Shown here piece by piece: positions 1 to 64,000 of a stretch of DNA of 64,000 bases; the stretch's first letter is position 1; every line of letters begins with the position of its first letter. Both the position numbers and the translations under genes were made by a program. The DNA comes from a virus. Where the stretch lies: the IMG/VR virus record IMGVR_UViG_3300045988_159773, one strand, 5' to 3'. The notes under the pieces were generated by a model. The model worked only from the letters and a program-made list of their open reading frames with translations. It was not told where the DNA came from and did no database searches.

Positions 1-375
1 CCCCTTATTGTCCTCAACAAAGATAGAGTTGCGGGATGCCAAAAACGGCTTGATGACTGTCGAGTCAACCGTGCAGGTCATTTGAACTCTCTGGTTGCGA
101 ATCGACTTACGGACGATACCGCGCTGCCCCGCTACAAAGTCCAAAAAGTTCCCAGAGAGCTCCTTGGTCGAGAAAAGCTCCGAGAACGCCTGAGTAGAGC
201 CGTTGACAGTGGAAAGCCCATCCGCCAGCATCTGCAAAAATACGTTGAATGGCGTACCCTCATCAAGAGAGATGTCATTGCCATACGCCGCGCGAGCAAA
301 GATTGCAAGCTGCTCATATATTTCCTGGCGAGTTGCAATCTTCAAGCCAGTATCTGTCAATTTGATAAAATCCAC
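1..375 (-). CDS. baseplate J-like protein, N-terminal fragment (gene continues past window start)
   Basis: Not in ORF track because truncated. GTG at 375 lies six nt after GGAGG and the frame stays open to nt 1. Translation VDFIKLTDTGLKIATRQEIYEQLAIFARAAYGNDISL...LDFVAGQRGIVRKSIRNQRV resembles N-termini of baseplate J/gp47-family proteins. Follows tail/baseplate genes. Confidence 0.5.
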   Translation of the reverse strand, partial: MDFIKLTDTGLKIATRQEIYEQLAIFARAAYGNDISLDEGTPFNVFLQMLADGLSTVNGSTQAFSELFSTKELSGNFLDFVAGQRGIVRKSIRNQRVQMTCTVDSTVIKPFLASRNSIFVEDNKG

Positions 376-385
376 TGTTCGCCTC

Positions 386-934
386 CTACTTCTTCAGCAT
401 TCTGCCGAGTTCTTCCACTGCTGCGTCCGAAGTCTTAAACCCGCCGAACACCGTTCCGAAGTCGCCTGTTTCCTCGTCGTAACCGCAAGAAATGGCGTAG
501 TCTTTCATACCCTTGCGGTGAATTACCGCGTACTTGCGTCCCGCCTTATCAGAGTCCGCCACAACCATATCGTAATCGTCCGAAATAAGGTTTGCATAGG
601 TCTCGGTAGCCGCCGAGTCTCTTTGCGGCAGTTTCCGTCCCATCCACGACAACAGACTCGAACCAGCGTGCAAGAGGTTGCCGCCAGTCACCGCAATCAA
701 TTTGAGTGCCGTCTGCAACGCCTGAGGTGTCTTCGCCGACTGCAAAAGTTTCTTCTGCTCAGCGATTGCCAGTGCCGCATTTGCCAGTGCGCCGCCAATA
801 GAGTCATTGACGTCTTTCATCGCCGAGTCAAAGTCCCCGTCGTAAACTTCGAGATAGTTCTCCCAGCTAAACTTATCTTCGGCGTCCTCAATGATTTGGT
901 CTAGCAACGCCTTTTCAGAATCGGATAATTTCAT
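386..934 (-). CDS. hypothetical protein (tail/baseplate module)
   Basis: 182-aa ORF, ATG preceded by AGAGGTG, tightly packed in the minus-strand structural operon. No motif recognised. Confidence 0.6.
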   Translation of the reverse strand: MKLSDSEKALLDQIIEDAEDKFSWENYLEVYDGDFDSAMKDVNDSIGGALANAALAIAEQKKLLQSAKTPQALQTALKLIAVTGGNLLHAGSSLLSWMGRKLPQRDSAATETYANLISDDYDMVVADSDKAGRKYAVIHRKGMKDYAISCGYDEETGDFGTVFGGFKTSDAAVEELGRMLKK

Positions 935-948
935 AATTCACCTCTGAA

Positions 949-957
949 TAATATAAC
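949..957 (-). promoter_or_regulatory. late-promoter-like motif (GTTATATTA variant)
   Basis: Minus strand GGTTATATTATTCAGAGGTGAATTATG. Member of the recurrent GTTATTNTAA family found just upstream of late genes. Confidence 0.35.
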
Positions 958-958
958 C

Positions 959-1957
959 TCACTTGTAGTACGCCGAACTCGTGCCAGCCATAACTGCTAC
1001 ATACGAGGTCTTGCACGCGCCAACGTGAGAGTCAAACTGCGTGGTCATCTTCACCACTCGGTACAGCCCAGCAGGGTCATACGATGCCCCGAACTGGTTT
1101 GACGGAACGAACCCGTCCCTGTTGTCAATGATTGCCGAGTTCGGTAACCACACATATGAGTATAAGACTATCTTCGGGTTGATTAAGGTCTCAAACCTCA
1201 TTCCCTCGGTGTCAATGCAAGGATACCCTATAAGACCAGAGCGAGCCACCACCTTACCGTCTTCGGTGTACTCGCCTAGAATTACCACGTCGAGGTCTGC
1301 CGAGGTCGGGCGCATAGGCACGAACACAATCCCCATCGGCGTGGTCGAAATCATATACTCAACTTTGCTCAGAATAGAGTTCACGCAATCCAGCGTCTTG
1401 CCGTAGAACGAAATCGGCGAGTCGATGTAGTGCTCTTTCAAGGCTTCGGGTATTTGGTAATCCATCCCCTGCACTGTCGAGTTCTCGAACAGTCCCTCCA
1501 CCACATCGTACACCGACGTCCCAGCATCGAACTGAGCAGTCGACACCGCCGACGTGAAAAAGTTCTGAATTTGATACGCGTAAATCTTCGTGATTGTCGT
1601 CATCGCGTCCTGACGAGTTGTAAACGCACGCGCAATCGTGCCGACAAAAATAACGCTGGTCTTTCCCTCGTTCTCATCCTGATAGCCGAACGAAATACGA
1701 ATGAACTTCGGGTCGTCGACCAGCACGTCCTCCCCAGTGTTTTCGTCTACCATCGTCTTCTTTAACGCGAAAATAGGCGCGGCGATTGTCGCTGGGATGT
1801 TATACACTTGAATTGTTGCGCGTGGCGAACCAGACGAGGACGGCAGATACTCAATCGTGCCAGAGCATTGCAACTTAGTCTCCTGCTCGGGGTCGACTAA
1901 GAACACCGAGTCCCCGTATCTATCGAACACCTCAATCGACAAAATGCGTCCGAACAT
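959..1957 (-). CDS. tail/baseplate structural protein (function not assigned)
   Basis: 332-aa ORF. TAATG stop/start overlap with the upstream gene. Lies between the tape-measure region and the baseplate J-like gene. Confidence 0.6.
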   Translation of the reverse strand: MFGRILSIEVFDRYGDSVFLVDPEQETKLQCSGTIEYLPSSSGSPRATIQVYNIPATIAAPIFALKKTMVDENTGEDVLVDDPKFIRISFGYQDENEGKTSVIFVGTIARAFTTRQDAMTTITKIYAYQIQNFFTSAVSTAQFDAGTSVYDVVEGLFENSTVQGMDYQIPEALKEHYIDSPISFYGKTLDCVNSILSKVEYMISTTPMGIVFVPMRPTSADLDVVILGEYTEDGKVVARSGLIGYPCIDTEGMRFETLINPKIVLYSYVWLPNSAIIDNRDGFVPSNQFGASYDPAGLYRVVKMTTQFDSHVGACKTSYVAVMAGTSSAYYK

Positions 1958-2262
1958 TATTCCTCATCCTCCACCCAGATTTGAAAATCCTTGATAGTCT
2001 TGGAAGTGGGGTTGAACGCATACAGCTCTGGCTTGGTCGGGCAGAACCACAATTTGAACCAGCTGAACTGTGAAAGCATATTCGTCCCAGTAGAAACCGT
2101 TATTCCAGACAGCAAAAGTTTCATACCCATCAACCGAATAAGGTTGAAGTAGTATGAATCGCTGAACGCGTTGTAACGAATTTCAAGTCGATAAGATGTT
2201 CCATTCGCACTGAAATCTACGTTGAACGCCGTATTCGTTTTTATGGTGATTATTTTCGTCAT
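1957..2262 (-). CDS. hypothetical structural protein
   Basis: 101-aa ORF, ATG start, coupled (TAATG) to the downstream gene. Confidence 0.55.
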   Translation of the reverse strand: MTKIITIKTNTAFNVDFSANGTSYRLEIRYNAFSDSYYFNLIRLMGMKLLLSGITVSTGTNMLSQFSWFKLWFCPTKPELYAFNPTSKTIKDFQIWVEDEE

Positions 2263-2270
2263 TGCTTCTC

Positions 2271-2600
2271 CTACAACACCAGCGGCAAGAACACCCCGAA
2301 CCCAATCTCGTGTGCAGGTCCGCCAGAGGGCTGGATATCCTGTCCGATTTGGTTACGTCTGTCAAGGTGCAGAACGACACCGACCGCCCCAGCCTTTGGC
2401 ATCGACTCTCCAACGACATACATATTCTTCACCACAGGCGGCACAACGCTCACTCCGTCCACCGAGTCCGCGATAGTAAGCTGCACATCCACTTGCTTGT
2501 CGTGAACCGCCACGACAATAGCCTGAGAGCAAACTCTCAGGTCGCGGAATATTTCGCTTTTCAGGTCTCCCATGACCTGGTTCATATCTTCATTTATCAT
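2271..2600 (-). CDS. hypothetical structural protein
   Basis: 109-aa ORF with ATG start in the compact tail operon. Confidence 0.55.
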   Translation of the reverse strand: MINEDMNQVMGDLKSEIFRDLRVCSQAIVVAVHDKQVDVQLTIADSVDGVSVVPPVVKNMYVVGESMPKAGAVGVVLHLDRRNQIGQDIQPSGGPAHEIGFGVFLPLVL

Positions 2601-2608
2601 TATTCACC

Positions 2609-3262
2609 TCACCCGAACAGAGAACCAAAGAACCCGATGACACCGCCTATGACCGCCCCTGCCGCCGTTCCTATGCCTGGAATGACAGAGCCGATAGCCG
2701 CACCGACAGCTGCGCCCGTAGCACCTGCCATCAAAGCTGAGCCGATGTTGGCGGGGCTGTCTACCGCCGCCGCACCACCAACCGAGATAACATCGCCATA
2801 CGCCGCCTGATAATACTGGTCTGGGTTCTCGATTATTCCCGTTCGTAATGTCTGAACCCGCGCCTCTCTGAAATTGAGGGTCGGGTTGAATAGAGCCAAG
2901 TCCTGGTCAGCCCACGAGTACGACTGCAATATCATATTTGGGAAGTAATACCGAATGGACGTGACCTCAACTCTGGTCGCGTCCTTGAACCACCGCTGCA
3001 AAAGCTCGTTCACTTCCTCGGGCGAAAGCTGCTTCTCCACCCTACCGCCAGCGGCATCTGTTTCCACCGAGTAAATCAGCGATTTGGAAACTTCTGATGC
3101 CTTCAGCTGAAAGCTCACGTTATCTGGCTCGCGGTAATAGTGGTCAGAGAACGACGTGCCCTCGATAGTAGGATAGCTCGTCAACGAATTCGTTCTCGTG
3201 GTGTTGCCGAGCATCGAGCCATAAATATAATATTGCTTGTTATTTTCGGTTACGAGAATCAT
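2609..3262 (-). CDS. tail protein with C-terminal glycine-zipper hydrophobic segment
   Basis: 217-aa ORF immediately after the tape-measure-like gene (4-nt overlap). C-terminus GATGAAVGAAIGSVIPGIGTAAGAVIGGVIGFFGSLFG. Confidence 0.6.
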   Translation of the reverse strand: MILVTENNKQYYIYGSMLGNTTRTNSLTSYPTIEGTSFSDHYYREPDNVSFQLKASEVSKSLIYSVETDAAGGRVEKQLSPEEVNELLQRWFKDATRVEVTSIRYYFPNMILQSYSWADQDLALFNPTLNFREARVQTLRTGIIENPDQYYQAAYGDVISVGGAAAVDSPANIGSALMAGATGAAVGAAIGSVIPGIGTAAGAVIGGVIGFFGSLFG

Positions 3263-4407
3263 CCGTTATAGCCTCCCTTGTTGGAATAAGACAGCTGGCG
3301 AGCCAATTCATCATTGTTGTGGAAATCGTTGCCGTAAATATTATACGTGCTGTTGTTTGAAGTGTTTCCATTGTTGTTGGTAATGTTTGTCGGATTCGCA
3401 GAGCCGAAACCTGGAATCTTGCTTATCAGACTCATCGCCTTTTCCAGAATTGTAACGACAGTGGTCAAGAAGTCAATCAAACCGTCGAACACCGCTTGCA
3501 CCAGCGGCGAACCCAAGAAATCCAACGTCACATCAAAAAAGTCCCCAATCTTTCCGATAAACTTGTCAAACGTCTTCGATTCGGAAACCAACTTCAAAAT
3601 AGTAAGCTGCAAGCCCATTTGGAACTTAGCCTGCATCTCCTGATATTCGCTCATCGACTGCGTGAACCTATCCAACTTGTCGGGGTCGAGTTTGCCGATG
3701 CCCTCGTTCCAGAACTCGTTGAGCGAATTGAACACGCGCCGCTGTTCCGCAGTCATTCGTCCGATATCACTCTCGCTCATACCGAGCGCGTCCAGAGAGT
3801 TTTGGAAACCCAGAGCCTGTGTACCAGACAGCCCGTAACGTGTCATAATATCGCGCTGGCTTTGCGAGCCGAACGCGCCGAGAGGATTAAGCTGGTTGGA
3901 GTAATTCGCAATCTTGTCAATCGCCTCTCCAATCTGGTCTGCAAACGCTTTAACCGCAGTGATTGCAATGTTCACACCCGCCGCGAACTTGCCAATGCCC
4001 GCCACCGCATTAGAGCCAGCCTCTTTAAGTTTGCTGCCTGTTGATTTCATCGAGCCAGCATAGTCCGCCACCGCATCTACGACCGCTTTGGACTCCAAAC
4101 CCTTTTCCTTGTTGCCGTAGGTATAATCCTTGATGATGTCTTCCGACTTCTTCTTGGTCTGTTCAAGCAACTGTTTGGTCGCGGGGTCAAGTCCGCCCTT
4201 CTTCAATTTCGCGTCTATTTCAGCGACAATCTTTTGCTGCTTGGTCAGCTCCTCATTATACTTCTTTGCGGTCGCGAGGGCATTGTCAATAAACTCGTCC
4301 GAAACTTTTCCCATTTCAACGAGTTGGTCGCTTATCGCACCTGTCACCTTATCGAGTTGTGCTTGGTCGAAGTCAAGCCCGACCTTCATTAAATACTTAT
4401 CTGCCAC
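3259..4407 (-). CDS. tape measure-like protein
   Basis: 382 aa, GTG start six nt after GGAGG, helical/coiled N-half. Position directly downstream of a G/GT chaperone-type frameshift pair. Confidence 0.5.
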   Translation of the reverse strand: MADKYLMKVGLDFDQAQLDKVTGAISDQLVEMGKVSDEFIDNALATAKKYNEELTKQQKIVAEIDAKLKKGGLDPATKQLLEQTKKKSEDIIKDYTYGNKEKGLESKAVVDAVADYAGSMKSTGSKLKEAGSNAVAGIGKFAAGVNIAITAVKAFADQIGEAIDKIANYSNQLNPLGAFGSQSQRDIMTRYGLSGTQALGFQNSLDALGMSESDIGRMTAEQRRVFNSLNEFWNEGIGKLDPDKLDRFTQSMSEYQEMQAKFQMGLQLTILKLVSESKTFDKFIGKIGDFFDVTLDFLGSPLVQAVFDGLIDFLTTVVTILEKAMSLISKIPGFGSANPTNITNNNGNTSNNSTYNIYGNDFHNNDELARQLSYSNKGGYNG

Positions 4408-4419
4408 GCCGCGCCTCCT

Positions 4420-4455
4420 GATTAAAATAACGGCTTAGGGATTCCCCAAGCCGTT
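4420..4455 (-). terminator. hairpin (AACGGCTT / AAGCCGTT) followed by ATTTTAA
   Basis: Perfect 8-bp inverted repeat at 4429-4436 / 4448-4455. The 3' arm runs into the late motif. Overlaps the end of the frameshift ORF. Confidence 0.4.
4422..4431 (-). promoter_or_regulatory. late-promoter-like motif GTTATTTTAA
   Basis: Minus strand CCGTTATTTTAATCAGGAGGCGCGGCGTG, upstream of the tape-measure-like gene. Confidence 0.45.
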
Positions 4456-4964
4456 AATAGTATCCGCTTCTTGATTCGATTTCAAAATGAGGACTTCGAC
4501 TAGGTCTAAAACCTCAAGCGCATTCAATTGATATTTGATTTCGTAGTATGTCGAAAGCCCCGCCGAAACCAAAGCACTGACATAGGGGCTTACTCTTTGT
4601 GCTTTTTGGCTGCCGCTCCCTTTGCCGCTTCTGTTTGTGCCATGAGGGATTGGTAAGTCTTGGACTCGGTAAAAACTGGCAAGCAGACCGTGCTGCGAAA
4701 CTTGAAAAAGATGTCGAGTAAGGTCGATGCTGGCAGGTCGGGCAACGTCACATTGCCGTCTTCGTCCATGAGCGCGAACCACTCCGAACCGTTCCTCGTC
4801 CACATAACGTTGCGCAGACAATCCAACTTGAATTGCTTGCTGTCGGTGTCCTTGCCGATGTTTCTGTCCGCCAAGTCAAGCACGTCAAGAGAGCTCATCT
4901 TCTTGAACTTGATAATGACGTTCGGCATGAAATCCTTGTATTCTACTTCCCAAAAGTTATCCAT
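4435..4964 (-). CDS. tail assembly chaperone GT-like product made by -1 frameshift
   Basis: ORF 4435..4821 is in the -1 frame relative to 4590..4964. Slipping at C-AAA-AAG gives ...AAAKK/AQRVSPYVSALVSAGLSTYYEIKYQLNALEVLDLVEVLILKSNQEADTINGLGNP, ending 27 nt before the tape-measure start. Confidence 0.5.
4590..4964 (-). CDS. tail assembly chaperone (G-like)
   Basis: 124-aa ORF directly upstream of the tape-measure-like gene. Ends ...GCC AAA AAG CAC AAA GAG TAA, with a slippery CAAAAAG four codons before the stop. Confidence 0.6.
   Translation of the reverse strand: MDNFWEVEYKDFMPNVIIKFKKMSSLDVLDLADRNIGKDTDSKQFKLDCLRNVMWTRNGSEWFALMDEDGNVTLPDLPASTLLDIFFKFRSTVCLPVFTESKTYQSLMAQTEAAKGAAAKKHKE
4602..4608 (-). 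other. putative -1 programmed ribosomal frameshift site (C AAA AAG)
   Basis: Plus-strand ctttttg is minus-strand CAAAAAG, inside the overlap of the two chaperone frames. Confidence 0.5.
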
Positions 4965-4968
4965 CGCC

Positions 4969-5319
4969 TTAGTCCCCCACTCTGAAAATCACCTTTCTGT
5001 CAATAAGACTCTGGATGGCGGACAGTTTGAGGTCTTCAGCCGTCAGAGGACGCTCGACACCTTTCTGGAATATAATCATATTCTTGTCGTTCGCCCACGT
5101 GCCGTAAGTCTTTTGCACCTTGCCCGCGTCGTCGCGCTGGTGCGTATGCGTCAGTTCCTTGATGATGCGCATAAACTTTTCCGAGCGGTAGTTGCCTGGC
5201 TTATATCTCGAGGGCGCGGTGCTCGGAGTGGGAGTAGGGGCAACCCCTTCACCCGCCTGAGGAACCGTAGCTCCCGCCAAAGCCGTATCTGCAATCGTTT
5301 CCGTATTTTTATTTTCCAT
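4969..5319 (-). CDS. hypothetical structural protein
   Basis: 116-aa ORF with ATG start and an Ala/Pro/Thr-rich N-terminus. Confidence 0.55.
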   Translation of the reverse strand: MENKNTETIADTALAGATVPQAGEGVAPTPTPSTAPSRYKPGNYRSEKFMRIIKELTHTHQRDDAGKVQKTYGTWANDKNMIIFQKGVERPLTAEDLKLSAIQSLIDRKVIFRVGD

Positions 5320-5356
5320 AGTTGTATTCCTCCGTCATTATGAGTATAGAAAAGTT

Positions 5357-5818
5357 TCAAAGAATATCAGGCTGTTCGTTACGAATTGCTTCTCCGTCTT
5401 CAATATCCTGCCCAGCGTTCAATCCAATGGCACGAGCCGACGTCAATCCGAGGTCGGTCAATCCATTAAAGCTCTCAATCTTCATCATCCCAAAAGTGCG
5501 ATGGACGAGGATGTCCCCGATTTGAAGTGTAGACGGCTTCAAGTACATCACATTGAAGTGTTGAGTAGAACGGTCACCCCCAGCAGTTGCACTACGCGAA
5601 CGTTCCATCGGGGTGATTATGCACTGAAAGTCCACCCACTCCACTTTATGGTCTGGGCGTCCCTTGTCATCAAACTTGTTGATGATATTCTTTTGCCAAC
5701 GTGCCCAATCAAGCACAGGCGCAACCGCTTGCATCAACGCTGCAGAGCCGCCAGTGATGACTGGATTCGTTGCCCAGTCCTGTCTCTTTCTTCTCGAATC
5801 TCTGTTAGTCCTTGCCAC
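5357..5818 (-). CDS. possible head-tail adaptor / head closure protein
   Basis: 153 aa, GTG start after GGAGGAGG. The segment EWVDFQCIITPMERSRS...FNVMYLKPSTLQIGDILVHRTFGMMKIESF resembles HK97 gp8/SPP1 gp16-type adaptors (weak, by eye). Confidence 0.4.
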   Translation of the reverse strand: MARTNRDSRRKRQDWATNPVITGGSAALMQAVAPVLDWARWQKNIINKFDDKGRPDHKVEWVDFQCIITPMERSRSATAGGDRSTQHFNVMYLKPSTLQIGDILVHRTFGMMKIESFNGLTDLGLTSARAIGLNAGQDIEDGEAIRNEQPDIL

Positions 5819-6401
5819 CGCTTACCTCCTCCACTACAATCATACCATTCGTTGCGGTAGTATACCCCGTGCCGATACCGATAGAACCCGCGCCCGCGTC
5901 TTCACCATCATCGAAATCATCAATAAGTGTGTTCCAATTGATCTCCACATCAGTGCGCTCCCACCACTCGCCATTAATCTCCTCAGGAAATGTGGTAAGA
6001 CGTGGCTCTCCGTTTAGAACCGATTGCATATTCAACATCATCGTCAGAACATCTGGAATGCGGAAAAACGCCTTCACCCGAATAGCATTCTGCATCGAAT
6101 TTGCGCCGTAACAAGTCACAGTCAACTTGAACGGAATGACCGTCGACACGTCATCCGACACCTCAGTAGACAGCAGGTCCAGAGGGTCGAAGTGCCACCA
6201 AAAATAGATGATGTCTGTCGTGTTCCTCGCTGCCTTTACTCCGTCCTTCATAGGGTCGTGCGCATCCATCCTATTTACCGCGAACGGATTCGTCAACTTA
6301 GTTTTCAAGTAAGCTGGTCGAATGTTCGATGGATGCACCTTAGGCAAGCATTTACACAAAATGCTCTGTATTGAATCTTCGTACCACTCTCTGCTCTTCA
6401 T
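5805..6401 (-). CDS. hypothetical structural protein
   Basis: ORF 5805..6416. I prefer the ATG at 6401 (MKSREWYED...) because GTTATTGTAATT sits directly before it, as at two endonuclease genes. Confidence 0.5.
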   Translation of the reverse strand: MKSREWYEDSIQSILCKCLPKVHPSNIRPAYLKTKLTNPFAVNRMDAHDPMKDGVKAARNTTDIIYFWWHFDPLDLLSTEVSDDVSTVIPFKLTVTCYGANSMQNAIRVKAFFRIPDVLTMMLNMQSVLNGEPRLTTFPEEINGEWWERTDVEINWNTLIDDFDDGEDAGAGSIGIGTGYTTATNGMIVVEEVSGGKD

Positions 6402-6403
6402 AA

Positions 6404-6413
6404 TTACAATAAC
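6404..6413 (-). promoter_or_regulatory. late-promoter-like motif (GTTATTGTAA), 2 nt from ATG
   Basis: Minus strand TGTTTTCATGGTTATTGTAATTATGAAG. Confidence 0.4.
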
Positions 6414-6415
6414 CA

Positions 6416-6440
6416 TGAAAACAGCCCACCGAAGTGAGCC
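6416..6440 (-). terminator. intrinsic terminator-like hairpin
   Basis: Minus strand GCTCAC-TTCG-GTGGGC followed by TGTTTTC, downstream of gene 6475..7329. Confidence 0.5.
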
Positions 6441-6474
6441 GCCTTCCGAAATATTTGCTCAACGTGAATATTGA

Positions 6475-7329
6475 TTACGCGTCGGGGTTGTTCTTCTTGA
6501 GGTCGTCCGCCAGAACCGTAGTGATGTAGTCCTTCGCTCTGTCAAGGCAGGTCAACAGGGTCGGCACAATGACAAAGTCAATGAACTTGTCCCACGCGAA
6601 CTGCTTGGCTGAGGTCGTAGCCTCTTCCTTTGGCTCTTCCGCCTTTTCTGGCTCGGGAATAGGGTCAGCTGGCTTCTCTTCCTCCACAGGCGCGGCGGGT
6701 GCTTCCTCTGGAACCTCGTTGCAGGTGCAGAAGTGCTCGGGTGCGCCGCACTTCTCACAGTTCCCAGTCCACTCAACAGCGGGCGGCTCGAGCGTTGGTG
6801 CGGGGTCTACCGCGACTTCCTCTTGAGCGACCGAGAGGTCAGCCTCAAGTTTCTCTTCGACCTCGGGCGGCAAATCTCCGACAATCTCCACGCCGTCGAC
6901 CACAGGCTCGCCCTCGGGAACTTCGTCCACCAAGTCGATGGACTTCACGTCCTCGCCCTTGACCTGGACAACTTCCTCGACAGGCGGCGTGGGTGCGACC
7001 GTAGGCGGGGTCTGATGTACACGAGTAAAGATGCCCTGCGGTGCTTTCGGGAAAGCCTTCGGGTCAAACTCGGGTATTTTGAACTTCTCCGCGAGGGATT
7101 CCTGTGCAGGTGCAGTCTTCGCCTCTTCCACTGCGGTCGGAGTCTCCTCAACAGCCGCAACAGGGGTCTCAACTGCGGGCGCAGTCACCTCAGGTGCTGG
7201 CTCTGCAACAGGAACCTCGGGTACAGTTTCGGTAGTATCTATGACGGCTGGCGTCTCTTCGACAGCCGCTTGTGCACTCTGCTCCTCGATTTTCTTTTCG
7301 AGATTTAAGTTATTCCGTTCGAATTTCAT
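6475..7329 (-). CDS. acidic Pro/Glu/Val/Ala-rich protein
   Basis: 284-aa ORF with low-complexity PEVPVAEPAPEVTAPAVETPVAAVEETP repeats and a CEKCGAPEHFCTC cluster. Immediately downstream of the large terminase. Confidence 0.6.
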   Translation of the reverse strand: MKFERNNLNLEKKIEEQSAQAAVEETPAVIDTTETVPEVPVAEPAPEVTAPAVETPVAAVEETPTAVEEAKTAPAQESLAEKFKIPEFDPKAFPKAPQGIFTRVHQTPPTVAPTPPVEEVVQVKGEDVKSIDLVDEVPEGEPVVDGVEIVGDLPPEVEEKLEADLSVAQEEVAVDPAPTLEPPAVEWTGNCEKCGAPEHFCTCNEVPEEAPAAPVEEEKPADPIPEPEKAEEPKEEATTSAKQFAWDKFIDFVIVPTLLTCLDRAKDYITTVLADDLKKNNPDA

Positions 7330-7357
7330 AATATCGCTCCTTACTTGTCAACCTTAA

Positions 7358-7367
7358 TTAAGATAAC
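7358..7367 (-). promoter_or_regulatory. late-promoter-like motif (GTTATCTTAA)
   Basis: Minus strand TTGGTTATCTTAATTAAGGTTGACAAGTAAGGAGCGATATTATG. Confidence 0.35.
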
Positions 7368-7387
7368 CAATTTTCCCCTATCTTACA

Positions 7388-9493
7388 CTAAAGCCAAAAA
7401 TTACTCTTTCCTTTCACCATCGTGACAACACCGCGAACGCACCGAGCCACGCGCTCAGTCGTAATATCGTAGTCCGTCGGTATGTTCTTAAACTCCTTGT
7501 TTGGGGAACGCCAGCGCATAATATCCAGAACGGTAGTCGTGCATTCTTGCAGTACCTGAATCTTGTTCTTTGCGAACCCGCCCTTGATGATGCTTGTCGA
7601 CACCAAAATGTTATCGTCTTCAAACTCGTACATACCGAACACGAATTGAGTAAGGTTGATGACTTGCTGATTGGTCGAGCAGTCATAGATAATCGTGCCT
7701 GGCTCAATCTGTTTTAAGAAGTCCGACAGCTCCGCCACAGAGGGGAACTTGTGCTCCTCGGTTACGGTGAAAATGTCCTTCGTCTGGTCGTGGCGAATTT
7801 TCAACGCGTAGTACAATCCGCCGCTCTCCGTCACGCCGAAGTAGTGATTCCAATACTCGGTATCGTGTGGCTTCTGGATAATGTTTTGGCTTGTGAACAC
7901 GCCAGAATAAATGAACATATTCTTCTGCATGAAATGCGTGATGACCAGCTGGGTGAACGCGTCGACATCGTCGTCATTCGCCACAGTAGGGAACGACATC
8001 AAGTGCCTACACAGCTCCGACACCCGCTCAGACTCAACGAACTTTACACGACCCTGCCGCAGGTACACGACCGCCAACTCAAGCCTCGCCATCTTCGATC
8101 TAGTTCCTGGCTGGAACGGAATCAAACCTGCGACCGTACCAGCAAGCATCTGCAACAGCGGCGAACCATTCGCCTTGTCTTCCACGACTTGGAATATACT
8201 CGGGTCGATGGCTTCAAGGTTGATTAAGAATTCTTGCTCTTTGCTTATCGACATCCGCTCCATCATCGCGTCGGTGATGTACAGCGTCGAGAATTCGTCC
8301 GACCAGCCCTCAACGTAACCGTGTTGGTCGCTCGTTTCCAAATCCTTGACAGGACAGTCGTGCGATGCGTAATGCGTAATCTTGTTGACAGCGGCAAAGT
8401 CTTCTTGCGTGATAGTTGCCGCATTGATGTCTTCAAGCGATACAACGTTCAAGCCAGAAAGAGCCACGTTCTGTTGGAACTGACACTCAAAGTCAATTTC
8501 GCCCAACTTCATGCGCTCAACCGAGTAGTCTCCGAAACGCTTGCCAGCCAGCGGATCACCCTTCTTGCGAAACCAGATTTTGCCCGACAGCGGGAAAATG
8601 AATGCCTCGTCCTCAGTGGCGAGAGCCTTCAAAACTGTGTTCGAATAAAGTCTGGACAGCTCTGGGTCGGACGTAATCATATCCGATACGTCCCCTTTGC
8701 AAATCCTCTGCATGATATGGCAGGTGACTCCCGTCTTCGGGTCGTTCAAACGCGTAGACTGCGTGTACCTGATGTAATCCTTTGCAGACTGCAACACCTT
8801 ACCGTCCGCACGCGCGTCCTGCACGTTGACCAAGTCATCGTTGAGGATAAAGTTAGAACCACGACCAGTAAACGACTTCATAGATGTCGAATAAGACTTG
8901 CCGAGATTTTGCATCTCCACCAGCGTCGAGCTGTCGTAACGCAAACGATACTCCTCTTCTGGGAACATCATTCTGAATTTCTCGCTATTCAGCAAAAGCC
9001 TCTTCTTGTCAATGAACTCACGCGACAGGTCTTGCGAGTGCGACACCGAAGTGGTCATAACAGGTTGGTGCATCATGCACCACACAGGTCCGCATACGTT
9101 AACGATTAAGGACTTGCCAGCACGAGGGTGAATGTTGATGTTGTGGTTTCGTACGTGCTCGCCGCGAAACATCTTATCACGCACGTCACACTTAGGCATA
9201 ATGCCCGTCTTCTTGAAGTACTTTATCTTTGCCTTCTCGTATTCAGCGTCCGAGATGAATTTTGAGGTCAGTGATTCGGGCAGTTTGTTGACCGACATAA
9301 ATACAAAGCATTCGCAAAGAAACTCAATATACGTCTCGTCCACAAACGGAAACGGCTCAAACGTGTCCCAAAAATATTTGACAAACTCGTACAAGTCCGA
9401 CATCACCAGCTCACGCATAGCGCGAATTGGCTTATACGTAATCACTCCCAAATCAGGCAATTCTTTAACTTGTCGTTGTGATGAAACTCCCAT
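7388..9493 (-). CDS. terL: terminase large subunit
   Basis: 701 aa. Walker A-like IHPRAGKS. C-terminal nuclease-type motifs VEDKANGSPLLQML and NDDDVDAFTQLV. No SD; TATACT lies 6 nt upstream of the ATG. Confidence 0.85.
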   Translation of the reverse strand: MGVSSQRQVKELPDLGVITYKPIRAMRELVMSDLYEFVKYFWDTFEPFPFVDETYIEFLCECFVFMSVNKLPESLTSKFISDAEYEKAKIKYFKKTGIMPKCDVRDKMFRGEHVRNHNINIHPRAGKSLIVNVCGPVWCMMHQPVMTTSVSHSQDLSREFIDKKRLLLNSEKFRMMFPEEEYRLRYDSSTLVEMQNLGKSYSTSMKSFTGRGSNFILNDDLVNVQDARADGKVLQSAKDYIRYTQSTRLNDPKTGVTCHIMQRICKGDVSDMITSDPELSRLYSNTVLKALATEDEAFIFPLSGKIWFRKKGDPLAGKRFGDYSVERMKLGEIDFECQFQQNVALSGLNVVSLEDINAATITQEDFAAVNKITHYASHDCPVKDLETSDQHGYVEGWSDEFSTLYITDAMMERMSISKEQEFLINLEAIDPSIFQVVEDKANGSPLLQMLAGTVAGLIPFQPGTRSKMARLELAVVYLRQGRVKFVESERVSELCRHLMSFPTVANDDDVDAFTQLVITHFMQKNMFIYSGVFTSQNIIQKPHDTEYWNHYFGVTESGGLYYALKIRHDQTKDIFTVTEEHKFPSVAELSDFLKQIEPGTIIYDCSTNQQVINLTQFVFGMYEFEDDNILVSTSIIKGGFAKNKIQVLQECTTTVLDIMRWRSPNKEFKNIPTDYDITTERVARCVRGVVTMVKGKSNFWL

Positions 9494-9504
9494 ATTCTTA
9501 GTAT

Positions 9505-9541
9505 AGAAAAACCGAACACCTCAAAGCGCTGTGTTCGGTTT
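9505..9541 (-). terminator. intrinsic terminator
   Basis: Minus strand AAACCGAACAC-AGCGCTTTGAG-GTGTTCGGTTT followed by TTCTAT. Confidence 0.6.
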
Positions 9542-9557
9542 ATAACGATTTAATATT

Positions 9558-9845
9558 TCAGTGGGGCAACCCTTCGGCTTTCGCTTTCTCACGCAACGCC
9601 CGCAACTCTCTCGCGCTCATGCCCGACAGGTCTTTGGGATACGTTGCAAAAAACTTTGCCGACTCCGCCGAGTTCGTATACGACTCACGCAAATAGGCAT
9701 CATTCTTCTTTTTCTTATAATCAAGTCGCATCAAACACCACATAAAGCTGCCATACCGCGCGACATATTGTGGATTGTAAACTGGCAAGTTCTGCTCGAC
9801 TAAGAGGTAGTACCCGTACACCTCATTGAAGTCATATTGGTTCAT
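9558..9845 (-). CDS. hypothetical protein
   Basis: 95-aa ORF with ATG start; 4-nt overlap with the upstream gene. Confidence 0.55.
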   Translation of the reverse strand: MNQYDFNEVYGYYLLVEQNLPVYNPQYVARYGSFMWCLMRLDYKKKKNDAYLRESYTNSAESAKFFATYPKDLSGMSARELRALREKAKAEGLPH

Positions 9846-10291
9846 TTCACCGAGCAGACCTCAATCACCCGCATCGCGAACTCCTTGTCCTGGATTGCCG
9901 TGATTTGAAGTCCCATCGCCCGACAGATTGCCTCCGCCACCATCATCACCTCTTCGTCAGAGAGATACGGGTCGAGCGTCGAAATGATTTTATAGTCCTG
10001 TCCATCGTGGTCGATGTAGTCAATGCACAATCTCGGGTACACGATTGCCACCGATTTGACAGGTAGAGTGTCTCCGATTATGTAACAGTCAAGACAGTCC
10101 CCGTCACCATCCAACGTTGACGGAATAAAGCCGTAGTTTGCAAAGAACGGAATGTGATGAATATTTGTGACAGGGAAAAACTGCGGAGCGTTGTTCTTTA
10201 CCTCACGCCGCACTTGTGTTCCCTTGGTCACCTCGACAACCGCCCGACAGGTGACCCCATTAAATTCATTTGGAAGTGTCAAATAATTCAT
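9842..10291 (-). CDS. inorganic pyrophosphatase (family I-like)
   Basis: 149 aa. FFANYGFIPSTLDGDGDCLDCYIIGD matches the family I PPase core (NYGFIP.T...DGDP.D). Confidence 0.7.
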   Translation of the reverse strand: MNYLTLPNEFNGVTCRAVVEVTKGTQVRREVKNNAPQFFPVTNIHHIPFFANYGFIPSTLDGDGDCLDCYIIGDTLPVKSVAIVYPRLCIDYIDHDGQDYKIISTLDPYLSDEEVMMVAEAICRAMGLQITAIQDKEFAMRVIEVCSVK

Positions 10292-10303
10292 CGTGCACCC
10301 ACA

Positions 10304-11917
10304 TTAATCAATGGCCTTTGCAACGCCAGACGAAACCTGATGCCAGCCGTTCTTGGAAAGCTCGCTCTTCAATGCCTCTGGGGTAGTTTCGTTCATCGCG
10401 TATTTGTTGTACCCGAACATCCCCTCGCGCATAGAAAACTTCTTTCCGATGTAGAAATAAAGGTTCGGGTCAATGTTCGACTGCATCACGTAAACTATGG
10501 TGTCCCTGCCTGGCTCTTTGGTGGCTACGATACCATCCTTTATCGCCGCACGAACTTTTGCCATCGCCTCAGCCGCGCTGTGAGCGCGTGTGTCGAATTT
10601 CTTGTCTCCAACGGACACACGAAACGACCTCAGCGCACCCGCTTTGTCGGCAAAGCAGTCAGAGAATTTGTCTTTGAAATTGTCAGCATAGTCTTCGGAC
10701 ATATCACAGTCCGTACTCTCGAACTTGAACTCGCCCGCTTCGCTGTCAAACACCACAGAGTCGAGCAGTTTAATCTTGCCCTGATTGATGTTCGTAACGA
10801 CCTCATCATACGACAGCCGACCGCAGACATTACCATCCGCGCCGAACTGAACGATGAACTCTCCGCTGTTGATGTCGGGGATAATGCTCTCCACTACGCA
10901 AGGCGTTCCGAAGTAACGGATACGCTGACCTACCCGCAGTTTGTGAGAATCGCCTAGAATCTCTACTCCGTCGCGAATAGAGTCGTTGACCTTACGGATG
11001 AACAGCAGTTTGCCGTCCGATCCATTCAAATACGAGTAGAGCAATTTCGTGCCAGAGAGCAACCGAACGATAACGTCCTTGCCGCGTGCTTCCACGCTCG
11101 CCCCTGGGTAGTACGAGCGCAACTCTCCGATGTTGTTGAAAGAGCTTTTCGCCTCAAAATCTTCAAACTCAGCATCAGAGATAAACATACGTACATTCCT
11201 AACTCCGTGCTTCGATGCAAAATCCTTAGCCTCCGCCAAAGAATATCCACCGTATACAGTGAGAACGTTAACGATATGTTGCTGCGTCATAGCACCGCTT
11301 GGAATACCCTTCAAATGCTCCTTGAGAACCTTGATTGTCTTATCAAAGTCCACTTTATCCTTGACGTCAATAGAGTCTCGGATGCGTGCAACACCCGCGC
11401 GACCCGCTTCGCAAAGTGCGATATGATTGCCTCGAATATTTTTCATAATATATTGCCCGTTGACCTCCTCAATATCTGCGGTATAGCCGACAGACAAATC
11501 CCGCTTCTTCTTCGTCAGAATCTCGTCAATGACCACAGGGTCGGTGGCTACGATGTCCGCCATAAGGCATCCATCGAACTCACCCACGCCGCGCCGAATG
11601 TTGGTCATAAAACCCTTTTGCAGATAGCTGACCGTCTCGGGAGTAACGTTCTCTTCGGGGTGGTCGTCTACCAGCGGCTTGTAGTTCATCGACTTCATAG
11701 AGATTGGGTCGAACACTTCCTCGGGCGAGCGGTACACCTTCACAATCTTATCAGGCGAGCCGTCTTCGATGAGTTCACTCTCACGATAGTCATAATAACC
11801 TGTACGCGCAAGAACAACGTTCTCGCATATCAGCTGACCGTTGTTGTCGCGCCACAGATTGTTGGAAATCTGCTCGCCGTAGATAGTATCTTTTATGCTG
11901 TCAGAAAATCTCCTCAT
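10304..11917 (-). CDS. DUF2213-like prohead protease/scaffold-type protein with long C-terminal extension
   Basis: ORF begins at GTG 11923; ATG at 11917 follows GAGGTGGG. The N-terminal ~180 aa (...DDHPEENV...LSVGYTADIE...NIRGNHIALCEAGRAGVARIRD) resembles DUF2213. The C-terminal part shares a domain with 19649..20518. Confidence 0.55.
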   Translation of the reverse strand: MRRFSDSIKDTIYGEQISNNLWRDNNGQLICENVVLARTGYYDYRESELIEDGSPDKIVKVYRSPEEVFDPISMKSMNYKPLVDDHPEENVTPETVSYLQKGFMTNIRRGVGEFDGCLMADIVATDPVVIDEILTKKKRDLSVGYTADIEEVNGQYIMKNIRGNHIALCEAGRAGVARIRDSIDVKDKVDFDKTIKVLKEHLKGIPSGAMTQQHIVNVLTVYGGYSLAEAKDFASKHGVRNVRMFISDAEFEDFEAKSSFNNIGELRSYYPGASVEARGKDVIVRLLSGTKLLYSYLNGSDGKLLFIRKVNDSIRDGVEILGDSHKLRVGQRIRYFGTPCVVESIIPDINSGEFIVQFGADGNVCGRLSYDEVVTNINQGKIKLLDSVVFDSEAGEFKFESTDCDMSEDYADNFKDKFSDCFADKAGALRSFRVSVGDKKFDTRAHSAAEAMAKVRAAIKDGIVATKEPGRDTIVYVMQSNIDPNLYFYIGKKFSMREGMFGYNKYAMNETTPEALKSELSKNGWHQVSSGVAKAID

Positions 11918-11929
11918 ACCCACCTCTAC

Positions 11930-12547
11930 TTATGCCTGCGTGTCCACAACAGAGATAGTAACCGTGGTGTATTTTCCATCACGCCCAAGCAAAATTGTCC
12001 TCGTCCCGTTCTCAAGCTGCAACCACAGCACGAACGAGCCAGCCGCAAGACCAACAGTGGTGGCTTCTGTCACGTCCTGTTCCGTCAGTTCCTTGCCTCC
12101 GAACGAAGTACCGATGATGGTTGATTCACCAGTAGCAATCGCGACAGCGAGCCACGCGCGAGGTCCGAGAGTAGCCTCGATCGCATCGTCCGATACGTAT
12201 TTTACGAGTTTGGAAAAATCCACCTCAATTCTGTAATTGGAATCGTCAACCTTCGACATCGTCGCTGCTGCCTGATTGATAACCGCACTGTCGTGAATCT
12301 CCGCTTCCGCAGGTATTCCGCTCGCTGGAACGACCGACAGTGCAAGAGCCGTAAACACGTCAGCTGGTGCAGAGTCGACCTCAACATTGTAAGATCCGCC
12401 GAAACGTTCATAAAATAAGGCTTCCTGTCCTTTAACCAGAACAGTCATAAAGTCCTTATCCTTAACTCCCAAATCGACGTAAGAACTCTTCATGCGGGTG
12501 AGAGTGTCACCCTCGCTACGGTCCATTTTTACGATATATTCTTTCAT
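11930..12547 (-). CDS. hypothetical structural protein
   Basis: 205-aa ORF with ATG start in the compact operon. Confidence 0.55.
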   Translation of the reverse strand: MKEYIVKMDRSEGDTLTRMKSSYVDLGVKDKDFMTVLVKGQEALFYERFGGSYNVEVDSAPADVFTALALSVVPASGIPAEAEIHDSAVINQAAATMSKVDDSNYRIEVDFSKLVKYVSDDAIEATLGPRAWLAVAIATGESTIIGTSFGGKELTEQDVTEATTVGLAAGSFVLWLQLENGTRTILLGRDGKYTTVTISVVDTQA

Positions 12548-12559
12548 GATTACCTTCCT

Positions 12560-14209
12560 TTAATTCTTAAACCGCGAAATGCCTTTTGCGATATCAGACG
12601 AAGTGGTTGGAGTTGCCGAAATGTAATTGATTTTGTCCCCGCGAGCCTCGATGACCTTACGATATTTCGCAACGGCTTCATCCTCGCTGTTGGCGTCCAC
12701 GATTACCGCTACGTTATTTCCGTAAGGGAAATCATTCGTGCAAGCCGTTACGGTGTACGCCGTGTCCTTCAAAGAGGACACCCGCTTGACAGCCGCCAGA
12801 CTGTCGGTCGCTTTGACGAGTAGAGTCTTTCCCGTTGCCTTGTCCACGACCTTGAACATCTTGGTGGAATCCTTTATCTTCCTGTACCCATTCTTCGCCA
12901 ACATTGTCTTAAACCCAGACACAGATGCCCCGTAAACATCTCCATCGCGGCTAAACTGCCACTCCACGTTGCCGCTATTCGTAATATTCGTCACAGTCAA
13001 AGTCGCTAAGCGAGCATTCTGATACTGCTGCCCCACCTTGACATCTTCACCCGCGTCCACAATCGGAGCATAGATGGTCGCGGCGTCTCTCGCCTCGATG
13101 ATTCCCTTATTCTTGTACGCTGGGTTCATCTCGAGGAACTCCTTTACCGCCGCTTCTTTGGAAACCGCCGACCACTCAGCAACCTTATACGAACCAAAAG
13201 GTCCCTTGACGTAAATTTTGAACTCCTTCTCTGTTGCATCGCCTTTATACCCGTTGGCGTACATTGCACGAGTTTGAGCCGCCGCCTCTTTCTTGGTGGC
13301 AAACTGACCGTGCGTCCCTTCTTTTCCCTTGTTGGTGTACCCAGAGCCAGACTTGACGATGTCATCTTCCATTCCGAACGAGGTCTCTGAGTCAAGCAAC
13401 TTGACCTTGCCCTCCCCAATGAGTTTCTGGAACTGTGCCTCGGTGAACTGACCGTCCACTGCCGCATTGCCGAACGGAACACCGCCGCCCCAATTGTAAA
13501 AACGGTACACGCCCTCGCGCAGTCCATTCTCGTTAGACGTGATTTCAAAACCGCGATAAGAGCGACCGCCCTCCTGATAAAGACCGTAAGGGATGCCGTC
13601 CATGCTGCGACCTTCGCCGCCGACAATCTTGCCGTCCTTCACCTCAGATGTGGAATCCAAAACAGTAAGGGTCACGCTCTTGTCCGAACGCAACTCGTAA
13701 CACCCCTTGGAATTATTCCAAACCCAGTCCTCATCGCTCATTGGATTATAATCCTCAAGTCCCTTGTAAAGCACTTCACTTCCGCGCTTCACGACAACGA
13801 GGTCGTCCTCATACTCCAAACGACGTCCATCAGCAACTTCGGTATCACTCATCTTTTTTGCCGTATATTTGAGTTTATAATACGTCTTATCCCCAGCAGA
13901 ACGTCTATCGTTTCTTCCCTTTGCACGCTCTTTTGCTTCTTCTTCAGAAAGATTTTCTACAACAAAATAATTTGTCTTTTCTCCGATAGCTCCACCAGAT
14001 TTCCAAACTCCCCATTTCTCATCAGTAAAAGCGGAGTCGCGATAGTCCACGTGCTTGCCCTCTGGCGTCTTGATGACATAGTTGGCATACTCGTTGGGAT
14101 TGCCGCCCCAACTCTTTATCATGGCTTTCGCCTCTTCCATCGAGCCAGCGACCGAACCCGTCTTCTCCATGCCGCGAGCCGAATTGATATAAATTTCAAA
14201 TTTTGCCAT
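12560..14209 (-). CDS. large multi-module hypothetical protein (virion module)
   Basis: 549-aa ORF; TAATG coupling with the upstream sheath-like gene. Confidence 0.6.
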   Translation of the reverse strand: MAKFEIYINSARGMEKTGSVAGSMEEAKAMIKSWGGNPNEYANYVIKTPEGKHVDYRDSAFTDEKWGVWKSGGAIGEKTNYFVVENLSEEEAKERAKGRNDRRSAGDKTYYKLKYTAKKMSDTEVADGRRLEYEDDLVVVKRGSEVLYKGLEDYNPMSDEDWVWNNSKGCYELRSDKSVTLTVLDSTSEVKDGKIVGGEGRSMDGIPYGLYQEGGRSYRGFEITSNENGLREGVYRFYNWGGGVPFGNAAVDGQFTEAQFQKLIGEGKVKLLDSETSFGMEDDIVKSGSGYTNKGKEGTHGQFATKKEAAAQTRAMYANGYKGDATEKEFKIYVKGPFGSYKVAEWSAVSKEAAVKEFLEMNPAYKNKGIIEARDAATIYAPIVDAGEDVKVGQQYQNARLATLTVTNITNSGNVEWQFSRDGDVYGASVSGFKTMLAKNGYRKIKDSTKMFKVVDKATGKTLLVKATDSLAAVKRVSSLKDTAYTVTACTNDFPYGNNVAVIVDANSEDEAVAKYRKVIEARGDKINYISATPTTSSDIAKGISRFKN

Positions 14210-15402
14210 TACAGTATACTCCCGTTAACCTGAATTACACGTGCGCCATGCACCGACTGAAGTGCCACATAGATATACGGAAATCTCTTTGCGCTTCGGT
14301 CAGCCGCCGAAATCGCATTGATAGGTACAAAGAACACCTTGTACCCCAGCGGCAGAATGTCGCCATTTTGAATAATGGTATACTGCTTTCCGTTGTACGA
14401 AATCTTCTTGGTCTCGCCCGTATACGTCGCATCGGTTTCCAAGAAACCGTTATCAATGTACTTGACCAGCTGAGAGCGAATGGCGTCAATCAGTTTCGAC
14501 TGCCCTTCCTGCGTCAGCGGCAGTTTGCCGAATAAGAGCTCGATGTTGGCGTAGTCGAGGTCACGCTCAATGCGCGCCGCACCGAAGTCGAGCGAGATGG
14601 AAATCTTATCAGGCGAGCAATAGTCCCCGCCGATGTTAAGAATTCTGTTCGCCACGTTTCCGATGAGATTGTAATACCCATTGTCCGCATCCTGCGTAAG
14701 CAGGGCGAAAGTCGTTTGGTCAATGTCCTCGAAGTGATTCTGACCAAGCGACTCGGGAGTAAAGTTGTAATCCTGAATGGCGTTTTCGGTGCTGGTATCA
14801 ACCTGTGAGAAGTACGCGCCGACCAGCAGAGCCGCATCGATGAGGTCACCAGAGGAAACCAAAGTCGAGTACTTCACCACCGACAGCGTCGTGTTGAGCG
14901 AGTTCGTGGTAACGAAGTCCGTCGTGTTTGCAGTAAAGCAAGCACGCATCGTGTTGAGTGATTTGTTGTCCGTCTCGCTCCATCCGTTGCCCGAACAGAA
15001 ATTTGCAATGTTGAAAATTTCCGCAGAGGAATACGCACCCGATTTCGCAGTCACGCTGTCGCTGAAAACCACAAAGAAGTAGTTGTCCACAACGCGCGTA
15101 ACCGCACGCATGTCCGCCTTGAAACCGTCCAGCGAGAATACACTCGGCGCAACGATACAGAGCGACGTGCCGCCGTTCTTAAAGTATTCAACAACGGACT
15201 GACGGATTGCCGCGCTCGTTGCTTGAATCTTGTTGTCGAAATCCTCGACCGAATTTACAATGGCAAAATTGCCGCCGCCAATTTCTGGAGTATTCACCGT
15301 AACCGATGCAAAGTACACAGTCGTCCTGAAACCAGTAAAGGTCACAGGCTGGCTGAGTACTTCTATGTTTGCGCCTACGAAATTTTTAATCGAAATGCTC
15401 AT
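14209..15402 (-). CDS. tail sheath-like protein (DUF3383-like)
   Basis: 397 aa. N-terminus MSISIKNFVGANIEVLSQPVTFTGFRTTVYFAS and overall size recall DUF3383-type sheath proteins (by eye only). Confidence 0.4.
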   Translation of the reverse strand: MSISIKNFVGANIEVLSQPVTFTGFRTTVYFASVTVNTPEIGGGNFAIVNSVEDFDNKIQATSAAIRQSVVEYFKNGGTSLCIVAPSVFSLDGFKADMRAVTRVVDNYFFVVFSDSVTAKSGAYSSAEIFNIANFCSGNGWSETDNKSLNTMRACFTANTTDFVTTNSLNTTLSVVKYSTLVSSGDLIDAALLVGAYFSQVDTSTENAIQDYNFTPESLGQNHFEDIDQTTFALLTQDADNGYYNLIGNVANRILNIGGDYCSPDKISISLDFGAARIERDLDYANIELLFGKLPLTQEGQSKLIDAIRSQLVKYIDNGFLETDATYTGETKKISYNGKQYTIIQNGDILPLGYKVFFVPINAISAADRSAKRFPYIYVALQSVHGARVIQVNGSIL

Positions 15403-15839
15403 TCGTCACCCTCCTCGAACGTTACCACGCCAGCCAAGAAATTGAACGTACGGCTGCCCACAGATTCCGAAACCGTGTTGTCGGGAATCTTGTCGGGGAA
15501 CACCCCACTGCCGTAACCCTGAATGTTACCAAGCAGGTCGGTGACCGTGATGGTGCTTTCAGCCAGATTTGGATTGGCTTCGCACCAATTTATAAACTTC
15601 GTCAACCTTGCGATTAACGAGCTGGACTGTGAAATCTGAATGTTGAAACTCCCCGTCCTATTCTTCGTATAGCCAGCAACGTAACCACCATCGGGTGAAC
15701 CCTGCATGGTGAAAGCCGCATTACCGCGCGACATCGTAACCTGACCGACAAGATGACCATTCCCGCCGACCACGATTTGCTCGTAATTTGGATTATTGAT
15801 GGTCAACGAAACCGTGGATAATGAAACTATCTTTGCCAT
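15399..15839 (-). CDS. tail tube-like protein (DUF3277-like)
   Basis: 146 aa. Adjacent to, and overlapping by 4 nt, the sheath-like gene. Pattern resemblance only. Confidence 0.35.
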   Translation of the reverse strand: MAKIVSLSTVSLTINNPNYEQIVVGGNGHLVGQVTMSRGNAAFTMQGSPDGGYVAGYTKNRTGSFNIQISQSSSLIARLTKFINWCEANPNLAESTITVTDLLGNIQGYGSGVFPDKIPDNTVSESVGSRTFNFLAGVVTFEEGDE

Positions 15840-15853
15840 AATTATCTCCTTGA

Positions 15854-15863
15854 TTAAAATAAC
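15854..15863 (-). promoter_or_regulatory. late-promoter-like motif GTTATTTTAA
   Basis: Minus strand ATGTGTTATTTTAATCAAGGAGATAATTATG. Confidence 0.45.
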
Positions 15864-15873
15864 ACATATTTTC

Positions 15874-16332
15874 TTAAGTTGTAATCAGTCCCACGAATCC
15901 TCTGTTCATGACCAGATTTACCAACCGCCGACCGTACCCAGTACCGAGCCAGTATCCAGCCCAACCGTCCTTAGCCCCCATCGGCATCGTGTAATCAATA
16001 TCATAATTATACGAAACCGCGCCAATCGTTCGGTTGGACATCACGCCGCCGACCGCAGAATCCGCATCCGTTGACTGTGCAAATTCTGGAAGAGTCTGCA
16101 CTATGAAGTGCGCGACCGCCAGACAGATTGCCTCGTCATAATCCGTTTGCAGGATATTTGCGTTCAGCCGCTCCTGACTCTTTTGAATTGCCTTGTCGAG
16201 TAGGGGTCGGAGTGACTTCTCTTTGAGTACCCACGCCAATTTAGGAATATAGATTTTGAAGTCCTCTTCGCTGAATTTTGGCGGTTCAGTGGGTGGCGGC
16301 AAGCCGTTCAAATTTCCGATGTAAAACATCAT
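15874..16332 (-). CDS. possible head-tail connector protein
   Basis: ORF 15874..16518, but ATG at 16332/16329 follows GGGAGGG and makes an ATGA overlap with the stop of 16329..16889. ...YDEAICLAVAHFIV... is reminiscent of gp6/DUF4054-type adaptors. Confidence 0.45.
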   Translation of the reverse strand: MMFYIGNLNGLPPPTEPPKFSEEDFKIYIPKLAWVLKEKSLRPLLDKAIQKSQERLNANILQTDYDEAICLAVAHFIVQTLPEFAQSTDADSAVGGVMSNRTIGAVSYNYDIDYTMPMGAKDGWAGYWLGTGYGRRLVNLVMNRGFVGLITT

Positions 16333-16889
16333 ACCCTCCCAAGCCATACGATAAAGAATGGCGTAAGCACTATCAGTGCGTAAATCAAAAGAGCCAGCAA
16401 CAGCACAAGCCACGTCTTCTTGACCACCACCCGAATCTTGTACACGAAAAACGTGATAGGAGCGACCAAGAAAAATCCGATGGTTACGATGTATAGCGTG
16501 TTGAAAAACCATGACCACGCCTTCATCAGCATCACGCTGCTCTTGTTCGTTGTTTTCTCGTCATATCCGAAGTACGAACACGCCGCCTCATTCGCTTCGA
16601 AAAACGCCTTCTTGTCCGCTTTGTCTGCTTTGCTCTTTGCAACCTTGAGGTGCGTATCAATTACAGAGTCAGCCGTCTCCAGAATCTTCTCTTTGACACC
16701 CTCGTCGGTCTGCACCTTGTGGACAATTCCTGCTTGCAATACCGTCTCAACGAGGTCAGCCGCCTTGTCCACTTCGACAGGCGGCGCGGCGGGAGTAGAG
16801 TTCTCGTCCTTCGAGAAAAAGTAGTTTGGAACCGCTGGCGTAGTTTGCGCAGTCTCCTCTTTCGGTATCAACTCATTCGGTTCACTCAT
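16329..16889 (-). CDS. membrane protein (C-terminal transmembrane helices)
   Basis: 186 aa. C-terminal WFFNTLYIVTIGFFLVAPITFFVY and WLVLLLALLIYALIVLTPFFIVWL. 4-nt overlap with the portal gene. Confidence 0.6.
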   Translation of the reverse strand: MSEPNELIPKEETAQTTPAVPNYFFSKDENSTPAAPPVEVDKAADLVETVLQAGIVHKVQTDEGVKEKILETADSVIDTHLKVAKSKADKADKKAFFEANEAACSYFGYDEKTTNKSSVMLMKAWSWFFNTLYIVTIGFFLVAPITFFVYKIRVVVKKTWLVLLLALLIYALIVLTPFFIVWLGRV

Positions 16890-18484
16890 TTCTTACCACC
16901 TTCGAACAGAGAATTATAGTCCGTTCGTTTTGTATTCGTTGCGATTTTACGCTCTTCGTCTCTCGCTTCGTCCTCCCCACCTTCGTCCTGCGGCTCTTCT
17001 TCCGCTGCCTTGTCCGCGCGGCGGCAGAGTTCCAAGTCTCGGTCTTCAAGGTGGAGTCCGAACCCAGTCCTCTTCGATGCTGACTGCAACTCGAGGAACG
17101 CCGACTCGTGCGTCATCACACCCGCATCCATCAGTTCGATGACTGCATCTTTGATGCTCGTCAGCTCTTCCTGCTTCGCTTTCTCCGTCCTGTCGTACAG
17201 AGGAATAAAGTCGAAGTCAAAGTCCTCCATCAGCTCCGTACCCGTAACCTTTGCGCCGAGAATGAGCAATTTGCGTACATTCTTGTAAAGCATCTCATTC
17301 TGCCGCACGCCAATAAAGTTCTCGTACATTCTCGCCTCTGGACTCTCTTCGGAATTGAAAACACCCGTCTTCAAATCGCCGAACAGGTAGAACAGCGGCA
17401 TATTGAACGCACCCGCAACAATCGGTCTGTTTGCGTCGATGAGCTGCGACAGCCCCGAAAAGTTCATCTCGTGCTTTTGGTAGTCGTCTGATGCGTCCAA
17501 CAGCGCAACCCCATTGGAGCTACGGAAACTGTTGATAGCCGCCATCTGACCAGACAGTACCGCGCTTGCCGCCGCATTGCCTCCCGCCAGACCAGTCATA
17601 ACACTGCGAAGTCCTTGCAGTTTGATGATTTCGACTAAGGCTTTGTTCACCAGCGATGCCGAACTGTTCTTCACGTTGGAATAGTTCATAAGGTCTTGCA
17701 GAACCGCCTCAACCTCAGAAACACCCCAGCCCATCAACTGGACTTCAACTAGCCGCACGCTTCTCTTATTCACCCAGCGCAGAACGCGAGTATGGTGCAC
17801 CTTTACAGACTCGCCCACTCCATCAATCTGGAAATTGTAAAACTTCGGCTCGCCGAACGCTGGGTCTTGAAAGTCATCAACCTTCTCCGTGCTTTGCTCC
17901 ACTCCATACCAACGGTCAGTAGTGTAAAAGTTGACACGCGAACCCTTCTTCACTCGGTCAAGTTTCAACGGTTTTGAAAGGTCTTTCTCGCCGTCGTCAA
18001 CCATCATTAAAGTGACAGCACCGCCGAACAGTCTCGCTTGCTCGGTGGCGTAAATCATTTCAGAGTTTTGGCGGGCGAACCAAGTGTATAGGTTCTTCAA
18101 TTTGTTCGGGTCTTCCTGGTCTCGAATTTCGACACCACGCGCCCACATATCCTCAGCGACCTTGTCAACGCCTTTGCGTAATTCCCAGCACGAATGGTAA
18201 AGCGCGGTGAGCTCCGAACGATTGAACGTAATCATGTTCATATCGTAGTAGCCCGCCATCGTGTTCGCCGCGAACGTTCCAGTCTTTTGAATAGGGTTGC
18301 CGAAATAGCCGTCAGCCATCTGAGCTCCAGCTACCACACCCTTTGCAACTGCGTCGTTGAGAGCCACCTCCATATCATGACCAGCCTGTTGCTGGGAATT
18401 CTTAGAGATTGTCCCGCTCACCGAGATGGACTTATCTTTTGACCGTGCAATATTCGCGTCCGCTACCTTGTCTTTTATATCCAT
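16886..18484 (-). CDS. portal protein (DUF1073-like)
   Basis: 532 aa. Central ...WARGVEI...EQARLFGGAVTLMMVDDG... and acidic C-terminus are typical of DUF1073-type portals. Confidence 0.7.
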   Translation of the reverse strand: MDIKDKVADANIARSKDKSISVSGTISKNSQQQAGHDMEVALNDAVAKGVVAGAQMADGYFGNPIQKTGTFAANTMAGYYDMNMITFNRSELTALYHSCWELRKGVDKVAEDMWARGVEIRDQEDPNKLKNLYTWFARQNSEMIYATEQARLFGGAVTLMMVDDGEKDLSKPLKLDRVKKGSRVNFYTTDRWYGVEQSTEKVDDFQDPAFGEPKFYNFQIDGVGESVKVHHTRVLRWVNKRSVRLVEVQLMGWGVSEVEAVLQDLMNYSNVKNSSASLVNKALVEIIKLQGLRSVMTGLAGGNAAASAVLSGQMAAINSFRSSNGVALLDASDDYQKHEMNFSGLSQLIDANRPIVAGAFNMPLFYLFGDLKTGVFNSEESPEARMYENFIGVRQNEMLYKNVRKLLILGAKVTGTELMEDFDFDFIPLYDRTEKAKQEELTSIKDAVIELMDAGVMTHESAFLELQSASKRTGFGLHLEDRDLELCRRADKAAEEEPQDEGGEDEARDEERKIATNTKRTDYNSLFEGGKK

Positions 18485-18501
18485 TCTAAGTCCTCACTAA
18501 A

Positions 18502-18510
18502 TAATATAAC
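18502..18510 (-). promoter_or_regulatory. late-promoter-like motif (GTTATATTA variant)
   Basis: Minus strand AGCCGTTATATTATTTAGTGAGGACTTAGAATG, upstream of the portal gene. Confidence 0.35.
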
Positions 18511-18522
18511 GGCTTCGGTTCC

Positions 18523-19173
18523 TTACTCGTACAGTTTCCGCATCTCTGCAATAAACCTCTTCTTGGTCTCCTTGAACTTCTTCAAGTCAAAGCCGCACAG
18601 ACCATACATGCCATCAAACGAAAAGTTGTTCGCTACGAACAGCCGCCCGAACAGCACAAGGTCAGCGTCCTCCAATTCATCAATCATATCGTACACGTTG
18701 GAAAGGCTCTCGTTATATTCTGCTTCTGAGCCAGTGCCCAGCACCTTCTCCTCAAAGTTCGAGTAGTCCTGCTCGTCCGCGTCCTCATCTTTGACCAAGT
18801 CGCCTATCAATAAAAATGATTGCTTCTCCGCCTTGATTGAATTGTTGATGCGAATGTTCTTCACCATCAGTTGAAAGTATGAAAAGAGTTGCCCGTCAGA
18901 CTCAAAGTACGGAGCAACCTCAGCCAGAACGCACCGAGAAATCAACTTGTGCGCATACAGATATATATCAGCCTCATCGTCATCCGTCCCTCTCACATAG
19001 TGGTTGGTAACCCTTACATACGGTGCCTCGAACCGCTCCCACATTTGCCGCTTCTTTATTTTTCCGTTAGGTTGAACCTCATCATAATAAGAGTTGAGAA
19101 ACTCAGACACCGCCTCAGGTGTCTTTGGCAGATTATATATTTTATTTACAAATTCATTTTGAAAAACCGCCAT
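18523..19173 (-). CDS. hypothetical protein
   Basis: 216-aa ORF. Its ATG lies in the 3' arm of the hairpin at 19161..19195. Confidence 0.55.
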   Translation of the reverse strand: MAVFQNEFVNKIYNLPKTPEAVSEFLNSYYDEVQPNGKIKKRQMWERFEAPYVRVTNHYVRGTDDDEADIYLYAHKLISRCVLAEVAPYFESDGQLFSYFQLMVKNIRINNSIKAEKQSFLLIGDLVKDEDADEQDYSNFEEKVLGTGSEAEYNESLSNVYDMIDELEDADLVLFGRLFVANNFSFDGMYGLCGFDLKKFKETKKRFIAEMRKLYE

Positions 19174-19195
19174 ACTATAGTATGGCGGTTTTATT
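19161..19195 (-). terminator. strong palindromic hairpin / bidirectional terminator overlapping a start codon
   Basis: AAAACCGCCATAC-TATA-GTATGGCGGTTTT, perfect, flanked by A and T runs. Confidence 0.55.
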
Positions 19196-19210
19196 TTGAT
19201 TTGGAGTAAA

Positions 19211-19618
19211 TTAGCCGCGCTTAGTTTGGCTCACGATTTCATCAACTCGTTTATCACCCTCGGCTATGAGTTTTTCGGCTTCTTTCTGTATCTGCTGCTT
19301 CACTTTCTTCCACTCAGCAACGAAACCAGCCAAGCCGTCACGCTTAACGGCGGCAGTGAACTCTTCGCGGCTCTTGATGTTGTTCTGCTTTACATACGCA
19401 GACTCCCACTCAGAATAGAGTCGTCTTGCAACTTCTCCGCGCTCCACAGTCCAGAGGTATTTTGCCGCCTCGACCGCTTCTCGCGAATCAAAATCTTTGA
19501 CCGCAACGCCACGCGCGATAGAGTCCTTTATATCTTTTGCCTGACGAACAGCGTCGACCTCTTTGTCAGCCGTGATTAAAAGTTCAATGCCATCGTTCAA
19601 GGTAACTTTGTATTTCAT
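19211..19618 (-). CDS. hypothetical protein
   Basis: 135-aa ORF, ATG after GGTAGGAG. Confidence 0.6.
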   Translation of the reverse strand: MKYKVTLNDGIELLITADKEVDAVRQAKDIKDSIARGVAVKDFDSREAVEAAKYLWTVERGEVARRLYSEWESAYVKQNNIKSREEFTAAVKRDGLAGFVAEWKKVKQQIQKEAEKLIAEGDKRVDEIVSQTKRG

Positions 19619-19636
19619 AATCGATTCACTCCTACC

Positions 19637-19645
19637 TAAAATAAC
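19637..19645 (-). promoter_or_regulatory. late-promoter-like motif GTTATTTTA
   Basis: Minus strand GTACGTTATTTTAGGTAGGAGTGAATCGATTATG. Confidence 0.45.
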
Positions 19646-19648
19646 GTA

Positions 19649-20518
19649 CTAGTTTCGTCCTCGGATAAAAATCAGAGTACCGCCGTCCCCGTACGCGTAT
19701 TCGAGTTCCGCCCCACTCTTAAGTATGACAGTCATACCGTCGCTGCGTGGACGGAGCGATGCCCCCACGTAGTGACTTTTAAGCTCTCCAATGCTTCCGA
19801 AAGAGCCTTTTGCCATATAATCCGAGAAAGCCGAATCACCAATGCCGTACACAGACTTCAACATCTCCGCCGCAACCCTGCGAGCCTCGTCCTCGGTGGT
19901 GAACACCGTCTTCTCGGCGAACGGAGTAGAGCTGAACTTGATGAATCCATTCGGACTGTATCTCGTCCACCATCCCTTGTCCGATGTGATTGCCCAGCCC
20001 CCGTCAACCTTGACAACATTACCTGCGGCGGGCGCGTCCTTGATTACCTTTGGAACTTCGTCACCCCACAGCGACTTGTTGAACAGCGTGGTGACGAAAA
20101 ACTCGCCAGCGGGAACCTTAGACCCGAACCGAACCTCGGTGCCGTTTTCCTTATAGGTCTCGCCGTTCGGTGCCTTAAAATAGTAGTACCCAGACGGAGC
20201 CTGGTGCATACGCCACTTTTTAGTAGGGCGTGCATCCTGCACAGGCTGCTCACCCTCAGTTGGAAAGTCGGAATTATCCACCGAGTCCGTGCCCACGATT
20301 TTGGCAGTAGAGTGCTTATTGAAAATCTTGCTCAAATCGCTGATGTGGTCGATTTCTGCATTGCGAAGTCGCTCCAGCTCAATGCGGTCAGACTCGTCCC
20401 AATCGCACGCCTTCAAAACTTTATCATAGCCCGAAATTGCTTCGGTTTCGTCAACAATGAGAAAATTCAAAGCGTCGCGCTTTGTCATTCCTTTCTCGAT
20501 AATTTCTTCTTTATCCAT
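19649..20518 (-). CDS. hypothetical protein sharing a C-terminal domain with 10304..11917
   Basis: ORF 19649..20530. ATG at 20518 is 6 nt after GGAGG (AATGGAGGCTCAGATGGAT). C-terminus SFGSIGELKSHYVGAS...LKSGAELEYAYGDGGTLIFIRGRN. Confidence 0.6.
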   Translation of the reverse strand: MDKEEIIEKGMTKRDALNFLIVDETEAISGYDKVLKACDWDESDRIELERLRNAEIDHISDLSKIFNKHSTAKIVGTDSVDNSDFPTEGEQPVQDARPTKKWRMHQAPSGYYYFKAPNGETYKENGTEVRFGSKVPAGEFFVTTLFNKSLWGDEVPKVIKDAPAAGNVVKVDGGWAITSDKGWWTRYSPNGFIKFSSTPFAEKTVFTTEDEARRVAAEMLKSVYGIGDSAFSDYMAKGSFGSIGELKSHYVGASLRPRSDGMTVILKSGAELEYAYGDGGTLIFIRGRN

Positions 20519-20533
20519 CTGAGCCTCCATTTA

Positions 20534-20543
20534 TTAAAATAAC
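20534..20543 (-). promoter_or_regulatory. late-promoter-like motif GTTATTTTAA
   Basis: Minus strand CTTGGTTATTTTAATAAATGGAGGCTCAGATG. Confidence 0.45.
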
Positions 20544-20554
20544 CAAGTAGCCGC

Positions 20555-20782
20555 TCACTTCTTGCGTCTGAGAATTGAAACCAGCTCACGAGAGGACACC
20601 AGCACCGCACCAGCGGCGAGAGCCGTGTTTAACTTGCGTTTCGTTGTCAAGTCGTAATGCGGGTGTCGATGCTCTGGCGCGTCCTGATACCATTCGCAGT
20701 GCATACCGATTGACAACGCAAAAGCGTGAAGTACTTCTTCACGCTCATCGCTTATCAAGTGAACGCCGTCGGTGTAAATCAT
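20555..20782 (-). CDS. DUF4031 family protein
   Basis: 75 aa. HLISDEREEVLHAFALSIGMHCEWYQ...HPHYDLTTKRKLNTALAAGA fits the DUF4031 pattern (H.I.D..eL..fA..iG....w.q...HYDl..kr..A...GA). Confidence 0.65.
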   Translation of the reverse strand: MIYTDGVHLISDEREEVLHAFALSIGMHCEWYQDAPEHRHPHYDLTTKRKLNTALAAGAVLVSSRELVSILRRKK

Positions 20783-20901
20783 TTGTCGAACTCTTCCATC
20801 TCCTGAAAGATTTGCTCCTGCGCTTGCGGAGTAAGGGCAAGCTCGTAGATTGCGTCCCCGTTATCCGCTTCCGTTATTCCGATCAGTTTTACACCGACCA
20901 T
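20779..20901 (-). CDS. small hypothetical protein (40 aa)
   Basis: Below the ORF-track cutoff. ATG at 20901 after GAGGTTGGT. MVGVKLIGITEADNGDAIYELALTPQAQEQIFQEMEEFDK. ATGA overlap with the DUF4031 gene. Confidence 0.4.
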   Translation of the reverse strand: MVGVKLIGITEADNGDAIYELALTPQAQEQIFQEMEEFDK

Positions 20902-20908
20902 ACCAACC

Positions 20909-21058
20909 TCACTTGTCTTTGGCGAGCCATTTGCGCTCGCACTTTTCACAGCTCCTGCCGTAGTAGTAAATCTCCTCCGCAGTCAGAACACGATAGCAGT
21001 GACAGCATCGTGGCTTCCTGCTGAACTTCGAGATGACCCACCGAAAAAACTTGCACAT
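20909..21058 (-). CDS. small zinc-ribbon protein (49 aa)
   Basis: Below the ORF-track cutoff. ATG at 21058 after GGCAGGAGGAACGAAT. MCKFFRWVISKFSRKPRCCHCYRVLTAEEIYYYGRSCEKCERKWLAKDK. Confidence 0.45.
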   Translation of the reverse strand: MCKFFRWVISKFSRKPRCCHCYRVLTAEEIYYYGRSCEKCERKWLAKDK

Positions 21059-21091
21059 ATTCGTTCCTCCTGCCTTCAAGTATGTATACAG

Positions 21092-21640
21092 TTAATCAAA
21101 CGTTGGGTCTTCGATTTGTTTCTCTTGTTCGGCGGGGTCATCGAACGGCGGCAGAACATACCCGCGAGCGCGGTCACGTTGCATACACCTCAGCATAGAA
21201 GATAGAATGACTTCCTTGTCCGCCCGCAGTTCAACCTTTCTACACGACTTTATGCAATGCAGGGAACGCAACCCATCAATGAACTCCGCGCGGTATTGAA
21301 CGCCTCGTGGCGTCTGTTCGGAAATCTGCTCCGCTCGGTCAATCGCCACGTACACGCCGACGTGCTTCGGAATATCGTCCTTGACTTTTTCATAGACCGA
21401 CAACGGCATTACAAAATAATTCCTGTTGCCAATAAAGGTCCATGCGTGACCAGAGCGAAAGTCCGCGACAGAGGACTTAATCTCGTAACACACCGTCTCG
21501 CGGTTGCAGTTGTACATAATGCAGTCCACAACCTCACTGCCGTACCACCCGATGGTGCATTCGAATGTATAGAACTCAGAGCGACTCGTAAAAAGTCGCT
21601 CTAAAAGTTGCTCCAATTTTCTCGTAATAAAGCTCTTCAC
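21092..21640 (-). CDS. PD-(D/E)XK nuclease-fold protein (MmcB-like)
   Basis: 182 aa, GTG start after GAGG. VVDCIMY...CYEIKSSVADF resembles the D...E.K core of MmcB-type proteins. Confidence 0.45.
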   Translation of the reverse strand: MKSFITRKLEQLLERLFTSRSEFYTFECTIGWYGSEVVDCIMYNCNRETVCYEIKSSVADFRSGHAWTFIGNRNYFVMPLSVYEKVKDDIPKHVGVYVAIDRAEQISEQTPRGVQYRAEFIDGLRSLHCIKSCRKVELRADKEVILSSMLRCMQRDRARGYVLPPFDDPAEQEKQIEDPTFD

Positions 21641-21643
21641 AAA

Positions 21644-22414
21644 TTACCTCGGTTTATGAATTGGCGGGTCTACTCTCCTTTCGCGAGGGTGGAAACCCTG
21701 GTCTGGGTCGCTAACGCTGTACCCCTCGCAATCCTCGTACGTTCCTTGAAAGCCGACCGAAACCAACTTCGGCGGGTACTTCATATAGAACTCGCGGTGC
21801 GTTTCGGGTCGTTTCCAATAGTCCAACACGCCCTCAGCCTCAAGCCGCTTCTTCGCCGCCTCCACTTCCTCATTATAAAGATAAATGCCAAGCGTTCGAT
21901 TGTGCGAGGTGTAACGGCTGTGTTCGGGCATCATCGGCATGACGTCCCCGTCATAGAGCAAACCCTGCGCGGGGTGCGGAATGTACTTGGTCTCGCGGTC
22001 AAAGCAGTTCTCTTCGAACGGAATGTTGTCAAGCGGCGCGGAAATAAGGAACTTGCGCTTCTCAAACTTGTACATAGGTCGCAACTCGTGGGTGATAATG
22101 AACTTGCGCCCGTTCTCTTTCCAGATTTCGGGTAGCCACTTGCTCTCGTCACTTCCAAGGTTGAGAGTGACCTCCGCGCCGACCTTGAACTCCTTTTCCT
22201 GTCGCGTGCTGTTCGTGCTCATCGGCTTCACAGCCTCGTGATTCCAAAACGCCAGAATCTCGTGAATGTCATATTTGGCGCACGAATGCTCGTCCGCGTG
22301 CGGTCCGAGGTCTCCGTAATCCTGATAATGGTCGCGGATAAACCCGCCGCCGAACTCCTTAGGAATAAGGAACTTGAACGCGCACCCGCCGTAGATGTTT
22401 TCGTACTTGCCCAA
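21644..22414 (-). CDS. hypothetical protein (TTG start as drawn; consensus SD-ATG lies in frame upstream but is separated by TAG)
   Basis: 256-aa ORF starting at TTG 22414 with no SD. AAAGGAGGATTGAACAAATG at 22447 is in the same frame; TAG at 22430-22432. Confidence 0.5.
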   Translation of the reverse strand: MGKYENIYGGCAFKFLIPKEFGGGFIRDHYQDYGDLGPHADEHSCAKYDIHEILAFWNHEAVKPMSTNSTRQEKEFKVGAEVTLNLGSDESKWLPEIWKENGRKFIITHELRPMYKFEKRKFLISAPLDNIPFEENCFDRETKYIPHPAQGLLYDGDVMPMMPEHSRYTSHNRTLGIYLYNEEVEAAKKRLEAEGVLDYWKRPETHREFYMKYPPKLVSVGFQGTYEDCEGYSVSDPDQGFHPRERRVDPPIHKPR

Positions 22415-22489
22415 CTTGTCCGCTCTGTTCTAACTGAAACTGCCCATTTGTTCAATCCTCCTTTGATGGTTACGTATACGCCAGACCGC

Positions 22490-22756
22490 TCAATCCTTTG
22501 CGCTCTCCACCCGTAAGACCTCAATGCAGTCCTCGCCGTTTTTGCCCGCGACTTGCAACGCGAACCGAGCAACACCCAGAGAGGTCAGCATACTCGAAAA
22601 CTGCCGCAATTTCTCCATCTGCTGCGCGTCGTACCCGTCAGCCCGAACGGTGAAAATGTACAGCATATTCGGATTGTTCAGTTCAATGCCCTGAGTCCGA
22701 ATAAGCCTCTTTTTGATATCTCCGTACCGCTTTCTCATTCTTTTTCCGATCTCCAT
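22490..22756 (-). CDS. hypothetical protein
   Basis: 88-aa ORF. The alternative ATG at 22738 forms an ATGA overlap with the upstream stop. Confidence 0.5.
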   Translation of the reverse strand: MEIGKRMRKRYGDIKKRLIRTQGIELNNPNMLYIFTVRADGYDAQQMEKLRQFSSMLTSLGVARFALQVAGKNGEDCIEVLRVESAKD

Positions 22757-23064
22757 ATGATTTTGAGGTAGTTACACCCAAGACCGTCGAACGTGTAACC
22801 AAGTGGCTTGAAATGCGATATTAAGGCTTCTCGCAAAGTGTCTTCTATTTCATCAATCGACAGCGCGATTCCGTCGGTAAACTCCGATCCGCACAGGTTT
22901 GGCGAGTCACACGAGAACGCCCCGCGCTCAACCGCTTCCTCAATGTTTTTCTCGGTCTGGTCAATTGCACGCTCGATTGAATCGTTCAGCAACTTCTCAA
23001 GCCGCTCCTGAGACCGCTTCGAAATCTCTCTTGCCCGCATATTTGCCTCACTTGCGTTCAACAT
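22735..23064 (-). CDS. hypothetical protein
   Basis: ORF 22735..23091. ATG at 23064 is 7 nt after GGAGGG (MLNASEANMRAREISK...). Confidence 0.55.
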   Translation of the reverse strand: MLNASEANMRAREISKRSQERLEKLLNDSIERAIDQTEKNIEEAVERGAFSCDSPNLCGSEFTDGIALSIDEIEDTLREALISHFKPLGYTFDGLGCNYLKIIWRSEKE

Positions 23065-23167
23065 CCTTATCCCTCCTCTTTCCGTCCTCATAGACCTCTT
23101 ATGCCAAGTTCCACATTTTGCACAATTTCTCGACCAGTGTTCTTGCTCCTTTTATTCAGCAATCTGT

Positions 23168-23473
23168 TTATACACCTTTTTTATCTCCTTTCAAATCCGC
23201 CTGACGCATTTCGGCGGCGAGTTCTTTTATAATATGTATAACATCAACGCCTTCGTAGTCGCTGGTCGGACAGATATTTGTAGTAATCAAATCTAAAAAC
23301 TCATCAATAACATCGCTTGCTTTGCGGTAGCTCTGGTTGTATAATCTTGTTGCACAATTGTGGTCTCTGCATGTGTCTTTTTCGTAGCAATTGCTGCAAC
23401 TTTTGTTTCCGCAAACGATGTTAAAATACATCGCTTTCGCCATTTTCTCAATCTGCTCTTGTTTGTCTTTCAT
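23168..23473 (-). CDS. Cys-rich hypothetical protein
   Basis: 101 aa, ATG after GAGGAAG. CGNKSCSNCYEKDTCRDHNC. Confidence 0.55.
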   Translation of the reverse strand: MKDKQEQIEKMAKAMYFNIVCGNKSCSNCYEKDTCRDHNCATRLYNQSYRKASDVIDEFLDLITTNICPTSDYEGVDVIHIIKELAAEMRQADLKGDKKGV

Positions 23474-23547
23474 TTTTGTTCTTCCTCATAAAGCATATGC
23501 GTACCGTCGGAGTTTAGCAATACAGTAAGACTGCCCGCGCTTCATAA

Positions 23548-23982
23548 TCATTTCCCGTTTCCAATCGTGTATTTCTTATACTCGATGATTTTAAACGTCG
23601 GGATTGCCTTAGTAGAACCCCAGCACCGACACTTGAAAAACGCCTCACTGTGGTCAAACGTCTCAATGACGTCGGCTTCGTCCAGCTCCACAGTAAGGAC
23701 TAGCACCTCACCCTGCATACCGTGAACCAGAGCGAATTTGAGACAATCCTCTGGCTTCTCACACAAGTACACCAACTTCTCCATGTTGCGGAGCTCAAGC
23801 CCGTTGCAGACAATTGAGTCCAAGTTGGATAGTTCTGTCACATGATAATAAGTCTTCTTTGCGAACGCGCCGAGAACCGCGTCCCAGCGTTCGTGTTGCA
23901 CAACATGCATAGCATTGCAGTATTTACACTTCATTCCCATCTTCGTCTTCTTCGCGGTATCCACATAGGGCTGTTTCGCCAT
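23548..23982 (-). CDS. small ADP-ribosyltransferase-fold-like protein (Tpt1/KptA C-domain or DarT-like), uncertain
   Basis: 144 aa. YYHVTELSNLDSIVCNGL...VYLCEKPEDCLKFALVHGMQGEVLVLTVELDEADV parallels the H-x-T / SIL..GL / vHLs / hG.pvvL.vd pattern of Tpt1/KptA and the DarT N-motif. The alternative start at 23934 makes an ATGA overlap. Confidence 0.3.
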   Translation of the reverse strand: MAKQPYVDTAKKTKMGMKCKYCNAMHVVQHERWDAVLGAFAKKTYYHVTELSNLDSIVCNGLELRNMEKLVYLCEKPEDCLKFALVHGMQGEVLVLTVELDEADVIETFDHSEAFFKCRCWGSTKAIPTFKIIEYKKYTIGNGK

Positions 23983-24119
23983 TTGTTGCGCGGTGGGGCA
24001 TTGACAACCTCAACACCAGCCGCCTTCCAACCGAGATACTTCTCGCACTTTGCGTGACACCCTATTGAACGCTCTTTGCAGTCCTTACAAGGACACACTC
24101 CTGGATATATCTTTGCCAT
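23931..24119 (-). CDS. small Cys-rich protein
   Basis: 62 aa, ATG start. CPCKDCKERSIGCHAKCEKYLGW. Confidence 0.45.
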   Translation of the reverse strand: MAKIYPGVCPCKDCKERSIGCHAKCEKYLGWKAAGVEVVNAPPRNKWRNSPMWIPRRRRRWE

Positions 24120-24122
24120 ATA

Positions 24123-25556
24123 TTACAACTGTTGCTCCCACAACTTGCCACCGTGCAGAAAATGCTCTGGTCTTAACTTGTAGCGGTCAATCACCACCAC
24201 AGGCTCACGCACGATTGCAAACACCGTGTCCGTGATGATTTCCTCCGCTACAAACTCCTCAAACTGACCTGCCTTGTCAAGCACGAACACGAACCGCTGA
24301 ATGTGCGGGTTGAGTAAAATGGTTCGCTCCACCCAGTCGTACGTGTACACCGAGTCTGTAAACGAGTCATTCCAACTCTCTTTTGCACCGATTGCCGCGC
24401 CCTCGTAAATCTTGTACTTAACGCCGTTGGACAGCTCGCGCTCAACTTCCCTCTTTCCAACGCCATACGGCGAGCAAGTCAACATCCCCACCTTGTTAAA
24501 ATCAACAGGTCCGAACTTGTCTTCAATCCCCTCGTTCCACGCGTCATTAAGACAGTTTTGAATGTCCACTCCTAAGAACTCGCATCCCGCTTTTACCTCT
24601 GCAAGCGTTGTCTCATTGATGTCCCCTGCGCGGTACTTCTTGCCCAGAGAGCCAGCACCCAGAGCGCGACCGAGAAAACCTTGAAACGCGTCGTAGATAT
24701 ATTCCTTATCGCCGAGGTATTTCTCAATGAGGTACCGTGCCAGTGCGGGTCGGAATAATGATATCTTCGCCGCCACCTTTGCCTGGTTCAGACCTAAGAC
24801 TACGGTCTGCGGCGTTACGAATGCCTTCCCGTTGATAATCTTCACGCCAGAATAAAGTATCCTGTTCTTGATGATTTTGCGCAGAATCTCGTCGTCTTCC
24901 CATGCTTCGAGCAAGGACGGCGTATCACCCGAACGATACGCGTAAATGCTTTGGTGGAAGTGCCGCATAATATCGTTGCCCGTGGTCGAGGTCTTGCTCT
25001 GCGGCGAGTGCAACCCGCACAGGTTGAGCCAGCTCTCTTTGAGTTTGAGCGGGTCGAGCGTCGGATAAGGAAATCCCTCTTTGCGGCACAACGCCAACGA
25101 GTTCTCCACCACCTCGTCAACCGACACCCCAGACCGCTTGAGCAACAGATAGTTGCACAGCTCCGTTATTTGGCTCTTGCCATAAATAAGGTATTCGGCG
25201 TTCTTCGGTATGTAAGAGCGGTCACCGTCGTCTTGGCAGAGGTCGCTCTCGTCAATATCGATAAGCGTCGTAATGTTGCCGAACGCATCGAACAGCGCGA
25301 AACTGAAATTGTAGTCCGTTTCATGGTCGTCATCCTTCCATATCGGATAGTGGACTGCAAACCGAATCTTGTTCGTGTGAAAAAACGAGAACATCTTATT
25401 CTCGCACGAGGGCATCTCGATTTCCGTCTTCTTCAAGTTTTCAAACGCCGTTATAGAGTAGCGGCACAGCGTAAAGCCGTCACGCCTTTCACGAACGATT
25501 CCATCTTTTGCCGCGCCACCGAACAGCGAACGCTGACCTGTAACATTAAAGCTCAT
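24123..25556 (-). CDS. hypothetical protein with weak SAM-methyltransferase-like motif
   Basis: 477 aa, ATG after GAGGTG. SLFRPALARYLIEKYLGDKEYIYDAFQGFLGRALGAGSLGKKYRAGDIN recalls the motif I region of N4/N6 DNA methylases. No clear (D/N/S)PPY. Confidence 0.35.
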   Translation of the reverse strand: MSFNVTGQRSLFGGAAKDGIVRERRDGFTLCRYSITAFENLKKTEIEMPSCENKMFSFFHTNKIRFAVHYPIWKDDDHETDYNFSFALFDAFGNITTLIDIDESDLCQDDGDRSYIPKNAEYLIYGKSQITELCNYLLLKRSGVSVDEVVENSLALCRKEGFPYPTLDPLKLKESWLNLCGLHSPQSKTSTTGNDIMRHFHQSIYAYRSGDTPSLLEAWEDDEILRKIIKNRILYSGVKIINGKAFVTPQTVVLGLNQAKVAAKISLFRPALARYLIEKYLGDKEYIYDAFQGFLGRALGAGSLGKKYRAGDINETTLAEVKAGCEFLGVDIQNCLNDAWNEGIEDKFGPVDFNKVGMLTCSPYGVGKREVERELSNGVKYKIYEGAAIGAKESWNDSFTDSVYTYDWVERTILLNPHIQRFVFVLDKAGQFEEFVAEEIITDTVFAIVREPVVVIDRYKLRPEHFLHGGKLWEQQL

Positions 25557-25572
25557 AAAACACCTCGTTTAA

Positions 25573-26043
25573 CTATACAAAAATATGGTGCTCTTTGGAA
25601 AGACGGCGCACCAGACCCGCTACACACGAAAAGTCAATTTCAAAAATCATAAGATAATGCGGATACTTGCGCAGGTATTTCAAGTGCCTCTTCTCCAACA
25701 TTAAAGCCGCAAGCATGGCGTTCCACAATGGCAAACTTTCCACATAGTCCGACAGCAAGAACTCCATTTCAAAGAAGTCATCCACGTCATAATCGCCACG
25801 CAGATAATGGCATAACTTGCAACTCGTTTCCATAAAACCCATTGCAATGTCAAGCGCACCGCCGCTCGCAATCATTTTTCGGGTCACGCTGCGAGGGATG
25901 GAATAAAGACGGCTTCGCTCATTTGACCTCTCAATCAAACGGCGCAAGCCGCCAGAAACCCCGAACCATATCAGATACATGAGTAAAATCGTGGACGTTA
26001 TGTTAATCAAAATCAGTGCTGTCAAAATCCTCTCCCTTCTCAT
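25573..26043 (-). CDS. membrane-anchored hypothetical protein
   Basis: 156 aa; N-terminal TM ILTALILINITSTILLMYLIWFGV. Confidence 0.5.
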   Translation of the reverse strand: MRRERILTALILINITSTILLMYLIWFGVSGGLRRLIERSNERSRLYSIPRSVTRKMIASGGALDIAMGFMETSCKLCHYLRGDYDVDDFFEMEFLLSDYVESLPLWNAMLAALMLEKRHLKYLRKYPHYLMIFEIDFSCVAGLVRRLSKEHHIFV

Positions 26044-26425
26044 TCACCTTTGGAACTCGCGACCAGTGCGTTGCGTAGCGCGGAAACGCCGTGTCAAGCG
26101 GTGTGCCACAGTAAGGTGGCTCCTCAATCGGCAAACGCCACCACAATACATCACCATCGTCCTCAGACCACGTGTCAGCGGGGTGCAAGTTCAACAGGTC
26201 GGCGAGCATAACACGCAAATTCTCAATCTGCTTGTTCGCTTCCACTAAGGCGGCTGCACTCTCCTTTGTCGCAAGCTCTTTCTCCTCGTTCCAAAGCAAG
26301 AGCAGAGCATCAGCGATTTGAGCTGCAAAGTCGGGTGTCGGAAAATCCGCGTATCGCGAATCACCGCTTGCGCGGAGCTGAATGCGCATTCCCATTAAAG
26401 TCTCGATGAGCGTGTTCCTATCCAT
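26003..26425 (-). CDS. hypothetical protein
   Basis: 140 aa, ATG after GAGGGAG. Confidence 0.55.
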   Translation of the reverse strand: MDRNTLIETLMGMRIQLRASGDSRYADFPTPDFAAQIADALLLLWNEEKELATKESAAALVEANKQIENLRVMLADLLNLHPADTWSEDDGDVLWWRLPIEEPPYCGTPLDTAFPRYATHWSRVPKVNEKGEDFDSTDFD

Positions 26426-26675
26426 TTCTCTCCCTCAATTTCGCTTCCGCGTCTGATTTCGACAGGAACACCGTCTTGCCGAGCGCGGAAAGCGCAGTCA
26501 AATATGTGCTGTTCTTTTCAAGGCGAAACCGAACTCGGTCTCCAATGACAAACTCAGCAATTTTCGTCTCCCAGAGTTTGCCCTCGCTATCAATGAACCA
26601 GACCACAGTCCCCACCGCAAGCGGCAAGTGTTCTTTCCAATTCATAATCTCATCTTTAAGGTCTAAATTATTCAT
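26418..26675 (-). CDS. hypothetical protein
   Basis: ORF 26418..26705 starts at TTG. First good ATG is 26675 (MNNLDLKDEIMNWKEH...) downstream of GAGGG. Start uncertain. Confidence 0.45.
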   Translation of the reverse strand: MNNLDLKDEIMNWKEHLPLAVGTVVWFIDSEGKLWETKIAEFVIGDRVRFRLEKNSTYLTALSALGKTVFLSKSDAEAKLRERNG

Positions 26676-26708
26676 TCTTCTTGCAACCCTCATTAATAAG
26701 TACAACCG

Positions 26709-28574
26709 CTACGAGAACTGTTTACCAAACTCCGCGATAAATTGTTCGCGCGTATACGTAATTATTGCCCCATCGACAATCTTGGTCTCGTACTTTCCTT
26801 TGCCACCCTTTATCCAGTGGCTTTGAATGTTCAGCCCGCGAGCCACTTTGATGGGAAATTGAATGTCGTCAAGCGATGCCACTGGAATCGGAACGCACCG
26901 ACAATTTCCCACAAAAATCGCTGGACAAAGTTGATAAATTCCAGTATAATGTTCAATGTTATGAACAAACAAAGAATCTATTCTTCTGACTTTTTTCACA
27001 AGGCGCACAAAATGCACACCATCGATAGAATCCCTATTTGCAAGGTCGCTTCCATCCTTGGATGCAAGAGCGACACGCTCAAGAATGGATTTATTCGTCT
27101 CGGACTCCCATTCACACTCAACATCCCCCCTGCGCAAAGCAAACTCCCCTCGAATAAAATTATTGACAAATTTAATAAAGGTCAGTCTGTTCTCAGCCTT
27201 TCCAAAGAATTCAACGTCGACCGTGGAGTTATTGTGAGACTGCTCAACAACAACGGAATCAAAGAGCGTACTGGTAGCCAAGCCAATATTATCAGATTCC
27301 AAAACACACCGCAAGACCAACTCAAACAGCTCACCAAATCTGCCAATGAGACTCTGCGCGGCAGAAAGTACACCGCTGACGAACTCCACGCCCGCGCCCT
27401 TAAAAGAGAGGTCAACGGAACTATGCACGCGCACATCGGATTCTTTGAAAACGAAGTCCGACAGGAATTTGAAAAGTTCGGATATAAAGTCACTCCGCAA
27501 AAAGCTATCTACGGATACAATGTCGACCTCTTTATCAACGATTCCGTCATTGTGGAAGTCGAACCCGTTGCTCAATTCCTTTTCAAGATGCCCAGCACAC
27601 ATAAAGGCAAAAAACTTAAAGAGCTGCTCAAAGGAAATTACAAGGTCATCTACATTGTTCCCATGAGCAAATCCGCGACTCCCTATAACATAGTCCCCCT
27701 CTTCCAACTCCTTGACCGAACGGAAACCGACTGGAGTCACGAATGGGTGATTAGGTGTAACAGTGACGGTAATGCCATCATCGAAAGTTAAATCAAAGAC
27801 TTCCCCCTCATACTCTCTGCGGTAAACCTTATTTATTCCGTAGAGAGTTTTTATTTCTGTTTCACCACTAAAACAATTAATGAACCGACCGCAGTGGTTC
27901 TGGTAGTTGTCAATCGTTGGCGGGTCATTCCAAAAGAACAGCACCCCGTCCAGAATAGAGTGGGAACTACGCACCCGCGAGTCCTCGCTTGTCGACCAGA
28001 TGTAAGCGTTCAGTCCGATTTTCTGCATACGTAATTGGGTAAGCGTCGAGGTGATTTTTGCAGACTCTGTGCGGATGATTACCCGCGCTCGCTTGCCCAG
28101 TCGCTCCGTCAGTTCTTTGGCAAACTCCGTACCGCGAAACGCCGTCCCTCTCTTATACGCCCTTTCCATATCGAGCGCGATGTCCTGCGGCAGGTCTTTG
28201 ATTAAGGACACGTTATGCCTGAACGCCTCCATGAACCTGTCGTAGTCCTCTTTGTTGTTCAGCAGATTTTTCGCCCGCAAATTCAAGTACTTGTTCCGTG
28301 GATTCTGAATGAACGCGCCGACAATCAACTCGAACTCCTTGCCCGACTTTGCAAAAGTCGAGTTCGACAGGTTGAGGATGGATTGCTTCAACGGCTTTAT
28401 GGTAAACTCGTGCAAAATCATATCAACCTCTTCGTATGATTTTGCCTTGCGAATGCGCGACGTAAGCTGTGCCTCGACTTGCGCTTTGAACGCCGCCGTC
28501 AGCAGATTCTCCTGTGTCCAATTCGATTTCAGTTTGCGATTTATCTTCCTACGGAGTCTTTTCGTCAATTTCAT
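26709..28574 (-). CDS. head morphogenesis protein (SPP1 gp7 / Mu F family) interrupted by an intein
   Basis: 621-aa ORF. N-extein ...ARVIIRTESAKITSTL...IWSTSEDSRVRSSHSILDGVLFFWNDPP...HCGRFIN and C-extein CRCVPIPV... together rebuild the family hallmark (R.E...; D.r.c..C..l.G; hpnCRC). Confidence 0.75.
   Translation of the reverse strand: MKLTKRLRRKINRKLKSNWTQENLLTAAFKAQVEAQLTSRIRKAKSYEEVDMILHEFTIKPLKQSILNLSNSTFAKSGKEFELIVGAFIQNPRNKYLNLRAKNLLNNKEDYDRFMEAFRHNVSLIKDLPQDIALDMERAYKRGTAFRGTEFAKELTERLGKRARVIIRTESAKITSTLTQLRMQKIGLNAYIWSTSEDSRVRSSHSILDGVLFFWNDPPTIDNYQNHCGRFINCFSGETEIKTLYGINKVYRREYEGEVFDLTFDDGITVTVTPNHPFVTPVGFRSVKELEEGDYVIGSRGFAHGNNVDDLVISFEQLFKFFAFMCAGHLEKELSNGFDFHNDGIVDKEVDIVSVDSFLRSDFISELFKFLSDFVFKESDVRVHSSVDLSFKGAGVEFVSGVLSAAQSLIGRFGELFELVLRCVLESDNIGLATSTLFDSVVVEQSHNNSTVDVEFFGKAENRLTFIKFVNNFIRGEFALRRGDVECEWESETNKSILERVALASKDGSDLANRDSIDGVHFVRLVKKVRRIDSLFVHNIEHYTGIYQLCPAIFVGNCRCVPIPVASLDDIQFPIKVARGLNIQSHWIKGGKGKYETKIVDGAIITYTREQFIAEFGKQFS
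26922..26950 (+). promoter_or_regulatory. sigma-70-like promoter on the plus strand (TGGACA-17 nt-TATAAT)
   Basis: -35 at 26922-26927, -10 at 26945-26950. First in-frame ATG after the expected transcription start is 26961 (near-leaderless). Confidence 0.4.
26961..27791 (+). CDS. homing-endonuclease-like protein (two HTH motifs + PD-(D/E)XK/Vsr-like nuclease) encoded antisense inside the intein
   Basis: Plus ORF 26742..27791; ATG at 26949 or 26961. IPICKVASILGCKSDTLKNGFIRLG and GQSVLSLSKEFNVDRGVIVRLLNNNG look like HTH motifs. GFFENEVRQEFEKFGYKV...YGYNVDLFINDSVIVEVE parallels the nuclease cores of 28571..29524 and 37160..38701. Only protein-like plus-strand ORF in the window. Confidence 0.6.
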   Translation: MNKQRIYSSDFFHKAHKMHTIDRIPICKVASILGCKSDTLKNGFIRLGLPFTLNIPPAQSKLPSNKIIDKFNKGQSVLSLSKEFNVDRGVIVRLLNNNGIKERTGSQANIIRFQNTPQDQLKQLTKSANETLRGRKYTADELHARALKREVNGTMHAHIGFFENEVRQEFEKFGYKVTPQKAIYGYNVDLFINDSVIVEVEPVAQFLFKMPSTHKGKKLKELLKGNYKVIYIVPMSKSATPYNIVPLFQLLDRTETDWSHEWVIRCNSDGNAIIES

Positions 28575-29524
28575 TTCAGCACCTCAATTACAAAACGCTC
28601 CGTCTCATCTCTACGATTTACCCAAGCGTCCTCTGTTATAAAATAAAGGTGCACCCCCTTTTCCGCGCACCGAGCCAACTTAATTGAGTTAAACTCATCT
28701 GAGGTCATCCCCTTCTTTTTAAGCAACACCTCATCAGAATGCCAGTAAGTCCCATTATACTCAAAAGCAACAAACTTATCTGGAATCAAAATATCCAACT
28801 CAAGCGGCGGTATAAACGTACGTGTGTTTACATCAATATCGCAACCACACACAGACCGAACAAAATCCTCAAGCTCCCTCTGCTGCGCCTGATAATTCCT
28901 GACCCAATCAACCCCCAAACGAGCCAAAGCACGACGTGCATGACCACTTCCACTAAAGCCAAAATAATCAATCAAACTATCGAAATCAACGTGCTTCCTT
29001 TCATCCACAAAACGCGCCTCGATAAACTCCCTTGTCAAGTCATCCACATTCCGCATATGAATATGCTTGTTATGCTCGACCCCATACTTATCAAGCATAG
29101 TTTTACGCTTCTTCATAAGTGCCTCCTCACTGCCACCCCCGAACGGAACACCATACCGCGCGACACATGTATCCTGAGCCTTCTTTTGAACAGCCACATT
29201 GCTAAATGGACTATTTCCACCAAACCGCTCCCTGTTTCTTTGTAAGGTTTTCTCCTTATTAGAACCCCACAACGCCACAGTAGAGCCGTACTTATCCATG
29301 CACGTTTGTTTCCTCTTCTCAATTGCTTTCTCAGTGTTTAGGGGGTTGCTATTCATGCACTGCAATTTTGCCGCACACGAACGACTACACGTGCCTTTCC
29401 AAATACTCTTCTCTTTTCCGCAAATAGGACAAGTGTCCATCGCATGAACGCACGATGGACACAAAGTAACTCTCATATTCCTAACATCAAACTCAGAGCC
29501 GCAATGCACACAAATCTTCTTCAT
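28571..29524 (-). CDS. free-standing homing-endonuclease-like protein (Zn-ribbons + PD-(D/E)XK/Vsr-like nuclease)
   Basis: ORF 28571..29560; ATG 29524 (MKKICVHCGSEF...) follows GTTATTTTAACT. Repeated ..KYG.. motifs. C-terminal QQRELEDFV...LELDILIPDKFVAFEYNGTYWHS. ATG 29560 (TAATG with the helicase stop) is an alternative start. Confidence 0.6.
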   Translation of the reverse strand: MKKICVHCGSEFDVRNMRVTLCPSCVHAMDTCPICGKEKSIWKGTCSRSCAAKLQCMNSNPLNTEKAIEKRKQTCMDKYGSTVALWGSNKEKTLQRNRERFGGNSPFSNVAVQKKAQDTCVARYGVPFGGGSEEALMKKRKTMLDKYGVEHNKHIHMRNVDDLTREFIEARFVDERKHVDFDSLIDYFGFSGSGHARRALARLGVDWVRNYQAQQRELEDFVRSVCGCDIDVNTRTFIPPLELDILIPDKFVAFEYNGTYWHSDEVLLKKKGMTSDEFNSIKLARCAEKGVHLYFITEDAWVNRRDETERFVIEVLK

Positions 29525-29526
29525 AG

Positions 29527-29536
29527 TTAAAATAAC
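29527..29536 (-). promoter_or_regulatory. late-promoter-like motif GTTATTTTAA, 2 nt from ATG
   Basis: Minus strand GATTGTTATTTTAACTATGAAGAAG. Confidence 0.4.
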
Positions 29537-29559
29537 AATCAGAGATGTATGTACCGTCA

Positions 29560-30903
29560 TTATTCAGAGTTTCGCTCGAACGCTTCTTGCTCCATTACCA
29601 CATACCTATCCACAATTTCAGAGTTCGAAAAAGTAGCCTTCGCATGAGGATTAAAACCCGTAACAAAAAGACCATCCAACGAGCGCACACGACTGAACGC
29701 AACGTATACTTGCCCATTCATAAACATCCTTGAGCAATCAATAAATGCCGCGTCAACCGACGTGCCCTGTGATTTATGTACGGTTATAGCATAAGCCAAC
29801 CGCAACGGCAACTGGTTGATGGTTGCCAGCGTGACGTCAATTCCGCGCTCGTTTTTCTCGGTCGGATTAAAGATGGTCTCTTCTTCGACCGTGTACACGA
29901 TGCCGCTGTCAAACCGCACGATGGGATTGCCGTAGGTATCGGAAAGCCCGAACCCCTCATCCTCCGTTCCAATGCCAGAGAACCCGATGACCTCACCCAG
30001 AGAGCCGTTGAACAGATACCCTCCGTCAACGTCCTTGTTCTTACACATCATCACCCGCGCACCGACACGCAACACCAACTCCTCTGGAATTAGCGAGTCT
30101 TTCCAATACGCTCGAATAAGGTTCTCGTCTCCGTAGGAATCCGCGCGGAACTTTCGCTCCGTGGCGGGGTCAAGTTTGTTGAACTTGAACACATTGTACT
30201 GGTCAACCTCTGCGTTGGTCGAGAACAGCCGAATTGCCGTGTCATCGGCGGGAACCTCGCGCGACTTGATACGTGCAATGTCCTGCGCGTTCAACTTGTT
30301 GTACCTCAACCGAGTAAGGATACGGTAGAACTCGTCGTCCCCAGACTGACGGAAATTCGATGTCATAAGCATCGTCTTGATGTTTGCCTCTTTCCAACAC
30401 TTGCAGTCCCAGCAGATTTTATCGTTGGCTGACGTGCCCTTAAACACAGGCGGCAACTGCAAAAAGTCACCGAACAGCGCGACCTGAACCCCGCCGAACG
30501 GAAGTGAGGAATCCCTCACCATCTTACAAATCTCGCTCACACACTCGAGCAGAGCGTCCGACACCATCGAAATCTCGTCGATTATGAGTAACTTTGCCGA
30601 ACGGACAGCCCAACCCCGCTTACCAGCATCAACCTTATTCGCACTCTCCTTTGCGTTCGGCGCACTGGGATTGATGAGGAACTGCGAGTGCAACGTGCGC
30701 CCGCCGACATTGTTCGCCGCGATGCCCGTGCTTGCCGTCGTCAATACTCGACCCTTGTAGTTCGCTCGTATGAAGTCAATAAGGAAAGACTTGCCAGCAC
30801 CCGCGCGTGCGGTTACAAACAAGTTCTCCCCAGCATTGAGGGCGTCCCAGCACATCTTTTGGTCAACGCTTAATATTGAAGTGTCTACAATCCTTTCGTC
30901 CAT
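29560..30903 (-). CDS. Pif1/RecD/Dda-like SF1 DNA helicase
   Basis: 447 aa. Walker A ARAGAGKSF, Walker B LLIIDEISMV, C-terminal AITVHKSQGTSVD. Confidence 0.8.
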   Translation of the reverse strand: MDERIVDTSILSVDQKMCWDALNAGENLFVTARAGAGKSFLIDFIRANYKGRVLTTASTGIAANNVGGRTLHSQFLINPSAPNAKESANKVDAGKRGWAVRSAKLLIIDEISMVSDALLECVSEICKMVRDSSLPFGGVQVALFGDFLQLPPVFKGTSANDKICWDCKCWKEANIKTMLMTSNFRQSGDDEFYRILTRLRYNKLNAQDIARIKSREVPADDTAIRLFSTNAEVDQYNVFKFNKLDPATERKFRADSYGDENLIRAYWKDSLIPEELVLRVGARVMMCKNKDVDGGYLFNGSLGEVIGFSGIGTEDEGFGLSDTYGNPIVRFDSGIVYTVEEETIFNPTEKNERGIDVTLATINQLPLRLAYAITVHKSQGTSVDAAFIDCSRMFMNGQVYVAFSRVRSLDGLFVTGFNPHAKATFSNSEIVDRYVVMEQEAFERNSE

Positions 30904-31054
30904 GCTACCCTATACGCCTTTGTCACTCTATTTCGTCCGCCGTTTCCTCGTTCTTGCTCACGTCACTTCAAAAGCTCGCGAACACCTGCGACATGTAACC
31001 ATCTCCACGTATTCCATAGCGTTGTCTTTGAACCACTGCAAAGGTTCAACCCTT

Positions 31055-31063
31055 ATTATATCA
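31055..31063 (-). promoter_or_regulatory. possible extended -10 promoter (TGATATAAT)
   Basis: Minus strand GGGGGTGTGATATAATAAGGG followed by the TTGAACC/GGTTCAA hairpin, upstream of the helicase gene. Confidence 0.3.
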
Positions 31064-31228
31064 CACCCCCTTCCAGACAACGCAGTACGGATACTTTTTG
31101 CTGTCCAGCCCTCCGAGATAAACGCATGCATCATAATCCTCGTCGTTCTTGTCGCAGAGGATGCCGCCGTCTTTCTTTACGCACTCCTCCGCCTGTTCCT
31201 TCGTTTCAAATACCTGAAACCTCGTCAT
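31061..31228 (-). CDS. small hypothetical protein (55 aa)
   Basis: Below the ORF-track cutoff. ATG 31228 after AAGGAGGAATTATC. MTRFQVFETKEQAEECVKKDGGILCDKNDEDYDACVYLGGLDSKKYPYCVVWKGV. Confidence 0.45.
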   Translation of the reverse strand: MTRFQVFETKEQAEECVKKDGGILCDKNDEDYDACVYLGGLDSKKYPYCVVWKGV

Positions 31229-31317
31229 GATAATTCCTCCTTGGCGAACCCGCCTAATCCTTTATACAAATACGGTCATAATAAGGAAAGCGGCGAGCTC
31301 TCGCCCGCCGCCACTTC

Positions 31318-31950
31318 TTAAAACCACGCCGACATCACTACGCCGTCTTCCCACTCGAGTACGAGGTCTTTCCCCGTGTCTTTCTTGAGGGCTTCCAGCA
31401 GACGTCCCTGAATCTTCTCGATGGTGCTTTCGGGCTTCTTGTATTCCGCGCCGAACTCCTTTGCACCCGCGTGGCAAATTGCCATATCTTCCTCGTCCAC
31501 GTTGATGTTAAACGCCTCGTTCTCGTCCCAGATTGTGATGTGCTTCTTGTCCGCCTTGAACTTGAAACGGAAACGGCTTTCCATATCGAGGATAAATCCG
31601 TCGTCCAACAGGTCAAACGTCCACGCGCTCAGCTCCTTGATTAAGGCTGTGAGGTTCGGGAACTGCACCGCCAACTCTTCGCTGATGGCGGGCTTGCGGC
31701 GGTAGCAGTGCTCGCACTCGTCGACCAAAATCAGTTTGTTCTCTTTGATGAACGGATTGGTCTTCGGCATCATTTTGCCGCACTTCTTACAGCAGGTCGT
31801 TATCTCGTAAATCGGTTCAACGATTGTCTCGACCTTAGCGAATGGACACTCACGCCCGTCCTCGGTGCACCCGCCGCACTCTTCCAGAGCGCGGCACTCG
31901 GCTTCGTTTGTGCAGATGAGTCTCTTTCCTTTTCTTTCAAGCGTCTTCAT
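31318..31950 (-). CDS. Cys-rich hypothetical protein
   Basis: 210 aa. TAATG coupling with the upstream gene. CTNEAECRALEECGGC...CCKKCGK...CEHC. Confidence 0.55.
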   Translation of the reverse strand: MKTLERKGKRLICTNEAECRALEECGGCTEDGRECPFAKVETIVEPIYEITTCCKKCGKMMPKTNPFIKENKLILVDECEHCYRRKPAISEELAVQFPNLTALIKELSAWTFDLLDDGFILDMESRFRFKFKADKKHITIWDENEAFNINVDEEDMAICHAGAKEFGAEYKKPESTIEKIQGRLLEALKKDTGKDLVLEWEDGVVMSAWF

Positions 31951-32357
31951 TAGTTCTTACCTCCCACAATAAGGTCATACAGTTTTGCTTTGAGTTCCAC
32001 TATTTCTTTGTCTCTTTCCGCAATGATGGCGTCACGCGCCGCAACTTGCTCCGACAGCTCGGTCACATTGTGCACCTGGTTCATACAAACCTCGCGCAAC
32101 TGCTCAATCTCTTTCGTAGCCGCCTCAAGCTCGGGATTCTCAATCCAGATGTTGATGGTGTCCGCGCCGAGATTGATTTCCAGCCTGTCACCCAAATCGC
32201 AAATCCAATTGTTCTCGGTCTGAGTGCTGCACGCATAGATGTCATACCCTGCGTTTTCACTTCTCTGCGCGTCCCTGTCGTAGTCCGTGGGGAAAAGCCT
32301 GTTTGCCAACACCCACGCCGCGTCTTTGCTTACTACTGAAATTCTTTCCTTGTTCAT
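31950..32357 (-). CDS. hypothetical protein
   Basis: ORF 31950..32420. ATG 32357 follows AAAGGAGAATCGAAC (MNKERISVV...). First gene after promoter cassette copy 2. Confidence 0.55.
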   Translation of the reverse strand: MNKERISVVSKDAAWVLANRLFPTDYDRDAQRSENAGYDIYACSTQTENNWICDLGDRLEINLGADTINIWIENPELEAATKEIEQLREVCMNQVHNVTELSEQVAARDAIIAERDKEIVELKAKLYDLIVGGKN

Positions 32358-32408
32358 GTTCGATTCTCCTTTGAGGTTTGGGTGTTTATCACTTCCAACC
32401 TTGTGCCT

Positions 32409-32437
32409 AATATAGCACATTTTATTTAAGATTGCAA
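32409..32437 (-). promoter_or_regulatory. sigma-70-type promoter, cassette copy 2 (TTGCAA-17-TATATT, TG extended)
   Basis: Minus strand AAACGCTTGCAATCTTAAATAAAATGTGCTATATT with upstream A/T-rich TTTTAATTAAAAT. Near-identical to copies at 63133..63161 and 59700..59728. Confidence 0.65.
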
Positions 32438-32489
32438 GCGTTTACATGAAAAAATATTTTAATTAAAATTATTTATTTCAAACCTCATA

Positions 32490-32508
32490 TTCCTCGGTAT
32501 GCGAGGAA
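32490..32508 (-). terminator. hairpin TTCCTCG-CATAC-CGAGGAA (weak terminator)
   Basis: 7-bp stem downstream of gene 32560..32745. No clean U-tract. Confidence 0.3.
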
Positions 32509-32559
32509 AGAACCGTCACCATTGATACATGGTAAGACGAACCCGCATGCCTACGGCGG

Positions 32560-32745
32560 TCATCTTTTCACCGCCGTGAGGTCTTCGAACGTGATATTAT
32601 GTACGAAACAACCGTGCACCTTGTTAATAAGGTCGTTGTTCGTCCCGTCCGTATATGTATCCTTAAATTGTTTTAGTTGACCGAGAGTCGTAATCCCGAT
32701 TTCCTTAGCCCACTTTATGAGCTGCATAAATTCGTTGAGTGTCAT
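32560..32745 (-). CDS. hypothetical protein
   Basis: 61 aa; ATG after AAAGGAGAATTGAACA. Confidence 0.55.
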   Translation of the reverse strand: MTLNEFMQLIKWAKEIGITTLGQLKQFKDTYTDGTNNDLINKVHGCFVHNITFEDLTAVKR

Positions 32746-32801
32746 TGTTCAATTCTCCTTTGATTTGGTGCTTACATATACAAAAACAGGTACGATTTTC
32801 A

Positions 32802-33662
32802 TCATACCTGTTCCATACCCAAAAGCCGAAAGATGAACGCCCGAAACTTCTCACGCGCTGTGTCAAAGTCCATCACCGCCAGCATACGAGTCCAGCACTC
32901 GTTAACGTCGAACGGCAACTCCAAATTTGCAACGTCCTTCTTAGCCAACTTTTCCATAATCTGCTCGGTGTTATCACGCCCGACTTTATCTGGGTCGAGG
33001 GATAGAACTATTTTGCCGTAGTGCTCTTTGAACAGTTCCACCAGTCCGTTGTGGTTTCCTGCGCCGTTCAAAGCAATCGCCTTAAAGCCGACTGTGCAGA
33101 ATGTGTAGGCATCAATCATTGACTCGCACACGAACACCATATCGGTCGGGCGCAACGTGTGCGTGAGGGCGGGAACGGCGTCCGTCGGAGCTGAGTTCGC
33201 ATACCCCTTCTCATGAATAAGGCGTGATACATCATACATAAAGTACCCGTCCTTATCGAACGCTGGCATCGAAACTCGGTCATCGTATTCGTGAACCCGA
33301 AACTGCTCCTGCACCTCATACGAGATGCCGCGAGAGAACAGATACTTCGATGGTGTGTACTCAAATCGCGACATATGAAATTTCGCGACAGACGGCGAAT
33401 TGAGTGTTGGCAGTTTCTTTTTCTTCTTGCGCAGACCAAAGTCGTGCTCGATGTTTAGCAACTTGTAAATGTTGCCAGACTTTCCCGTCGAGAAGTCTTT
33501 AAAGAAACCCTCGGTGAACTTCTCCGTGTCGCGGAGCAAAACCGAGCAAGACGGATTCTTGTCATTGGGGTTAAAAGGGGAACATATGTACGCATAGTTC
33601 CCCTTTACCTTAGGGCGTCCGAAGTGCGCCTCTAAAATTTCAAGTAGTTCTTGCTCTGCCAT
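32802..33662 (-). CDS. DNA primase (zinc finger + TOPRIM)
   Basis: 286 aa. CSPFNPNDKNPSCSV zinc-binding element; MVFVCESMIDAYTF and SLDPDKVGRD TOPRIM-like acidic motifs. Confidence 0.65.
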   Translation of the reverse strand: MAEQELLEILEAHFGRPKVKGNYAYICSPFNPNDKNPSCSVLLRDTEKFTEGFFKDFSTGKSGNIYKLLNIEHDFGLRKKKKKLPTLNSPSVAKFHMSRFEYTPSKYLFSRGISYEVQEQFRVHEYDDRVSMPAFDKDGYFMYDVSRLIHEKGYANSAPTDAVPALTHTLRPTDMVFVCESMIDAYTFCTVGFKAIALNGAGNHNGLVELFKEHYGKIVLSLDPDKVGRDNTEQIMEKLAKKDVANLELPFDVNECWTRMLAVMDFDTAREKFRAFIFRLLGMEQV

Positions 33663-33663
33663 T

Positions 33664-34659
33664 TCAACCCTTCAATACGCTGTTCGGATGCCTCCAATTC
33701 TCATTAGTGGTATCGCGCACCCGCAGGTATCCGTCCTCGGCTTCCTCGGCCACGACGTGCGTCTCGACTGGGCTTACCGACCTTATCCTATACAACGAGA
33801 ACAGGCAACGCGCTTCCTCATCTCCGTCCTTGCTGTAAAGATTCGGCAGATGACCGCGCAACGCCAAGTCCGTAACTGTCGGCAGTTTCATGATTTCGTA
33901 GTTCGTGCACAGGGTCGAGAGGAATCCCTCAAACCCCTTCGGGAACAGAGGGTCGCCATCTTTACATCCCGCTGCAATCGCGTCCACAGTGTTGTACTTC
34001 TCCGCAATTTCCTTTGCCACCTTCTTTCTGATGCGCGGAAACCCTGGCAGATTGTCCGAACTGTCCCCGACCATCGCCCTGTACAGCGGCAACGCGTCGA
34101 TACGGCAACCGAGAAACTTATCGGTGTATTTCGGGTCTTCGTAGTAAGTCTTCAAATCGACCAACTTCAACCTGCCGTCGGTATCGAACTCCTTCGCAAT
34201 AAAGATGTTGTCACCCGCCGCGAGAAGTTGCAACATATCCCCGTCCGCAGAATACACGATGATGCGCTCGTATTCCGACTGCCACATCTGCGCCATATAC
34301 GCGATAACTTCGTCCGCTTCCAGAGCGCGGTGGAAAGCAATTTGCGTGCGATCAAACGCCGCCGCACACTCAGCAATGACACCCAAGTCATCAAACGCCG
34401 TTGCAACCGTGCCGTGCCCGCGATTCGCTTTGTACTCTGGATTAAGGCTCGTGCCGTGAACAGCCACGCCGTCCAGACAGAATACGATGTCCGCCTCTGG
34501 GTGCTTCGTGTTCAGTGACTTCAACAGCCGAGCGACACCATACAAATGCCCAGATTTCAGCACCGTGCCGTTATGCAGTGTCACCTGCAAGTCCTGATGA
34601 ACGTGCCACATACGGTGGATGACCCACGATGCGTCAATAAGTATTAGTTCCTTTTTCAT
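33664..34659 (-). CDS. 5'-3' exonuclease / flap endonuclease (RNase H-like, PIN domain)
   Basis: 331 aa. LIDASWVIHR, LDGV...EYKANR, YSADGDMLQL, MVGDSSDNLPGFPRIRKKVAKEI. Confidence 0.8.
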   Translation of the reverse strand: MKKELILIDASWVIHRMWHVHQDLQVTLHNGTVLKSGHLYGVARLLKSLNTKHPEADIVFCLDGVAVHGTSLNPEYKANRGHGTVATAFDDLGVIAECAAAFDRTQIAFHRALEADEVIAYMAQMWQSEYERIIVYSADGDMLQLLAAGDNIFIAKEFDTDGRLKLVDLKTYYEDPKYTDKFLGCRIDALPLYRAMVGDSSDNLPGFPRIRKKVAKEIAEKYNTVDAIAAGCKDGDPLFPKGFEGFLSTLCTNYEIMKLPTVTDLALRGHLPNLYSKDGDEEARCLFSLYRIRSVSPVETHVVAEEAEDGYLRVRDTTNENWRHPNSVLKG

Positions 34660-34866
34660 TTACTCCTCCGAGTCTCTTTGATTAGCAAACTCCGCCACAC
34701 ACTTCAAACAGTAATGCCGACTTCCGTCCTTAGACGATATGAAGTCTCGTATCATTCGCGCCTCATCAACTCGATGATTTACAATTAGTATCTCTCCACA
34801 CTCGGCGCAACGGCAGTCAAGCCGCACATCAACCTCTCTTAAATCTTCGATGGTTTTATTTTTCAT
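34660..34866 (-). CDS. small zinc-ribbon protein
   Basis: ORF 34660..34938 starts at TTG. ATG 34866 follows GGGAGGTG. CRCAECGE...CLKC. Confidence 0.5.
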   Translation of the reverse strand: MKNKTIEDLREVDVRLDCRCAECGEILIVNHRVDEARMIRDFISSKDGSRHYCLKCVAEFANQRDSEE

Positions 34867-37114
34867 TGTTGCACCTCCCGCTCTCCATATACCACCGCGC
34901 AAACCTTTTTGCTTGCCATTCAGTAAAGTTTCTGACAACGTGTGTCTTCTTCCACTCCGTCACAGCGTCCAGCTCGTCGGGCGTCCCAGAGAACGTTGGA
35001 ATGTGAATGCGAATCATCGTGTTTTCGCGTTCCTCACGACCGCGCAACATCTTCAATAATGAGTGGAATACGTTCTCAACCAAATACACGTAGTTTCCTC
35101 TGTACCAGTCCCCGATGTTTTTCTGCTCCATCCACGAAACCACATAATTTGAGTTGATAAAGTCCACAGGACAGAACTCGTCGTTGTACAATTTCAGATT
35201 TACATTGTTCACTCTGGACGGCAAGTTGCCATACGCATCCATTCGCTGCCAATCCTCGACGTGCCTCTTCGCTGAAACGTAAAATGTGTACTTCGGTTCA
35301 CAAACGACATTTGGATTAGTCGTATCTGGAACTCCATAAATACGCTTGCGATAATAGATAGGCTCACCGCCAGTCTCTTCCGCCGTTTTATACGGCTTGC
35401 CTTCCCTATCCAGCTCGTACCATTCATCCTGCTTCTCAATAAAGCTGATGGTATTCAGACCTGGCTTGATGTCTTCGGCATCACGCGCACGATTTTCATA
35501 TCCGCGAGAGCGGTGCTCTTCCTGCTTCCACGTATAATCATAATGACTTGCGGCGGCGCGTTCAACGATGAGAATCGTGTCCCCGATTCGAACATCACCC
35601 TCCTTGCCGAGATCACGCCACTGCGAAAAATACGTCTTGAAATCAGGATATTTATTTGACGTCAGTTGTGCGTCCGCAGACGAGAAAATGACCTTATCGG
35701 ACGGCACGCGCAGATTGACATCTTTCAGCTCAGTAAATATGTTGGTGCTTTGAACCAGACCCTCGATAATGTAGAAAAGCATCATCTTATCGATTGCCTT
35801 CTTTACGACAGGGTCGCGTAACTTCGTTTTTCCTGGTTCGATTATATCATTCTTGTAGTCGTATTCACCTTTCCAGTCGGGCTTGATTTTCCTCTCCGCT
35901 TCCGCCCACGTAGCCGCCGACTCGAACAGATTGTCCTCAACGAACACCTCTTCGTCAATAAAGCTCAGCCAGATGTTCTCGCCATTGCGGATAATCATTC
36001 CGACCTGATTCTCATGGTAATATTCCAACGCTTTCAGTCCGTCGATTTCAGAATCGTATGCGAAGTACTTCTTGTCCTTCGAAGTGCGGAAAAACGTGAT
36101 GCATTTTTCGCTCGGAGCGAACACGTCCAATACGCACTGCTTCTTGAAAATCTCGGTCGTTGTTCCGTGATTGCCGTCGAACCTGCCGAACTCCTTCACC
36201 GCCAGCAATGCGAACTCTTCATCAAGAAACTTGAACTTCTGATAAAGCACCAGCGGACTGTTGCTCGTCTTACCCCTTCTCAACTGGGTCAAAGTAAAGG
36301 TCTCTCCAAACAATGAACGCAACGCGAAAATGTTGAGCTCTAACATGAAAATCGAGTCCTTCATCTTGTCCACGCGCTGTCGCAGTTCCGCAAGCTGCAA
36401 CTCCTGCTTCTCTTTCAGTTCCTGCATCTTGCGTTCCATTTCTTTCCGCGCAAGCTCATATTTCTCTTTCGCCTCAGCCTCGGCACGTTCAAGCTCTTTC
36501 TGCATCTCCGCGTGCTTGCTTCTTACCTCGCACATATGAACCGTTGTGGGCAAGCCTAACGCACTTTCCGTGTTCGCCAACACAAGCCCACCGCCTTCCA
36601 CGTCAACGGGATTGCCGCCCGAAAGCATCGCGCTTATGTCCCCGACAGTAAAGTCGTCATAGTTGTTCACACGCTCGACATCCACGAACTCTTTCGGAAT
36701 GGCGAGGTAACGAGTAGCCGCGTATTTGAGTACGTAAAACCGACCCGTCTCTACCACGATTTCCAACTTGCCTCCAAGCTCTTCGTAGTGAGCCATCGCA
36801 CGCTTAACCGCATCAATCTTCTTCGGCAACCATTCCTCGTAGTCCTTCTTCGGGTCGCTTCCGTAACCGCCGAACTGCTTAGTCAACAGCTCATCAAAGT
36901 CACCGAAATCACACACCCAGCGAGATGCCCGACTGTCGTAATGCTGATGCGCCTTTGAAATAACGAAAAGACAGTCATCATCGATGCCCGCCTTGTATCC
37001 ACACTCTTGCGTCTTGGGATAGTAATAATATTTGCTTCGGTCTTCAATAGAGAATAGGTGAGTCTGCAACTCATCGAATTTTATTCCGTTGATATACCCG
37101 ATTTTGTTCAGCAT
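34856..37114 (-). CDS. large hypothetical protein (752 aa) in replication module
   Basis: ATG after AAGGAGGA. Central coiled coil KHAEMQKELERAEAEAKEKYELARKEMERKMQELKEKQELQLAELRQR. No NTPase or polymerase motif recognised. Confidence 0.65.
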   Translation of the reverse strand: MLNKIGYINGIKFDELQTHLFSIEDRSKYYYYPKTQECGYKAGIDDDCLFVISKAHQHYDSRASRWVCDFGDFDELLTKQFGGYGSDPKKDYEEWLPKKIDAVKRAMAHYEELGGKLEIVVETGRFYVLKYAATRYLAIPKEFVDVERVNNYDDFTVGDISAMLSGGNPVDVEGGGLVLANTESALGLPTTVHMCEVRSKHAEMQKELERAEAEAKEKYELARKEMERKMQELKEKQELQLAELRQRVDKMKDSIFMLELNIFALRSLFGETFTLTQLRRGKTSNSPLVLYQKFKFLDEEFALLAVKEFGRFDGNHGTTTEIFKKQCVLDVFAPSEKCITFFRTSKDKKYFAYDSEIDGLKALEYYHENQVGMIIRNGENIWLSFIDEEVFVEDNLFESAATWAEAERKIKPDWKGEYDYKNDIIEPGKTKLRDPVVKKAIDKMMLFYIIEGLVQSTNIFTELKDVNLRVPSDKVIFSSADAQLTSNKYPDFKTYFSQWRDLGKEGDVRIGDTILIVERAAASHYDYTWKQEEHRSRGYENRARDAEDIKPGLNTISFIEKQDEWYELDREGKPYKTAEETGGEPIYYRKRIYGVPDTTNPNVVCEPKYTFYVSAKRHVEDWQRMDAYGNLPSRVNNVNLKLYNDEFCPVDFINSNYVVSWMEQKNIGDWYRGNYVYLVENVFHSLLKMLRGREERENTMIRIHIPTFSGTPDELDAVTEWKKTHVVRNFTEWQAKRFARWYMESGRCNNEK

Positions 37115-37159
37115 CTTTTGAGTCCTCCTTCGAACTTACCTACATATACAAAATCAAAC

Positions 37160-38701
37160 TTATAAATCAAAAACATAATGCAAAGTGCCCGCATTTGCCA
37201 ACGTCAGTAAATTTCCAATCTCATCCTGGTGCTTAACAGCAGAATGATATTGTGGCATTCTTGAATACACCTTACCAACGCTTGGAATAAAACAGTCACC
37301 TGTCTTATTGAATAGCGTGCATTCTTTCATAAATATTATTCGAACGCTCGGTGGTGTAACCTCAATAAACCTTCCTCCCATAGCCGCCAACGAAGTACCT
37401 GCATGCTTATCAAAATCAACAAAATAATGCACTTCCTTAACACTGGGATAATGTCTCCTCGCCCAATCCTTAACGTGCCTCATCAATCTGCTTGCACCAC
37501 CAACAACAACCGTATTTAACGCAGTTGCCGAACGACCTATCTCGAGAGCCGTCCTATCATACCCACCACGACCTGTTTGCTTAAAAGTAACTCCATAAGC
37601 CATTAAAATTCTTCCGTCAAACTCCAAACCAAAAGTAACAATGGTACCGCCCTTTGCACCAAACTCACTATTTTGCTTAAAGAACTTCTCCGACTCTGAA
37701 TGACTCAACTCGCGTAAAATACACTTTCTTGCAAACACACGATTCGAACGACCGAAACAACCTAAAACCTGAGATTTTATCCTCTCTCGTATCCTCTCAT
37801 CATCCCATTCCCAATCCCAAATATGAATAAGGCGTATTCCATTCTCACGACACACCAACGACTTATCTTGATGATACTTCATTGGATTTGAAACACGCTT
37901 TGACAACTGCTGGACAGAGTGCCAATAAGAGCCGTTGAACTCAATAGCCATCTTAGCGTCTTCAAAATAAAAATCTAGCTCCTTTCCATGTAACACAGTA
38001 CGGTTACTCGCTTCGAACACCAATCCCTCATCACGTAACCACGAACCAATCAAAGTCTCATACGAACTCTTTTGAGTACGCTCCAATTTCAAAGTACCAT
38101 ATTCACTGCGCGACGCTATCGCGTGCAACGGCAAACCTAAACGCGTTGCAACCACCCTAGCGGTACGATCTTCAATCGGCAAACTATCCACGTACTGCTG
38201 CAACAAAACCTCATCATCAAGCATCTTCAAGGTCTCAATTGGCAAGTCACCATACACACCCCGATAAAAATCTATTCTGTCAACCTCAGACCACCTCCGA
38301 AACATCGCGTCCGAACACCCAATAGAGAATGCCTCTCGATGACCACCATCATCTCGCTTCCAATGCTCCAACATCTTCCTTCGTTTAGACTCAAGCAGAC
38401 TCGGATTATCTTCATAACGCTTTTTATGAATCTGAGACAACTTCTCTGAACGCTCTGCTCGTTGTTCATCAGTAAGGCTTGCTTCATACAACTTCACAGA
38501 CTCGGAAATCTTTGCATGCGCTTCCTTATTAGAGGTCCATCCGATAACCGCGCACTTCTTACTACAATATTTATCTCTTCTCCAATTCATAGGTTTGCCG
38601 CACACAATGCAAATCTTATCTTTTCTGCAATCTGGACAAACCTTACAACTCGTAGTAGATTCAAACTCTTTTCCGCACTGCGAACAAGTCTCTATTCTCA
38701 T
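37160..38701 (-). CDS. free-standing homing-endonuclease-like protein (Zn-ribbons + PD-(D/E)XK/Vsr-like nuclease + C-terminal domain)
   Basis: ORF 37160..38782. ATG 38701 (MRIETCSQCGKEF...) lies after the capsid-gene terminator and GGTGGG. ...SYETLIGSWLRDEGLVFEASNRTVLHGKELDFYFEDAKMAIEFNGSYWHS. Confidence 0.6.
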   Translation of the reverse strand: MRIETCSQCGKEFESTTSCKVCPDCRKDKICIVCGKPMNWRRDKYCSKKCAVIGWTSNKEAHAKISESVKLYEASLTDEQRAERSEKLSQIHKKRYEDNPSLLESKRRKMLEHWKRDDGGHREAFSIGCSDAMFRRWSEVDRIDFYRGVYGDLPIETLKMLDDEVLLQQYVDSLPIEDRTARVVATRLGLPLHAIASRSEYGTLKLERTQKSSYETLIGSWLRDEGLVFEASNRTVLHGKELDFYFEDAKMAIEFNGSYWHSVQQLSKRVSNPMKYHQDKSLVCRENGIRLIHIWDWEWDDERIRERIKSQVLGCFGRSNRVFARKCILRELSHSESEKFFKQNSEFGAKGGTIVTFGLEFDGRILMAYGVTFKQTGRGGYDRTALEIGRSATALNTVVVGGASRLMRHVKDWARRHYPSVKEVHYFVDFDKHAGTSLAAMGGRFIEVTPPSVRIIFMKECTLFNKTGDCFIPSVGKVYSRMPQYHSAVKHQDEIGNLLTLANAGTLHYVFDL

Positions 38702-38708
38702 AACCCAC

Positions 38709-38745
38709 CAAAATAAAATACTCGTAGAGGAAACTCTACGAGTAT
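38709..38745 (-). terminator. strong intrinsic terminator after the major capsid gene
   Basis: Minus strand ATACTCGTAGAG-TTTC-CTCTACGAGTAT followed by TTTATTTT. Confidence 0.75.
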
Positions 38746-38778
38746 TATAACAATTTTGGTTAGACTTTTTTGCCCCTA

Positions 38779-39885
38779 TCAAGCAAAGTCGTAGTACTTG
38801 ATGGGTGCAGTGAGGTCCGCCGCGTCCGTGTTGTACATCATCTGAATCTGCGAAACCTGACCCACGAACAGCGAAACGTATTCCGCGTTGGTGATGTCGG
38901 GCAGAGTGATGTACAGGCTGATGGCGTAAGGGATATCCAAACGCAGGAAATCCTCGTCATAGCGGTACGCAACGATACGACCGTGGCTGTTCGTGCCCAT
39001 GCCGCTGAGCTGAGGACGTCCCTTCAGTTTCAAACGGTAGTTCTCCACGCCCGCCGCGATGGACTCGTCGATGCCCATGTTGTGCCCCATGATGAACTCG
39101 CGGAGCGTTGCCGTATACAGCGTGCTGAAACGGCTGGTAAGCTCGGTCGCATCCTCGACAGGCATAAGAATGTTGTCGGGAATAAGGGCGAGGTTCATGT
39201 TGGACTGAATCAGCGAGTCGCTGATGATGCCGTTGATGAGAGCCACAACCTCGCCGTCGGTCATCTGCGCAAAGCCCGTGCTCGCGGGAGCAAGCGTGCC
39301 AGCGGGAATAACCGAAACAGGAACGCGCGAGTCGCTGGTGAACAGACCGTCGTTGCCGTTCGCGCCGAGATACGCAATCTTGTTGACGAAGATATCAAAG
39401 CCCGCAACGATTGCGTCCTTGTAGATGGCTTCGAGCGATTTCGTGAAATTGACCTTGTTCAGTTTCTCGACCTCGATGAACTTCAGCCCGTACGCGATTT
39501 CGTAGGTGAATACATCCACCTTGTTCGCGTTGGCTTTCGCGTTCACACGCTGAACCTGGTTCACGTTGTTGCCGACCAGAGTGGTCTCATCGCCCTGACC
39601 AGCCCACTCGACCGTGTAGTATTCCACAAAGTCGACCAAGCCGCCGCCGACCTTGACAGGAATATCCTGGGCGTACGTGGTATTCCACTTCGGTTCGTAA
39701 ACCTTTTCGTGGAGTTTTGCAAGCGACGTCTGTACGAATGCAAAGTTCGAGTCATGCAGACGTCTGTCGCTGACGAGTTTCTTTGCCATAGCGGGGCTCG
39801 CGTCGAACACGCTGATGCCCGCAGGGTCGTACTGGAACGAGGATGCATGCATCTGACGGTCTTTCAAATTGATTTGAGTTAACAT
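38779..39885 (-). CDS. major capsid protein (DUF2184-like)
   Basis: 368 aa, ATG after GGAGGAGG. Preceded by scaffold- and decoration-like genes and followed by a strong terminator. Family assignment by eye only. Confidence 0.6.
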   Translation of the reverse strand: MLTQINLKDRQMHASSFQYDPAGISVFDASPAMAKKLVSDRRLHDSNFAFVQTSLAKLHEKVYEPKWNTTYAQDIPVKVGGGLVDFVEYYTVEWAGQGDETTLVGNNVNQVQRVNAKANANKVDVFTYEIAYGLKFIEVEKLNKVNFTKSLEAIYKDAIVAGFDIFVNKIAYLGANGNDGLFTSDSRVPVSVIPAGTLAPASTGFAQMTDGEVVALINGIISDSLIQSNMNLALIPDNILMPVEDATELTSRFSTLYTATLREFIMGHNMGIDESIAAGVENYRLKLKGRPQLSGMGTNSHGRIVAYRYDEDFLRLDIPYAISLYITLPDITNAEYVSLFVGQVSQIQMMYNTDAADLTAPIKYYDFA

Positions 39886-39906
39886 CTCTTTTACCTCCTC
39901 CTTCCT

Positions 39907-40392
39907 TTAAATGTACTGGACGTACACTTCGGACACGTTGCCCTCGGTGCGTCCAGTAAAGCGCATGCCTGGCAGGGAAATGTTGCTGCCCGCCGTGGCA
40001 GTAAACGCTCTGTTGGTGAAATCGTAATACACAGCCGCGCCCTCGGTTGGTGCCGTGCCCGTAAACGGTACAGCAATCGAGCCGCGAATCACAGCCGCGC
40101 CACGCACGCCTGGTTTGAAAACAACCTTGCCGTCTGGCGACTGCGGGAACATCGGGTCGAGCAATACGTTGGTAGCCAACGCAATGCCCGCAACCTTCTG
40201 CGTGCCCGAAAGAGCCGCTTTCGCGCGGGTGTAGACCTGGGGCGCACTCGAAGTGAGCAACAGGTCGCCTGGCAAAATGCCGTCGGTCTCGGAATTCGCT
40301 ACCGCGTAAGCGCGGCGCAGAGTGTCGTTGACCTGGGTCTCGTAGCCGACTTGCAGTTTCTTATATCCATCTGCTCCGTAAATCATACTCAT
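39907..40392 (-). CDS. head decoration / capsid cement-like protein (DUF2190-like)
   Basis: 161 aa. ...VAGIALATNVLL...GVRGAAVIRGSIAVPFTGTAPTEGAAVYY fits the DUF2190-type pattern. Immediately upstream of the capsid gene. Confidence 0.4.
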   Translation of the reverse strand: MSMIYGADGYKKLQVGYETQVNDTLRRAYAVANSETDGILPGDLLLTSSAPQVYTRAKAALSGTQKVAGIALATNVLLDPMFPQSPDGKVVFKPGVRGAAVIRGSIAVPFTGTAPTEGAAVYYDFTNRAFTATAGSNISLPGMRFTGRTEGNVSEVYVQYI

Positions 40393-40412
40393 GGTTTTCT
40401 TTCCTCCTCTCC

Positions 40413-40922
40413 TTACTTATTCGCGACTTTGTCGTAGCGGCTCTGGAAAGCAACCTGAGTTGCGGTCGCGGTGTCCATGACCTTCTTTTCGCCGACACGA
40501 GTAAAGCCAGAGTAAGCGTCCTTCACATCCTTGGATGCTTTTTCGCCGTCTTTGTCTTCGCCCTCGTCGTCCTTGTCCACATCCTCGTCGTCCGAGTCCT
40601 GAGCGTTGACAGGCTTTGACTTGTCGATTTCCATTTTCAATGGTTCGACCTCCATACCCGTCGCGGGCTCGTTGCCGTCCTTGATTTTGGGCTTCCCAGC
40701 AGAGCCGCCCGTGCCGAACGCTGCGTCGAACTTCGCCGACAGGTCTTTGATAGCGTCCCAGCAACCCTCGAGCGTAGGTCCGCCCTCGTCTTTCTTGGAC
40801 TTCGCATCCTCGGTCTTCACCGCCGCAATACCAGACTCGGAAATGTCGGGGTTATCCGTCAGTTCCTCGACTTCGTACACGTCATCGGCGTCGAACAAGC
40901 TGCGATATACTTTTTTAGGCAT
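40413..40922 (-). CDS. scaffolding-like acidic protein
   Basis: ORF begins at GTG 40928; ATG 40922 is 8 nt after GGAGG. Highly acidic (DSDDEDVDKDDEGEDKDGE). Upstream of decoration and capsid genes. Confidence 0.45.
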   Translation of the reverse strand: MPKKVYRSLFDADDVYEVEELTDNPDISESGIAAVKTEDAKSKKDEGGPTLEGCWDAIKDLSAKFDAAFGTGGSAGKPKIKDGNEPATGMEVEPLKMEIDKSKPVNAQDSDDEDVDKDDEGEDKDGEKASKDVKDAYSGFTRVGEKKVMDTATATQVAFQSRYDKVANK

Positions 40923-40960
40923 TATCACGTCCTCCTTTAATGAATCGTTTTTGTCCTTAA

Positions 40961-41242
40961 TTAAAAAGACAGCGAGCCGAGAAAAATATTCCCGACTCGT
41001 TTTATTTCCATTAACTCAGCGCAAAGTCGCACTTCCGATTCGATGTAACTGAATTGTGTTTGCCAGCCCCAAGAGCCGCCATAAATACCTGGAATCTTCT
41101 CTTTTCCGTCATGCGAGGGGTAAGGTGCTACCTCTTTCGTAGCACCTCCCTGCAAAATCAAAATACCAGCCTCACCAGACAACGCATCACTCAATGCATT
41201 GCCAGAAACAGACTTCGAATCAACTCCTCTCCTGGTTTTCAT
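40961..41242 (-). CDS. hypothetical protein
   Basis: 93 aa; ATG after TAGGAGGATTT; N-terminus MKTRR. Confidence 0.5.
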   Translation of the reverse strand: MKTRRGVDSKSVSGNALSDALSGEAGILILQGGATKEVAPYPSHDGKEKIPGIYGGSWGWQTQFSYIESEVRLCAELMEIKRVGNIFLGSLSF

Positions 41243-41250
41243 AAATCCTC

Positions 41251-43746
41251 CTAAAAGACAACGACAATCGCGCTGGTGTTCACGTTGGAATAGACTGTGA
41301 TGAGTCCAGTCGTAATGTTGACCGTCGGACTATCATACGTCTCCTCGTACACGCTGCCAGAACTTATGCTGTAAATCTTGACTTTTGGCAAATACCGAGT
41401 TACCCCGCCGACAGTTACAAGCCCTTTTCCGTGTTCGGAATAAGCAATCGTCTGCGAGTAGTTTCCAGCTCCAGTACTGTCTCTCCACACCTTGGTCGGA
41501 TAACCAGAGATGGGTGGAGTGGACGAAGTAGCCGCCAGACCAACCACATACGGTGCACCAGCGTTTGCAATTACCGCGTCTACCTGCGCTTTCCAATCTG
41601 GGTCAATCGCGGGGTACAGATAACTCCAAGACAAACCATTATAATATCTGATGGTAAATCCAGTGCCGCTTGCAGATGCTAACTGATACCAAAGGTTTCC
41701 AGATACCGCAGATGGAGTAGCAGTTGACACAGAAATCACATTCTGCTTAGACTGTGCAAGCGTATACGCACCGCCAGAAGTAAAGAGCGAAGTGCTCCCA
41801 CTCGTAGCCGCGTCAGTAATGGCTCGGAACGATACCGCCGAATTGCCATTTCCGATGATTGCATATCCAGCAGTAAGAGTCGTTGCTCCCGTACCACCGC
41901 TCGCGACAGGCAACTTGCCCTGCACGCCTGGTGTGATGTTCGCAGTTCCGTCAAAGTTTGCAACCGCTGTCGAGTTCAGCGCGACACGAACCGTACGCGC
42001 CGTCTTCAACTTGGTAGCCGCAACTGCCGTTTGAGTTGCTCCCAGCGCACCAACCTCCGTATACGTGTAAGTCGGCTTTGTAGCCGCTTTTGCCCACGCG
42101 TACACGTCGCTTGCTGGACGAGAGTTAGTAAGGCGGGTATCCTTGTCGCCGATGACCATAGTGCTGGTTGCACTCTGGCTCGAGGTGTCGAAATTCTTGT
42201 TGAACGCCGTATTCTTAGTAAAAGCTGGTTCAGCCGCCGCCTTGTTAGCGTCGATGACTTCCTTGATGGTTTTGGAAGTATCCGTGCCGCCCGTGTTGGT
42301 AAATTCGTATGCAATGCTGTCCGCCGTGATGGTGTTCATCACCGACTTTCCGCTCGACAGCGTTCTCATCACCAGCGAAACCTGACCAGCAGAGTTAAAA
42401 CCGATGGTGGTATTGTCAAGCTGCATTGTCGTGTTCGGACGAACGTCAAGCGATGGTGGATTCGAGCCGTCAATCTTGACAATGATACGACCTGGAACTA
42501 CAGGGTCATTGCCCAGCAGATTATCAGTCTCCATCCATGCGCCGTTGGACGGAGCAGGTGTCACGTCCGCAAACGTCCAAGTCGTTCCATTATAATCGCC
42601 GCGCAACAGACCGCCCAAGTCATCAATAGAGCCGATGTACACAATTGCAGTATCACCCGCCTTTGCGTCTGAAACCGACTCGACCTGAGCCTGCGTACCG
42701 AAGTACGTAAACGTGCCCTGATAGGACGAACCTGTGATACTCGAGTTCACGAGGTTGTCCACATAATCTTTGACGGTCTCATTGGACGAGAACGCGCCGA
42801 GGATAATGCCAGAGTCTTTTACGTTGCCGTCTCCAGTAAAGGTGGCTACCCTGTTTTGGACTGCCGTCGGAACCGTGTTTATCTTGGTGCTCGGAATGAA
42901 CCGAGCCTCCGTCGTGATATTTCCTTCCGCATCCGTAATCAAGTTCATATTCGGCAGGTTGCCGCCGACCGACTGTTTGTTGGTTGCGTACGCGTCATAC
43001 TGAGCAACCTTTGCCGCAGTAATTCCGCTGTTCGTCGCAGTAAGCTGCACAGACGTCAGTGCATTCTGCTTCGCCGTCCACGAATTTTGCAACACCGTGG
43101 TAACGTGCAGACTCGTATTATTTGCATGGTTCTCCAACTGCGTTGCAGTAACCAGATTGGACAGCAGAGTGCCACCATCCACCACGCGACCAGCCGCATC
43201 GAACACGCCGACATGACCGACCGTTGCAGAAGTCTGCTTCTCCATTAAATTGGTAAATGGTGCCTCGGACTGAACCAAGTCGAGCGACAAAATGCCGTCC
43301 GCATAGTTCAAACGAACACCCGAACCACCAGTGATATATTTGATAGCGTTTTCGGAAATCGCGCCAGAATTGACATCCACCTCTGCGATGGAAACGTTAA
43401 TCTGCTTACTAGATTCTCGTTCAAGCTCAATAGAGCCTATGACCCTGCCGCCGAGCGCGGATGCGAACGTGTTCTTCGCTTGCATATACAAGTTGCCGTT
43501 CGTATCCTTTGCGGCGGTTACATTCCCCTCGGTCTGATTGTATTTCAACAGAAAAGCATCAACATAGAACGACTCTGGAAAATCATGGTATTGTCCATCG
43601 CCGCCAAGATACTGAATCGGCGAACCAGTGGTAGTCAGCGAATTCAGCAACGCCATATTTGCATGTGAGTGCTGGAGCTCAACCGCAGACTTGATAGCCT
43701 TTAACGGAATCATGCTCTCAACAAAATTATTCTTCGAACCTTCCAT
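41251..43746 (-). CDS. tail fibre / receptor-binding protein
   Basis: 831 aa. Thr/Ser/Gly/Asn-rich. ...AVAATKLKTARTVRVALNSTAVANFDGTANITPGV...LPVASGGTGATT is typical of phage fibre repeats. Confidence 0.65.
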   Translation of the reverse strand: MEGSKNNFVESMIPLKAIKSAVELQHSHANMALLNSLTTTGSPIQYLGGDGQYHDFPESFYVDAFLLKYNQTEGNVTAAKDTNGNLYMQAKNTFASALGGRVIGSIELERESSKQINVSIAEVDVNSGAISENAIKYITGGSGVRLNYADGILSLDLVQSEAPFTNLMEKQTSATVGHVGVFDAAGRVVDGGTLLSNLVTATQLENHANNTSLHVTTVLQNSWTAKQNALTSVQLTATNSGITAAKVAQYDAYATNKQSVGGNLPNMNLITDAEGNITTEARFIPSTKINTVPTAVQNRVATFTGDGNVKDSGIILGAFSSNETVKDYVDNLVNSSITGSSYQGTFTYFGTQAQVESVSDAKAGDTAIVYIGSIDDLGGLLRGDYNGTTWTFADVTPAPSNGAWMETDNLLGNDPVVPGRIIVKIDGSNPPSLDVRPNTTMQLDNTTIGFNSAGQVSLVMRTLSSGKSVMNTITADSIAYEFTNTGGTDTSKTIKEVIDANKAAAEPAFTKNTAFNKNFDTSSQSATSTMVIGDKDTRLTNSRPASDVYAWAKAATKPTYTYTEVGALGATQTAVAATKLKTARTVRVALNSTAVANFDGTANITPGVQGKLPVASGGTGATTLTAGYAIIGNGNSAVSFRAITDAATSGSTSLFTSGGAYTLAQSKQNVISVSTATPSAVSGNLWYQLASASGTGFTIRYYNGLSWSYLYPAIDPDWKAQVDAVIANAGAPYVVGLAATSSTPPISGYPTKVWRDSTGAGNYSQTIAYSEHGKGLVTVGGVTRYLPKVKIYSISSGSVYEETYDSPTVNITTGLITVYSNVNTSAIVVVF

Positions 43747-43762
43747 AAGTGCGCTCCTTAAA

Positions 43763-43771
43763 TAAAATAAC
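43763..43771 (-). promoter_or_regulatory. late-promoter-like motif GTTATTTTA
   Basis: Minus strand TAACGGTTATTTTATTTAAGGAGCGCACTTATG. Confidence 0.45.
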
Positions 43772-43773
43772 CG

Positions 43774-44172
43774 TTAGAACACCGAATTGCTTAACGCCGA
43801 CTTGTCAATGCGTAACGGCAGGTCAGCAATCAACACCCTAACAAAATTGTCGTCTTCGCCGTAAAGAGCGACACCGACATGATACGTCTTGCCCGCGCGG
43901 AGCTGAACCACTTCCTCAGTAGAGAGCTCCACTACGAACACGTTCGGCGAGATGAACTTATACGTCTTTTCAATGACTGGCGTATCATCACGCAAGTCAT
44001 CCTTGATTAAGAATCGGACGTACATCGTGGTTGGAATGTCAAAATACTGCTCACCCGTGTCTTTCTTGTGAAAAGTCACTTTGAACGGCGTATTGACAGC
44101 ATCCCCGTACCGCCAGACCCAAATCTTATTATCAGCCCTCTGGCTCGATGGCTCTGTTAAAATCTCACTCAT
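43774..44172 (-). CDS. hypothetical tail/baseplate protein
   Basis: 132 aa; 4-nt overlap with the upstream gene. Confidence 0.55.
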   Translation of the reverse strand: MSEILTEPSSQRADNKIWVWRYGDAVNTPFKVTFHKKDTGEQYFDIPTTMYVRFLIKDDLRDDTPVIEKTYKFISPNVFVVELSTEEVVQLRAGKTYHVGVALYGEDDNFVRVLIADLPLRIDKSALSNSVF

Positions 44173-45155
44173 TCTTTCAGCTCCTGATTAGTAAAGAGGT
44201 TTCCGTCGTTTTCGTTCATCAACCCATTTCCAGAATAGATGGACTCGAGCAAAACGCTCTCATCGCTCGGAATGTACCGCGCCGACTTGCACGACACCCG
44301 AATCTTTCCGTCGATTGCCTCGGTCAACGTCATATTGACAGAAGTGGCATTATACGACTTTGACGTAGGAATCACCTCGGTAAACGAGCCGTCCCCATTG
44401 TCACGCCACACCTCGAACGTAGCGTCTTCCAAAGCGTTAACATACGCCGTAGTATCTTTCGACACTGACACCCCATCTGCGACCGCAAGCGGCAATACGA
44501 ACGTCGTCGGTACCTTGATATTTGCGCGGGCAATCATCTTCTCGTTTGCGGAAAGGCACTGCTCCGTCGCTCGGATAACGTCGTGAGGAATCCAACCGAG
44601 AGAAAACCGCAACGTGCCATCCTCAGCAAAGAAGTCATAAATCCATCCATCACTCTCATCAAACCGCAGAGCCGCCGACGTCACCGCCTTGTCATAGAGC
44701 AGTTTCATTCTGTCAAATTCGACTGGCTTTATGATTTTGAGGTAGTCTGGCTTGTTTGCGGGCGAAAGGTTCATGCGAATAGGCAACGTCGATTTGACGA
44801 ACTGCCCATCACGAGTAAAGACGAACTGAACGTTGACGTACTCCTCTTTGGTCACCCATTCGTTAATCATCCCGTCAATAATAGTGTACGGAACATTCAC
44901 CGACTTTGGAACAGGCACAGACACTAAGAGCTGGTTCTTTGGAGTATAGAACTGCATCTCACAGTTGTAAGGTCTCAAAAAGATATCCCACACAATCACC
45001 AGCTGCGCTGGATTCCTGTCATATTGCGTGCCCAGAAAATCGTCGCTCGGAAAGCACTTGAAAAATTCCAAGTCGCTCACGCCGAACGAAAATACAATCC
45101 TCTTTTTATCAGTAGGGGCGGGCGGCAAATCGAATGGCAAATTGAAATTGTTCAT
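44169..45155 (-). CDS. hypothetical tail/baseplate protein
   Basis: 328 aa; ATG after GTAGGAGATAAGTT. Confidence 0.6.
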   Translation of the reverse strand: MNNFNLPFDLPPAPTDKKRIVFSFGVSDLEFFKCFPSDDFLGTQYDRNPAQLVIVWDIFLRPYNCEMQFYTPKNQLLVSVPVPKSVNVPYTIIDGMINEWVTKEEYVNVQFVFTRDGQFVKSTLPIRMNLSPANKPDYLKIIKPVEFDRMKLLYDKAVTSAALRFDESDGWIYDFFAEDGTLRFSLGWIPHDVIRATEQCLSANEKMIARANIKVPTTFVLPLAVADGVSVSKDTTAYVNALEDATFEVWRDNGDGSFTEVIPTSKSYNATSVNMTLTEAIDGKIRVSCKSARYIPSDESVLLESIYSGNGLMNENDGNLFTNQELKE

Positions 45156-45172
45156 AACTTATCTCCTACATC

Positions 45173-45181
45173 TAAAATAAC
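45173..45181 (-). promoter_or_regulatory. late-promoter-like motif GTTATTTTA
   Basis: Minus strand CATCGTTATTTTAGATGTAGGAGATAAGTTATG. Confidence 0.45.
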
Positions 45182-45185
45182 GATG

Positions 45186-45220
45186 TGAAAGAAAAGAGTC
45201 CGACCAATCTCGAACTCTTC
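45186..45220 (-). terminator. intrinsic terminator-like hairpin
   Basis: Minus strand GAAGAGT-(12 nt)-ACTCTTT followed by TCTTTC. Confidence 0.45.
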
Positions 45221-45237
45221 CCTATGTTTCGATGTAA

Positions 45238-45636
45238 TTATTCTTTTGGCGGCACGCGAGTGAACTTGGTAGGATTACTCGTCTTCGCAGTGCTGCTCAT
45301 AACCACACCCCCGTCCGTCACGTTATTCAACTTGCGTGGTTCAGGTGGTCTCGTCTCTTCCTTTCTCTTCTCTTTGCGCTGCTTCGGCTTCCTCTTCTTC
45401 AAACCCTTTCGAGTCAGTGAAACCGCCGCCGTCACAATAACGCCGAGCGCAGACAGCCCGACCGCCGCATACTTCCACAAAACCACCGTGCCTATCCAAT
45501 CTTTTGGGGCGTTCCAGAACCCAGTAAGAAATGTCTTCTCGAGCTCCCACACACCAGCGAATGTCGCGGCTTGTGACAGAGTAATGGCTGCAAAACAGAC
45601 TATTACCCACAGAAAAATCTTTAATACTCTCTTCAT
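45238..45636 (-). CDS. membrane protein with basic linker
   Basis: 132 aa. Two or three TM segments, then KKRKPKQRKEKRKEE. Possible lysis-module component. Confidence 0.5.
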   Translation of the reverse strand: MKRVLKIFLWVIVCFAAITLSQAATFAGVWELEKTFLTGFWNAPKDWIGTVVLWKYAAVGLSALGVIVTAAVSLTRKGLKKRKPKQRKEKRKEETRPPEPRKLNNVTDGGVVMSSTAKTSNPTKFTRVPPKE

Positions 45637-46268
45637 GCCTTAGTCTCCTCCGAGGTCTCTTTGATAGCCTTGCTGTCTTTCCAGCTGTCTTTTAATTTCT
45701 CGAAAAGCCCTTCCGCCACTTCTTGCAGTTTGCCGTTCTCAATAAAGCCAGCCAACTTTTGCTTGATATTCAGAATAAGCTCTTCTTTGTTCTCGGAAAA
45801 GAAAATGTCTTTGCCCGCCTGTATAAGCGGCAGATATTCCTCTTCTATTTTGGTTGCCACGTCGTCCAAGATTTTCGTATCAATGCCGAAAATCTCGCCG
45901 AGGTCTTCAAGTGCCTTCTTCCACGCACCGCCCTCGGTGGTCTTCTGCCAGATGTCCTTGAACAGCCCCTCAATCCATTTGAGCAAACCAACGTTCACCA
46001 CAATCGGAGTAAGGATGTTCACAACCAGAATCGCAGAGCCATACAGGGTGAACACATCATCGATGCGCTTCAAGATTGCCGCCAGAGCCGCCGACAGCCC
46101 CAAAGAAAATGCGTAGTTGAGGGCAGTGTACAGCGTGTGCCGCGCGTTTTCTTTCTTGATTACCTTACGCGCCAGCGGCTTGATGCACTCTATGAGAACG
46201 ATGGTAAGCACCGCTACGACAACCGCTTGCCACCCGTACTGTTTCAAAAGTTCAATAAGTAAATCCAT
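45633..46268 (-). CDS. membrane protein (possible holin-like)
   Basis: ORF 45633..46289; ATG 46268 is 5 nt after GGAGG. TM segments WQAVVVAVLTIVLIECI, ALNYAFSLGLSAALAAIL, SAILVVNILTPIVVNVGLL. Confidence 0.5.
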   Translation of the reverse strand: MDLLIELLKQYGWQAVVVAVLTIVLIECIKPLARKVIKKENARHTLYTALNYAFSLGLSAALAAILKRIDDVFTLYGSAILVVNILTPIVVNVGLLKWIEGLFKDIWQKTTEGGAWKKALEDLGEIFGIDTKILDDVATKIEEEYLPLIQAGKDIFFSENKEELILNIKQKLAGFIENGKLQEVAEGLFEKLKDSWKDSKAIKETSEETKA

Positions 46269-46304
46269 AACTGCCTCCTGAATTACCATAACGTCGAAAG
46301 CGTT

Positions 46305-48950
46305 CTACACTAGCAGAGTATACTGCGTTCCCGCAAACAAAGTCGCTACGGCGTTGATTGTCAAATCGCCGTCCTGGTCAAACACGCAGAACCCCACCTG
46401 CTCAACCTTTGCATAATCCCACACCTGACCGAACCTCAATTTTAACGTCGGAATAATTGATGCCTCAGCGTCAGAGAAAAAAGTATACGGTGTTCCATCT
46501 GGAGTGATATCCACCACTGGAGTAAAGGTGATGAGCAACTGGGAATTTCCAATCGCCTGTGCAGAAACCCCACTCAACAGAGTCGGGTCAAACGTAGCAA
46601 AGCCAGCCGCCAAGTCACGCGCTTCCGTCGCAGAGGAAAGACCATCGGATACCTTCTTAACTTCCTGGTCGGTGTACGCTTTCGAATCCGCCACAGACTG
46701 AGTCACAGCCGCCTCTCGGTCAGAAACCTCTCTCACCACCGCATCATTAACTGTCTTTACAGCCTTAGCCGATGCACCCACAGAGAGGTCTGCACCAGAA
46801 TCAAGCGCAACGCTATCCGAAAGTTTCACATGACCATACGCAGAGGAAGTGCCCCCTCCATACGTATCCGCTGCGGGGCTCGAGTGCACAGTCGGTGCCG
46901 CCCCCACATTGGCATACGTGAGATTCCTGTCCGCCGTCAAATCCAACCCATTTATTTTGCGGGTGGTTGGAACACACGCAGTATCAAACGGATGAACATG
47001 GTCTTCTCGTGCAAGCCCAGACGAAGTACCGACCGCCGCAGTACCATTCATTTTTGGCAACGCCGTGCCATATGGTCTCAACGTAGGAACTACGCTCTGA
47101 ACAAACGCCGTGGTTGCAATCTGAGTGTTATTGGTAGCCGTACTTGCCGTTGGAGCGGTCGGAGTTCCAGTAAAGGCTGGCGATGCAATATTTGCTTTCT
47201 GAGATTTCAGTGTTGATATATCCGTTTCAGCCGTGGTTACACGCGACTTCAAACTCGTAATATCCGCCGTATTCTGCGTCCCTTGCTCGGCTGGAGCAAA
47301 CGCATCAGAATTCTGAAATGCCGCAGAACCAAGCCCCTTAACTGGAATGTTATCAACTGACGATGTCCCGCTCCCCGTGGTAACCGACAACTTCAAAGTA
47401 CCATTATTCGTACCCGCCGACAACACCACAGAATCTACCTTATCAGCGAGGTTTGCAATGTCACTCTTAACGGTATCCCACCCGTTAATAGACATCGTTC
47501 CATCCGCTTCCACGTAAGACTTTCCATCTTCCAGCGAACTCTTTACCAAGCCGAGCAACTCGAGAGTCGCTTGTACCACGATATCAAATCCATCATCTCT
47601 CCAGCCCGTGCCACCTTGATAATAATTCCACACGTGATTGGTTGCCGACACCACAATGCTCACACCAGTAAAAGGTGGCTGAAAACCAAGCGAAACTGCA
47701 AATGCGTTAATTTGCTCCGCCGTAGGATTCGCACTCTCGGTGTACAGATACCGAGCATGCTGCCCTTCGAGTTTTCCGACACGCAAAACAATGTCAGCCA
47801 AAGTGATTTTATCCTGCTTTGCCATAAAACCATCATTGGTCTGGCTCGCAAGAGTGATGTTACGCGACAGGGTCGACACCGCACCCGTCACAGGATTCTT
47901 AAGTGTGACAGAGAGGGTCTGAACTCCATTTCCATCAACAGAAAACACCGCATTGGTAATATAGTTTTCGTTGATAGAGGTCTTGTCCAACTTCAACGCT
48001 TCTTCTGCCTTTGCACGAGCAACCTCATCATTAAGAGCCGTAATGGTTGCCTTGGTAAGCAGGTCCGCCTCAGCAGTTGTCATACGACCATCCAAAGACG
48101 TGATGTTTGTCTCCACCGTTGTCATACGACCGCCGAGCGCACCAATATTGTCCTCGTTTGTTTTGACTCGACCAGACAGATTCTCAATGTCAGTTGCATT
48201 CGCATCTACCTTCCCATCCGTCGACTCGAGGTCAGATTTTACAACCGCCAAATCCTTGTTTGTCTGTTCAAGCGAATTCAAAATAGAGGGGTGTGATTCT
48301 TGGCTGTCATTATGGGCATTAAGCTGACCGAGATTAATAACATCTCCAGCCTCAGAACCATCAGCAACCTTAAAACGCCCAGCCGCATCTCTCAAGGGAA
48401 CCGTATTAGACACCGCATCGGTATCCAAAAGAGCGGTATCCACCTTCTTTTTTAACTCTGGAATCAGCTCCTCTTTACTCACGTAGAGATTCATGTCCAC
48501 GTAAAAGCTCAGCGGCAACCAGACCAGACCCAGACTCTCATCGTGATACGCGAATACAATAAGATTCTCATCCTTAATCATATGCGCGATGAAAGGGTCA
48601 GAGGTATCTGGCAATTCCTCTCGCGTTGCAACATCACCGCCGTTTCTCAACAGACCAGAGAACCCGACATACAGCAACTGGTCAGTGCCGAGTTTTAACT
48701 CGTTCTGCAAATCCTTGCTGATAAACTGCTCCATCTGGTCAAGACGAACCTCAGCCGAGATGACATTGTCTTTGTCAATCGTAACGTTCGTCCCCGCCGT
48801 TAATTTCTGCTGGATTAAATCTCGGTTTCTCAAATACGCCGTACTCGATGGGTCTGTCTCCGCGTAATCTGTAAGCACCCACTTTGCAATGACGGAATCG
48901 TATATCTCGACTGTCACGTCGAAATCGTTAAAAACAATATTATCAGCCAT
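46305..48950 (-). CDS. tail fibre protein
   Basis: 881 aa. Coiled-coil heptad-like repeats (GRVKTNEDNIGALGGRMTTVETNITSLDGRMTTAEADL). SPAFTGTPTAPTASTATNNTQIATTAFVQ is a typical phage fibre collar motif. Confidence 0.75.
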   Translation of the reverse strand: MADNIVFNDFDVTVEIYDSVIAKWVLTDYAETDPSSTAYLRNRDLIQQKLTAGTNVTIDKDNVISAEVRLDQMEQFISKDLQNELKLGTDQLLYVGFSGLLRNGGDVATREELPDTSDPFIAHMIKDENLIVFAYHDESLGLVWLPLSFYVDMNLYVSKEELIPELKKKVDTALLDTDAVSNTVPLRDAAGRFKVADGSEAGDVINLGQLNAHNDSQESHPSILNSLEQTNKDLAVVKSDLESTDGKVDANATDIENLSGRVKTNEDNIGALGGRMTTVETNITSLDGRMTTAEADLLTKATITALNDEVARAKAEEALKLDKTSINENYITNAVFSVDGNGVQTLSVTLKNPVTGAVSTLSRNITLASQTNDGFMAKQDKITLADIVLRVGKLEGQHARYLYTESANPTAEQINAFAVSLGFQPPFTGVSIVVSATNHVWNYYQGGTGWRDDGFDIVVQATLELLGLVKSSLEDGKSYVEADGTMSINGWDTVKSDIANLADKVDSVVLSAGTNNGTLKLSVTTGSGTSSVDNIPVKGLGSAAFQNSDAFAPAEQGTQNTADITSLKSRVTTAETDISTLKSQKANIASPAFTGTPTAPTASTATNNTQIATTAFVQSVVPTLRPYGTALPKMNGTAAVGTSSGLAREDHVHPFDTACVPTTRKINGLDLTADRNLTYANVGAAPTVHSSPAADTYGGGTSSAYGHVKLSDSVALDSGADLSVGASAKAVKTVNDAVVREVSDREAAVTQSVADSKAYTDQEVKKVSDGLSSATEARDLAAGFATFDPTLLSGVSAQAIGNSQLLITFTPVVDITPDGTPYTFFSDAEASIIPTLKLRFGQVWDYAKVEQVGFCVFDQDGDLTINAVATLFAGTQYTLLV

Positions 48951-48965
48951 GATTATCTCCTCATG

Positions 48966-48975
48966 TTAAAATAAC
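48966..48975 (-). promoter_or_regulatory. late-promoter-like motif GTTATTTTAA
   Basis: Minus strand GGCTTTGTTATTTTAACATGAGGAGATAATCATG. Confidence 0.45.
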
Positions 48976-48976
48976 A

Positions 48977-49003
48977 AAGCCGCCCACTCACCGTGGACGG
49001 CTT
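48977..49003 (-). terminator. intrinsic terminator-like hairpin (11 bp)
   Basis: Minus strand AAGCCGTCCAC-GGTGA-GTGGGCGGCTT followed by TGTTATTTT. Confidence 0.55.
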
Positions 49004-49011
49004 ATTGAGGA

Positions 49012-50490
49012 TTAGAACTCGTAGAATATTTGCAGAGCCTTGAAGTCAGAATATATCTGTTTCCACTTCAGCTCGTCGGACGTGCCCTTGCAGTATACCT
49101 TGTACACCCGAACTGTCGACCGCGCACCGATTCGATAAACTCGACCGTACCCCTGCCAGAAATCTACCAGCGAGTTCGGACAGTCAATGAACACCATATC
49201 AGAGTAAGCCTCAGCCAGATTCAAACCGACACCGCCCGCCGTCAGCGACAGCAGAAGTACATCCACATTGCCGTCCAGACATTCGTGCAATAGGTCTGCC
49301 CTCTGTTTCAAGTTCAAAGTCCCATCGAACACCCGAACATCAGCGGCGTCTTTGAGGGCATCTGTCCACACGCTGAACGGCTTGGTGATGTTGCACGCAA
49401 CAATGCATTGGTTCTCCATTTCCCGCACGAAATCAATCTTGTGAGGATTGATGCAGTTGTTGTAATGACGAACGTTGTGCGGCGAACGCTTATCCCCGTC
49501 CTCAACAGGCACATCGATGATTTGCAACTCTGGCAACTCCGTGCCTCGGAACGCCAGACGAACCGAGTTCACAATCGGCAATAAAGACTCGAGGTTCTTG
49601 TATGCGGTGCAGACACGCTGCCCCATATAGTTGAAACCCCACTCCCCGTAGTAATTTTCGAACCCAGACTGACTCATCTCTGAGTTGAGTGCCCTCAGCC
49701 AGATGAGCAGAGAACGCCAGTCGAACGGCGTGAACTTAACAGGGCTTGCAGATAGCGACCAGTGGTCACCCGCAAGCTCGTGCAAGCCCTCAGTACGCAT
49801 CGCGCCAGACACTCGCTTGTTTCCCATGTTCGCAATCATATGAACTTCGTCGAACACCACGATATCTGGATTGAAATCCGCGAACGCTTTGAGCAGTTCG
49901 ATGTTGGAAAGCATATCAAAGTTCGCAGTAAGGACGTCTCCGTCTTTCGCCTCGGCAATCATCTTTAAGCTCTCTTTGGAACTGCCAACACCCGTGATTG
50001 TAATCTTGCCTTCGCACAGGTGGAACTTATCACTGTCCGTGCGCCAATTCTGTTGCAACGCCGCCAGACCAGTCACTACCAGCACTCTCAAATTGGGATT
50101 CACTGCGAACCGCTCTTCAAGTGCCAATAGAGTTATGCGTGTCTTGCCAGAGCCGACACCGAACTGCAATAATGCGTTTGGCATCTTTGCCAAAGCGTGC
50201 GCCGCATCTTCCTGATACTTGAAATCTGGGTCGTCCTCGAACACCCGCAAAGCGGGGAACGGTCTATCCTCGCCTTCAAACCGAACAGGGATATTGTGCT
50301 TCTTGCACTGCTCCTCCATAAACGCCAAAGTCGGCTTATCCACTTCGAGCAGTTTGAGCGAACGATGATATGCCGAAGTAAACTTCTTCGACTCCTTCAC
50401 AATCTTATATAAAAATTCTGGAATGTCCGCCACAAAGTACGCGTCCCAGACTGGTACCTTTATGCTCGGTTCGCCTCGTAAAACTCTCAT
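49012..50490 (-). CDS. SNF2-family (SF2) helicase/ATPase
   Basis: 492 aa. GVGSGKT, VVFDEVHMIAN (DEVH), LLLSLTAGGVGLNL, WQGYGRVYRIG. No SD; TATAAT lies 5 nt upstream of the ATG. Confidence 0.8.
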   Translation of the reverse strand: MRVLRGEPSIKVPVWDAYFVADIPEFLYKIVKESKKFTSAYHRSLKLLEVDKPTLAFMEEQCKKHNIPVRFEGEDRPFPALRVFEDDPDFKYQEDAAHALAKMPNALLQFGVGSGKTRITLLALEERFAVNPNLRVLVVTGLAALQQNWRTDSDKFHLCEGKITITGVGSSKESLKMIAEAKDGDVLTANFDMLSNIELLKAFADFNPDIVVFDEVHMIANMGNKRVSGAMRTEGLHELAGDHWSLSASPVKFTPFDWRSLLIWLRALNSEMSQSGFENYYGEWGFNYMGQRVCTAYKNLESLLPIVNSVRLAFRGTELPELQIIDVPVEDGDKRSPHNVRHYNNCINPHKIDFVREMENQCIVACNITKPFSVWTDALKDAADVRVFDGTLNLKQRADLLHECLDGNVDVLLLSLTAGGVGLNLAEAYSDMVFIDCPNSLVDFWQGYGRVYRIGARSTVRVYKVYCKGTSDELKWKQIYSDFKALQIFYEF

Positions 50491-50495
50491 ACCTT

Positions 50496-50503
50496 ATTAT
50501 ACA
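50496..50503 (-). promoter_or_regulatory. possible -10 element (TGTATAAT) giving a leaderless SNF2 mRNA
   Basis: Minus strand CTGCTTTTGTATAATAAGGTATGAGA. No convincing -35. Confidence 0.3.
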
Positions 50504-50530
50504 AAAGCAGACCTGATTTGGTCTGCTTTG
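50503..50530 (-). terminator. intrinsic terminator
   Basis: Minus strand GCAGACC-AAATCA-GGTCTGC followed by TTTTGTAT. Confidence 0.6.
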
Positions 50531-50537
50531 GCTTGTT

Positions 50538-51002
50538 CTATTTTCGTTCGATTTTGGATATTCGGTCCGCCCACCGCTCGGTGTAAAATGCATAATAGCT
50601 CACTTTGTGTTTCTGACGATAGCCAGCGAACAGCCCCGCCCAGATGATTGACGGCAACCCGATTACCAATAGGAATAGAGGTCCGAGAATCATCGACTGA
50701 ATCGTGTGCCCGTACTCGTGCCGCAACAGGTCATCAGCCTGACCGATGCGACATTTCAAAAGCGGGTCATAAACGTCGAACTTCATCTTGTCCGTTTCAT
50801 CAGTCAGCGGCGTGTCGTGAACCATTATGAACATACCCAAGCTCACGCTCCCTTGCTTGTTCGGGAACACGCTCACCACAGTGCGCTTATAACGCAGTGT
50901 GTCCGCTTTTCGTATTTTGCAGACGAGGAACACCACCAGACCCACCAGCGTCTGCGGCAGACACCACGTGAACTGCAAAATGTAAAATAGTGCCTTCTTC
51001 AT
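50538..51002 (-). CDS. integral-membrane HExxH zincin-like protein (DUF3267-like)
   Basis: 154 aa. TM segments plus HEYGH motif (LLRHEYGHTIQSMILGPLFLLVIGLPSIIWAGLF). Confidence 0.5.
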   Translation of the reverse strand: MKKALFYILQFTWCLPQTLVGLVVFLVCKIRKADTLRYKRTVVSVFPNKQGSVSLGMFIMVHDTPLTDETDKMKFDVYDPLLKCRIGQADDLLRHEYGHTIQSMILGPLFLLVIGLPSIIWAGLFAGYRQKHKVSYYAFYTERWADRISKIERK

Positions 51003-51466
51003 TTCAACCCCTCCAGCATCACCAGCAGAGCATCGAGGTCGTCCGCAATAAGGTCATACGAGCTCTCCGTGGTAATGCGTATTGGTCTACGAGCCGCCTT
51101 GTTCTCGATGACCTTGCTGTCGCTTGCATACACGAACTTTGGAGTGGACGAGTGAAAGTACACCACCACTCCGTAATGCCCGACGTGGGCGAATTGTGCC
51201 GATTCCTCGAAGTGCTCTAACTGACGGAACGCCGCGCACGAAAACCTCTCATCAGTCGTTGCTTTACATTCGAGTAGAGCTGTGAAGTGCTGGTCGAGGA
51301 CGATGAAGTCGCAAGGGTTAGAAACCCCCTTCCACGACCGTATTGTATGCAAACGCCAGAACTTGCAAGCTCTATGGGAAAGGGCGTCCCGCATCGAATT
51401 CTCGAGCAACGCCCCCAAATCGTTTGATTTTATTGGGCGTTCGCCAATCACTCGACTACTTCCCAT
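50999..51466 (-). CDS. RecU-like Holliday junction resolvase / PD-(D/E)XK nuclease
   Basis: 155 aa. ...SNPCDFIVLDQHFTALLECKAT... (D...E.K core). Confidence 0.5.
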   Translation of the reverse strand: MGSSRVIGERPIKSNDLGALLENSMRDALSHRACKFWRLHTIRSWKGVSNPCDFIVLDQHFTALLECKATTDERFSCAAFRQLEHFEESAQFAHVGHYGVVVYFHSSTPKFVYASDSKVIENKAARRPIRITTESSYDLIADDLDALLVMLEGLK

Positions 51467-51660
51467 CTGTCGCTGAACAGCTCAATCATGGTCTCTTTCC
51501 ATGGAACGCGACCGAAACGACTCTCCACATAGAGATACGGCGCGGTCATCTTGCTGTGTTCGTCGGGATACTGTGCACGAATCACCACATCAGGTGACCA
51601 CTGCGGCAACCGCATTCCCTTTCCCTTCTTTACCTGCTCAAAAGCGTCTCCGAAAACCAT
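51448..51660 (-). CDS. DUF2829 family protein (Tad2-like, candidate anti-Thoeris sponge)
   Basis: 70 aa. MVFGDAFEQVKKGKGMRLPQWSPDVVIRAQ...SKMTAPYLYVESRFGRVPWKETMIELFSDRWEVV fits the DUF2829 pattern (F..A...lk.Gk...R..W...; ...PW....dlla.DWe.v). Confidence 0.55.
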   Translation of the reverse strand: MVFGDAFEQVKKGKGMRLPQWSPDVVIRAQYPDEHSKMTAPYLYVESRFGRVPWKETMIELFSDRWEVVE

Positions 51661-51675
51661 AAGTCCTCCTTAATA

Positions 51676-52134
51676 TTAACCCCCAAACACCGAAACAACA
51701 TCAGTTATTCTCAACGGCTGAGGATAAACTCCACTTCCAGATGCATTAAGCATCACATTTGCTAATTTTGTTGCTCCTGTAATGCCTTGCAAAAACAATC
51801 GATTATTGTAAACCTTTACTTCAAAGAACACCGCAACATCAGAATCATTTTCTGTTCTTCCATACGCGATCCCCAAAATAGGCGCATAATCTGAATAAAG
51901 GCTCGACAGCACAGTGCCAAGTGTGCTAAAATCAGTTGCTGCGGTCGACACCTTACTCAGCACAGAAAACGACGTTGTTCTATAACTTCCACTGCCAGTG
52001 TAATCGATATTTATCGACACATTGTGCACATAAAGGGTCAACCCACCCCCGCCTCCTGGCGGCGGGTTGTCTACCGAGTATGGTTCCTCAGTAAGCCCCC
52101 TAGTTGTGAATTCGAGTTCCCTTCTTGTCTTCAT
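51676..52134 (-). CDS. hypothetical protein, paralog A
   Basis: 152 aa; ATG after TAGGAGGTCTTT. N-terminus MKTRRELEFTTRGLTEEPYSVDNPP is paralogous to 52144..52542. Confidence 0.6.
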   Translation of the reverse strand: MKTRRELEFTTRGLTEEPYSVDNPPPGGGGGLTLYVHNVSINIDYTGSGSYRTTSFSVLSKVSTAATDFSTLGTVLSSLYSDYAPILGIAYGRTENDSDVAVFFEVKVYNNRLFLQGITGATKLANVMLNASGSGVYPQPLRITDVVSVFGG

Positions 52135-52143
52135 AAAGACCTC

Positions 52144-52542
52144 CTAAAATGCTTCATACAGTATAATATCTCCGTTCGCCACGCCGAAACCAGATACAAA
52201 CTCAACCTGAAGTGTACTCCCGTCCCACTCTATATTAAGCTGTATACCCATCCAAAACTCAACATTGAGGTAGTTTAATCCAAGGCTTTGACCTTCTGCT
52301 GTACTGTCGAGCGTAAACTCGCGCACCACAGCTGCCCCACTATCTGTTAAACCTACGATTCTAAAAAGCACCCTAACCTTATCTAAATGCTCTCCTACAT
52401 CGATTCGAAAGTTCTTTAAATCCTCTATGGATTCGCTCAACAACGCACGGAGCAGTCTCGCGCGGGGTGGATTGCTCAATGTATAGGCTTCTTCAGTAAG
52501 CCCCCCCATAGATGTCCCTTCAATGGTTCTTCGTGTTTTCAT
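52144..52542 (-). CDS. hypothetical protein, paralog B
   Basis: ORF 52144..52632, but its first 30 codons overlap tRNA-Pro. ATG 52542 follows GGAGGAACTGAT. MKTRRTIEGTSMGGLTEEAYTLSNPP. Confidence 0.6.
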   Translation of the reverse strand: MKTRRTIEGTSMGGLTEEAYTLSNPPRARLLRALLSESIEDLKNFRIDVGEHLDKVRVLFRIVGLTDSGAAVVREFTLDSTAEGQSLGLNYLNVEFWMGIQLNIEWDGSTLQVEFVSGFGVANGDIILYEAF

Positions 52543-52559
52543 ATCAGTTCCTCCGATAT

Positions 52560-52569
52560 TTAAGATAAC
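52560..52569 (-). promoter_or_regulatory. late-promoter-like motif (GTTATCTTAA)
   Basis: Minus strand ACCACTGTTATCTTAAATATCGGAGGAACTGATATG, two nt after the tRNA CCA end. Confidence 0.4.
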
Positions 52570-52571
52570 AG

Positions 52572-52647
52572 TGGTCGGGGTGACAGGATTCGAACCTGCG
52601 ACATCGTGGTCCCAAACCACGCGCTCTACCATCTGCGCTACACCCCG
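52572..52647 (-). tRNA. tRNA-Pro (anticodon UGG), CCA encoded
   Basis: 76 nt folded by hand: CGGGGTG-TA-GCGC-AGATGGTA-GAGC-G-CGTGG-TTTGGGA-CCACG-ATGTC-GCAGG-TTCGAAT-CCTGT-CACCCCG-A-CCA. Canonical T-loop, U33, anticodon TGG. Confidence 0.9.
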
Positions 52648-52652
52648 AAATA

Positions 52653-52727
52653 TAGAACGCCTTCTAGAGGTTTAAGCTCTAAAGATACCTCATAACTTTA
52701 AAAGCCCTGGATTGTTCCAGCGTTCTA
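52653..52727 (-). other. 75-nt structured spacer closed by an 8-bp stem (TAGAACGC/GCGTTCTA)
   Basis: Fills the gap between the tmRNA-TLD-like RNA and tRNA-Pro. Internal hairpins TGGA-ACAA-TCCA and TTTAGAG-CTTAAAC-CTCTAGA. Confidence 0.4.
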
Positions 52728-52728
52728 C

Positions 52729-52810
52729 TGGTGGAGTCGGCGGGTACCGCCCCCGCGTCCGACAACCTCCATTTGTTGGTCTAGCTGCCGTCGAATCTTT
52801 TCACAACCCC
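52729..52810 (-). ncRNA. tmRNA tRNA-like-domain (TLD)-only RNA, 82 nt, CCA encoded
   Basis: GGGGTTGTGAAAAGATTCGACGG...GGACGCGGG-GGCGGTA-CCCGCC-GACTCC-ACCA. Compare E. coli ssrA ends GGGGCUGAUUCUGGAUUCGACGG and GGACGCGGGUUCAACUCCCGCCAGCUCCACCA. G3:U70 and A73 present. Only 27 nt (a capped GACCAAC/GTTGTC hairpin) lies between the halves. Confidence 0.6.
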
Positions 52811-52821
52811 TTACATATGTA

Positions 52822-53484
52822 CTATACAAGTTTTCTTCCTCTTTCAAAGCCCGCAGGAAAATTTCCCATAGAATCACTCCACAACTTATTAGAAGTGCCG
52901 TCAGTAATCCAATATTTCCCATACATACCATTCCTGCTACCCGAATGAGACTCTGACATCTTCTTCCTCGATTCTTCGGAAAACACAAAACCAGTAGTCC
53001 CTCTTGTCCTTATTTTGTTCCCGTCCTTATCACAAAAACAGCGAGAACGTTCCTCATCAGTCATCTCCCTTGCCTTCTTTTGATTAGCCTCTTTTAACCT
53101 CTGCAAAATCCGCTTCCTATATTCTGGGTCATTTTTCATTCTCAAATTGTGAGCAGAAAACGCCTTGCCGCCACCTTTGCCACTCCTGTTAATAACATCC
53201 CAAGAACCTCCACCATCATGCATATTCGTGCAATTTGGAAACTTCTTACCCTCAGCAATAAAATGTATTTCAAGAGCATTCAGCTCCTCTTCTGAGTATG
53301 CCCACGCGAGAATATCTCTTCTCAAACCAGCAGTGCCGTGCTTCTCAATATAATCAAAAACAAACTTGCCCGAACCAAAGTAAGATTCCACAACTATTGA
53401 ACTTTTCTTTCTGCCTATATAAAACCGCTCGCCGTAAGTTTTTGAGGGAATATATGTCTTATAAATATATCCATAACGCTCCAT
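52822..53484 (-). CDS. GIY-YIG homing endonuclease (with NUMOD3-like repeats)
   Basis: ORF 52822..53499. ATG 53484 (MERYGYIYKTY...ERFYIGRK) follows GTTATGTTAACT. ...GFVFSEESRKKMSESHSGSRNGMYGK. Sits between two tRNA-like genes. Confidence 0.8.
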   Translation of the reverse strand: MERYGYIYKTYIPSKTYGERFYIGRKKSSIVVESYFGSGKFVFDYIEKHGTAGLRRDILAWAYSEEELNALEIHFIAEGKKFPNCTNMHDGGGSWDVINRSGKGGGKAFSAHNLRMKNDPEYRKRILQRLKEANQKKAREMTDEERSRCFCDKDGNKIRTRGTTGFVFSEESRKKMSESHSGSRNGMYGKYWITDGTSNKLWSDSMGNFPAGFERGRKLV

Positions 53485-53486
53485 AG

Positions 53487-53496
53487 TTAACATAAC
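53487..53496 (-). promoter_or_regulatory. late-promoter-like motif (GTTATGTTAA), 2 nt from ATG
   Basis: Minus strand CTCTATGGTTATGTTAACTATGGAG; same spacing as at 29524 and 6401. Confidence 0.35.
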
Positions 53497-53522
53497 CATA
53501 GAGCGTCATAGAATTGAACTAT

Positions 53523-53601
53523 TGGTGGAGTGAGCTGGACTTTAACCAACAACAGTCTCGCGCAATCGCGGCGACTATTTTCACCGTTAAACTATCACCC
53601 C
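53523..53601 (-). ncRNA. alanine-identity tRNA-like RNA (79 nt) without a canonical anticodon loop, CCA encoded
   Basis: GGGGTGA-TA-GTTT-AACGGTGA-AAAT-AGTCGCCGCGATTGCGCGAGACT-GTT-GTTGG-TTAAAGT-CCAGC-TCACTCC-A-CCA. 7-bp acceptor stem with G3:U70, A73, D-arm and T-arm. The anticodon arm is replaced by a 23-nt hairpin (AGTC..CGCG-ATTG-CGCG..GACT). Confidence 0.5.
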
Positions 53602-53814
53602 ATAAATACGATGCCGCCAGCGTTTATCGGCTTACGTAGCCTCTCCACTATAAGAGGTCGTAGCTGGCTAAGGGTTATTTGCCTTGCTTTCGCCGACATC
53701 GTTTGGTAGGCGTGTGCGGGATTACCACGCCCTCGGAACGGATAACTGCGACATCCCCGTCCCCATACGTCCGCTCCCGTCCAGCGAACGATAACACGAG
53801 CTCAATCGCTCGTC
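53602..53814 (-). ncRNA. ORF-free, GC-rich structured leader RNA upstream of the tRNA-like gene
   Basis: No ORF longer than 14 codons. Hairpins ACGAGC/GCTCGT, CGTTCGCT-GGACGGG-AGCGGACG, GGCGTG-(11)-CACGCC followed by UACCA, CCTCT/AGAGG, and a GAAA tetraloop. Begins about 7 nt after a TATAAT. Confidence 0.4.
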
Positions 53815-53820
53815 ATTATC

Positions 53821-53828
53821 ATTATACA
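53821..53828 (-). promoter_or_regulatory. -10 element TGTATAAT driving the RNA locus
   Basis: Minus strand TAAATTCTGTATAATGATAATGACG, immediately after the stop of 53833..54180. Confidence 0.4.
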
Positions 53829-53832
53829 GAAT

Positions 53833-54180
53833 TTAGACCTCACCTCGAGAAACTGCCAACAAAAATTTGAAAGTCTTTTCATCCATTGCGTAGTAGTTTT
53901 GCCCATCCCCGAAAGAGAAACAGACAGCCGCATACGATTTGAGCATCTGCGCTCTTTCCTCTTCCACCTTATCAAACCACTCTTTATGTATGGTCATGGA
54001 CTCGTGAGGGGTAACCTTTGTCTTGCACTCAATCACCCACTCATCTACTAAAACATCATATTTATTAAAGTTTCCGCCTCCGCTTTGAATATCATTTGTA
54101 CCGCCCAACGACTTGGCAACAGCCTTCTCTTGTAACTTTGAATAAAAACGTGTCGGTCTGTTTTCCTTTTCAATCTTCAT
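53833..54180 (-). CDS. Hjc-like Holliday junction resolvase / PD-(D/E)XK nuclease
   Basis: 115 aa. EKAVAKSLGGTNDIQSGGGNFNKYDVLVDEWVIECKTK (E...D...E.K arrangement as in archaeal-type resolvases). Confidence 0.5.
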   Translation of the reverse strand: MKIEKENRPTRFYSKLQEKAVAKSLGGTNDIQSGGGNFNKYDVLVDEWVIECKTKVTPHESMTIHKEWFDKVEEERAQMLKSYAAVCFSFGDGQNYYAMDEKTFKFLLAVSRGEV

Positions 54181-55024
54181 CGTGCCTCACTCTCCACTTA
54201 CCCTTACAATCTTCACATCGTTCTTGCCAACGCCCATTACGTCCCTTGTGAGCAGTAAAGGTCTTCCCACATATTATACAAGAATCTTCGCGCACCCAGA
54301 CCGAACCACGTCCGAACTTCTCACGCTTTTCTTCGGGTGTCATTCTCGCATAAGTCGCTCGCATCTTTTCAATCCCCAATCTCCTGCCCTCTTCGGCACT
54401 CAAGCCACTCTGACGAGCCTGTACCACACCAGAGCGTCCTGGACGAGTAGCCCACCACCTTCGAACACCATCAGATATTTTAGCCCGTGCTTCGGCTGAA
54501 ACAACGCGACCAGAATTAGCATCGCTTATCTTTTTATTGATAGCCACACGCTCCTCATCCGACATCCTCTTGTGCTGCTCTATCGCTGCCATCCTCAATC
54601 GCTCGCGTACTTCTGGAGTCCTCGACCGTCTTGCTGATTCAGACATACGTGCACGAACTTCATCCGACACAACACGACCACGCAAACCATTGCTTATCTT
54701 CATCTTTGCCACATCCGAATGATGATTATTAAATCCATCAAATGCAGTCAAAGTATTATATCCAAACTCTGGCAAGTAAGACCTAAACACGTGATGCCAC
54801 TCGAACTCTTTTTGCCGCAACTCTTGAACAGAACACTCCTCCAACAACTCAAAAACAAAACAGCCAGAGCCAAACTCCTTCCATTCTTCCCTTAAATGAA
54901 CGTTGGGATGCGTCCCCAGCATTAAGTTGCTGACGTGACCATCCCAACGATGTAAAATATCTTTTGACTTCCCAATGTAAACCCGACCGTTAATTACATT
55001 CCAGATTCTATAAATTCCAACCAT
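54170..55024 (-). CDS. GIY-YIG homing endonuclease (NUMOD3-like repeats, C-terminal Zn cluster)
   Basis: ORF 54170..55093; ATG 55024 (MVGIYRIWNVINGRVYIGKS...) follows GTTATTGTACTT. Lies 16 nt downstream of the DNA polymerase stop. Confidence 0.8.
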   Translation of the reverse strand: MVGIYRIWNVINGRVYIGKSKDILHRWDGHVSNLMLGTHPNVHLREEWKEFGSGCFVFELLEECSVQELRQKEFEWHHVFRSYLPEFGYNTLTAFDGFNNHHSDVAKMKISNGLRGRVVSDEVRARMSESARRSRTPEVRERLRMAAIEQHKRMSDEERVAINKKISDANSGRVVSAEARAKISDGVRRWWATRPGRSGVVQARQSGLSAEEGRRLGIEKMRATYARMTPEEKREKFGRGSVWVREDSCIICGKTFTAHKGRNGRWQERCEDCKGKWRVRHDED

Positions 55025-55026
55025 AA

Positions 55027-55036
55027 GTACAATAAC
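55027..55036 (-). promoter_or_regulatory. late-promoter-like motif (GTTATTGTAC), 2 nt from ATG
   Basis: Minus strand GACGTTGTTATTGTACTTATGGTT. Confidence 0.35.
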
Positions 55037-55040
55037 AACG

Positions 55041-57233
55041 TCACGACTTCTGCCAGAACTCCATAACTTCGGGCTCGCACCAGATTTTTGCACGACCGAC
55101 CTCAGACCCGACCTCCGACATCACGTCCGCCATATACTTGCCGCCTTCCACCGCAAGCTCTTCGGGGAACTCCGCAATAAGCTCGTCGTGAACCTGTAAC
55201 AGAATCTGACCGTGATATTTCTCACGGAATACGGGGTCGCGGAACAAAGCAATCATACACACCTTCGTCTGGTCCGCCGCCGAACCCTGACAGTACTGGT
55301 TACATGTCTGGCGCAATTCGTCCGTCTGATTCCAACGGTTGTCGTAAACCTCGATTCCCTCCGCCCTTGCCTCGTCCAGACACGCGCGAATCTGGTTGTA
55401 ATATTTCAACTTGTTCAGCGTGTCAGCCACCTCGGGGTGGTCGGGGCAATCGAACGCAGGTCCGCCGAGATACTTAAAATACCTACGCCGACCGAGAACC
55501 GTCTCCATATACCCATACTTCGTGCCGAACTCCGCACAGTCTTCCTGGAACTTCTTGACGTAGGGGAATCCTGCGTAGAACTTTTCGAGGATTCTGTCGC
55601 ATTCCTCGACCGTGTAAACGTGGTCGGACGAATCGTTATTAAGGGATTCAGCCAGCGACTTTGAACCCATGCCGTAGGTCACGCCGAGAACGATGGACTT
55701 GCACCTGTTTCTCAAATGCTTGTGCTTTCCTTTCTTGGTACATTCCTCGTACGGCAAGTCCCAGATGATGGATGCCATCAGCGCGTAGTAGTCGCGACCA
55801 GAGTTTGCGCCTTCCAACATCCTTGGGTCTTGCGAGCCGCCAGCCAAAATCGCCTGTTCCTGCTGCGAGAAGTCGCACGACACCAACTTGTGACCTGGAC
55901 GAGCCACGAACCCGCGTCGGAACCTGTTGTCCTTCGGCTGGTTTTGCAGATTCGGTCCAGACGAGCTGAAACGACCTGTATCAGCCCCGATGGTGTGATA
56001 CGTCGTATGCACGATGGGTATTCCGTTTTCGTCGTCAATGGCGAAACCTGGTATCGCTTCCGTATACGTCGAAATAGATTTGGTCAGTTTGCGAATCTCA
56101 AGAATGAGTTTCGGAATAGGGTGGTGCATCTTCGCGAGGAATTCCTCGCCCGTCTGCCGCTTCTTCGACACGTCTGGCAAGCGCAAGCGGTCGAACAGAA
56201 CCTCGCCCACCTGCTTCGGCGAGTTCGGATTAAAGCCTGGGAAGTCGCGCTGAATCTCAGCCAACTTCGCATCAACCTCGCTCCGCAGAGCCGCAGTGAA
56301 CTGTGCATAGTATTCGCGGTCGATGGCGATGCCTTTCATCTCCATATCCATGACCACTTCGATAAGCGGCAGTTCCACATTCTTCATCAGTTTGTAAATG
56401 CGAGGAAAGTGCTCACGCATTTTCTTCTCCTGATACTTTCCGAGAATGTAGTGCTTGATTGCGTCCACGCCGCCGTAGATACCCACGACAGCGGGGTCGT
56501 ATTTCGAGAACTTCTGCTTGAATAAAGACTTGTAGTCGTAGAATTCCTCGTCGGGGTCGATGTATTTTATGTACTGCGGTTTCAGCGCGGCGAGGTCTCT
56601 GTTGTCCAACAGCCGCGCCCCGATTTCAGCGTCCCAGCACATCGGGATGTCAAACCCAGCCGCCGACGTCGCGTACTTGTGACCACGCGCCTCCACCTCA
56701 GCTGGGTCGCGCAAAAACTCATATTTCTTGCCCGCCCAGATTTTCATCTGCGAACGGTCAAACTTCGTGTTCATTCCCCAGTACTTCCGACCGCCGCCCG
56801 TCAGTATTTCCTTGAGCCTGTCAAGGTCACCCGTATAGTTCTGCCCTTTCTCGTGGAACAGCGGAACATAAATACAGTCCTTGTCATTGCCAATCGAAAA
56901 CCCGACCAGATTGTCGAACCATACGCTGTCTTTGCCGTTCGTCTCGGTGTCGAAACCAAGTTCGGGTCGCGCCACCATATACTCGATGAGCTCTTCCTCG
57001 GTCGTTACCAACTGATAACGCTTCTCATATTTGGCGAACAGCTGCTTGATGCGCTGCGCGACCTCAATAGAGTCGTCTGGAATTGCTTTTGCCTTCGGCG
57101 TCTTGACCGCTTTTGGCGCGGCTGTGACCCCCAAATCTGTGGTCACAGAGAACAGCTGCCCCGTCTTTTTTGGTTCGGCTGTCCCCGACTTCTCAGCCTT
57201 CTTCGTCGGCTGAACTGGATTCTTTATAAGCAT
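55041..57233 (-). CDS. family A DNA polymerase (Pol I-like, with 3'-5' exonuclease domain)
   Basis: 730 aa. GFDTETNG (Exo I), CDFSQQEQAILA (motif A), RNRCKSIVLGVTYGMG (motif B), LQVHDELI (motif C). Confidence 0.9.
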   Translation of the reverse strand: MLIKNPVQPTKKAEKSGTAEPKKTGQLFSVTTDLGVTAAPKAVKTPKAKAIPDDSIEVAQRIKQLFAKYEKRYQLVTTEEELIEYMVARPELGFDTETNGKDSVWFDNLVGFSIGNDKDCIYVPLFHEKGQNYTGDLDRLKEILTGGGRKYWGMNTKFDRSQMKIWAGKKYEFLRDPAEVEARGHKYATSAAGFDIPMCWDAEIGARLLDNRDLAALKPQYIKYIDPDEEFYDYKSLFKQKFSKYDPAVVGIYGGVDAIKHYILGKYQEKKMREHFPRIYKLMKNVELPLIEVVMDMEMKGIAIDREYYAQFTAALRSEVDAKLAEIQRDFPGFNPNSPKQVGEVLFDRLRLPDVSKKRQTGEEFLAKMHHPIPKLILEIRKLTKSISTYTEAIPGFAIDDENGIPIVHTTYHTIGADTGRFSSSGPNLQNQPKDNRFRRGFVARPGHKLVSCDFSQQEQAILAGGSQDPRMLEGANSGRDYYALMASIIWDLPYEECTKKGKHKHLRNRCKSIVLGVTYGMGSKSLAESLNNDSSDHVYTVEECDRILEKFYAGFPYVKKFQEDCAEFGTKYGYMETVLGRRRYFKYLGGPAFDCPDHPEVADTLNKLKYYNQIRACLDEARAEGIEVYDNRWNQTDELRQTCNQYCQGSAADQTKVCMIALFRDPVFREKYHGQILLQVHDELIAEFPEELAVEGGKYMADVMSEVGSEVGRAKIWCEPEVMEFWQKS

Positions 57234-57838
57234 TCGATACCTCCCGCTAACTTCGTTACAGTATCCTTATACCCAAATTTCTTTATATCGTTGATGACAC
57301 CGCGATGCCAGACCAGCGTCTCCATCACTTCTTTGGACACAGGAACCGTAATATCACCGCCGCCATTGTCAAAATGCTCGGTGATAAACTTCGCTTTCTC
57401 TTCCCCAAAGATAGCGACCAGAGCCATGCCGAAACAACGGTACGCTGGCTCTCCGCCGTCCACACCGTTGCGCACCCTACAACCCCTCTTCATGAACCCG
57501 TTGTCAAGTATCAACTTTCCATTGTTATTAAGGCAGAACGGCATAATGGTGCATACGAATGATTTCAGTTTTGTTCCGTAGAACTTGCAATGACCGTTTG
57601 GTAACGCCAGTGGACAGCGTTTGCCGCGAATTGCCAACACCCGACCATACACAGGCAGAGATGGGTCAGCCGCTTTTAAGTCCGCCGCTTCGCGCTCTGT
57701 GAGCAGAACGACAGACGGTCCTGAACAGCACGCGCCATGACACACCCCTGCCGAGTATTCCGTCGAGCATAAAAACCGCTGGCGAGCAAACGCCGCGCTT
57801 ATACTTACTTTGCATTCGTCAACATTAAACAGCCCCAT
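57224..57838 (-). CDS. cysteine-cluster protein (YkgJ/UPF0153-like?)
   Basis: 204 aa. GVCHGACCSG, KRCPLALPNGHCKFY, FVCTIMPFC. Overlaps the polymerase start by 10 nt. Confidence 0.45.
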   Translation of the reverse strand: MGLFNVDECKVSISAAFARQRFLCSTEYSAGVCHGACCSGPSVVLLTEREAADLKAADPSLPVYGRVLAIRGKRCPLALPNGHCKFYGTKLKSFVCTIMPFCLNNNGKLILDNGFMKRGCRVRNGVDGGEPAYRCFGMALVAIFGEEKAKFITEHFDNGGGDITVPVSKEVMETLVWHRGVINDIKKFGYKDTVTKLAGGIECL

Positions 57839-58094
57839 CGTCCGCCTCGTTCTCCTCTTCCGCAGGGATTGCCTTGTAGAACTCCATCAGGTCACACCCG
57901 AAAACCTGCGCAAGGTTGTACAGGTTTACGAAAGTCGGAGTAGACATCCCGTGTACCCAATAGGAAATCCTCGACTGGGTGACTCCAATCTCACGCGACA
58001 AAACGCCCTGAGAGCCGCCCCACGCTTTGAACAACCTGTTAAAGTTGTATACGAAAAGCGGAAGTGCCGTTTCGTTTGTCAAAATGTTTTCCAT
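57825..58094 (-). CDS. XRE-family helix-turn-helix transcriptional regulator
   Basis: ORF 57825..58160; ATG 58094 follows GGAAGGAGATATC. ...QGVLSREIGVTQSRISYWVHGMSTPTFVNLYNLAQVFGCDLMEF. Confidence 0.7.
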   Translation of the reverse strand: MENILTNETALPLFVYNFNRLFKAWGGSQGVLSREIGVTQSRISYWVHGMSTPTFVNLYNLAQVFGCDLMEFYKAIPAEEENEADDGAV

Positions 58095-58124
58095 GATATC
58101 TCCTTCCATATGTTTAGTGTAGCA

Positions 58125-58177
58125 GTCGCACCCCGAAAATCGAGATGCGACTGACCACAAAATTAAATTGTCGCATC
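58125..58177. promoter_or_regulatory. three GTCGCA(T/C)C half-sites forming overlapping inverted repeats (candidate operator)
   Basis: GTCGCACC 58125-58132, GATGCGAC 58144-58151, GTCGCATC 58170-58177, in the 106-nt gap upstream of the XRE gene. Confidence 0.35.
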
Positions 58178-58200
58178 AGCCCACAGAGTGGGGATTGAGG

Positions 58201-59151
58201 CTAACGCCTCAATCCCATCCCCGTCATACGCGCCACGATTTGGTAAGCCGCCGCCAGAATCGTCATGCCGTAAGCCACGCGCTCGAACTGGTACTCCTCG
58301 TTGCCAGTGTTGCGGCTGCTTTCCTTATGCGTGTCATAATCGCTTGCCGCGAGGATTGCACCGTACGCCGTGCCTCTGAACCTTGCGATGTCTTCCTCTT
58401 CGTACGCCGCAGTAAGGTCGGTGATGATGCTCTGCTGACCGCGCGTAATCTTTTCCTCTTCGCCCTCGTTCGGAACCTCGATGCCCGCGAGCTCCTTCGT
58501 CAGAGCCTTGAACTGCTCGTCGCTGAAAGGCTGTTTCGCCAACAACTCAGCACGCGCACGCAACGCCTCGATGTATTGGTTGTTCTGCATAATGAGCTGC
58601 TTCGCGATGTCCAAGCGGTCTTTGACGTGCTTCGTGTGCGAGATGCGCAGTTTGACGATTCCGTTCTCATGTCCAGGTATCGGAATCATAAGTCCGTTTT
58701 CACAGACCAGCCGCATCGGGGTGAACATCGCGTTGATGCTTCCGCCACCGTCATGGCTGTTCGTGAACAGGATTGTCGGATACACTTCGTCTCCGCAGAT
58801 GTCAACGGACGGAGCCTCGCCGACCATGAACACGCGCTCACCCTTGTTGTATGTACCCGCCTTCGTAAAGGTGATACCCTCGCCCAGACAGTCGTCGATG
58901 AAATCGAAACCGTCTCTGTTCTGAACGACTTCGTAGCCGCCCTTTACGATGCCCAGCACCTGCTCGGTATCCGTGCGCACCGTTGCGAACTTGTTGGTGA
59001 TTTTCTTCTCGCCCGCGAGGAAAATCGGTCTCTTTTCAACCGTCCAGTCAAGTCCCGCTTTCGCGATAACTTCGTCGACCGAACTGCACCCTACGACTTC
59101 CGCGCCCATCTTTGCGTAATAAGGTTTACGCTCACTTGCCATCTGCTTCAT
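58201..59151 (-). CDS. DUF932 / phage-plasmid TIGR03299-like protein
   Basis: 316 aa; ATG after ACGGAGGA. ...LDWTVEKRPIF...FATVRTDTEQVLGIVKGGYEVVQN...ILFTNSHDGGGSINAMFTPMRLVCENG is the characteristic DUF932 layout. Confidence 0.6.
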   Translation of the reverse strand: MKQMASERKPYYAKMGAEVVGCSSVDEVIAKAGLDWTVEKRPIFLAGEKKITNKFATVRTDTEQVLGIVKGGYEVVQNRDGFDFIDDCLGEGITFTKAGTYNKGERVFMVGEAPSVDICGDEVYPTILFTNSHDGGGSINAMFTPMRLVCENGLMIPIPGHENGIVKLRISHTKHVKDRLDIAKQLIMQNNQYIEALRARAELLAKQPFSDEQFKALTKELAGIEVPNEGEEEKITRGQQSIITDLTAAYEEEDIARFRGTAYGAILAASDYDTHKESSRNTGNEEYQFERVAYGMTILAAAYQIVARMTGMGLRR

Positions 59152-59210
59152 TTGAAAAATCCTCCGTTGTTTTATTTATGTTCAAGCCGAAAAGCTCTAA
59201 CACACCAAAA

Positions 59211-59669
59211 TTACTCGTTAACTACTGTTACAAAACTGTCCACATAGCCCTGCAAGATTTCGAGTGCGTTTCCGATGACCGCGTTCTTTTCACGGATGAT
59301 GTACTCGGGAACGTGACGCTCGCGCTTCGCGTTTCTTTCAAGAGCCGTTTTCAAGCTCACTTTCACATAGCACAGCTCGACCCAGAAACCATACTCTTGC
59401 GCTTCCTTGATGATTCCGACAACGCGCTCCGCGTTCGTAGCCGTCGTATCATAAATAAAGTCTTCATCACCGCAAATCGCTTTCGTAAGCTCAATGCGCT
59501 CGAGCCTCTTGCTTTCTTCGTGAACCGCCGCAGGATTCAAAGGGTCGTATCCCTTGCACAACTTTTTCAACTCGTCGCAATCTATGGTTTTCAGACCTGC
59601 GTAACGTGCACGCGCTACCGTGCTTTTGCCCGCCCCGCTCAAACCTGCCATGATAACCATCTTTTTCAT
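59211..59669 (-). CDS. P-loop kinase (AAA_33 / zeta-toxin / polynucleotide-kinase-like)
   Basis: ORF 59211..59711; ATG 59669 follows GGAGGTTTCTT. MKKMVIMAGLSGAGKST Walker A. Confidence 0.55.
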   Translation of the reverse strand: MKKMVIMAGLSGAGKSTVARARYAGLKTIDCDELKKLCKGYDPLNPAAVHEESKRLERIELTKAICGDEDFIYDTTATNAERVVGIIKEAQEYGFWVELCYVKVSLKTALERNAKRERHVPEYIIREKNAVIGNALEILQGYVDSFVTVVNE

Positions 59670-59699
59670 AAGAAACCTCCAAACCTTGATTACGTGTTT

Positions 59700-59728
59700 A
59701 CTATACCACATTTTAATTGAGATTGCAA
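59700..59728 (-). promoter_or_regulatory. sigma-70-type promoter, cassette copy 3 (TTGCAA-17-TATAGT, TG extended)
   Basis: Minus strand AAACGCTTGCAATCTCAATTAAAATGTGGTATAGT with upstream TTTTAATTAAAAT. Confidence 0.65.
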
Positions 59729-59770
59729 GCGTTTAACCAAAATTTTATTTTAATTAAAATTAATTTTCAA

Positions 59771-59795
59771 TTTAAAAGCACGACCGAAGTCGTGC
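59771..59795 (-). terminator. intrinsic terminator after the ligase gene
   Basis: Minus strand GCACGAC-TTCG-GTCGTGC followed by TTTTAAATT. Confidence 0.75.
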
Positions 59796-59800
59796 CTTCA

Positions 59801-61090
59801 TCAATAAACTGATGTTTCGTCCTTGTCTGTTCGAATGATGTCAAGCCAGATTGGGAAACGGAGCGAACGCGAACCGTCCTTGTCGTACGATACCTCGAAA
59901 CATTTCAGCTCGACAATCTTGCCGATGAGCAGTTCGGGGTGCGCCCAGTACTTGTCACGCTGCTCGAACGTGAACCCAGAGCCGCATTTGGACGTATATG
60001 TCTTGCCGTCGATGTCGAACTCAACGTGGATACCGCCGAGAGTGCCGACCAGAGCTCCGATGCCTTCGAACACTCCCGTCACCCGCGCATCGACCGTCTT
60101 GAACTTCTTGACTTTGAGCAGGTCTCTCGTGCGCTTCGCCTGGTAAGGCGCGTCAGCCACATTAAGCATCAAGCCCTCCCAGCCGTTCTCCTGAGCGATA
60201 GCCGCCCACTCATTAATCTTCGATTGGTCGCTCCCCTCGTACAGGATGTCAACATTTGTAACCCACGACAGCTCACCATCCGCCGCAATACTCGCACTGA
60301 GTTTATGCTTACGCTCAATGCAAGTCTCCGCCGAGTATCCGTCAAGGAAGTCGCTTATCGGTAAACGGTCAAATACATGATAGACCAACCCCGACTTAAC
60401 GCCCTTGCTGTTTGCACTCGATACTGTAGCCCTGAACACATCTCCAGATGCGCCGTCTGCCTTGGCAATCAGCTCTCCGTCATATGCAACTCCGCGCTCT
60501 GCTATTGAAAGCAAGTCCGCCGCGACATCGGGAACCTCGCCGTAGTCCTGACCGTTGCGAGTAAAGAACTGCACCTCTCCGTTGTCGTGGACGAACGCCA
60601 CACAGCGAACCCCGTCCAACTTTTGCGTAACGATGAACTCCTTGCCGTCGAGGTGCTTCGGATTGTCGGCGAACGACTCCGCCAGCATTACTGCGAATAC
60701 CTTAATAAAGCCCTTGCCGTAAATCTTGTTCACCGTTGACGTATCAACACCGAATTTGAGCGATTTGGTGAACAACTGCAACAGCCAATCTCTATGCTCT
60801 GGAAAGCCGTTTGCATAATGGGAAACCACCGCAACGTCCTCCATTCTGCCTGTGTTATGCTTACGCAAATAGTTTAGAACTCCAACCAAGTCGAATGAAC
60901 GCTCTTGCCGAATATTTCCATACTTTTCGATTTTGTTCATCGAAATTCCTGTCACGACCATCGGGTCGAGTAAGAACTTGAGAACCTCAGTCCAAAGCTC
61001 GTTGTCCTTGTTCGCTTCGAGTATCGCCGCCTTTTCATTTCGGCTCGACGTCGCTTGCAGTTGCTCAATTATTTCCTTGATTCTTTCCAT
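59801..61090 (-). CDS. ATP-dependent DNA ligase
   Basis: 429 aa. VTQKLDGVRCV (motif I KxDG), WEGLMLN (motif IV), DLLKVKKF (motif V). Confidence 0.85.
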   Translation of the reverse strand: MERIKEIIEQLQATSSRNEKAAILEANKDNELWTEVLKFLLDPMVVTGISMNKIEKYGNIRQERSFDLVGVLNYLRKHNTGRMEDVAVVSHYANGFPEHRDWLLQLFTKSLKFGVDTSTVNKIYGKGFIKVFAVMLAESFADNPKHLDGKEFIVTQKLDGVRCVAFVHDNGEVQFFTRNGQDYGEVPDVAADLLSIAERGVAYDGELIAKADGASGDVFRATVSSANSKGVKSGLVYHVFDRLPISDFLDGYSAETCIERKHKLSASIAADGELSWVTNVDILYEGSDQSKINEWAAIAQENGWEGLMLNVADAPYQAKRTRDLLKVKKFKTVDARVTGVFEGIGALVGTLGGIHVEFDIDGKTYTSKCGSGFTFEQRDKYWAHPELLIGKIVELKCFEVSYDKDGSRSLRFPIWLDIIRTDKDETSVY

Positions 61091-61091
61091 T

Positions 61092-61559
61092 TTAACTCCT
61101 TAAAATTGTTTCGTTAATAATTGCCCGCAACTCGGAAACAGAAATCTCTCTATTTCCAACCGCAAGCATCCTTCGATTAAAAAGTTCCTTGTTTTTGAAG
61201 TCAATATTATAGCCGTCAAGCAAATAATCTCGTATCAACTCCATCGGAATAAAACCGTTGCCTCCCTTCATTTTTATCAACACGCATGCACTCCAAAACG
61301 CGCATAGCTCCGAAACCCAATGCTGAACCGCCGAGGACTTCGGGTCATCCGCAATCTTTTTAAGATGCGCCGCCCACTTATACCCAAAACTTGAAACCCT
61401 ATCTATTGCCGACCTACGATTAAATGCAAAATCCTTAAACGACACCGCACCACGACAATCAGTCACCATTGTAGCCTCGACAACCATTCCACGATTATTC
61501 ACGCTTGTAAGTCTAACCCTCTTTTCTTCCATAATAACTCCTTCAAAGTCGTCATTCAT
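61092..61559 (-). CDS. hypothetical protein
   Basis: 155-aa ORF, ATG start; 1-nt gap to the ligase gene. Confidence 0.55.
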   Translation of the reverse strand: MNDDFEGVIMEEKRVRLTSVNNRGMVVEATMVTDCRGAVSFKDFAFNRRSAIDRVSSFGYKWAAHLKKIADDPKSSAVQHWVSELCAFWSACVLIKMKGGNGFIPMELIRDYLLDGYNIDFKNKELFNRRMLAVGNREISVSELRAIINETILRS

Positions 61560-61578
61560 ATATACAATCCACGAAAGC

Positions 61579-61806
61579 CTAATTTACGCGCTGAACCGCC
61601 ACAAGACGATCAGCACCATAACGGCATCGGGGGTAAAGTTTACCCCCGCTTTCGATGTCCACGAATACAGTCTTGCCGCTCTTGTGATGTTCCACCGCCT
61701 TCACCGTCTGGGTTTCTCCGTAGTTGCAAATCATCACGTCCCCAGCCACCAGCTCGGCGGCGCGTATTGCGTTCCGCGCCCCGATTCCTTGCAAATGCAG
61801 TGTCAT
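61579..61806 (-). CDS. hypothetical protein
   Basis: 75-aa ORF; 4-nt overlap with the upstream gene. Confidence 0.5.
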   Translation of the reverse strand: MTLHLQGIGARNAIRAAELVAGDVMICNYGETQTVKAVEHHKSGKTVFVDIESGGKLYPRCRYGADRLVAVQRVN

Positions 61807-62117
61807 ACGCTCATCGCCTCCTTGACCTCAGCCAGCTCCTTCGAGTACATCGCCACCACGTTGTCGTAGTTCTTTTGCGCCCGCTCCTCGCTCATCATTC
61901 CGCTATTAATAAACATCTTGCGGTCGAAGTCCGCCATATCGATGTGTCCCTCAATCGCCGACACCCGCTCCGCAAGTGAGATTTCTCTCACTTGCGTCAA
62001 CGGATAGCCGCACCCGCACGCCTTCGCAATTGCGTCCTCTCTCGAGTCCGCACGCACGTCCTCAACGTGCGTGGTGCTTGTCATATTGTCTTTATACGCC
62101 AGACGGAAGTATCTCAT
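61803..62117 (-). CDS. hypothetical protein
   Basis: 104-aa ORF; TAATG-type coupling with the upstream gene. Confidence 0.5.
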   Translation of the reverse strand: MRYFRLAYKDNMTSTTHVEDVRADSREDAIAKACGCGYPLTQVREISLAERVSAIEGHIDMADFDRKMFINSGMMSEERAQKNYDNVVAMYSKELAEVKEAMSV

Positions 62118-63079
62118 TATCTCACCTCCGAAAAGCAGTGCGTTGCCGAGTAGTTGTCCGAACCATCGTCATAGGTCACCGTCTGATTGTCGCACACCTC
62201 GGTGTTGCGGGTTACGCGAAAGAACTTCTCGACCAACCATCTTGCGCGACCGTGGTCGTGCTTCCAATCGCCGTGCTCGATTTCAACGACAACATCGCCA
62301 TCATCGAGGTATGCGCCGCAGTGCATATCGTTCGCTTGCAGGTATTTGGAAACCTGCACGTCCAGCGGCTCGTCCGTTGCGCGGAGCAGATTAAGAGATG
62401 CCATATGGGATACTTTCTTGCCGTAGAACACCGCGTCCTCTTCGTTGTAGTACTTCGTGGTCACCGACGTGTACACATTGTCGAACACCTCGATGTCACA
62501 GGGGATTCCCAACTGATGGCAGGTGTCGCGGAAACGATAGTCATCATCCTTGTTGCGAATGACCGCCGCGAACTCGTACCCTCTCCAATTCATATGATGC
62601 GTCGATGCCTTACCAGCGTTCTTGCTGTTGTCGTAGTTGCCGACAGGAACGCCGCAGAAACGGCTGCCGAACTCGTCAGACGTAACCGTGCCGTCAAGTA
62701 TCGTATACACGTTGTCGATGTCGTACTCGACATATTCGTTCTTCTCGGAGTTGTACTCTTTGCGTGTCGTTGCCAACAAGGGAAAGCGACCGCCCTTCTT
62801 CACCGCGATATTCTCATACCACGCCGCGCACTCATAACCTCTGTCACAGTGCTCGAAATCCTCTTTTGCTACAAGCCAGCCGATGTGATGAACCATTCCG
62901 CTCATCGGTGACTTCGTGCACCATCTGCTGCCCGAATAAGACTCGGTGGTCATCTCGACCATTTCGCCGTCTTCCAGCTCGACCGTATATTTACCATCGG
63001 CATAACCGCGATACGTGCCGAACTCCATCTTGCCGTACTCAGTCCTTCTGAACCCGATTTTGTCGTTAACCTTAATCAT
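62117..63079 (-). CDS. hypothetical protein
   Basis: 320 aa; ATG after AAAGGAGAAACACATT. First gene after promoter cassette copy 1. Confidence 0.6.
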   Translation of the reverse strand: MIKVNDKIGFRRTEYGKMEFGTYRGYADGKYTVELEDGEMVEMTTESYSGSRWCTKSPMSGMVHHIGWLVAKEDFEHCDRGYECAAWYENIAVKKGGRFPLLATTRKEYNSEKNEYVEYDIDNVYTILDGTVTSDEFGSRFCGVPVGNYDNSKNAGKASTHHMNWRGYEFAAVIRNKDDDYRFRDTCHQLGIPCDIEVFDNVYTSVTTKYYNEEDAVFYGKKVSHMASLNLLRATDEPLDVQVSKYLQANDMHCGAYLDDGDVVVEIEHGDWKHDHGRARWLVEKFFRVTRNTEVCDNQTVTYDDGSDNYSATHCFSEVR

Positions 63080-63132
63080 AATGTGTTTCTCCTTTGAGGT
63101 CTGCGGGCATCCCCGCCTCCAACCTTGAGACT

Positions 63133-63161
63133 ATTATAGCACATTTTATTTAAGATTGCAA
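63133..63161 (-). promoter_or_regulatory. sigma-70-type promoter, cassette copy 1 (TTGCAA-17-TATAAT, TG extended)
   Basis: Minus strand AAACGCTTGCAATCTTAAATAAAATGTGCTATAAT with upstream TTTTAATTAAAAT. Confidence 0.7.
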
Positions 63162-63203
63162 GCGTTTACGCAAAAAATATTTTAATTAAAATTATTTTAT
63201 TTC

Positions 63204-63232
63204 AAAAGAAAACCGCCCCGAAAGGCGGCTTA
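63204..63232 (-). terminator. intrinsic terminator after the SbcC-like gene
   Basis: Minus strand CCGCC-TTTCGG-GGCGG followed by TTTTCTTTT. Confidence 0.7.
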
Positions 63233-63238
63233 TCTTTA

Positions 63239-64000
63239 TTAGAGTTGCAGGGTGGATATTCGGTCGGTCTTCGTCACCGTCCACGTCTTGTCCACAGGCA
63301 GGTACACATCGTCGTGGTGAGAGATAAAGAACGTCGAACTCAGTTCCAGACCAGACACCAACTCGATGAGTTGCTGCGCCGTTGCCTTGTCGCAGTTGTC
63401 GAGAATCTCGTCAAAGAACATAATGTTGGTTGTGAACCCGACCAAGTCCTCGAGCGTCTTTTTGAGCGCGAGAGTGATACACATCTTTACCACCTGACTC
63501 TCACCGCCAGACAGCACGCCGAAGTCACGCCCTCGATACGAAATCGAGATATTGTTGCCGTCGTCCTTGAAATCGATTTCCGTCGTGTCCAGCATCTTCT
63601 TGCAATACGACTTCGCATACGCGTCCAGCCGCTTGATAATGCTCGACAGTAAGATGGTTCTGAAGTCGCGGGTTGCGAACGAAATGACCTGGTTCAAGGT
63701 CGACAGTCTCGCCTGTTTCTTTTCAAGCTCTTCCGTCAGTTTCGACTTGCTCTCTTCCGCCGCCGCGATTTCTCCCTCAGCCCTCTTGATGTCGTCCAGA
63801 CACCCAGAGCGCACCGAATCCACCTCACCCAGCTGCACCTGCAAGCTCGATTCCTTCGACTTTGCCTCGCGCACTTCTGCCTCGCCGTTCGAAATCGTCG
63901 TCTTGCAAATAGACATCTTGGATGTGATTTCCGCTACACGAGGTCTGCACTCTCCGATGCTTTCTCTCAGCCCCTCAATCTCGTCGTTGGTCTGATTTTC
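63239..64000 (-). CDS. SbcC/Rad50-like recombination ATPase (T4 gp46-like), C-terminal part; gene continues past window end
   Basis: Frame is open from 64000. Coiled coil, then ABC signature VLSGGESQ, Walker B IMFFDEILD, and H-loop FFISHH. Confidence 0.7.
   Translation of the reverse strand, partial: ENQTNDEIEGLRESIGECRPRVAEITSKMSICKTTISNGEAEVREAKSKESSLQVQLGEVDSVRSGCLDDIKRAEGEIAAAEESKSKLTEELEKKQARLSTLNQVISFATRDFRTILLSSIIKRLDAYAKSYCKKMLDTTEIDFKDDGNNISISYRGRDFGVLSGGESQVVKMCITLALKKTLEDLVGFTTNIMFFDEILDNCDKATAQQLIELVSGLELSSTFFISHHDDVYLPVDKTWTVTKTDRISTLQL

Follow-up and report, generated by a model that had tools for sequence, protein, structure and literature searches.

The window, i.e. the whole stretch of 64,000 nucleotides that was analysed, belongs to the compact genome of an uncultured phage, whose genes are all on one strand. 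Its minus strand carries a small RNA cluster, of which a decoding tRNA-Pro(UGG) forms the downstream end. About 2 kb from the tRNA-like RNA described here, the same module contains a Tad2-like anti-defence gene. The features of the cluster are the following.

53821..53828, minus strand: promoter-like sequence TGTATAAT, with a -10 element TATAAT at 53826..53821 (from the sequence)
53602..53814, minus strand: structured leader RNA that adjoins the 5' end of the tRNA-like RNA
53523..53601, minus strand: anticodon-less tRNA-like RNA with alanine identity (allele A), 79 nt; 42.2 bits with RF00005, no ARAGORN call
53595..53601, minus strand: 5' strand of its acceptor stem, GGGGUGA (G1-A7), pairing with 53533..53527
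53577..53592, minus strand: its possible D arm, GUUU-AACGGUGA-AAAU (RF00005 alignment)
53555..53575, minus strand: its central arm in place of the anticodon arm, GUC-GC-CGCG-AUUG-CGCG-A-GAC (RNAfold)
53534..53550, minus strand: its T arm, GUUGG-UUAAAGU-CCAGC, with A instead of C56
53523..53533, minus strand: 3' strand of its acceptor stem, UCACUCC, followed by the discriminator A73 and an encoded CCA (from the sequence)
53470..53512, minus strand: long imperfect hairpin with a T-rich tract, a terminator-like match that spans the start codon of the endonuclease gene (53499)
52822..53499, minus strand: GIY-YIG/NUMOD3 homing endonuclease gene (225 aa, N-terminus MERYGYIYKT)
52729..52810, minus strand: partner RNA, a TLD-only ssrA (tmRNA without coding region) with the acceptor GGGGUUG/CGACUCC-A-CCA
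52651..53569, minus strand: mobile cassette made up of the last 47 nt of the tRNA-like gene plus the genes for the endonuclease and the TLD-only RNA, and a spacer
52572..52647, minus strand: decoding tRNA-Pro(UGG) with encoded CCA (ARAGORN; 62.8 bits with RF00005)

The tRNA-like RNA runs from its 5' end at 53601 to its 3' end at 53523. All elements listed in the original prediction are present on the minus strand, namely a 7-bp acceptor stem GGGGUGA/UCACUCC with G3:U70, the discriminator A at 53526, the CCA at 53525..53523, a possible D arm, a T arm (5 bp, 7-nt loop) and a central hairpin. The latter is made up of 3 bp (GUC/GAC), an internal loop GC/A, 4 bp (CGCG/CGCG) and the tetraloop AUUG, and its pairs reach probabilities of 0.87-0.99 when allele A is folded with RNAfold. 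The minimum free energy of the RNA is -27.7 kcal/mol (z = -2.78), compared to -23.7 kcal/mol for the cloverleaf. The difference lies in the D arm, a weak stem of four A-U/G-U pairs with GG in the loop, which is outcompeted in the energy model by a 4-bp extension of the central arm (AAUA with UGUU); for that reason its pair probabilities are close to 0. The resulting layout, in which a P2-like helix would lead straight into the T arm, consists of a 15-nt single strand, a 7+4-bp arm and a T arm without linker. Since the D stem loses in the energy model, the RNA may fold either as a cloverleaf or in a TLD-like manner, the central helix then being long and the 5' linker unpaired.

RF00005 assigns the RNA well above the gathering cut-off of 29 bits, with an E-value of 8.7e-7 when 4 kb were searched and of 8e-8 when the search space was 371 nt. 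The Rfam default speed filters missed it in the 64-kb scan. The original prediction denied the RNA a normal anticodon loop, and the profile agrees: in the alignment of allele A the 7-nt anticodon loop is reduced to a single base, while 11 nt become an insertion. Neither RF00005, ARAGORN nor folding allowed a 5-bp stem with a 7-nt loop (U33, anticodon, purine 37) to be placed, and the best alternative fold, which has a 9-nt loop, is less stable by about 10 kcal/mol.

By its sequence the RNA is a descendant of a phage tRNA-Ala(UGC), without tmRNA origin. This is indicated by the UUGC at the apex of the central arm and by the core, which aligns best to a true phage tRNA-Ala(UGC) (z = 4.3, 0 of 500 shuffles as good). 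We also considered a divergent TLD and rejected it, as the score on a TLD-only model is that of ordinary tRNAs and the core is closer to tRNA-Ala. The model, R1, is our own profile trained on four TLD-only RNAs of this clade; in held-out tests it gave 73 bits for the RNA of contig L077 and 55 bits for that of mycobacteriophage DS6A. The tRNA-like RNA obtains 19.5 bits (E 0.04), compared to 20.9 bits for the tRNA-Pro. Where a TLD has the D-loop analogue (G)GAUUCGACG and GGAC 5' of the T arm, it has GUUUAACGG and CUGUU. The tmRNA-specific motifs UUCGACG and GGAC are thus both missing, and with 79 nt the RNA is too short for pseudoknots or a tag reading frame. Because it is without tmRNA motifs and scores like an ordinary tRNA on R1, binding of SmpB is not to be assumed.

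The lack of C56 in the T loop, pointed out in the original prediction, is true of allele A only. A second allele, B, has the loop UUCAAUU and therewith C56, and the UUAAAGU loop of allele A is shared by ordinary decoding phage tRNAs (Lys and Ala in contigs L006, L015 and L030). The UUAAAGU loop was therefore rejected as a mark of lost function.

The acceptor-stem determinants of bacterial AlaRS are A73, G2:C71, G3.U70 and G4:C69, and none is located in the anticodon (PMC9976931). The tRNA-like RNA has all four; the minor determinant G20 corresponds to U or G, according to the numbering of the D loop. Minihelices and microhelices of tRNA-Ala are charged by AlaRS without an anticodon (Francklyn and Schimmel 1989, as far as cited in PMC9976931). 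The claim of a non-decoding acceptor RNA with alanine identity therefore stands, to the extent that sequence and comparison allow a test. We consider it probable that the locus encodes a maintained RNA of that kind.

The TLD-like RNA that was predicted about 700 nt downstream is real. With RF00023 it reaches 39.7 bits, which is under the cut-off of 47, and its mRNA-like domain, 306 positions in the model, is replaced by 13 nt. On R1 it scores 87.8 bits, being itself a training sequence. A TLD-only tmRNA beside a non-decoding RNA recurs in the window, in L073, in L079 (58.4 bits) and in L067 (69.4 bits), the last two exceeding the RF00023 cut-off, and most relatives also carry a TLD-only tmRNA. 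Neither SmpB, AlaRS nor another obvious partner was found among about 30 of the roughly 70 ORFs of the window.

Upstream of the tRNA-like RNA, the promoter-like box sits at the stop codon of a resolvase-like gene, with a predicted transcription start near 53814. A box T(G/T)GTATA(C/A/T)T is found at the equivalent place in every relative, and a generic sigma-70 scan gave a weak match only (TTGGCA-18-TAAATT). These sequences point to a putative promoter at 53821..53828. The leader is predicted to form three hairpins, one of them with the conserved loop GGUAAUCCYGCA, followed by a closed multibranch domain, and it ends with UAUUUAU immediately before G1. The U at -1, present in all relatives, would fit an RNase P site. 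Leader homologues were identified in L073, L066/L068, L072 and L079, and RNAalifold predicts 51 pairs from four distinct sequences, 21 of them with compensatory changes. The leader has no Rfam match at E<=10. Inspection of five relatives revealed no conserved reading frame in it; short ORFs at the start of the transcript vary among the relatives in frame, length and sequence. The idea that the leader is the displaced mRNA-like domain of a permuted tmRNA was rejected, as neither the tmRNA nor the permuted tmRNA family of Rfam matches there.

Relatives were reached via homologues of the DNA polymerase and a subsequent look-up of their contigs. Those with 64-87% polymerase identity have other non-decoding RNAs, one or two each, at the equivalent position, which agrees with the predicted theme of two non-decoding Ala acceptors. 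In these relatives the first RNA behind the shared promoter and leader is a non-decoding RNA of the form GGGG...CUCC-A-CCA. Examples of these RNAs measure 56, 57, 64, 77 and 82-83 nt, and none of them is called by ARAGORN. L070 has just a normal tRNA-Lys there; some members of the clade can thus do without the RNA. All 12 related RNAs have the base pairs G1:C72, G2:C71 and G3:U70 as well as A73 and CCA without exception; nine of the 12 retain G4:C69, and acceptor pairs 5-7 covary. Compensatory changes were counted at 8 of the 12 pairs of the acceptor/T minihelix in these 12 RNAs, a statistic that is biased at the family level because the scan itself required pairing. The counts were restricted to the minihelix since the MAFFT alignment of all tRNA-derived members is too poor in the core.

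Anticodon-less RNAs with G3:U70 are also encoded by the unrelated phage contigs L005/L012 and L009, and those of L005 and L009 have the T arm GUUGG-UUAAAGU-CCAGC in common. Scans of viral contigs with the exact 5' half and with the T-arm/acceptor pattern retrieved the source contig and L005 only. The pattern GTTGNTGGTTAAAGTCCA yielded no further member in the viral and genome collections; its 34 new matching stretches are all without a pairing acceptor stem and CCA, and many look coding. One metagenome pattern scan gave a mixed set, which was sorted by hand. Searches of viral contigs with single proteins (resolvase-like, polymerase) returned essentially the source contig alone, and when the DNA of the region was compared with 50,697 cultured-phage records, in near as well as distant searches, only the tRNA-Pro matched. 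The best polymerase match among cultured phages, to Listeria phages, is 30.5% identical.

The conserved leader invites another explanation, according to which the tRNA-like RNA serves as punctuation for RNase P and RNase Z. Processing would free the leader as the real ncRNA and separate the units of a polycistronic tRNA precursor, and charging would be irrelevant. The covariation of the leader (21 of 51 pairs) and the fact that it always adjoins an acceptor RNA, with U at -1, fit this explanation. The same is true for the highly variable cores of the downstream RNAs, which range from 56 to 83 nt and are tRNA-like or TLD-like, as would be expected if the shape of a minihelix suffices. However, RNase P does not need G3:U70, G2:C71, A73 and CCA, which are nevertheless invariant, and these identity positions are fixed while acceptor pairs 5-7 and the T stem are free to vary. 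Moreover, non-Ala decoding tRNAs of the same clusters would be equally good punctuation, and a second Ala acceptor follows in the same genomes without such a leader. Taken together, we regard a pure processing function as unlikely. A tRNA-like fold 3' of a structured ncRNA that acts as an RNase P site is known from mascRNA/MALAT1. However, mascRNA is not known to have a conserved aminoacylation identity, whereas the phage family keeps G1:C72, G2:C71, G3:U70, A73 and CCA across differing cores.

Whether the RNA is maintained or decaying can be judged from its two alleles, to which the covariation for exactly this RNA is confined. Identical copies of allele A are present in L073, L074 and L078, and allele B is present in L079 and L080, which represent a variant of the same phage without the homing endonuclease gene (DNA polymerase identical, leader 98-100% identical). 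The endonuclease gene itself (PHROG 314, E 4e-20; Pfam NUMOD3) is part of the cassette, which sets in behind nt 32 of the tRNA-like gene and stops 3 nt short of the tRNA-Pro. At the place of the cassette L079/L080 have about 600 nt of other sequence. In L073 the cassette is 99.9-100% identical to that of the window, compared to 85.6% in the neighbouring genes. As this includes the endonuclease gene, the 100% identity of allele A in L073 was rejected as a sign of purifying selection; in L073 and L074 it is due to a recent transfer of the whole cassette. The hairpin at 53470..53512 could attenuate readthrough or mask the start of the endonuclease gene.

The apex of allele B reads CAGC-AUA-GCUG, so that three of the four apical pairs are altered on both sides and the arm is still closed. 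Its T arm is GUG(U)GG-UUCAAUU-CCCAC with a bulged U in the stem, in which, compared to allele A, one pair is altered on both sides, one on one side, and none is broken. RF00005 assigns allele B 40.5 bits, again without an anticodon loop, and neither UGC nor UUGC is kept.

A decaying tRNA-Ala(UGC) pseudogene, whose anticodon loop was broken by a small insertion and whose remnant rides along with the endonuclease cassette, would account for part of these observations. It would explain the best alignment of the core (z = 4.3, 0/500 shuffles) and the UUGC still found at the apex of allele A, where deletion of CGCG would give a near-canonical stem with the loop A-U-UGC-G-C. It would also be in line with the cassette transfer behind the identity in L073 and with L070, which has no such RNA. 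But all helices are intact, and the apex of allele B, despite three double compensatory changes, is again a closed hairpin, with the loop neither restored nor randomised. Independent lineages possess other non-decoding Ala acceptors at the equivalent position, and the genome is compact with its genes all on one strand. A pseudogene, for which a lack of conservation among homologs had been named as the sign, is therefore improbable.

A further explanation accepts the alanine identity and assigns it a different use. The RNA could be an alanine donor for a non-ribosomal Ala-tRNA-dependent enzyme, such as Fem/MurM-type transferases, Ala-phosphatidylglycerol synthase or RqcH-type alanine tailing, with the decoding pool being spared. 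Alternatively it could be an acceptor-end decoy for host toxins like toxSAS pyrophosphokinases, MenT nucleotidyltransferases or GNAT acetyltransferases. The limitation of conservation to the acceptor/T half and the alanine identity, as well as the Tad2-like anti-defence gene nearby, speak for such a role. That non-proteinogenic tRNAs avoid the ribosome is an established idea; tRNA-Gly species of Staphylococcus serve cell-wall synthesis. On the other hand, no transferase or toxin partner was found among the approximately 30 of about 70 window ORFs, and the best cultured-phage polymerase match amounts to no more than 30.5% identity. RqcH recognises the anticodon of tRNA-Ala, and allele B has lost UUGC. 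In both its versions we give this explanation little probability. Among the roles originally proposed, a decoy function against tRNA-targeting nucleases has the least appeal: the best-known enzymes of this kind cleave in the anticodon loop, which the tRNA-like RNA does not have.

The position of the cassette junction inside the tRNA-like gene, after nt 32, suggests that the locus could be a recognition or cleavage site of the GIY-YIG endonuclease, with allele A as the cleavage-resistant version brought by the cassette. The identity of the block (99.9-100% between flanks of 85.6%) would agree with homing, and free-standing GIY-YIG endonucleases are known from phage tRNA clusters. The T4 tRNA cluster contains one, SegB, along with the stable 'species 1 and 2' RNAs, and thereby resembles the present cluster in combining stable non-tRNA RNAs and a GIY-YIG endonuclease. 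Homing accounts for the A/B polymorphism, but not for the closed hairpin, the alanine identity and the CCA in both alleles, and the endonuclease-free L066, L067, L075 and L076 still keep non-decoding Ala acceptors. As a full explanation it is very improbable; it is compatible with the non-decoding acceptor RNA and no substitute for it. Finally, a decoding tRNA with an exotic loop, to which the UGC in the central arm of allele A might point, either through a 4-bp stem UCGC/GCGA that closes the 9-nt loop CGCGAUUGC or through removal of a few nucleotides during maturation, is close to refuted, as that fold is much less stable (-17.1 compared to -27.7 kcal/mol), the UGC abuts the stem so that positions 37 and 38 are missing, allele B has no UGC, and to our knowledge no bacterial mechanism exists to excise a 4-nt insert.

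The closest known system is mycobacteriophage DS6A, for which a single TLD-only ssrA RNA was reported; an RNA similar to it caused strong inhibition of tmRNA in E. coli, perhaps by titration of SmpB (PMC4131195, PMC11915505; also Mao et al. 2009 through their citation). tmRNAs without coding sequence are likewise known in jakobid mitochondria and in some plastids. RNAs of the DS6A type share with the tRNA-like RNA their occurrence in a phage, a length of about 80 nt, the GGGG.../...CUCC-A-CCA acceptor with G3:U70, the T arm and a closed central helix. They have no reading frame and can neither decode nor tag; the partner RNA at 52810..52729 is of exactly this kind. The tRNA-like RNA differs by having no TLD according to the profile, a possible D stem whose loop contains GG, and a core similar to tRNA-Ala(UGC). 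For DS6A one such RNA is on record, whereas here two neighbours of different origin, one from tRNA and one from tmRNA, follow a structured leader. A TLD-only tmRNA of a phage is thus already known, and the tRNA-Ala-derived partner is new.

Canonical phage tRNA-Ala(UGC), e.g. the one at 539..614 of L030, has the same acceptor identity set, an encoded CCA, a similar D-arm sequence, the T loop UUAAAGU and the core GUCGC...UUGC...GCGA. In place of its 5-bp stem and 7-nt loop the tRNA-like RNA has a sealed hairpin of 3+4 bp whose loop measures 3-4 nt. The acceptor-T helix with G3:U70 and A73 is shared with tRNA-Ala minihelices, which are laboratory constructs, whereas the tRNA-like RNA is a natural gene in which a D region and a central arm are present as well. 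Phage tRNAs with changes in the anticodon loop were proposed to evade host anticodon nucleases; as far as they are described in PMC10264068, their loop is altered and they still decode, while in the tRNA-like RNA the loop is abolished.

From these observations the following course appears plausible. The RNA would be transcribed from its own promoter behind the structured leader, and RNase P would cut after U-1 to expose G1; the CCA is already encoded. Host AlaRS, reading only A73, G2:C71, G3.U70 and G4:C69, would then add alanine. We infer this charging from the established identity rules and from the alanine charging of minihelices. Since the central hairpin is sealed, as indicated by sequence and structure prediction (3+4 bp with a 3-4-nt loop in place of the anticodon arm), no codon could be read. 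Together with the TLD-only tmRNA, the RNA might act as a non-decoding competitor for AlaRS, EF-Tu and possibly SmpB and the rescue machinery, i.e. for factors that act on the acceptor/T half of Ala-tRNA and Ala-tmRNA. In analogy to DS6A, the likeliest effect would be that trans-translation and ribosome rescue of the host are damped or redirected during infection. Such a specific role in titration or trans-translation is tentative, as the precedent for titration of factors concerns the TLD-only form alone. For the whole reading, a functional gene for a non-decoding Ala acceptor that acts as a competitor, we estimate a probability of roughly 0.5, a compromise between the high confidence in the former and the low confidence in the latter.

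It is also conceivable, at a similarly low level of confidence, that the phage clade keeps a modular kit of non-decoding Ala acceptors, derived from tRNA-Ala and from tmRNA, as an active counter-measure that would rewire the alanine-dependent quality control of host translation, or as a neutraliser of acceptor-end defences. The kit would have a dedicated structured leader and a homing-endonuclease cassette that shuffles it between phages, and would probably extend to L005 and L009. Its targets could be, for example, trans-translation, ribosome rescue or alanine tailing, that of the tRNA-derived member not being SmpB.

Phage tRNA genes are usually thought to supply codons or to replace tRNAs cut by host defences. 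An RNA that has kept its alanine identity and lost decoding fits neither of these, and its only precedent, the TLD-only tmRNA of DS6A, received little follow-up. Such genes are probably under-counted because standard annotation misses them: ARAGORN, the default Rfam filters and the GenBank record of DS6A all fail to report them. The RNA exists in two natural alleles, and the same phage occurs in natural variants that possess or lack the endonuclease, which makes for a compact, testable system. The TLD-only neighbour, the compensatory changes and the clade-wide recurrence in many shapes suggest a recurrent phage strategy, in which the alanine-specific, anticodon-independent branch of the translation apparatus would be manipulated.

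The 79-nt RNA is encoded on the minus strand, as is every gene of the window. In gene order its neighbourhood comprises:

57233..55041, minus strand, family A DNA polymerase
55093..54170, minus strand, first GIY-YIG homing endonuclease gene, between the polymerase and the resolvase-like gene
54180..53833, minus strand, resolvase-like protein
between the resolvase-like gene and the 79-nt RNA, minus strand, non-coding stretch of 230 nt
about 53814..53602, minus strand, structured leader RNA of ~213 nt, directly 5' of the 79-nt RNA (RNAalifold)
53601 (5') to 53523 (3'), minus strand, 79-nt tRNA-like RNA, allele A (read from the sequence)
53499..52822, minus strand, second GIY-YIG/NUMOD3 endonuclease, next after the 79-nt RNA
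52810..52729, minus strand, tmRNA-like RNA reduced to its tRNA-like domain (TLD-only; RF00023, 39.7 bits)
52647..52572, minus strand, tRNA-Pro(UGG) (ARAGORN, Rfam)
51660..51448, minus strand, Tad2-like protein, preceded by small ORFs after tRNA-Pro and followed by a helicase

The window is part of IMG/VR contig UViG_3300045988_156059 (76.7 kb). The phage has no close cultured relative; its best polymerase match there is 30.5% identical. The first endonuclease ORF (54170..55093) overlaps the polymerase 3' end by ~50 nt; the gene occurs in the related contigs L070 and L073 and is absent from L066, L067 and L075. A 162-aa ORF (52144..52632, minus strand) overlaps tRNA-Pro by ~60 nt, and its true start probably lies downstream of the tRNA, because in contig L079 an internal start is called for the counterpart (134 aa). 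The Tad2-like (anti-Thoeris) protein (51448..51660, Pfam E 1.3e-10) lies just past the RNA cluster and has the same place in relatives. An AAA_33/Zeta-toxin-like kinase and an adjoining ATP-dependent ligase with a weak RNA-ligase match (59211..59711 and 59801..61090, minus strand) could work together in nucleic-acid repair, healing and sealing ends. The Mu F-like head protein (26709..28574, minus strand) possibly holds an intein, and thus another mobile element, as there is a weak mid-protein match to an intein-splicing domain (E 1.4e-5, under the Pfam cut-off).

The sequence of the 79-nt RNA is GGGGUGA-UA-GUUU-AACGGUGA-AAAU-A-GUC-GC-CGCG-AUUG-CGCG-A-GAC-UGUU-GUUGG-UUAAAGU-CCAGC-UCACUCC-A-CCA. 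The original prediction had described an acceptor stem of 7 bp containing G3:U70, a discriminator A73, an encoded CCA, a D arm, a T arm without C56 and a central arm closing on a tetraloop. All of these are read in the minus-strand sequence, the D arm as a possible one and the T arm with A in place of C56, and the central hairpin has pair probabilities of 0.87-0.99 (RNAfold). The proposed lack of a 5-bp stem with a 7-nt anticodon loop also held, as ARAGORN makes no call, RF00005 collapses the loop, and the decoding-like alternative (4-bp stem, 9-nt loop) is ~10 kcal/mol worse. In the whole 64-kb window the only ARAGORN call is tRNA-Pro(UGG) at 52647..52572, and Rfam with default filters reports that tRNA alone. 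With laxer filters RF00005 matches 53601..53526 (42.2 bits, cut-off 29; E = 8.7e-7 in a 4-kb search, 8e-8 in a 371-nt search), which is possible only because the 7-nt anticodon loop of the model is reduced to one base and 11 nt become an insertion; the RNA fails the anticodon-loop test that defines a tRNA. As a point of method, scanning 64 kb with the default speed filters of Rfam loses a 42-bit match (53526..53601) although the cut-off is 29. The D stem is weak. At -23.7 kcal/mol, the cloverleaf is outcompeted by a fold of -27.7 kcal/mol that extends the central arm by 4 bp and leaves nt 8-22 unpaired. Taken together, these results confirm the observation, far beyond chance.

The TLD-like RNA predicted downstream was found at 52810..52729. 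Here, 306 positions of the RF00023 model are replaced by 13 nt, and the score of 39.7 bits lies under the Rfam cut-off, while counterparts in relatives pass (L079 58.4, L067 69.4 bits). It is a new member of the kind known from Mycobacterium phage DS6A, whose TLD-only ssrA (JN698994, 28478..28560) is published, yet carries no annotation in the GenBank record; R1, a covariance model trained on four TLD-only RNAs of the clade, finds it with 55 bits. The TLD of contig L077, held out of training, scores 73 bits, the 79-nt RNA 19.5 bits (E 0.04), tRNA-Pro 20.9 and a normal tRNA-Ala 21.3 bits. A bona fide phage tRNA-Ala(UGC) from contig L030 gives the best alignment to the core of the 79-nt RNA (z = 4.3, 0/500 shuffles; z = 2.3 against the L066 TLD). 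This alignment and the ordinary-tRNA-like R1 score mark it, judged by sequence, as a remodelled tRNA-Ala and its neighbour as a DS6A-type TLD-only tmRNA. An assignment of the 79-nt RNA to tmRNAs or TLDs was rejected, as it fails the tmRNA tests on specific motifs, pseudoknots and tag reading frame, and R1 scores it at the level of ordinary tRNAs. Its predicted MFE fold nevertheless has the layout of TLD-only RNAs (a 5' linker left unpaired, then a long central helix that is closed, then the T arm). Compared with the DS6A RNA, the closest known, it is alike as a predicted non-decoding Ala acceptor with a closed central helix, but differs in having no tmRNA-specific motifs. It is best filed as a putative new tRNA-Ala-derived variant within the known non-decoding Ala-acceptor RNAs. 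The DS6A and L066 TLD-only RNAs share the apical motif AAA(A/G)CCGCACGCGG.

We compared metagenomic contigs with polymerases of 100, 84, 76, 75, 70, 67, 66, 65, 64 and 46% identity. Gene order around the polymerase is common to all with at least 64%, and in all but one of these the resolvase-like gene is followed by a T(G/T)GTATAxT box, a structured leader, a U and an RNA of the form GGGG...CUCC-A-CCA. ARAGORN calls none of these RNAs, yet calls ordinary tRNAs beside them. Contig L085 (46%) has no RNA cluster. The RNAs at the conserved position differ widely in form.

RNAs at the conserved position in related contigs
L066, L068, L072: 83 nt, TLD-only tmRNA (RF00023, 44.3 bits)
L077: 82 nt, TLD-only tmRNA
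L067: 57 nt, acceptor, 22-nt linker, T arm; then a TLD-only RNA (RF00023, 69.4 bits)
L075: 56 nt, acceptor, single 5-bp hairpin, T arm
L076: 64 nt, D arm, CUG-CUUG-CAG mini-hairpin, T arm with UUAAAGU loop as in the window
L071: two RNAs, 77 and 79 nt
L070: normal tRNA-Lys only

In L066 (6116..7394; also L068 and L072) the tRNAs are separated by GC-rich spacers of 200-335 nt. An ORF called there on the reverse strand is probably spurious, and the spacers may hold further structured RNAs.

A pattern scan beyond the clade (T loop plus U70-CC-ACCA; a small sample, biased by the pattern) also found anticodon-less tRNA-shaped genes in unrelated phage contigs. Like allele A, the RNAs of L005/L012 (89 nt) and L009 (79 nt) have G3:U70, A73, CCA and the T arm GUUGxUGG-UUAAAGU-CCAxC; their closed central arms differ from that of allele A. 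G3:U70 is also present in L025, whereas similar odd genes in L008, L011, L019 and L024 are without it. These genes (L005 3042..3130, L009 653..731, L011 7054..7135, L019 3967..4056, L008 621..708, and those of L024 and L025; some in metagenome contigs) encode their CCA and have central arms that are closed or oversized. ARAGORN misses them or assigns no anticodon (L019: tRNA-???).

Among 12 RNAs (10 clade sequences, L005 and L009), G1:C72, G2:C71, G3:U70, A73 and CCA are invariant, G4:C69 is present in nine, and compensatory changes occur in 8/12 pairs of the acceptor/T minihelix. Since the scan demanded pairing, the large share of paired cells is in part circular; Ala identity was not required of the clade sequences, and for L005 and L009 only G1-G3 are independent, since the pattern demanded U70-C71-C72-A73-CCA. 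The invariant or nearly invariant positions coincide with the identity set of bacterial AlaRS, in which the anticodon plays no part (PMC9976931). A less probable alternative is that the RNA serves as an alanine donor or as a decoy at the acceptor end.

A second alternative is that the RNA serves as a processing handle for the leader, to which it is directly joined. The leader is, according to its modelled fold, a conserved structured RNA in its own right: the RNAalifold consensus of four distinct sequences has 51 pairs, 21 with compensatory changes. Among its elements are a closed multibranch domain, which holds an invariant AAGG-CAAAUAA-CCUU hairpin, and another hairpin whose loop, GGUAAUCCYGCA, is conserved. 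Homologues lie in L073 (7628..7896), L066 (5826..6032), L072 (7758..7953) and L079 (5880..6105). Rfam gives no match to a known class, and no conserved reading frame was seen by eye among the relatives compared. The leader may be a product of its own or act in cis on the Ala acceptor. The processing handle, a less probable reading, is silent on the Ala identity.

In L073/L074 (polymerase 84% identical) the 79-nt RNA is 100% identical to that of the window, and from G1 to tRNA-Pro there is one difference, in the 678-nt endonuclease gene; the leader is merely ~50-70% identical, with indels. Identity in L073 is 99.9-100% over the cassette versus 85.6% over the polymerase-resolvase region. The identity of the RNA therefore reflects recent cassette transfer and not selection on the 79-nt RNA. 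Besides the GIY-YIG/NUMOD3 endonuclease gene, the cassette (52651..53569, ~920 nt) contains the TLD-only RNA, a spacer and either the 3' part or the whole of the tRNA-like gene. On the left its junction differs (G1 in L073, past nt 32 relative to L079), and on the right it is always at tRNA-Pro. Such junctions are consistent with co-conversion in the course of homing, and from them we infer that the second endonuclease probably homes into the RNA cluster. As a less probable alternative, the 79-nt RNA could be a homing-site element. Compared with L079 (6138..6739), the cassette stands in for ~600 nt of other RNA genes, so that natural variants of one phage with and without the endonuclease exist. 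A long imperfect hairpin with a T-rich tract (53470..53512, minus strand) right after the CCA spans the endonuclease start codon at 53499 and may be an attenuator or translational mask.

Among contigs with polymerases 100% identical to that of the window, L078 is like the window, and L079 and L080, from two separate assemblies, are without the second endonuclease. In these two the leader is 98-100% identical and the tRNA-like gene agrees over its initial 32 nt, but from nt 33 onwards, up to 3 nt short of tRNA-Pro, the sequence is replaced. The resulting allele B is again 79 nt long and lacks the anticodon loop (RF00005, 40.5 bits). The apical hairpin changes from CGCG-AUUG-CGCG to CAGC-AUA-GCUG, on both sides in 3/4 pairs, and the T arm from GUUGG-UUAAAGU-CCAGC to GUG(U)GG-UUCAAUU-CCCAC (one two-sided and one one-sided pair change, plus a bulged U). 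All pairs remain intact, and the lower stem GUC/GAC and internal loop are the same. A decaying pseudogene is a less probable alternative: between the two alleles the closed arm is kept by compensatory change, and relatives carry other predicted non-decoding Ala acceptors at this position, so the check for decay went in favour of the original prediction. An exotic decoder is the least probable, since UUGC is lost in allele B and the conserved thing is therefore the closed arm, not an anticodon remnant. Downstream of allele B, L079 has a 55-nt mini tRNA-like fold and then a different TLD-only RNA (RF00023, 58.4 bits, above the curated cut-off); both phage versions therefore keep the pair of anticodon-less tRNA-like RNA and TLD-only tmRNA. 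The mini fold (6188..6242), restricted to the endonuclease-free allele, consists of an acceptor-like stem of 6 bp, the hairpin GGGC-GCAA-GCCC and a T arm of canonical form, without CCA or Ala identity.

At sequence level, the 79-nt RNA carries full Ala identity, an encoded CCA and U at -1, without a decodable loop; predicted non-decoding Ala acceptors recur in the clade, paired with TLD-only tmRNAs. We consider a maintained non-decoding Ala acceptor the best reading (probability about 0.8). From established knowledge, RNase P would generate its 5' end, and AlaRS would charge it with alanine, because Ala identity is anticodon-independent and tRNA-Ala minihelices are charged (Francklyn & Schimmel 1989, as cited in PMC9976931). 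EF-Tu could bind the charged acceptor/T helix, and the ribosome would be unable to decode with it. Jointly with its TLD-only partner it might compete for factors that handle Ala-tRNA and Ala-tmRNA. A role in trans-translation or titration is rather doubtful at present. The sole experimental precedent known is that a DS6A-like TLD-only RNA, whether or not it can be charged, is a strong inhibitor of tmRNA in E. coli, with titration of SmpB as a possible cause (PMC4131195, PMC11915505). The 79-nt RNA is without the motifs specific to tmRNA and may therefore have a target other than SmpB. For tRNA and phage specialists, the surprise lies in the pairing of two acceptor types, their leader and their mobility on an endonuclease cassette, which make a neglected question testable, namely why phages carry tmRNA-like RNAs that are unable to tag.
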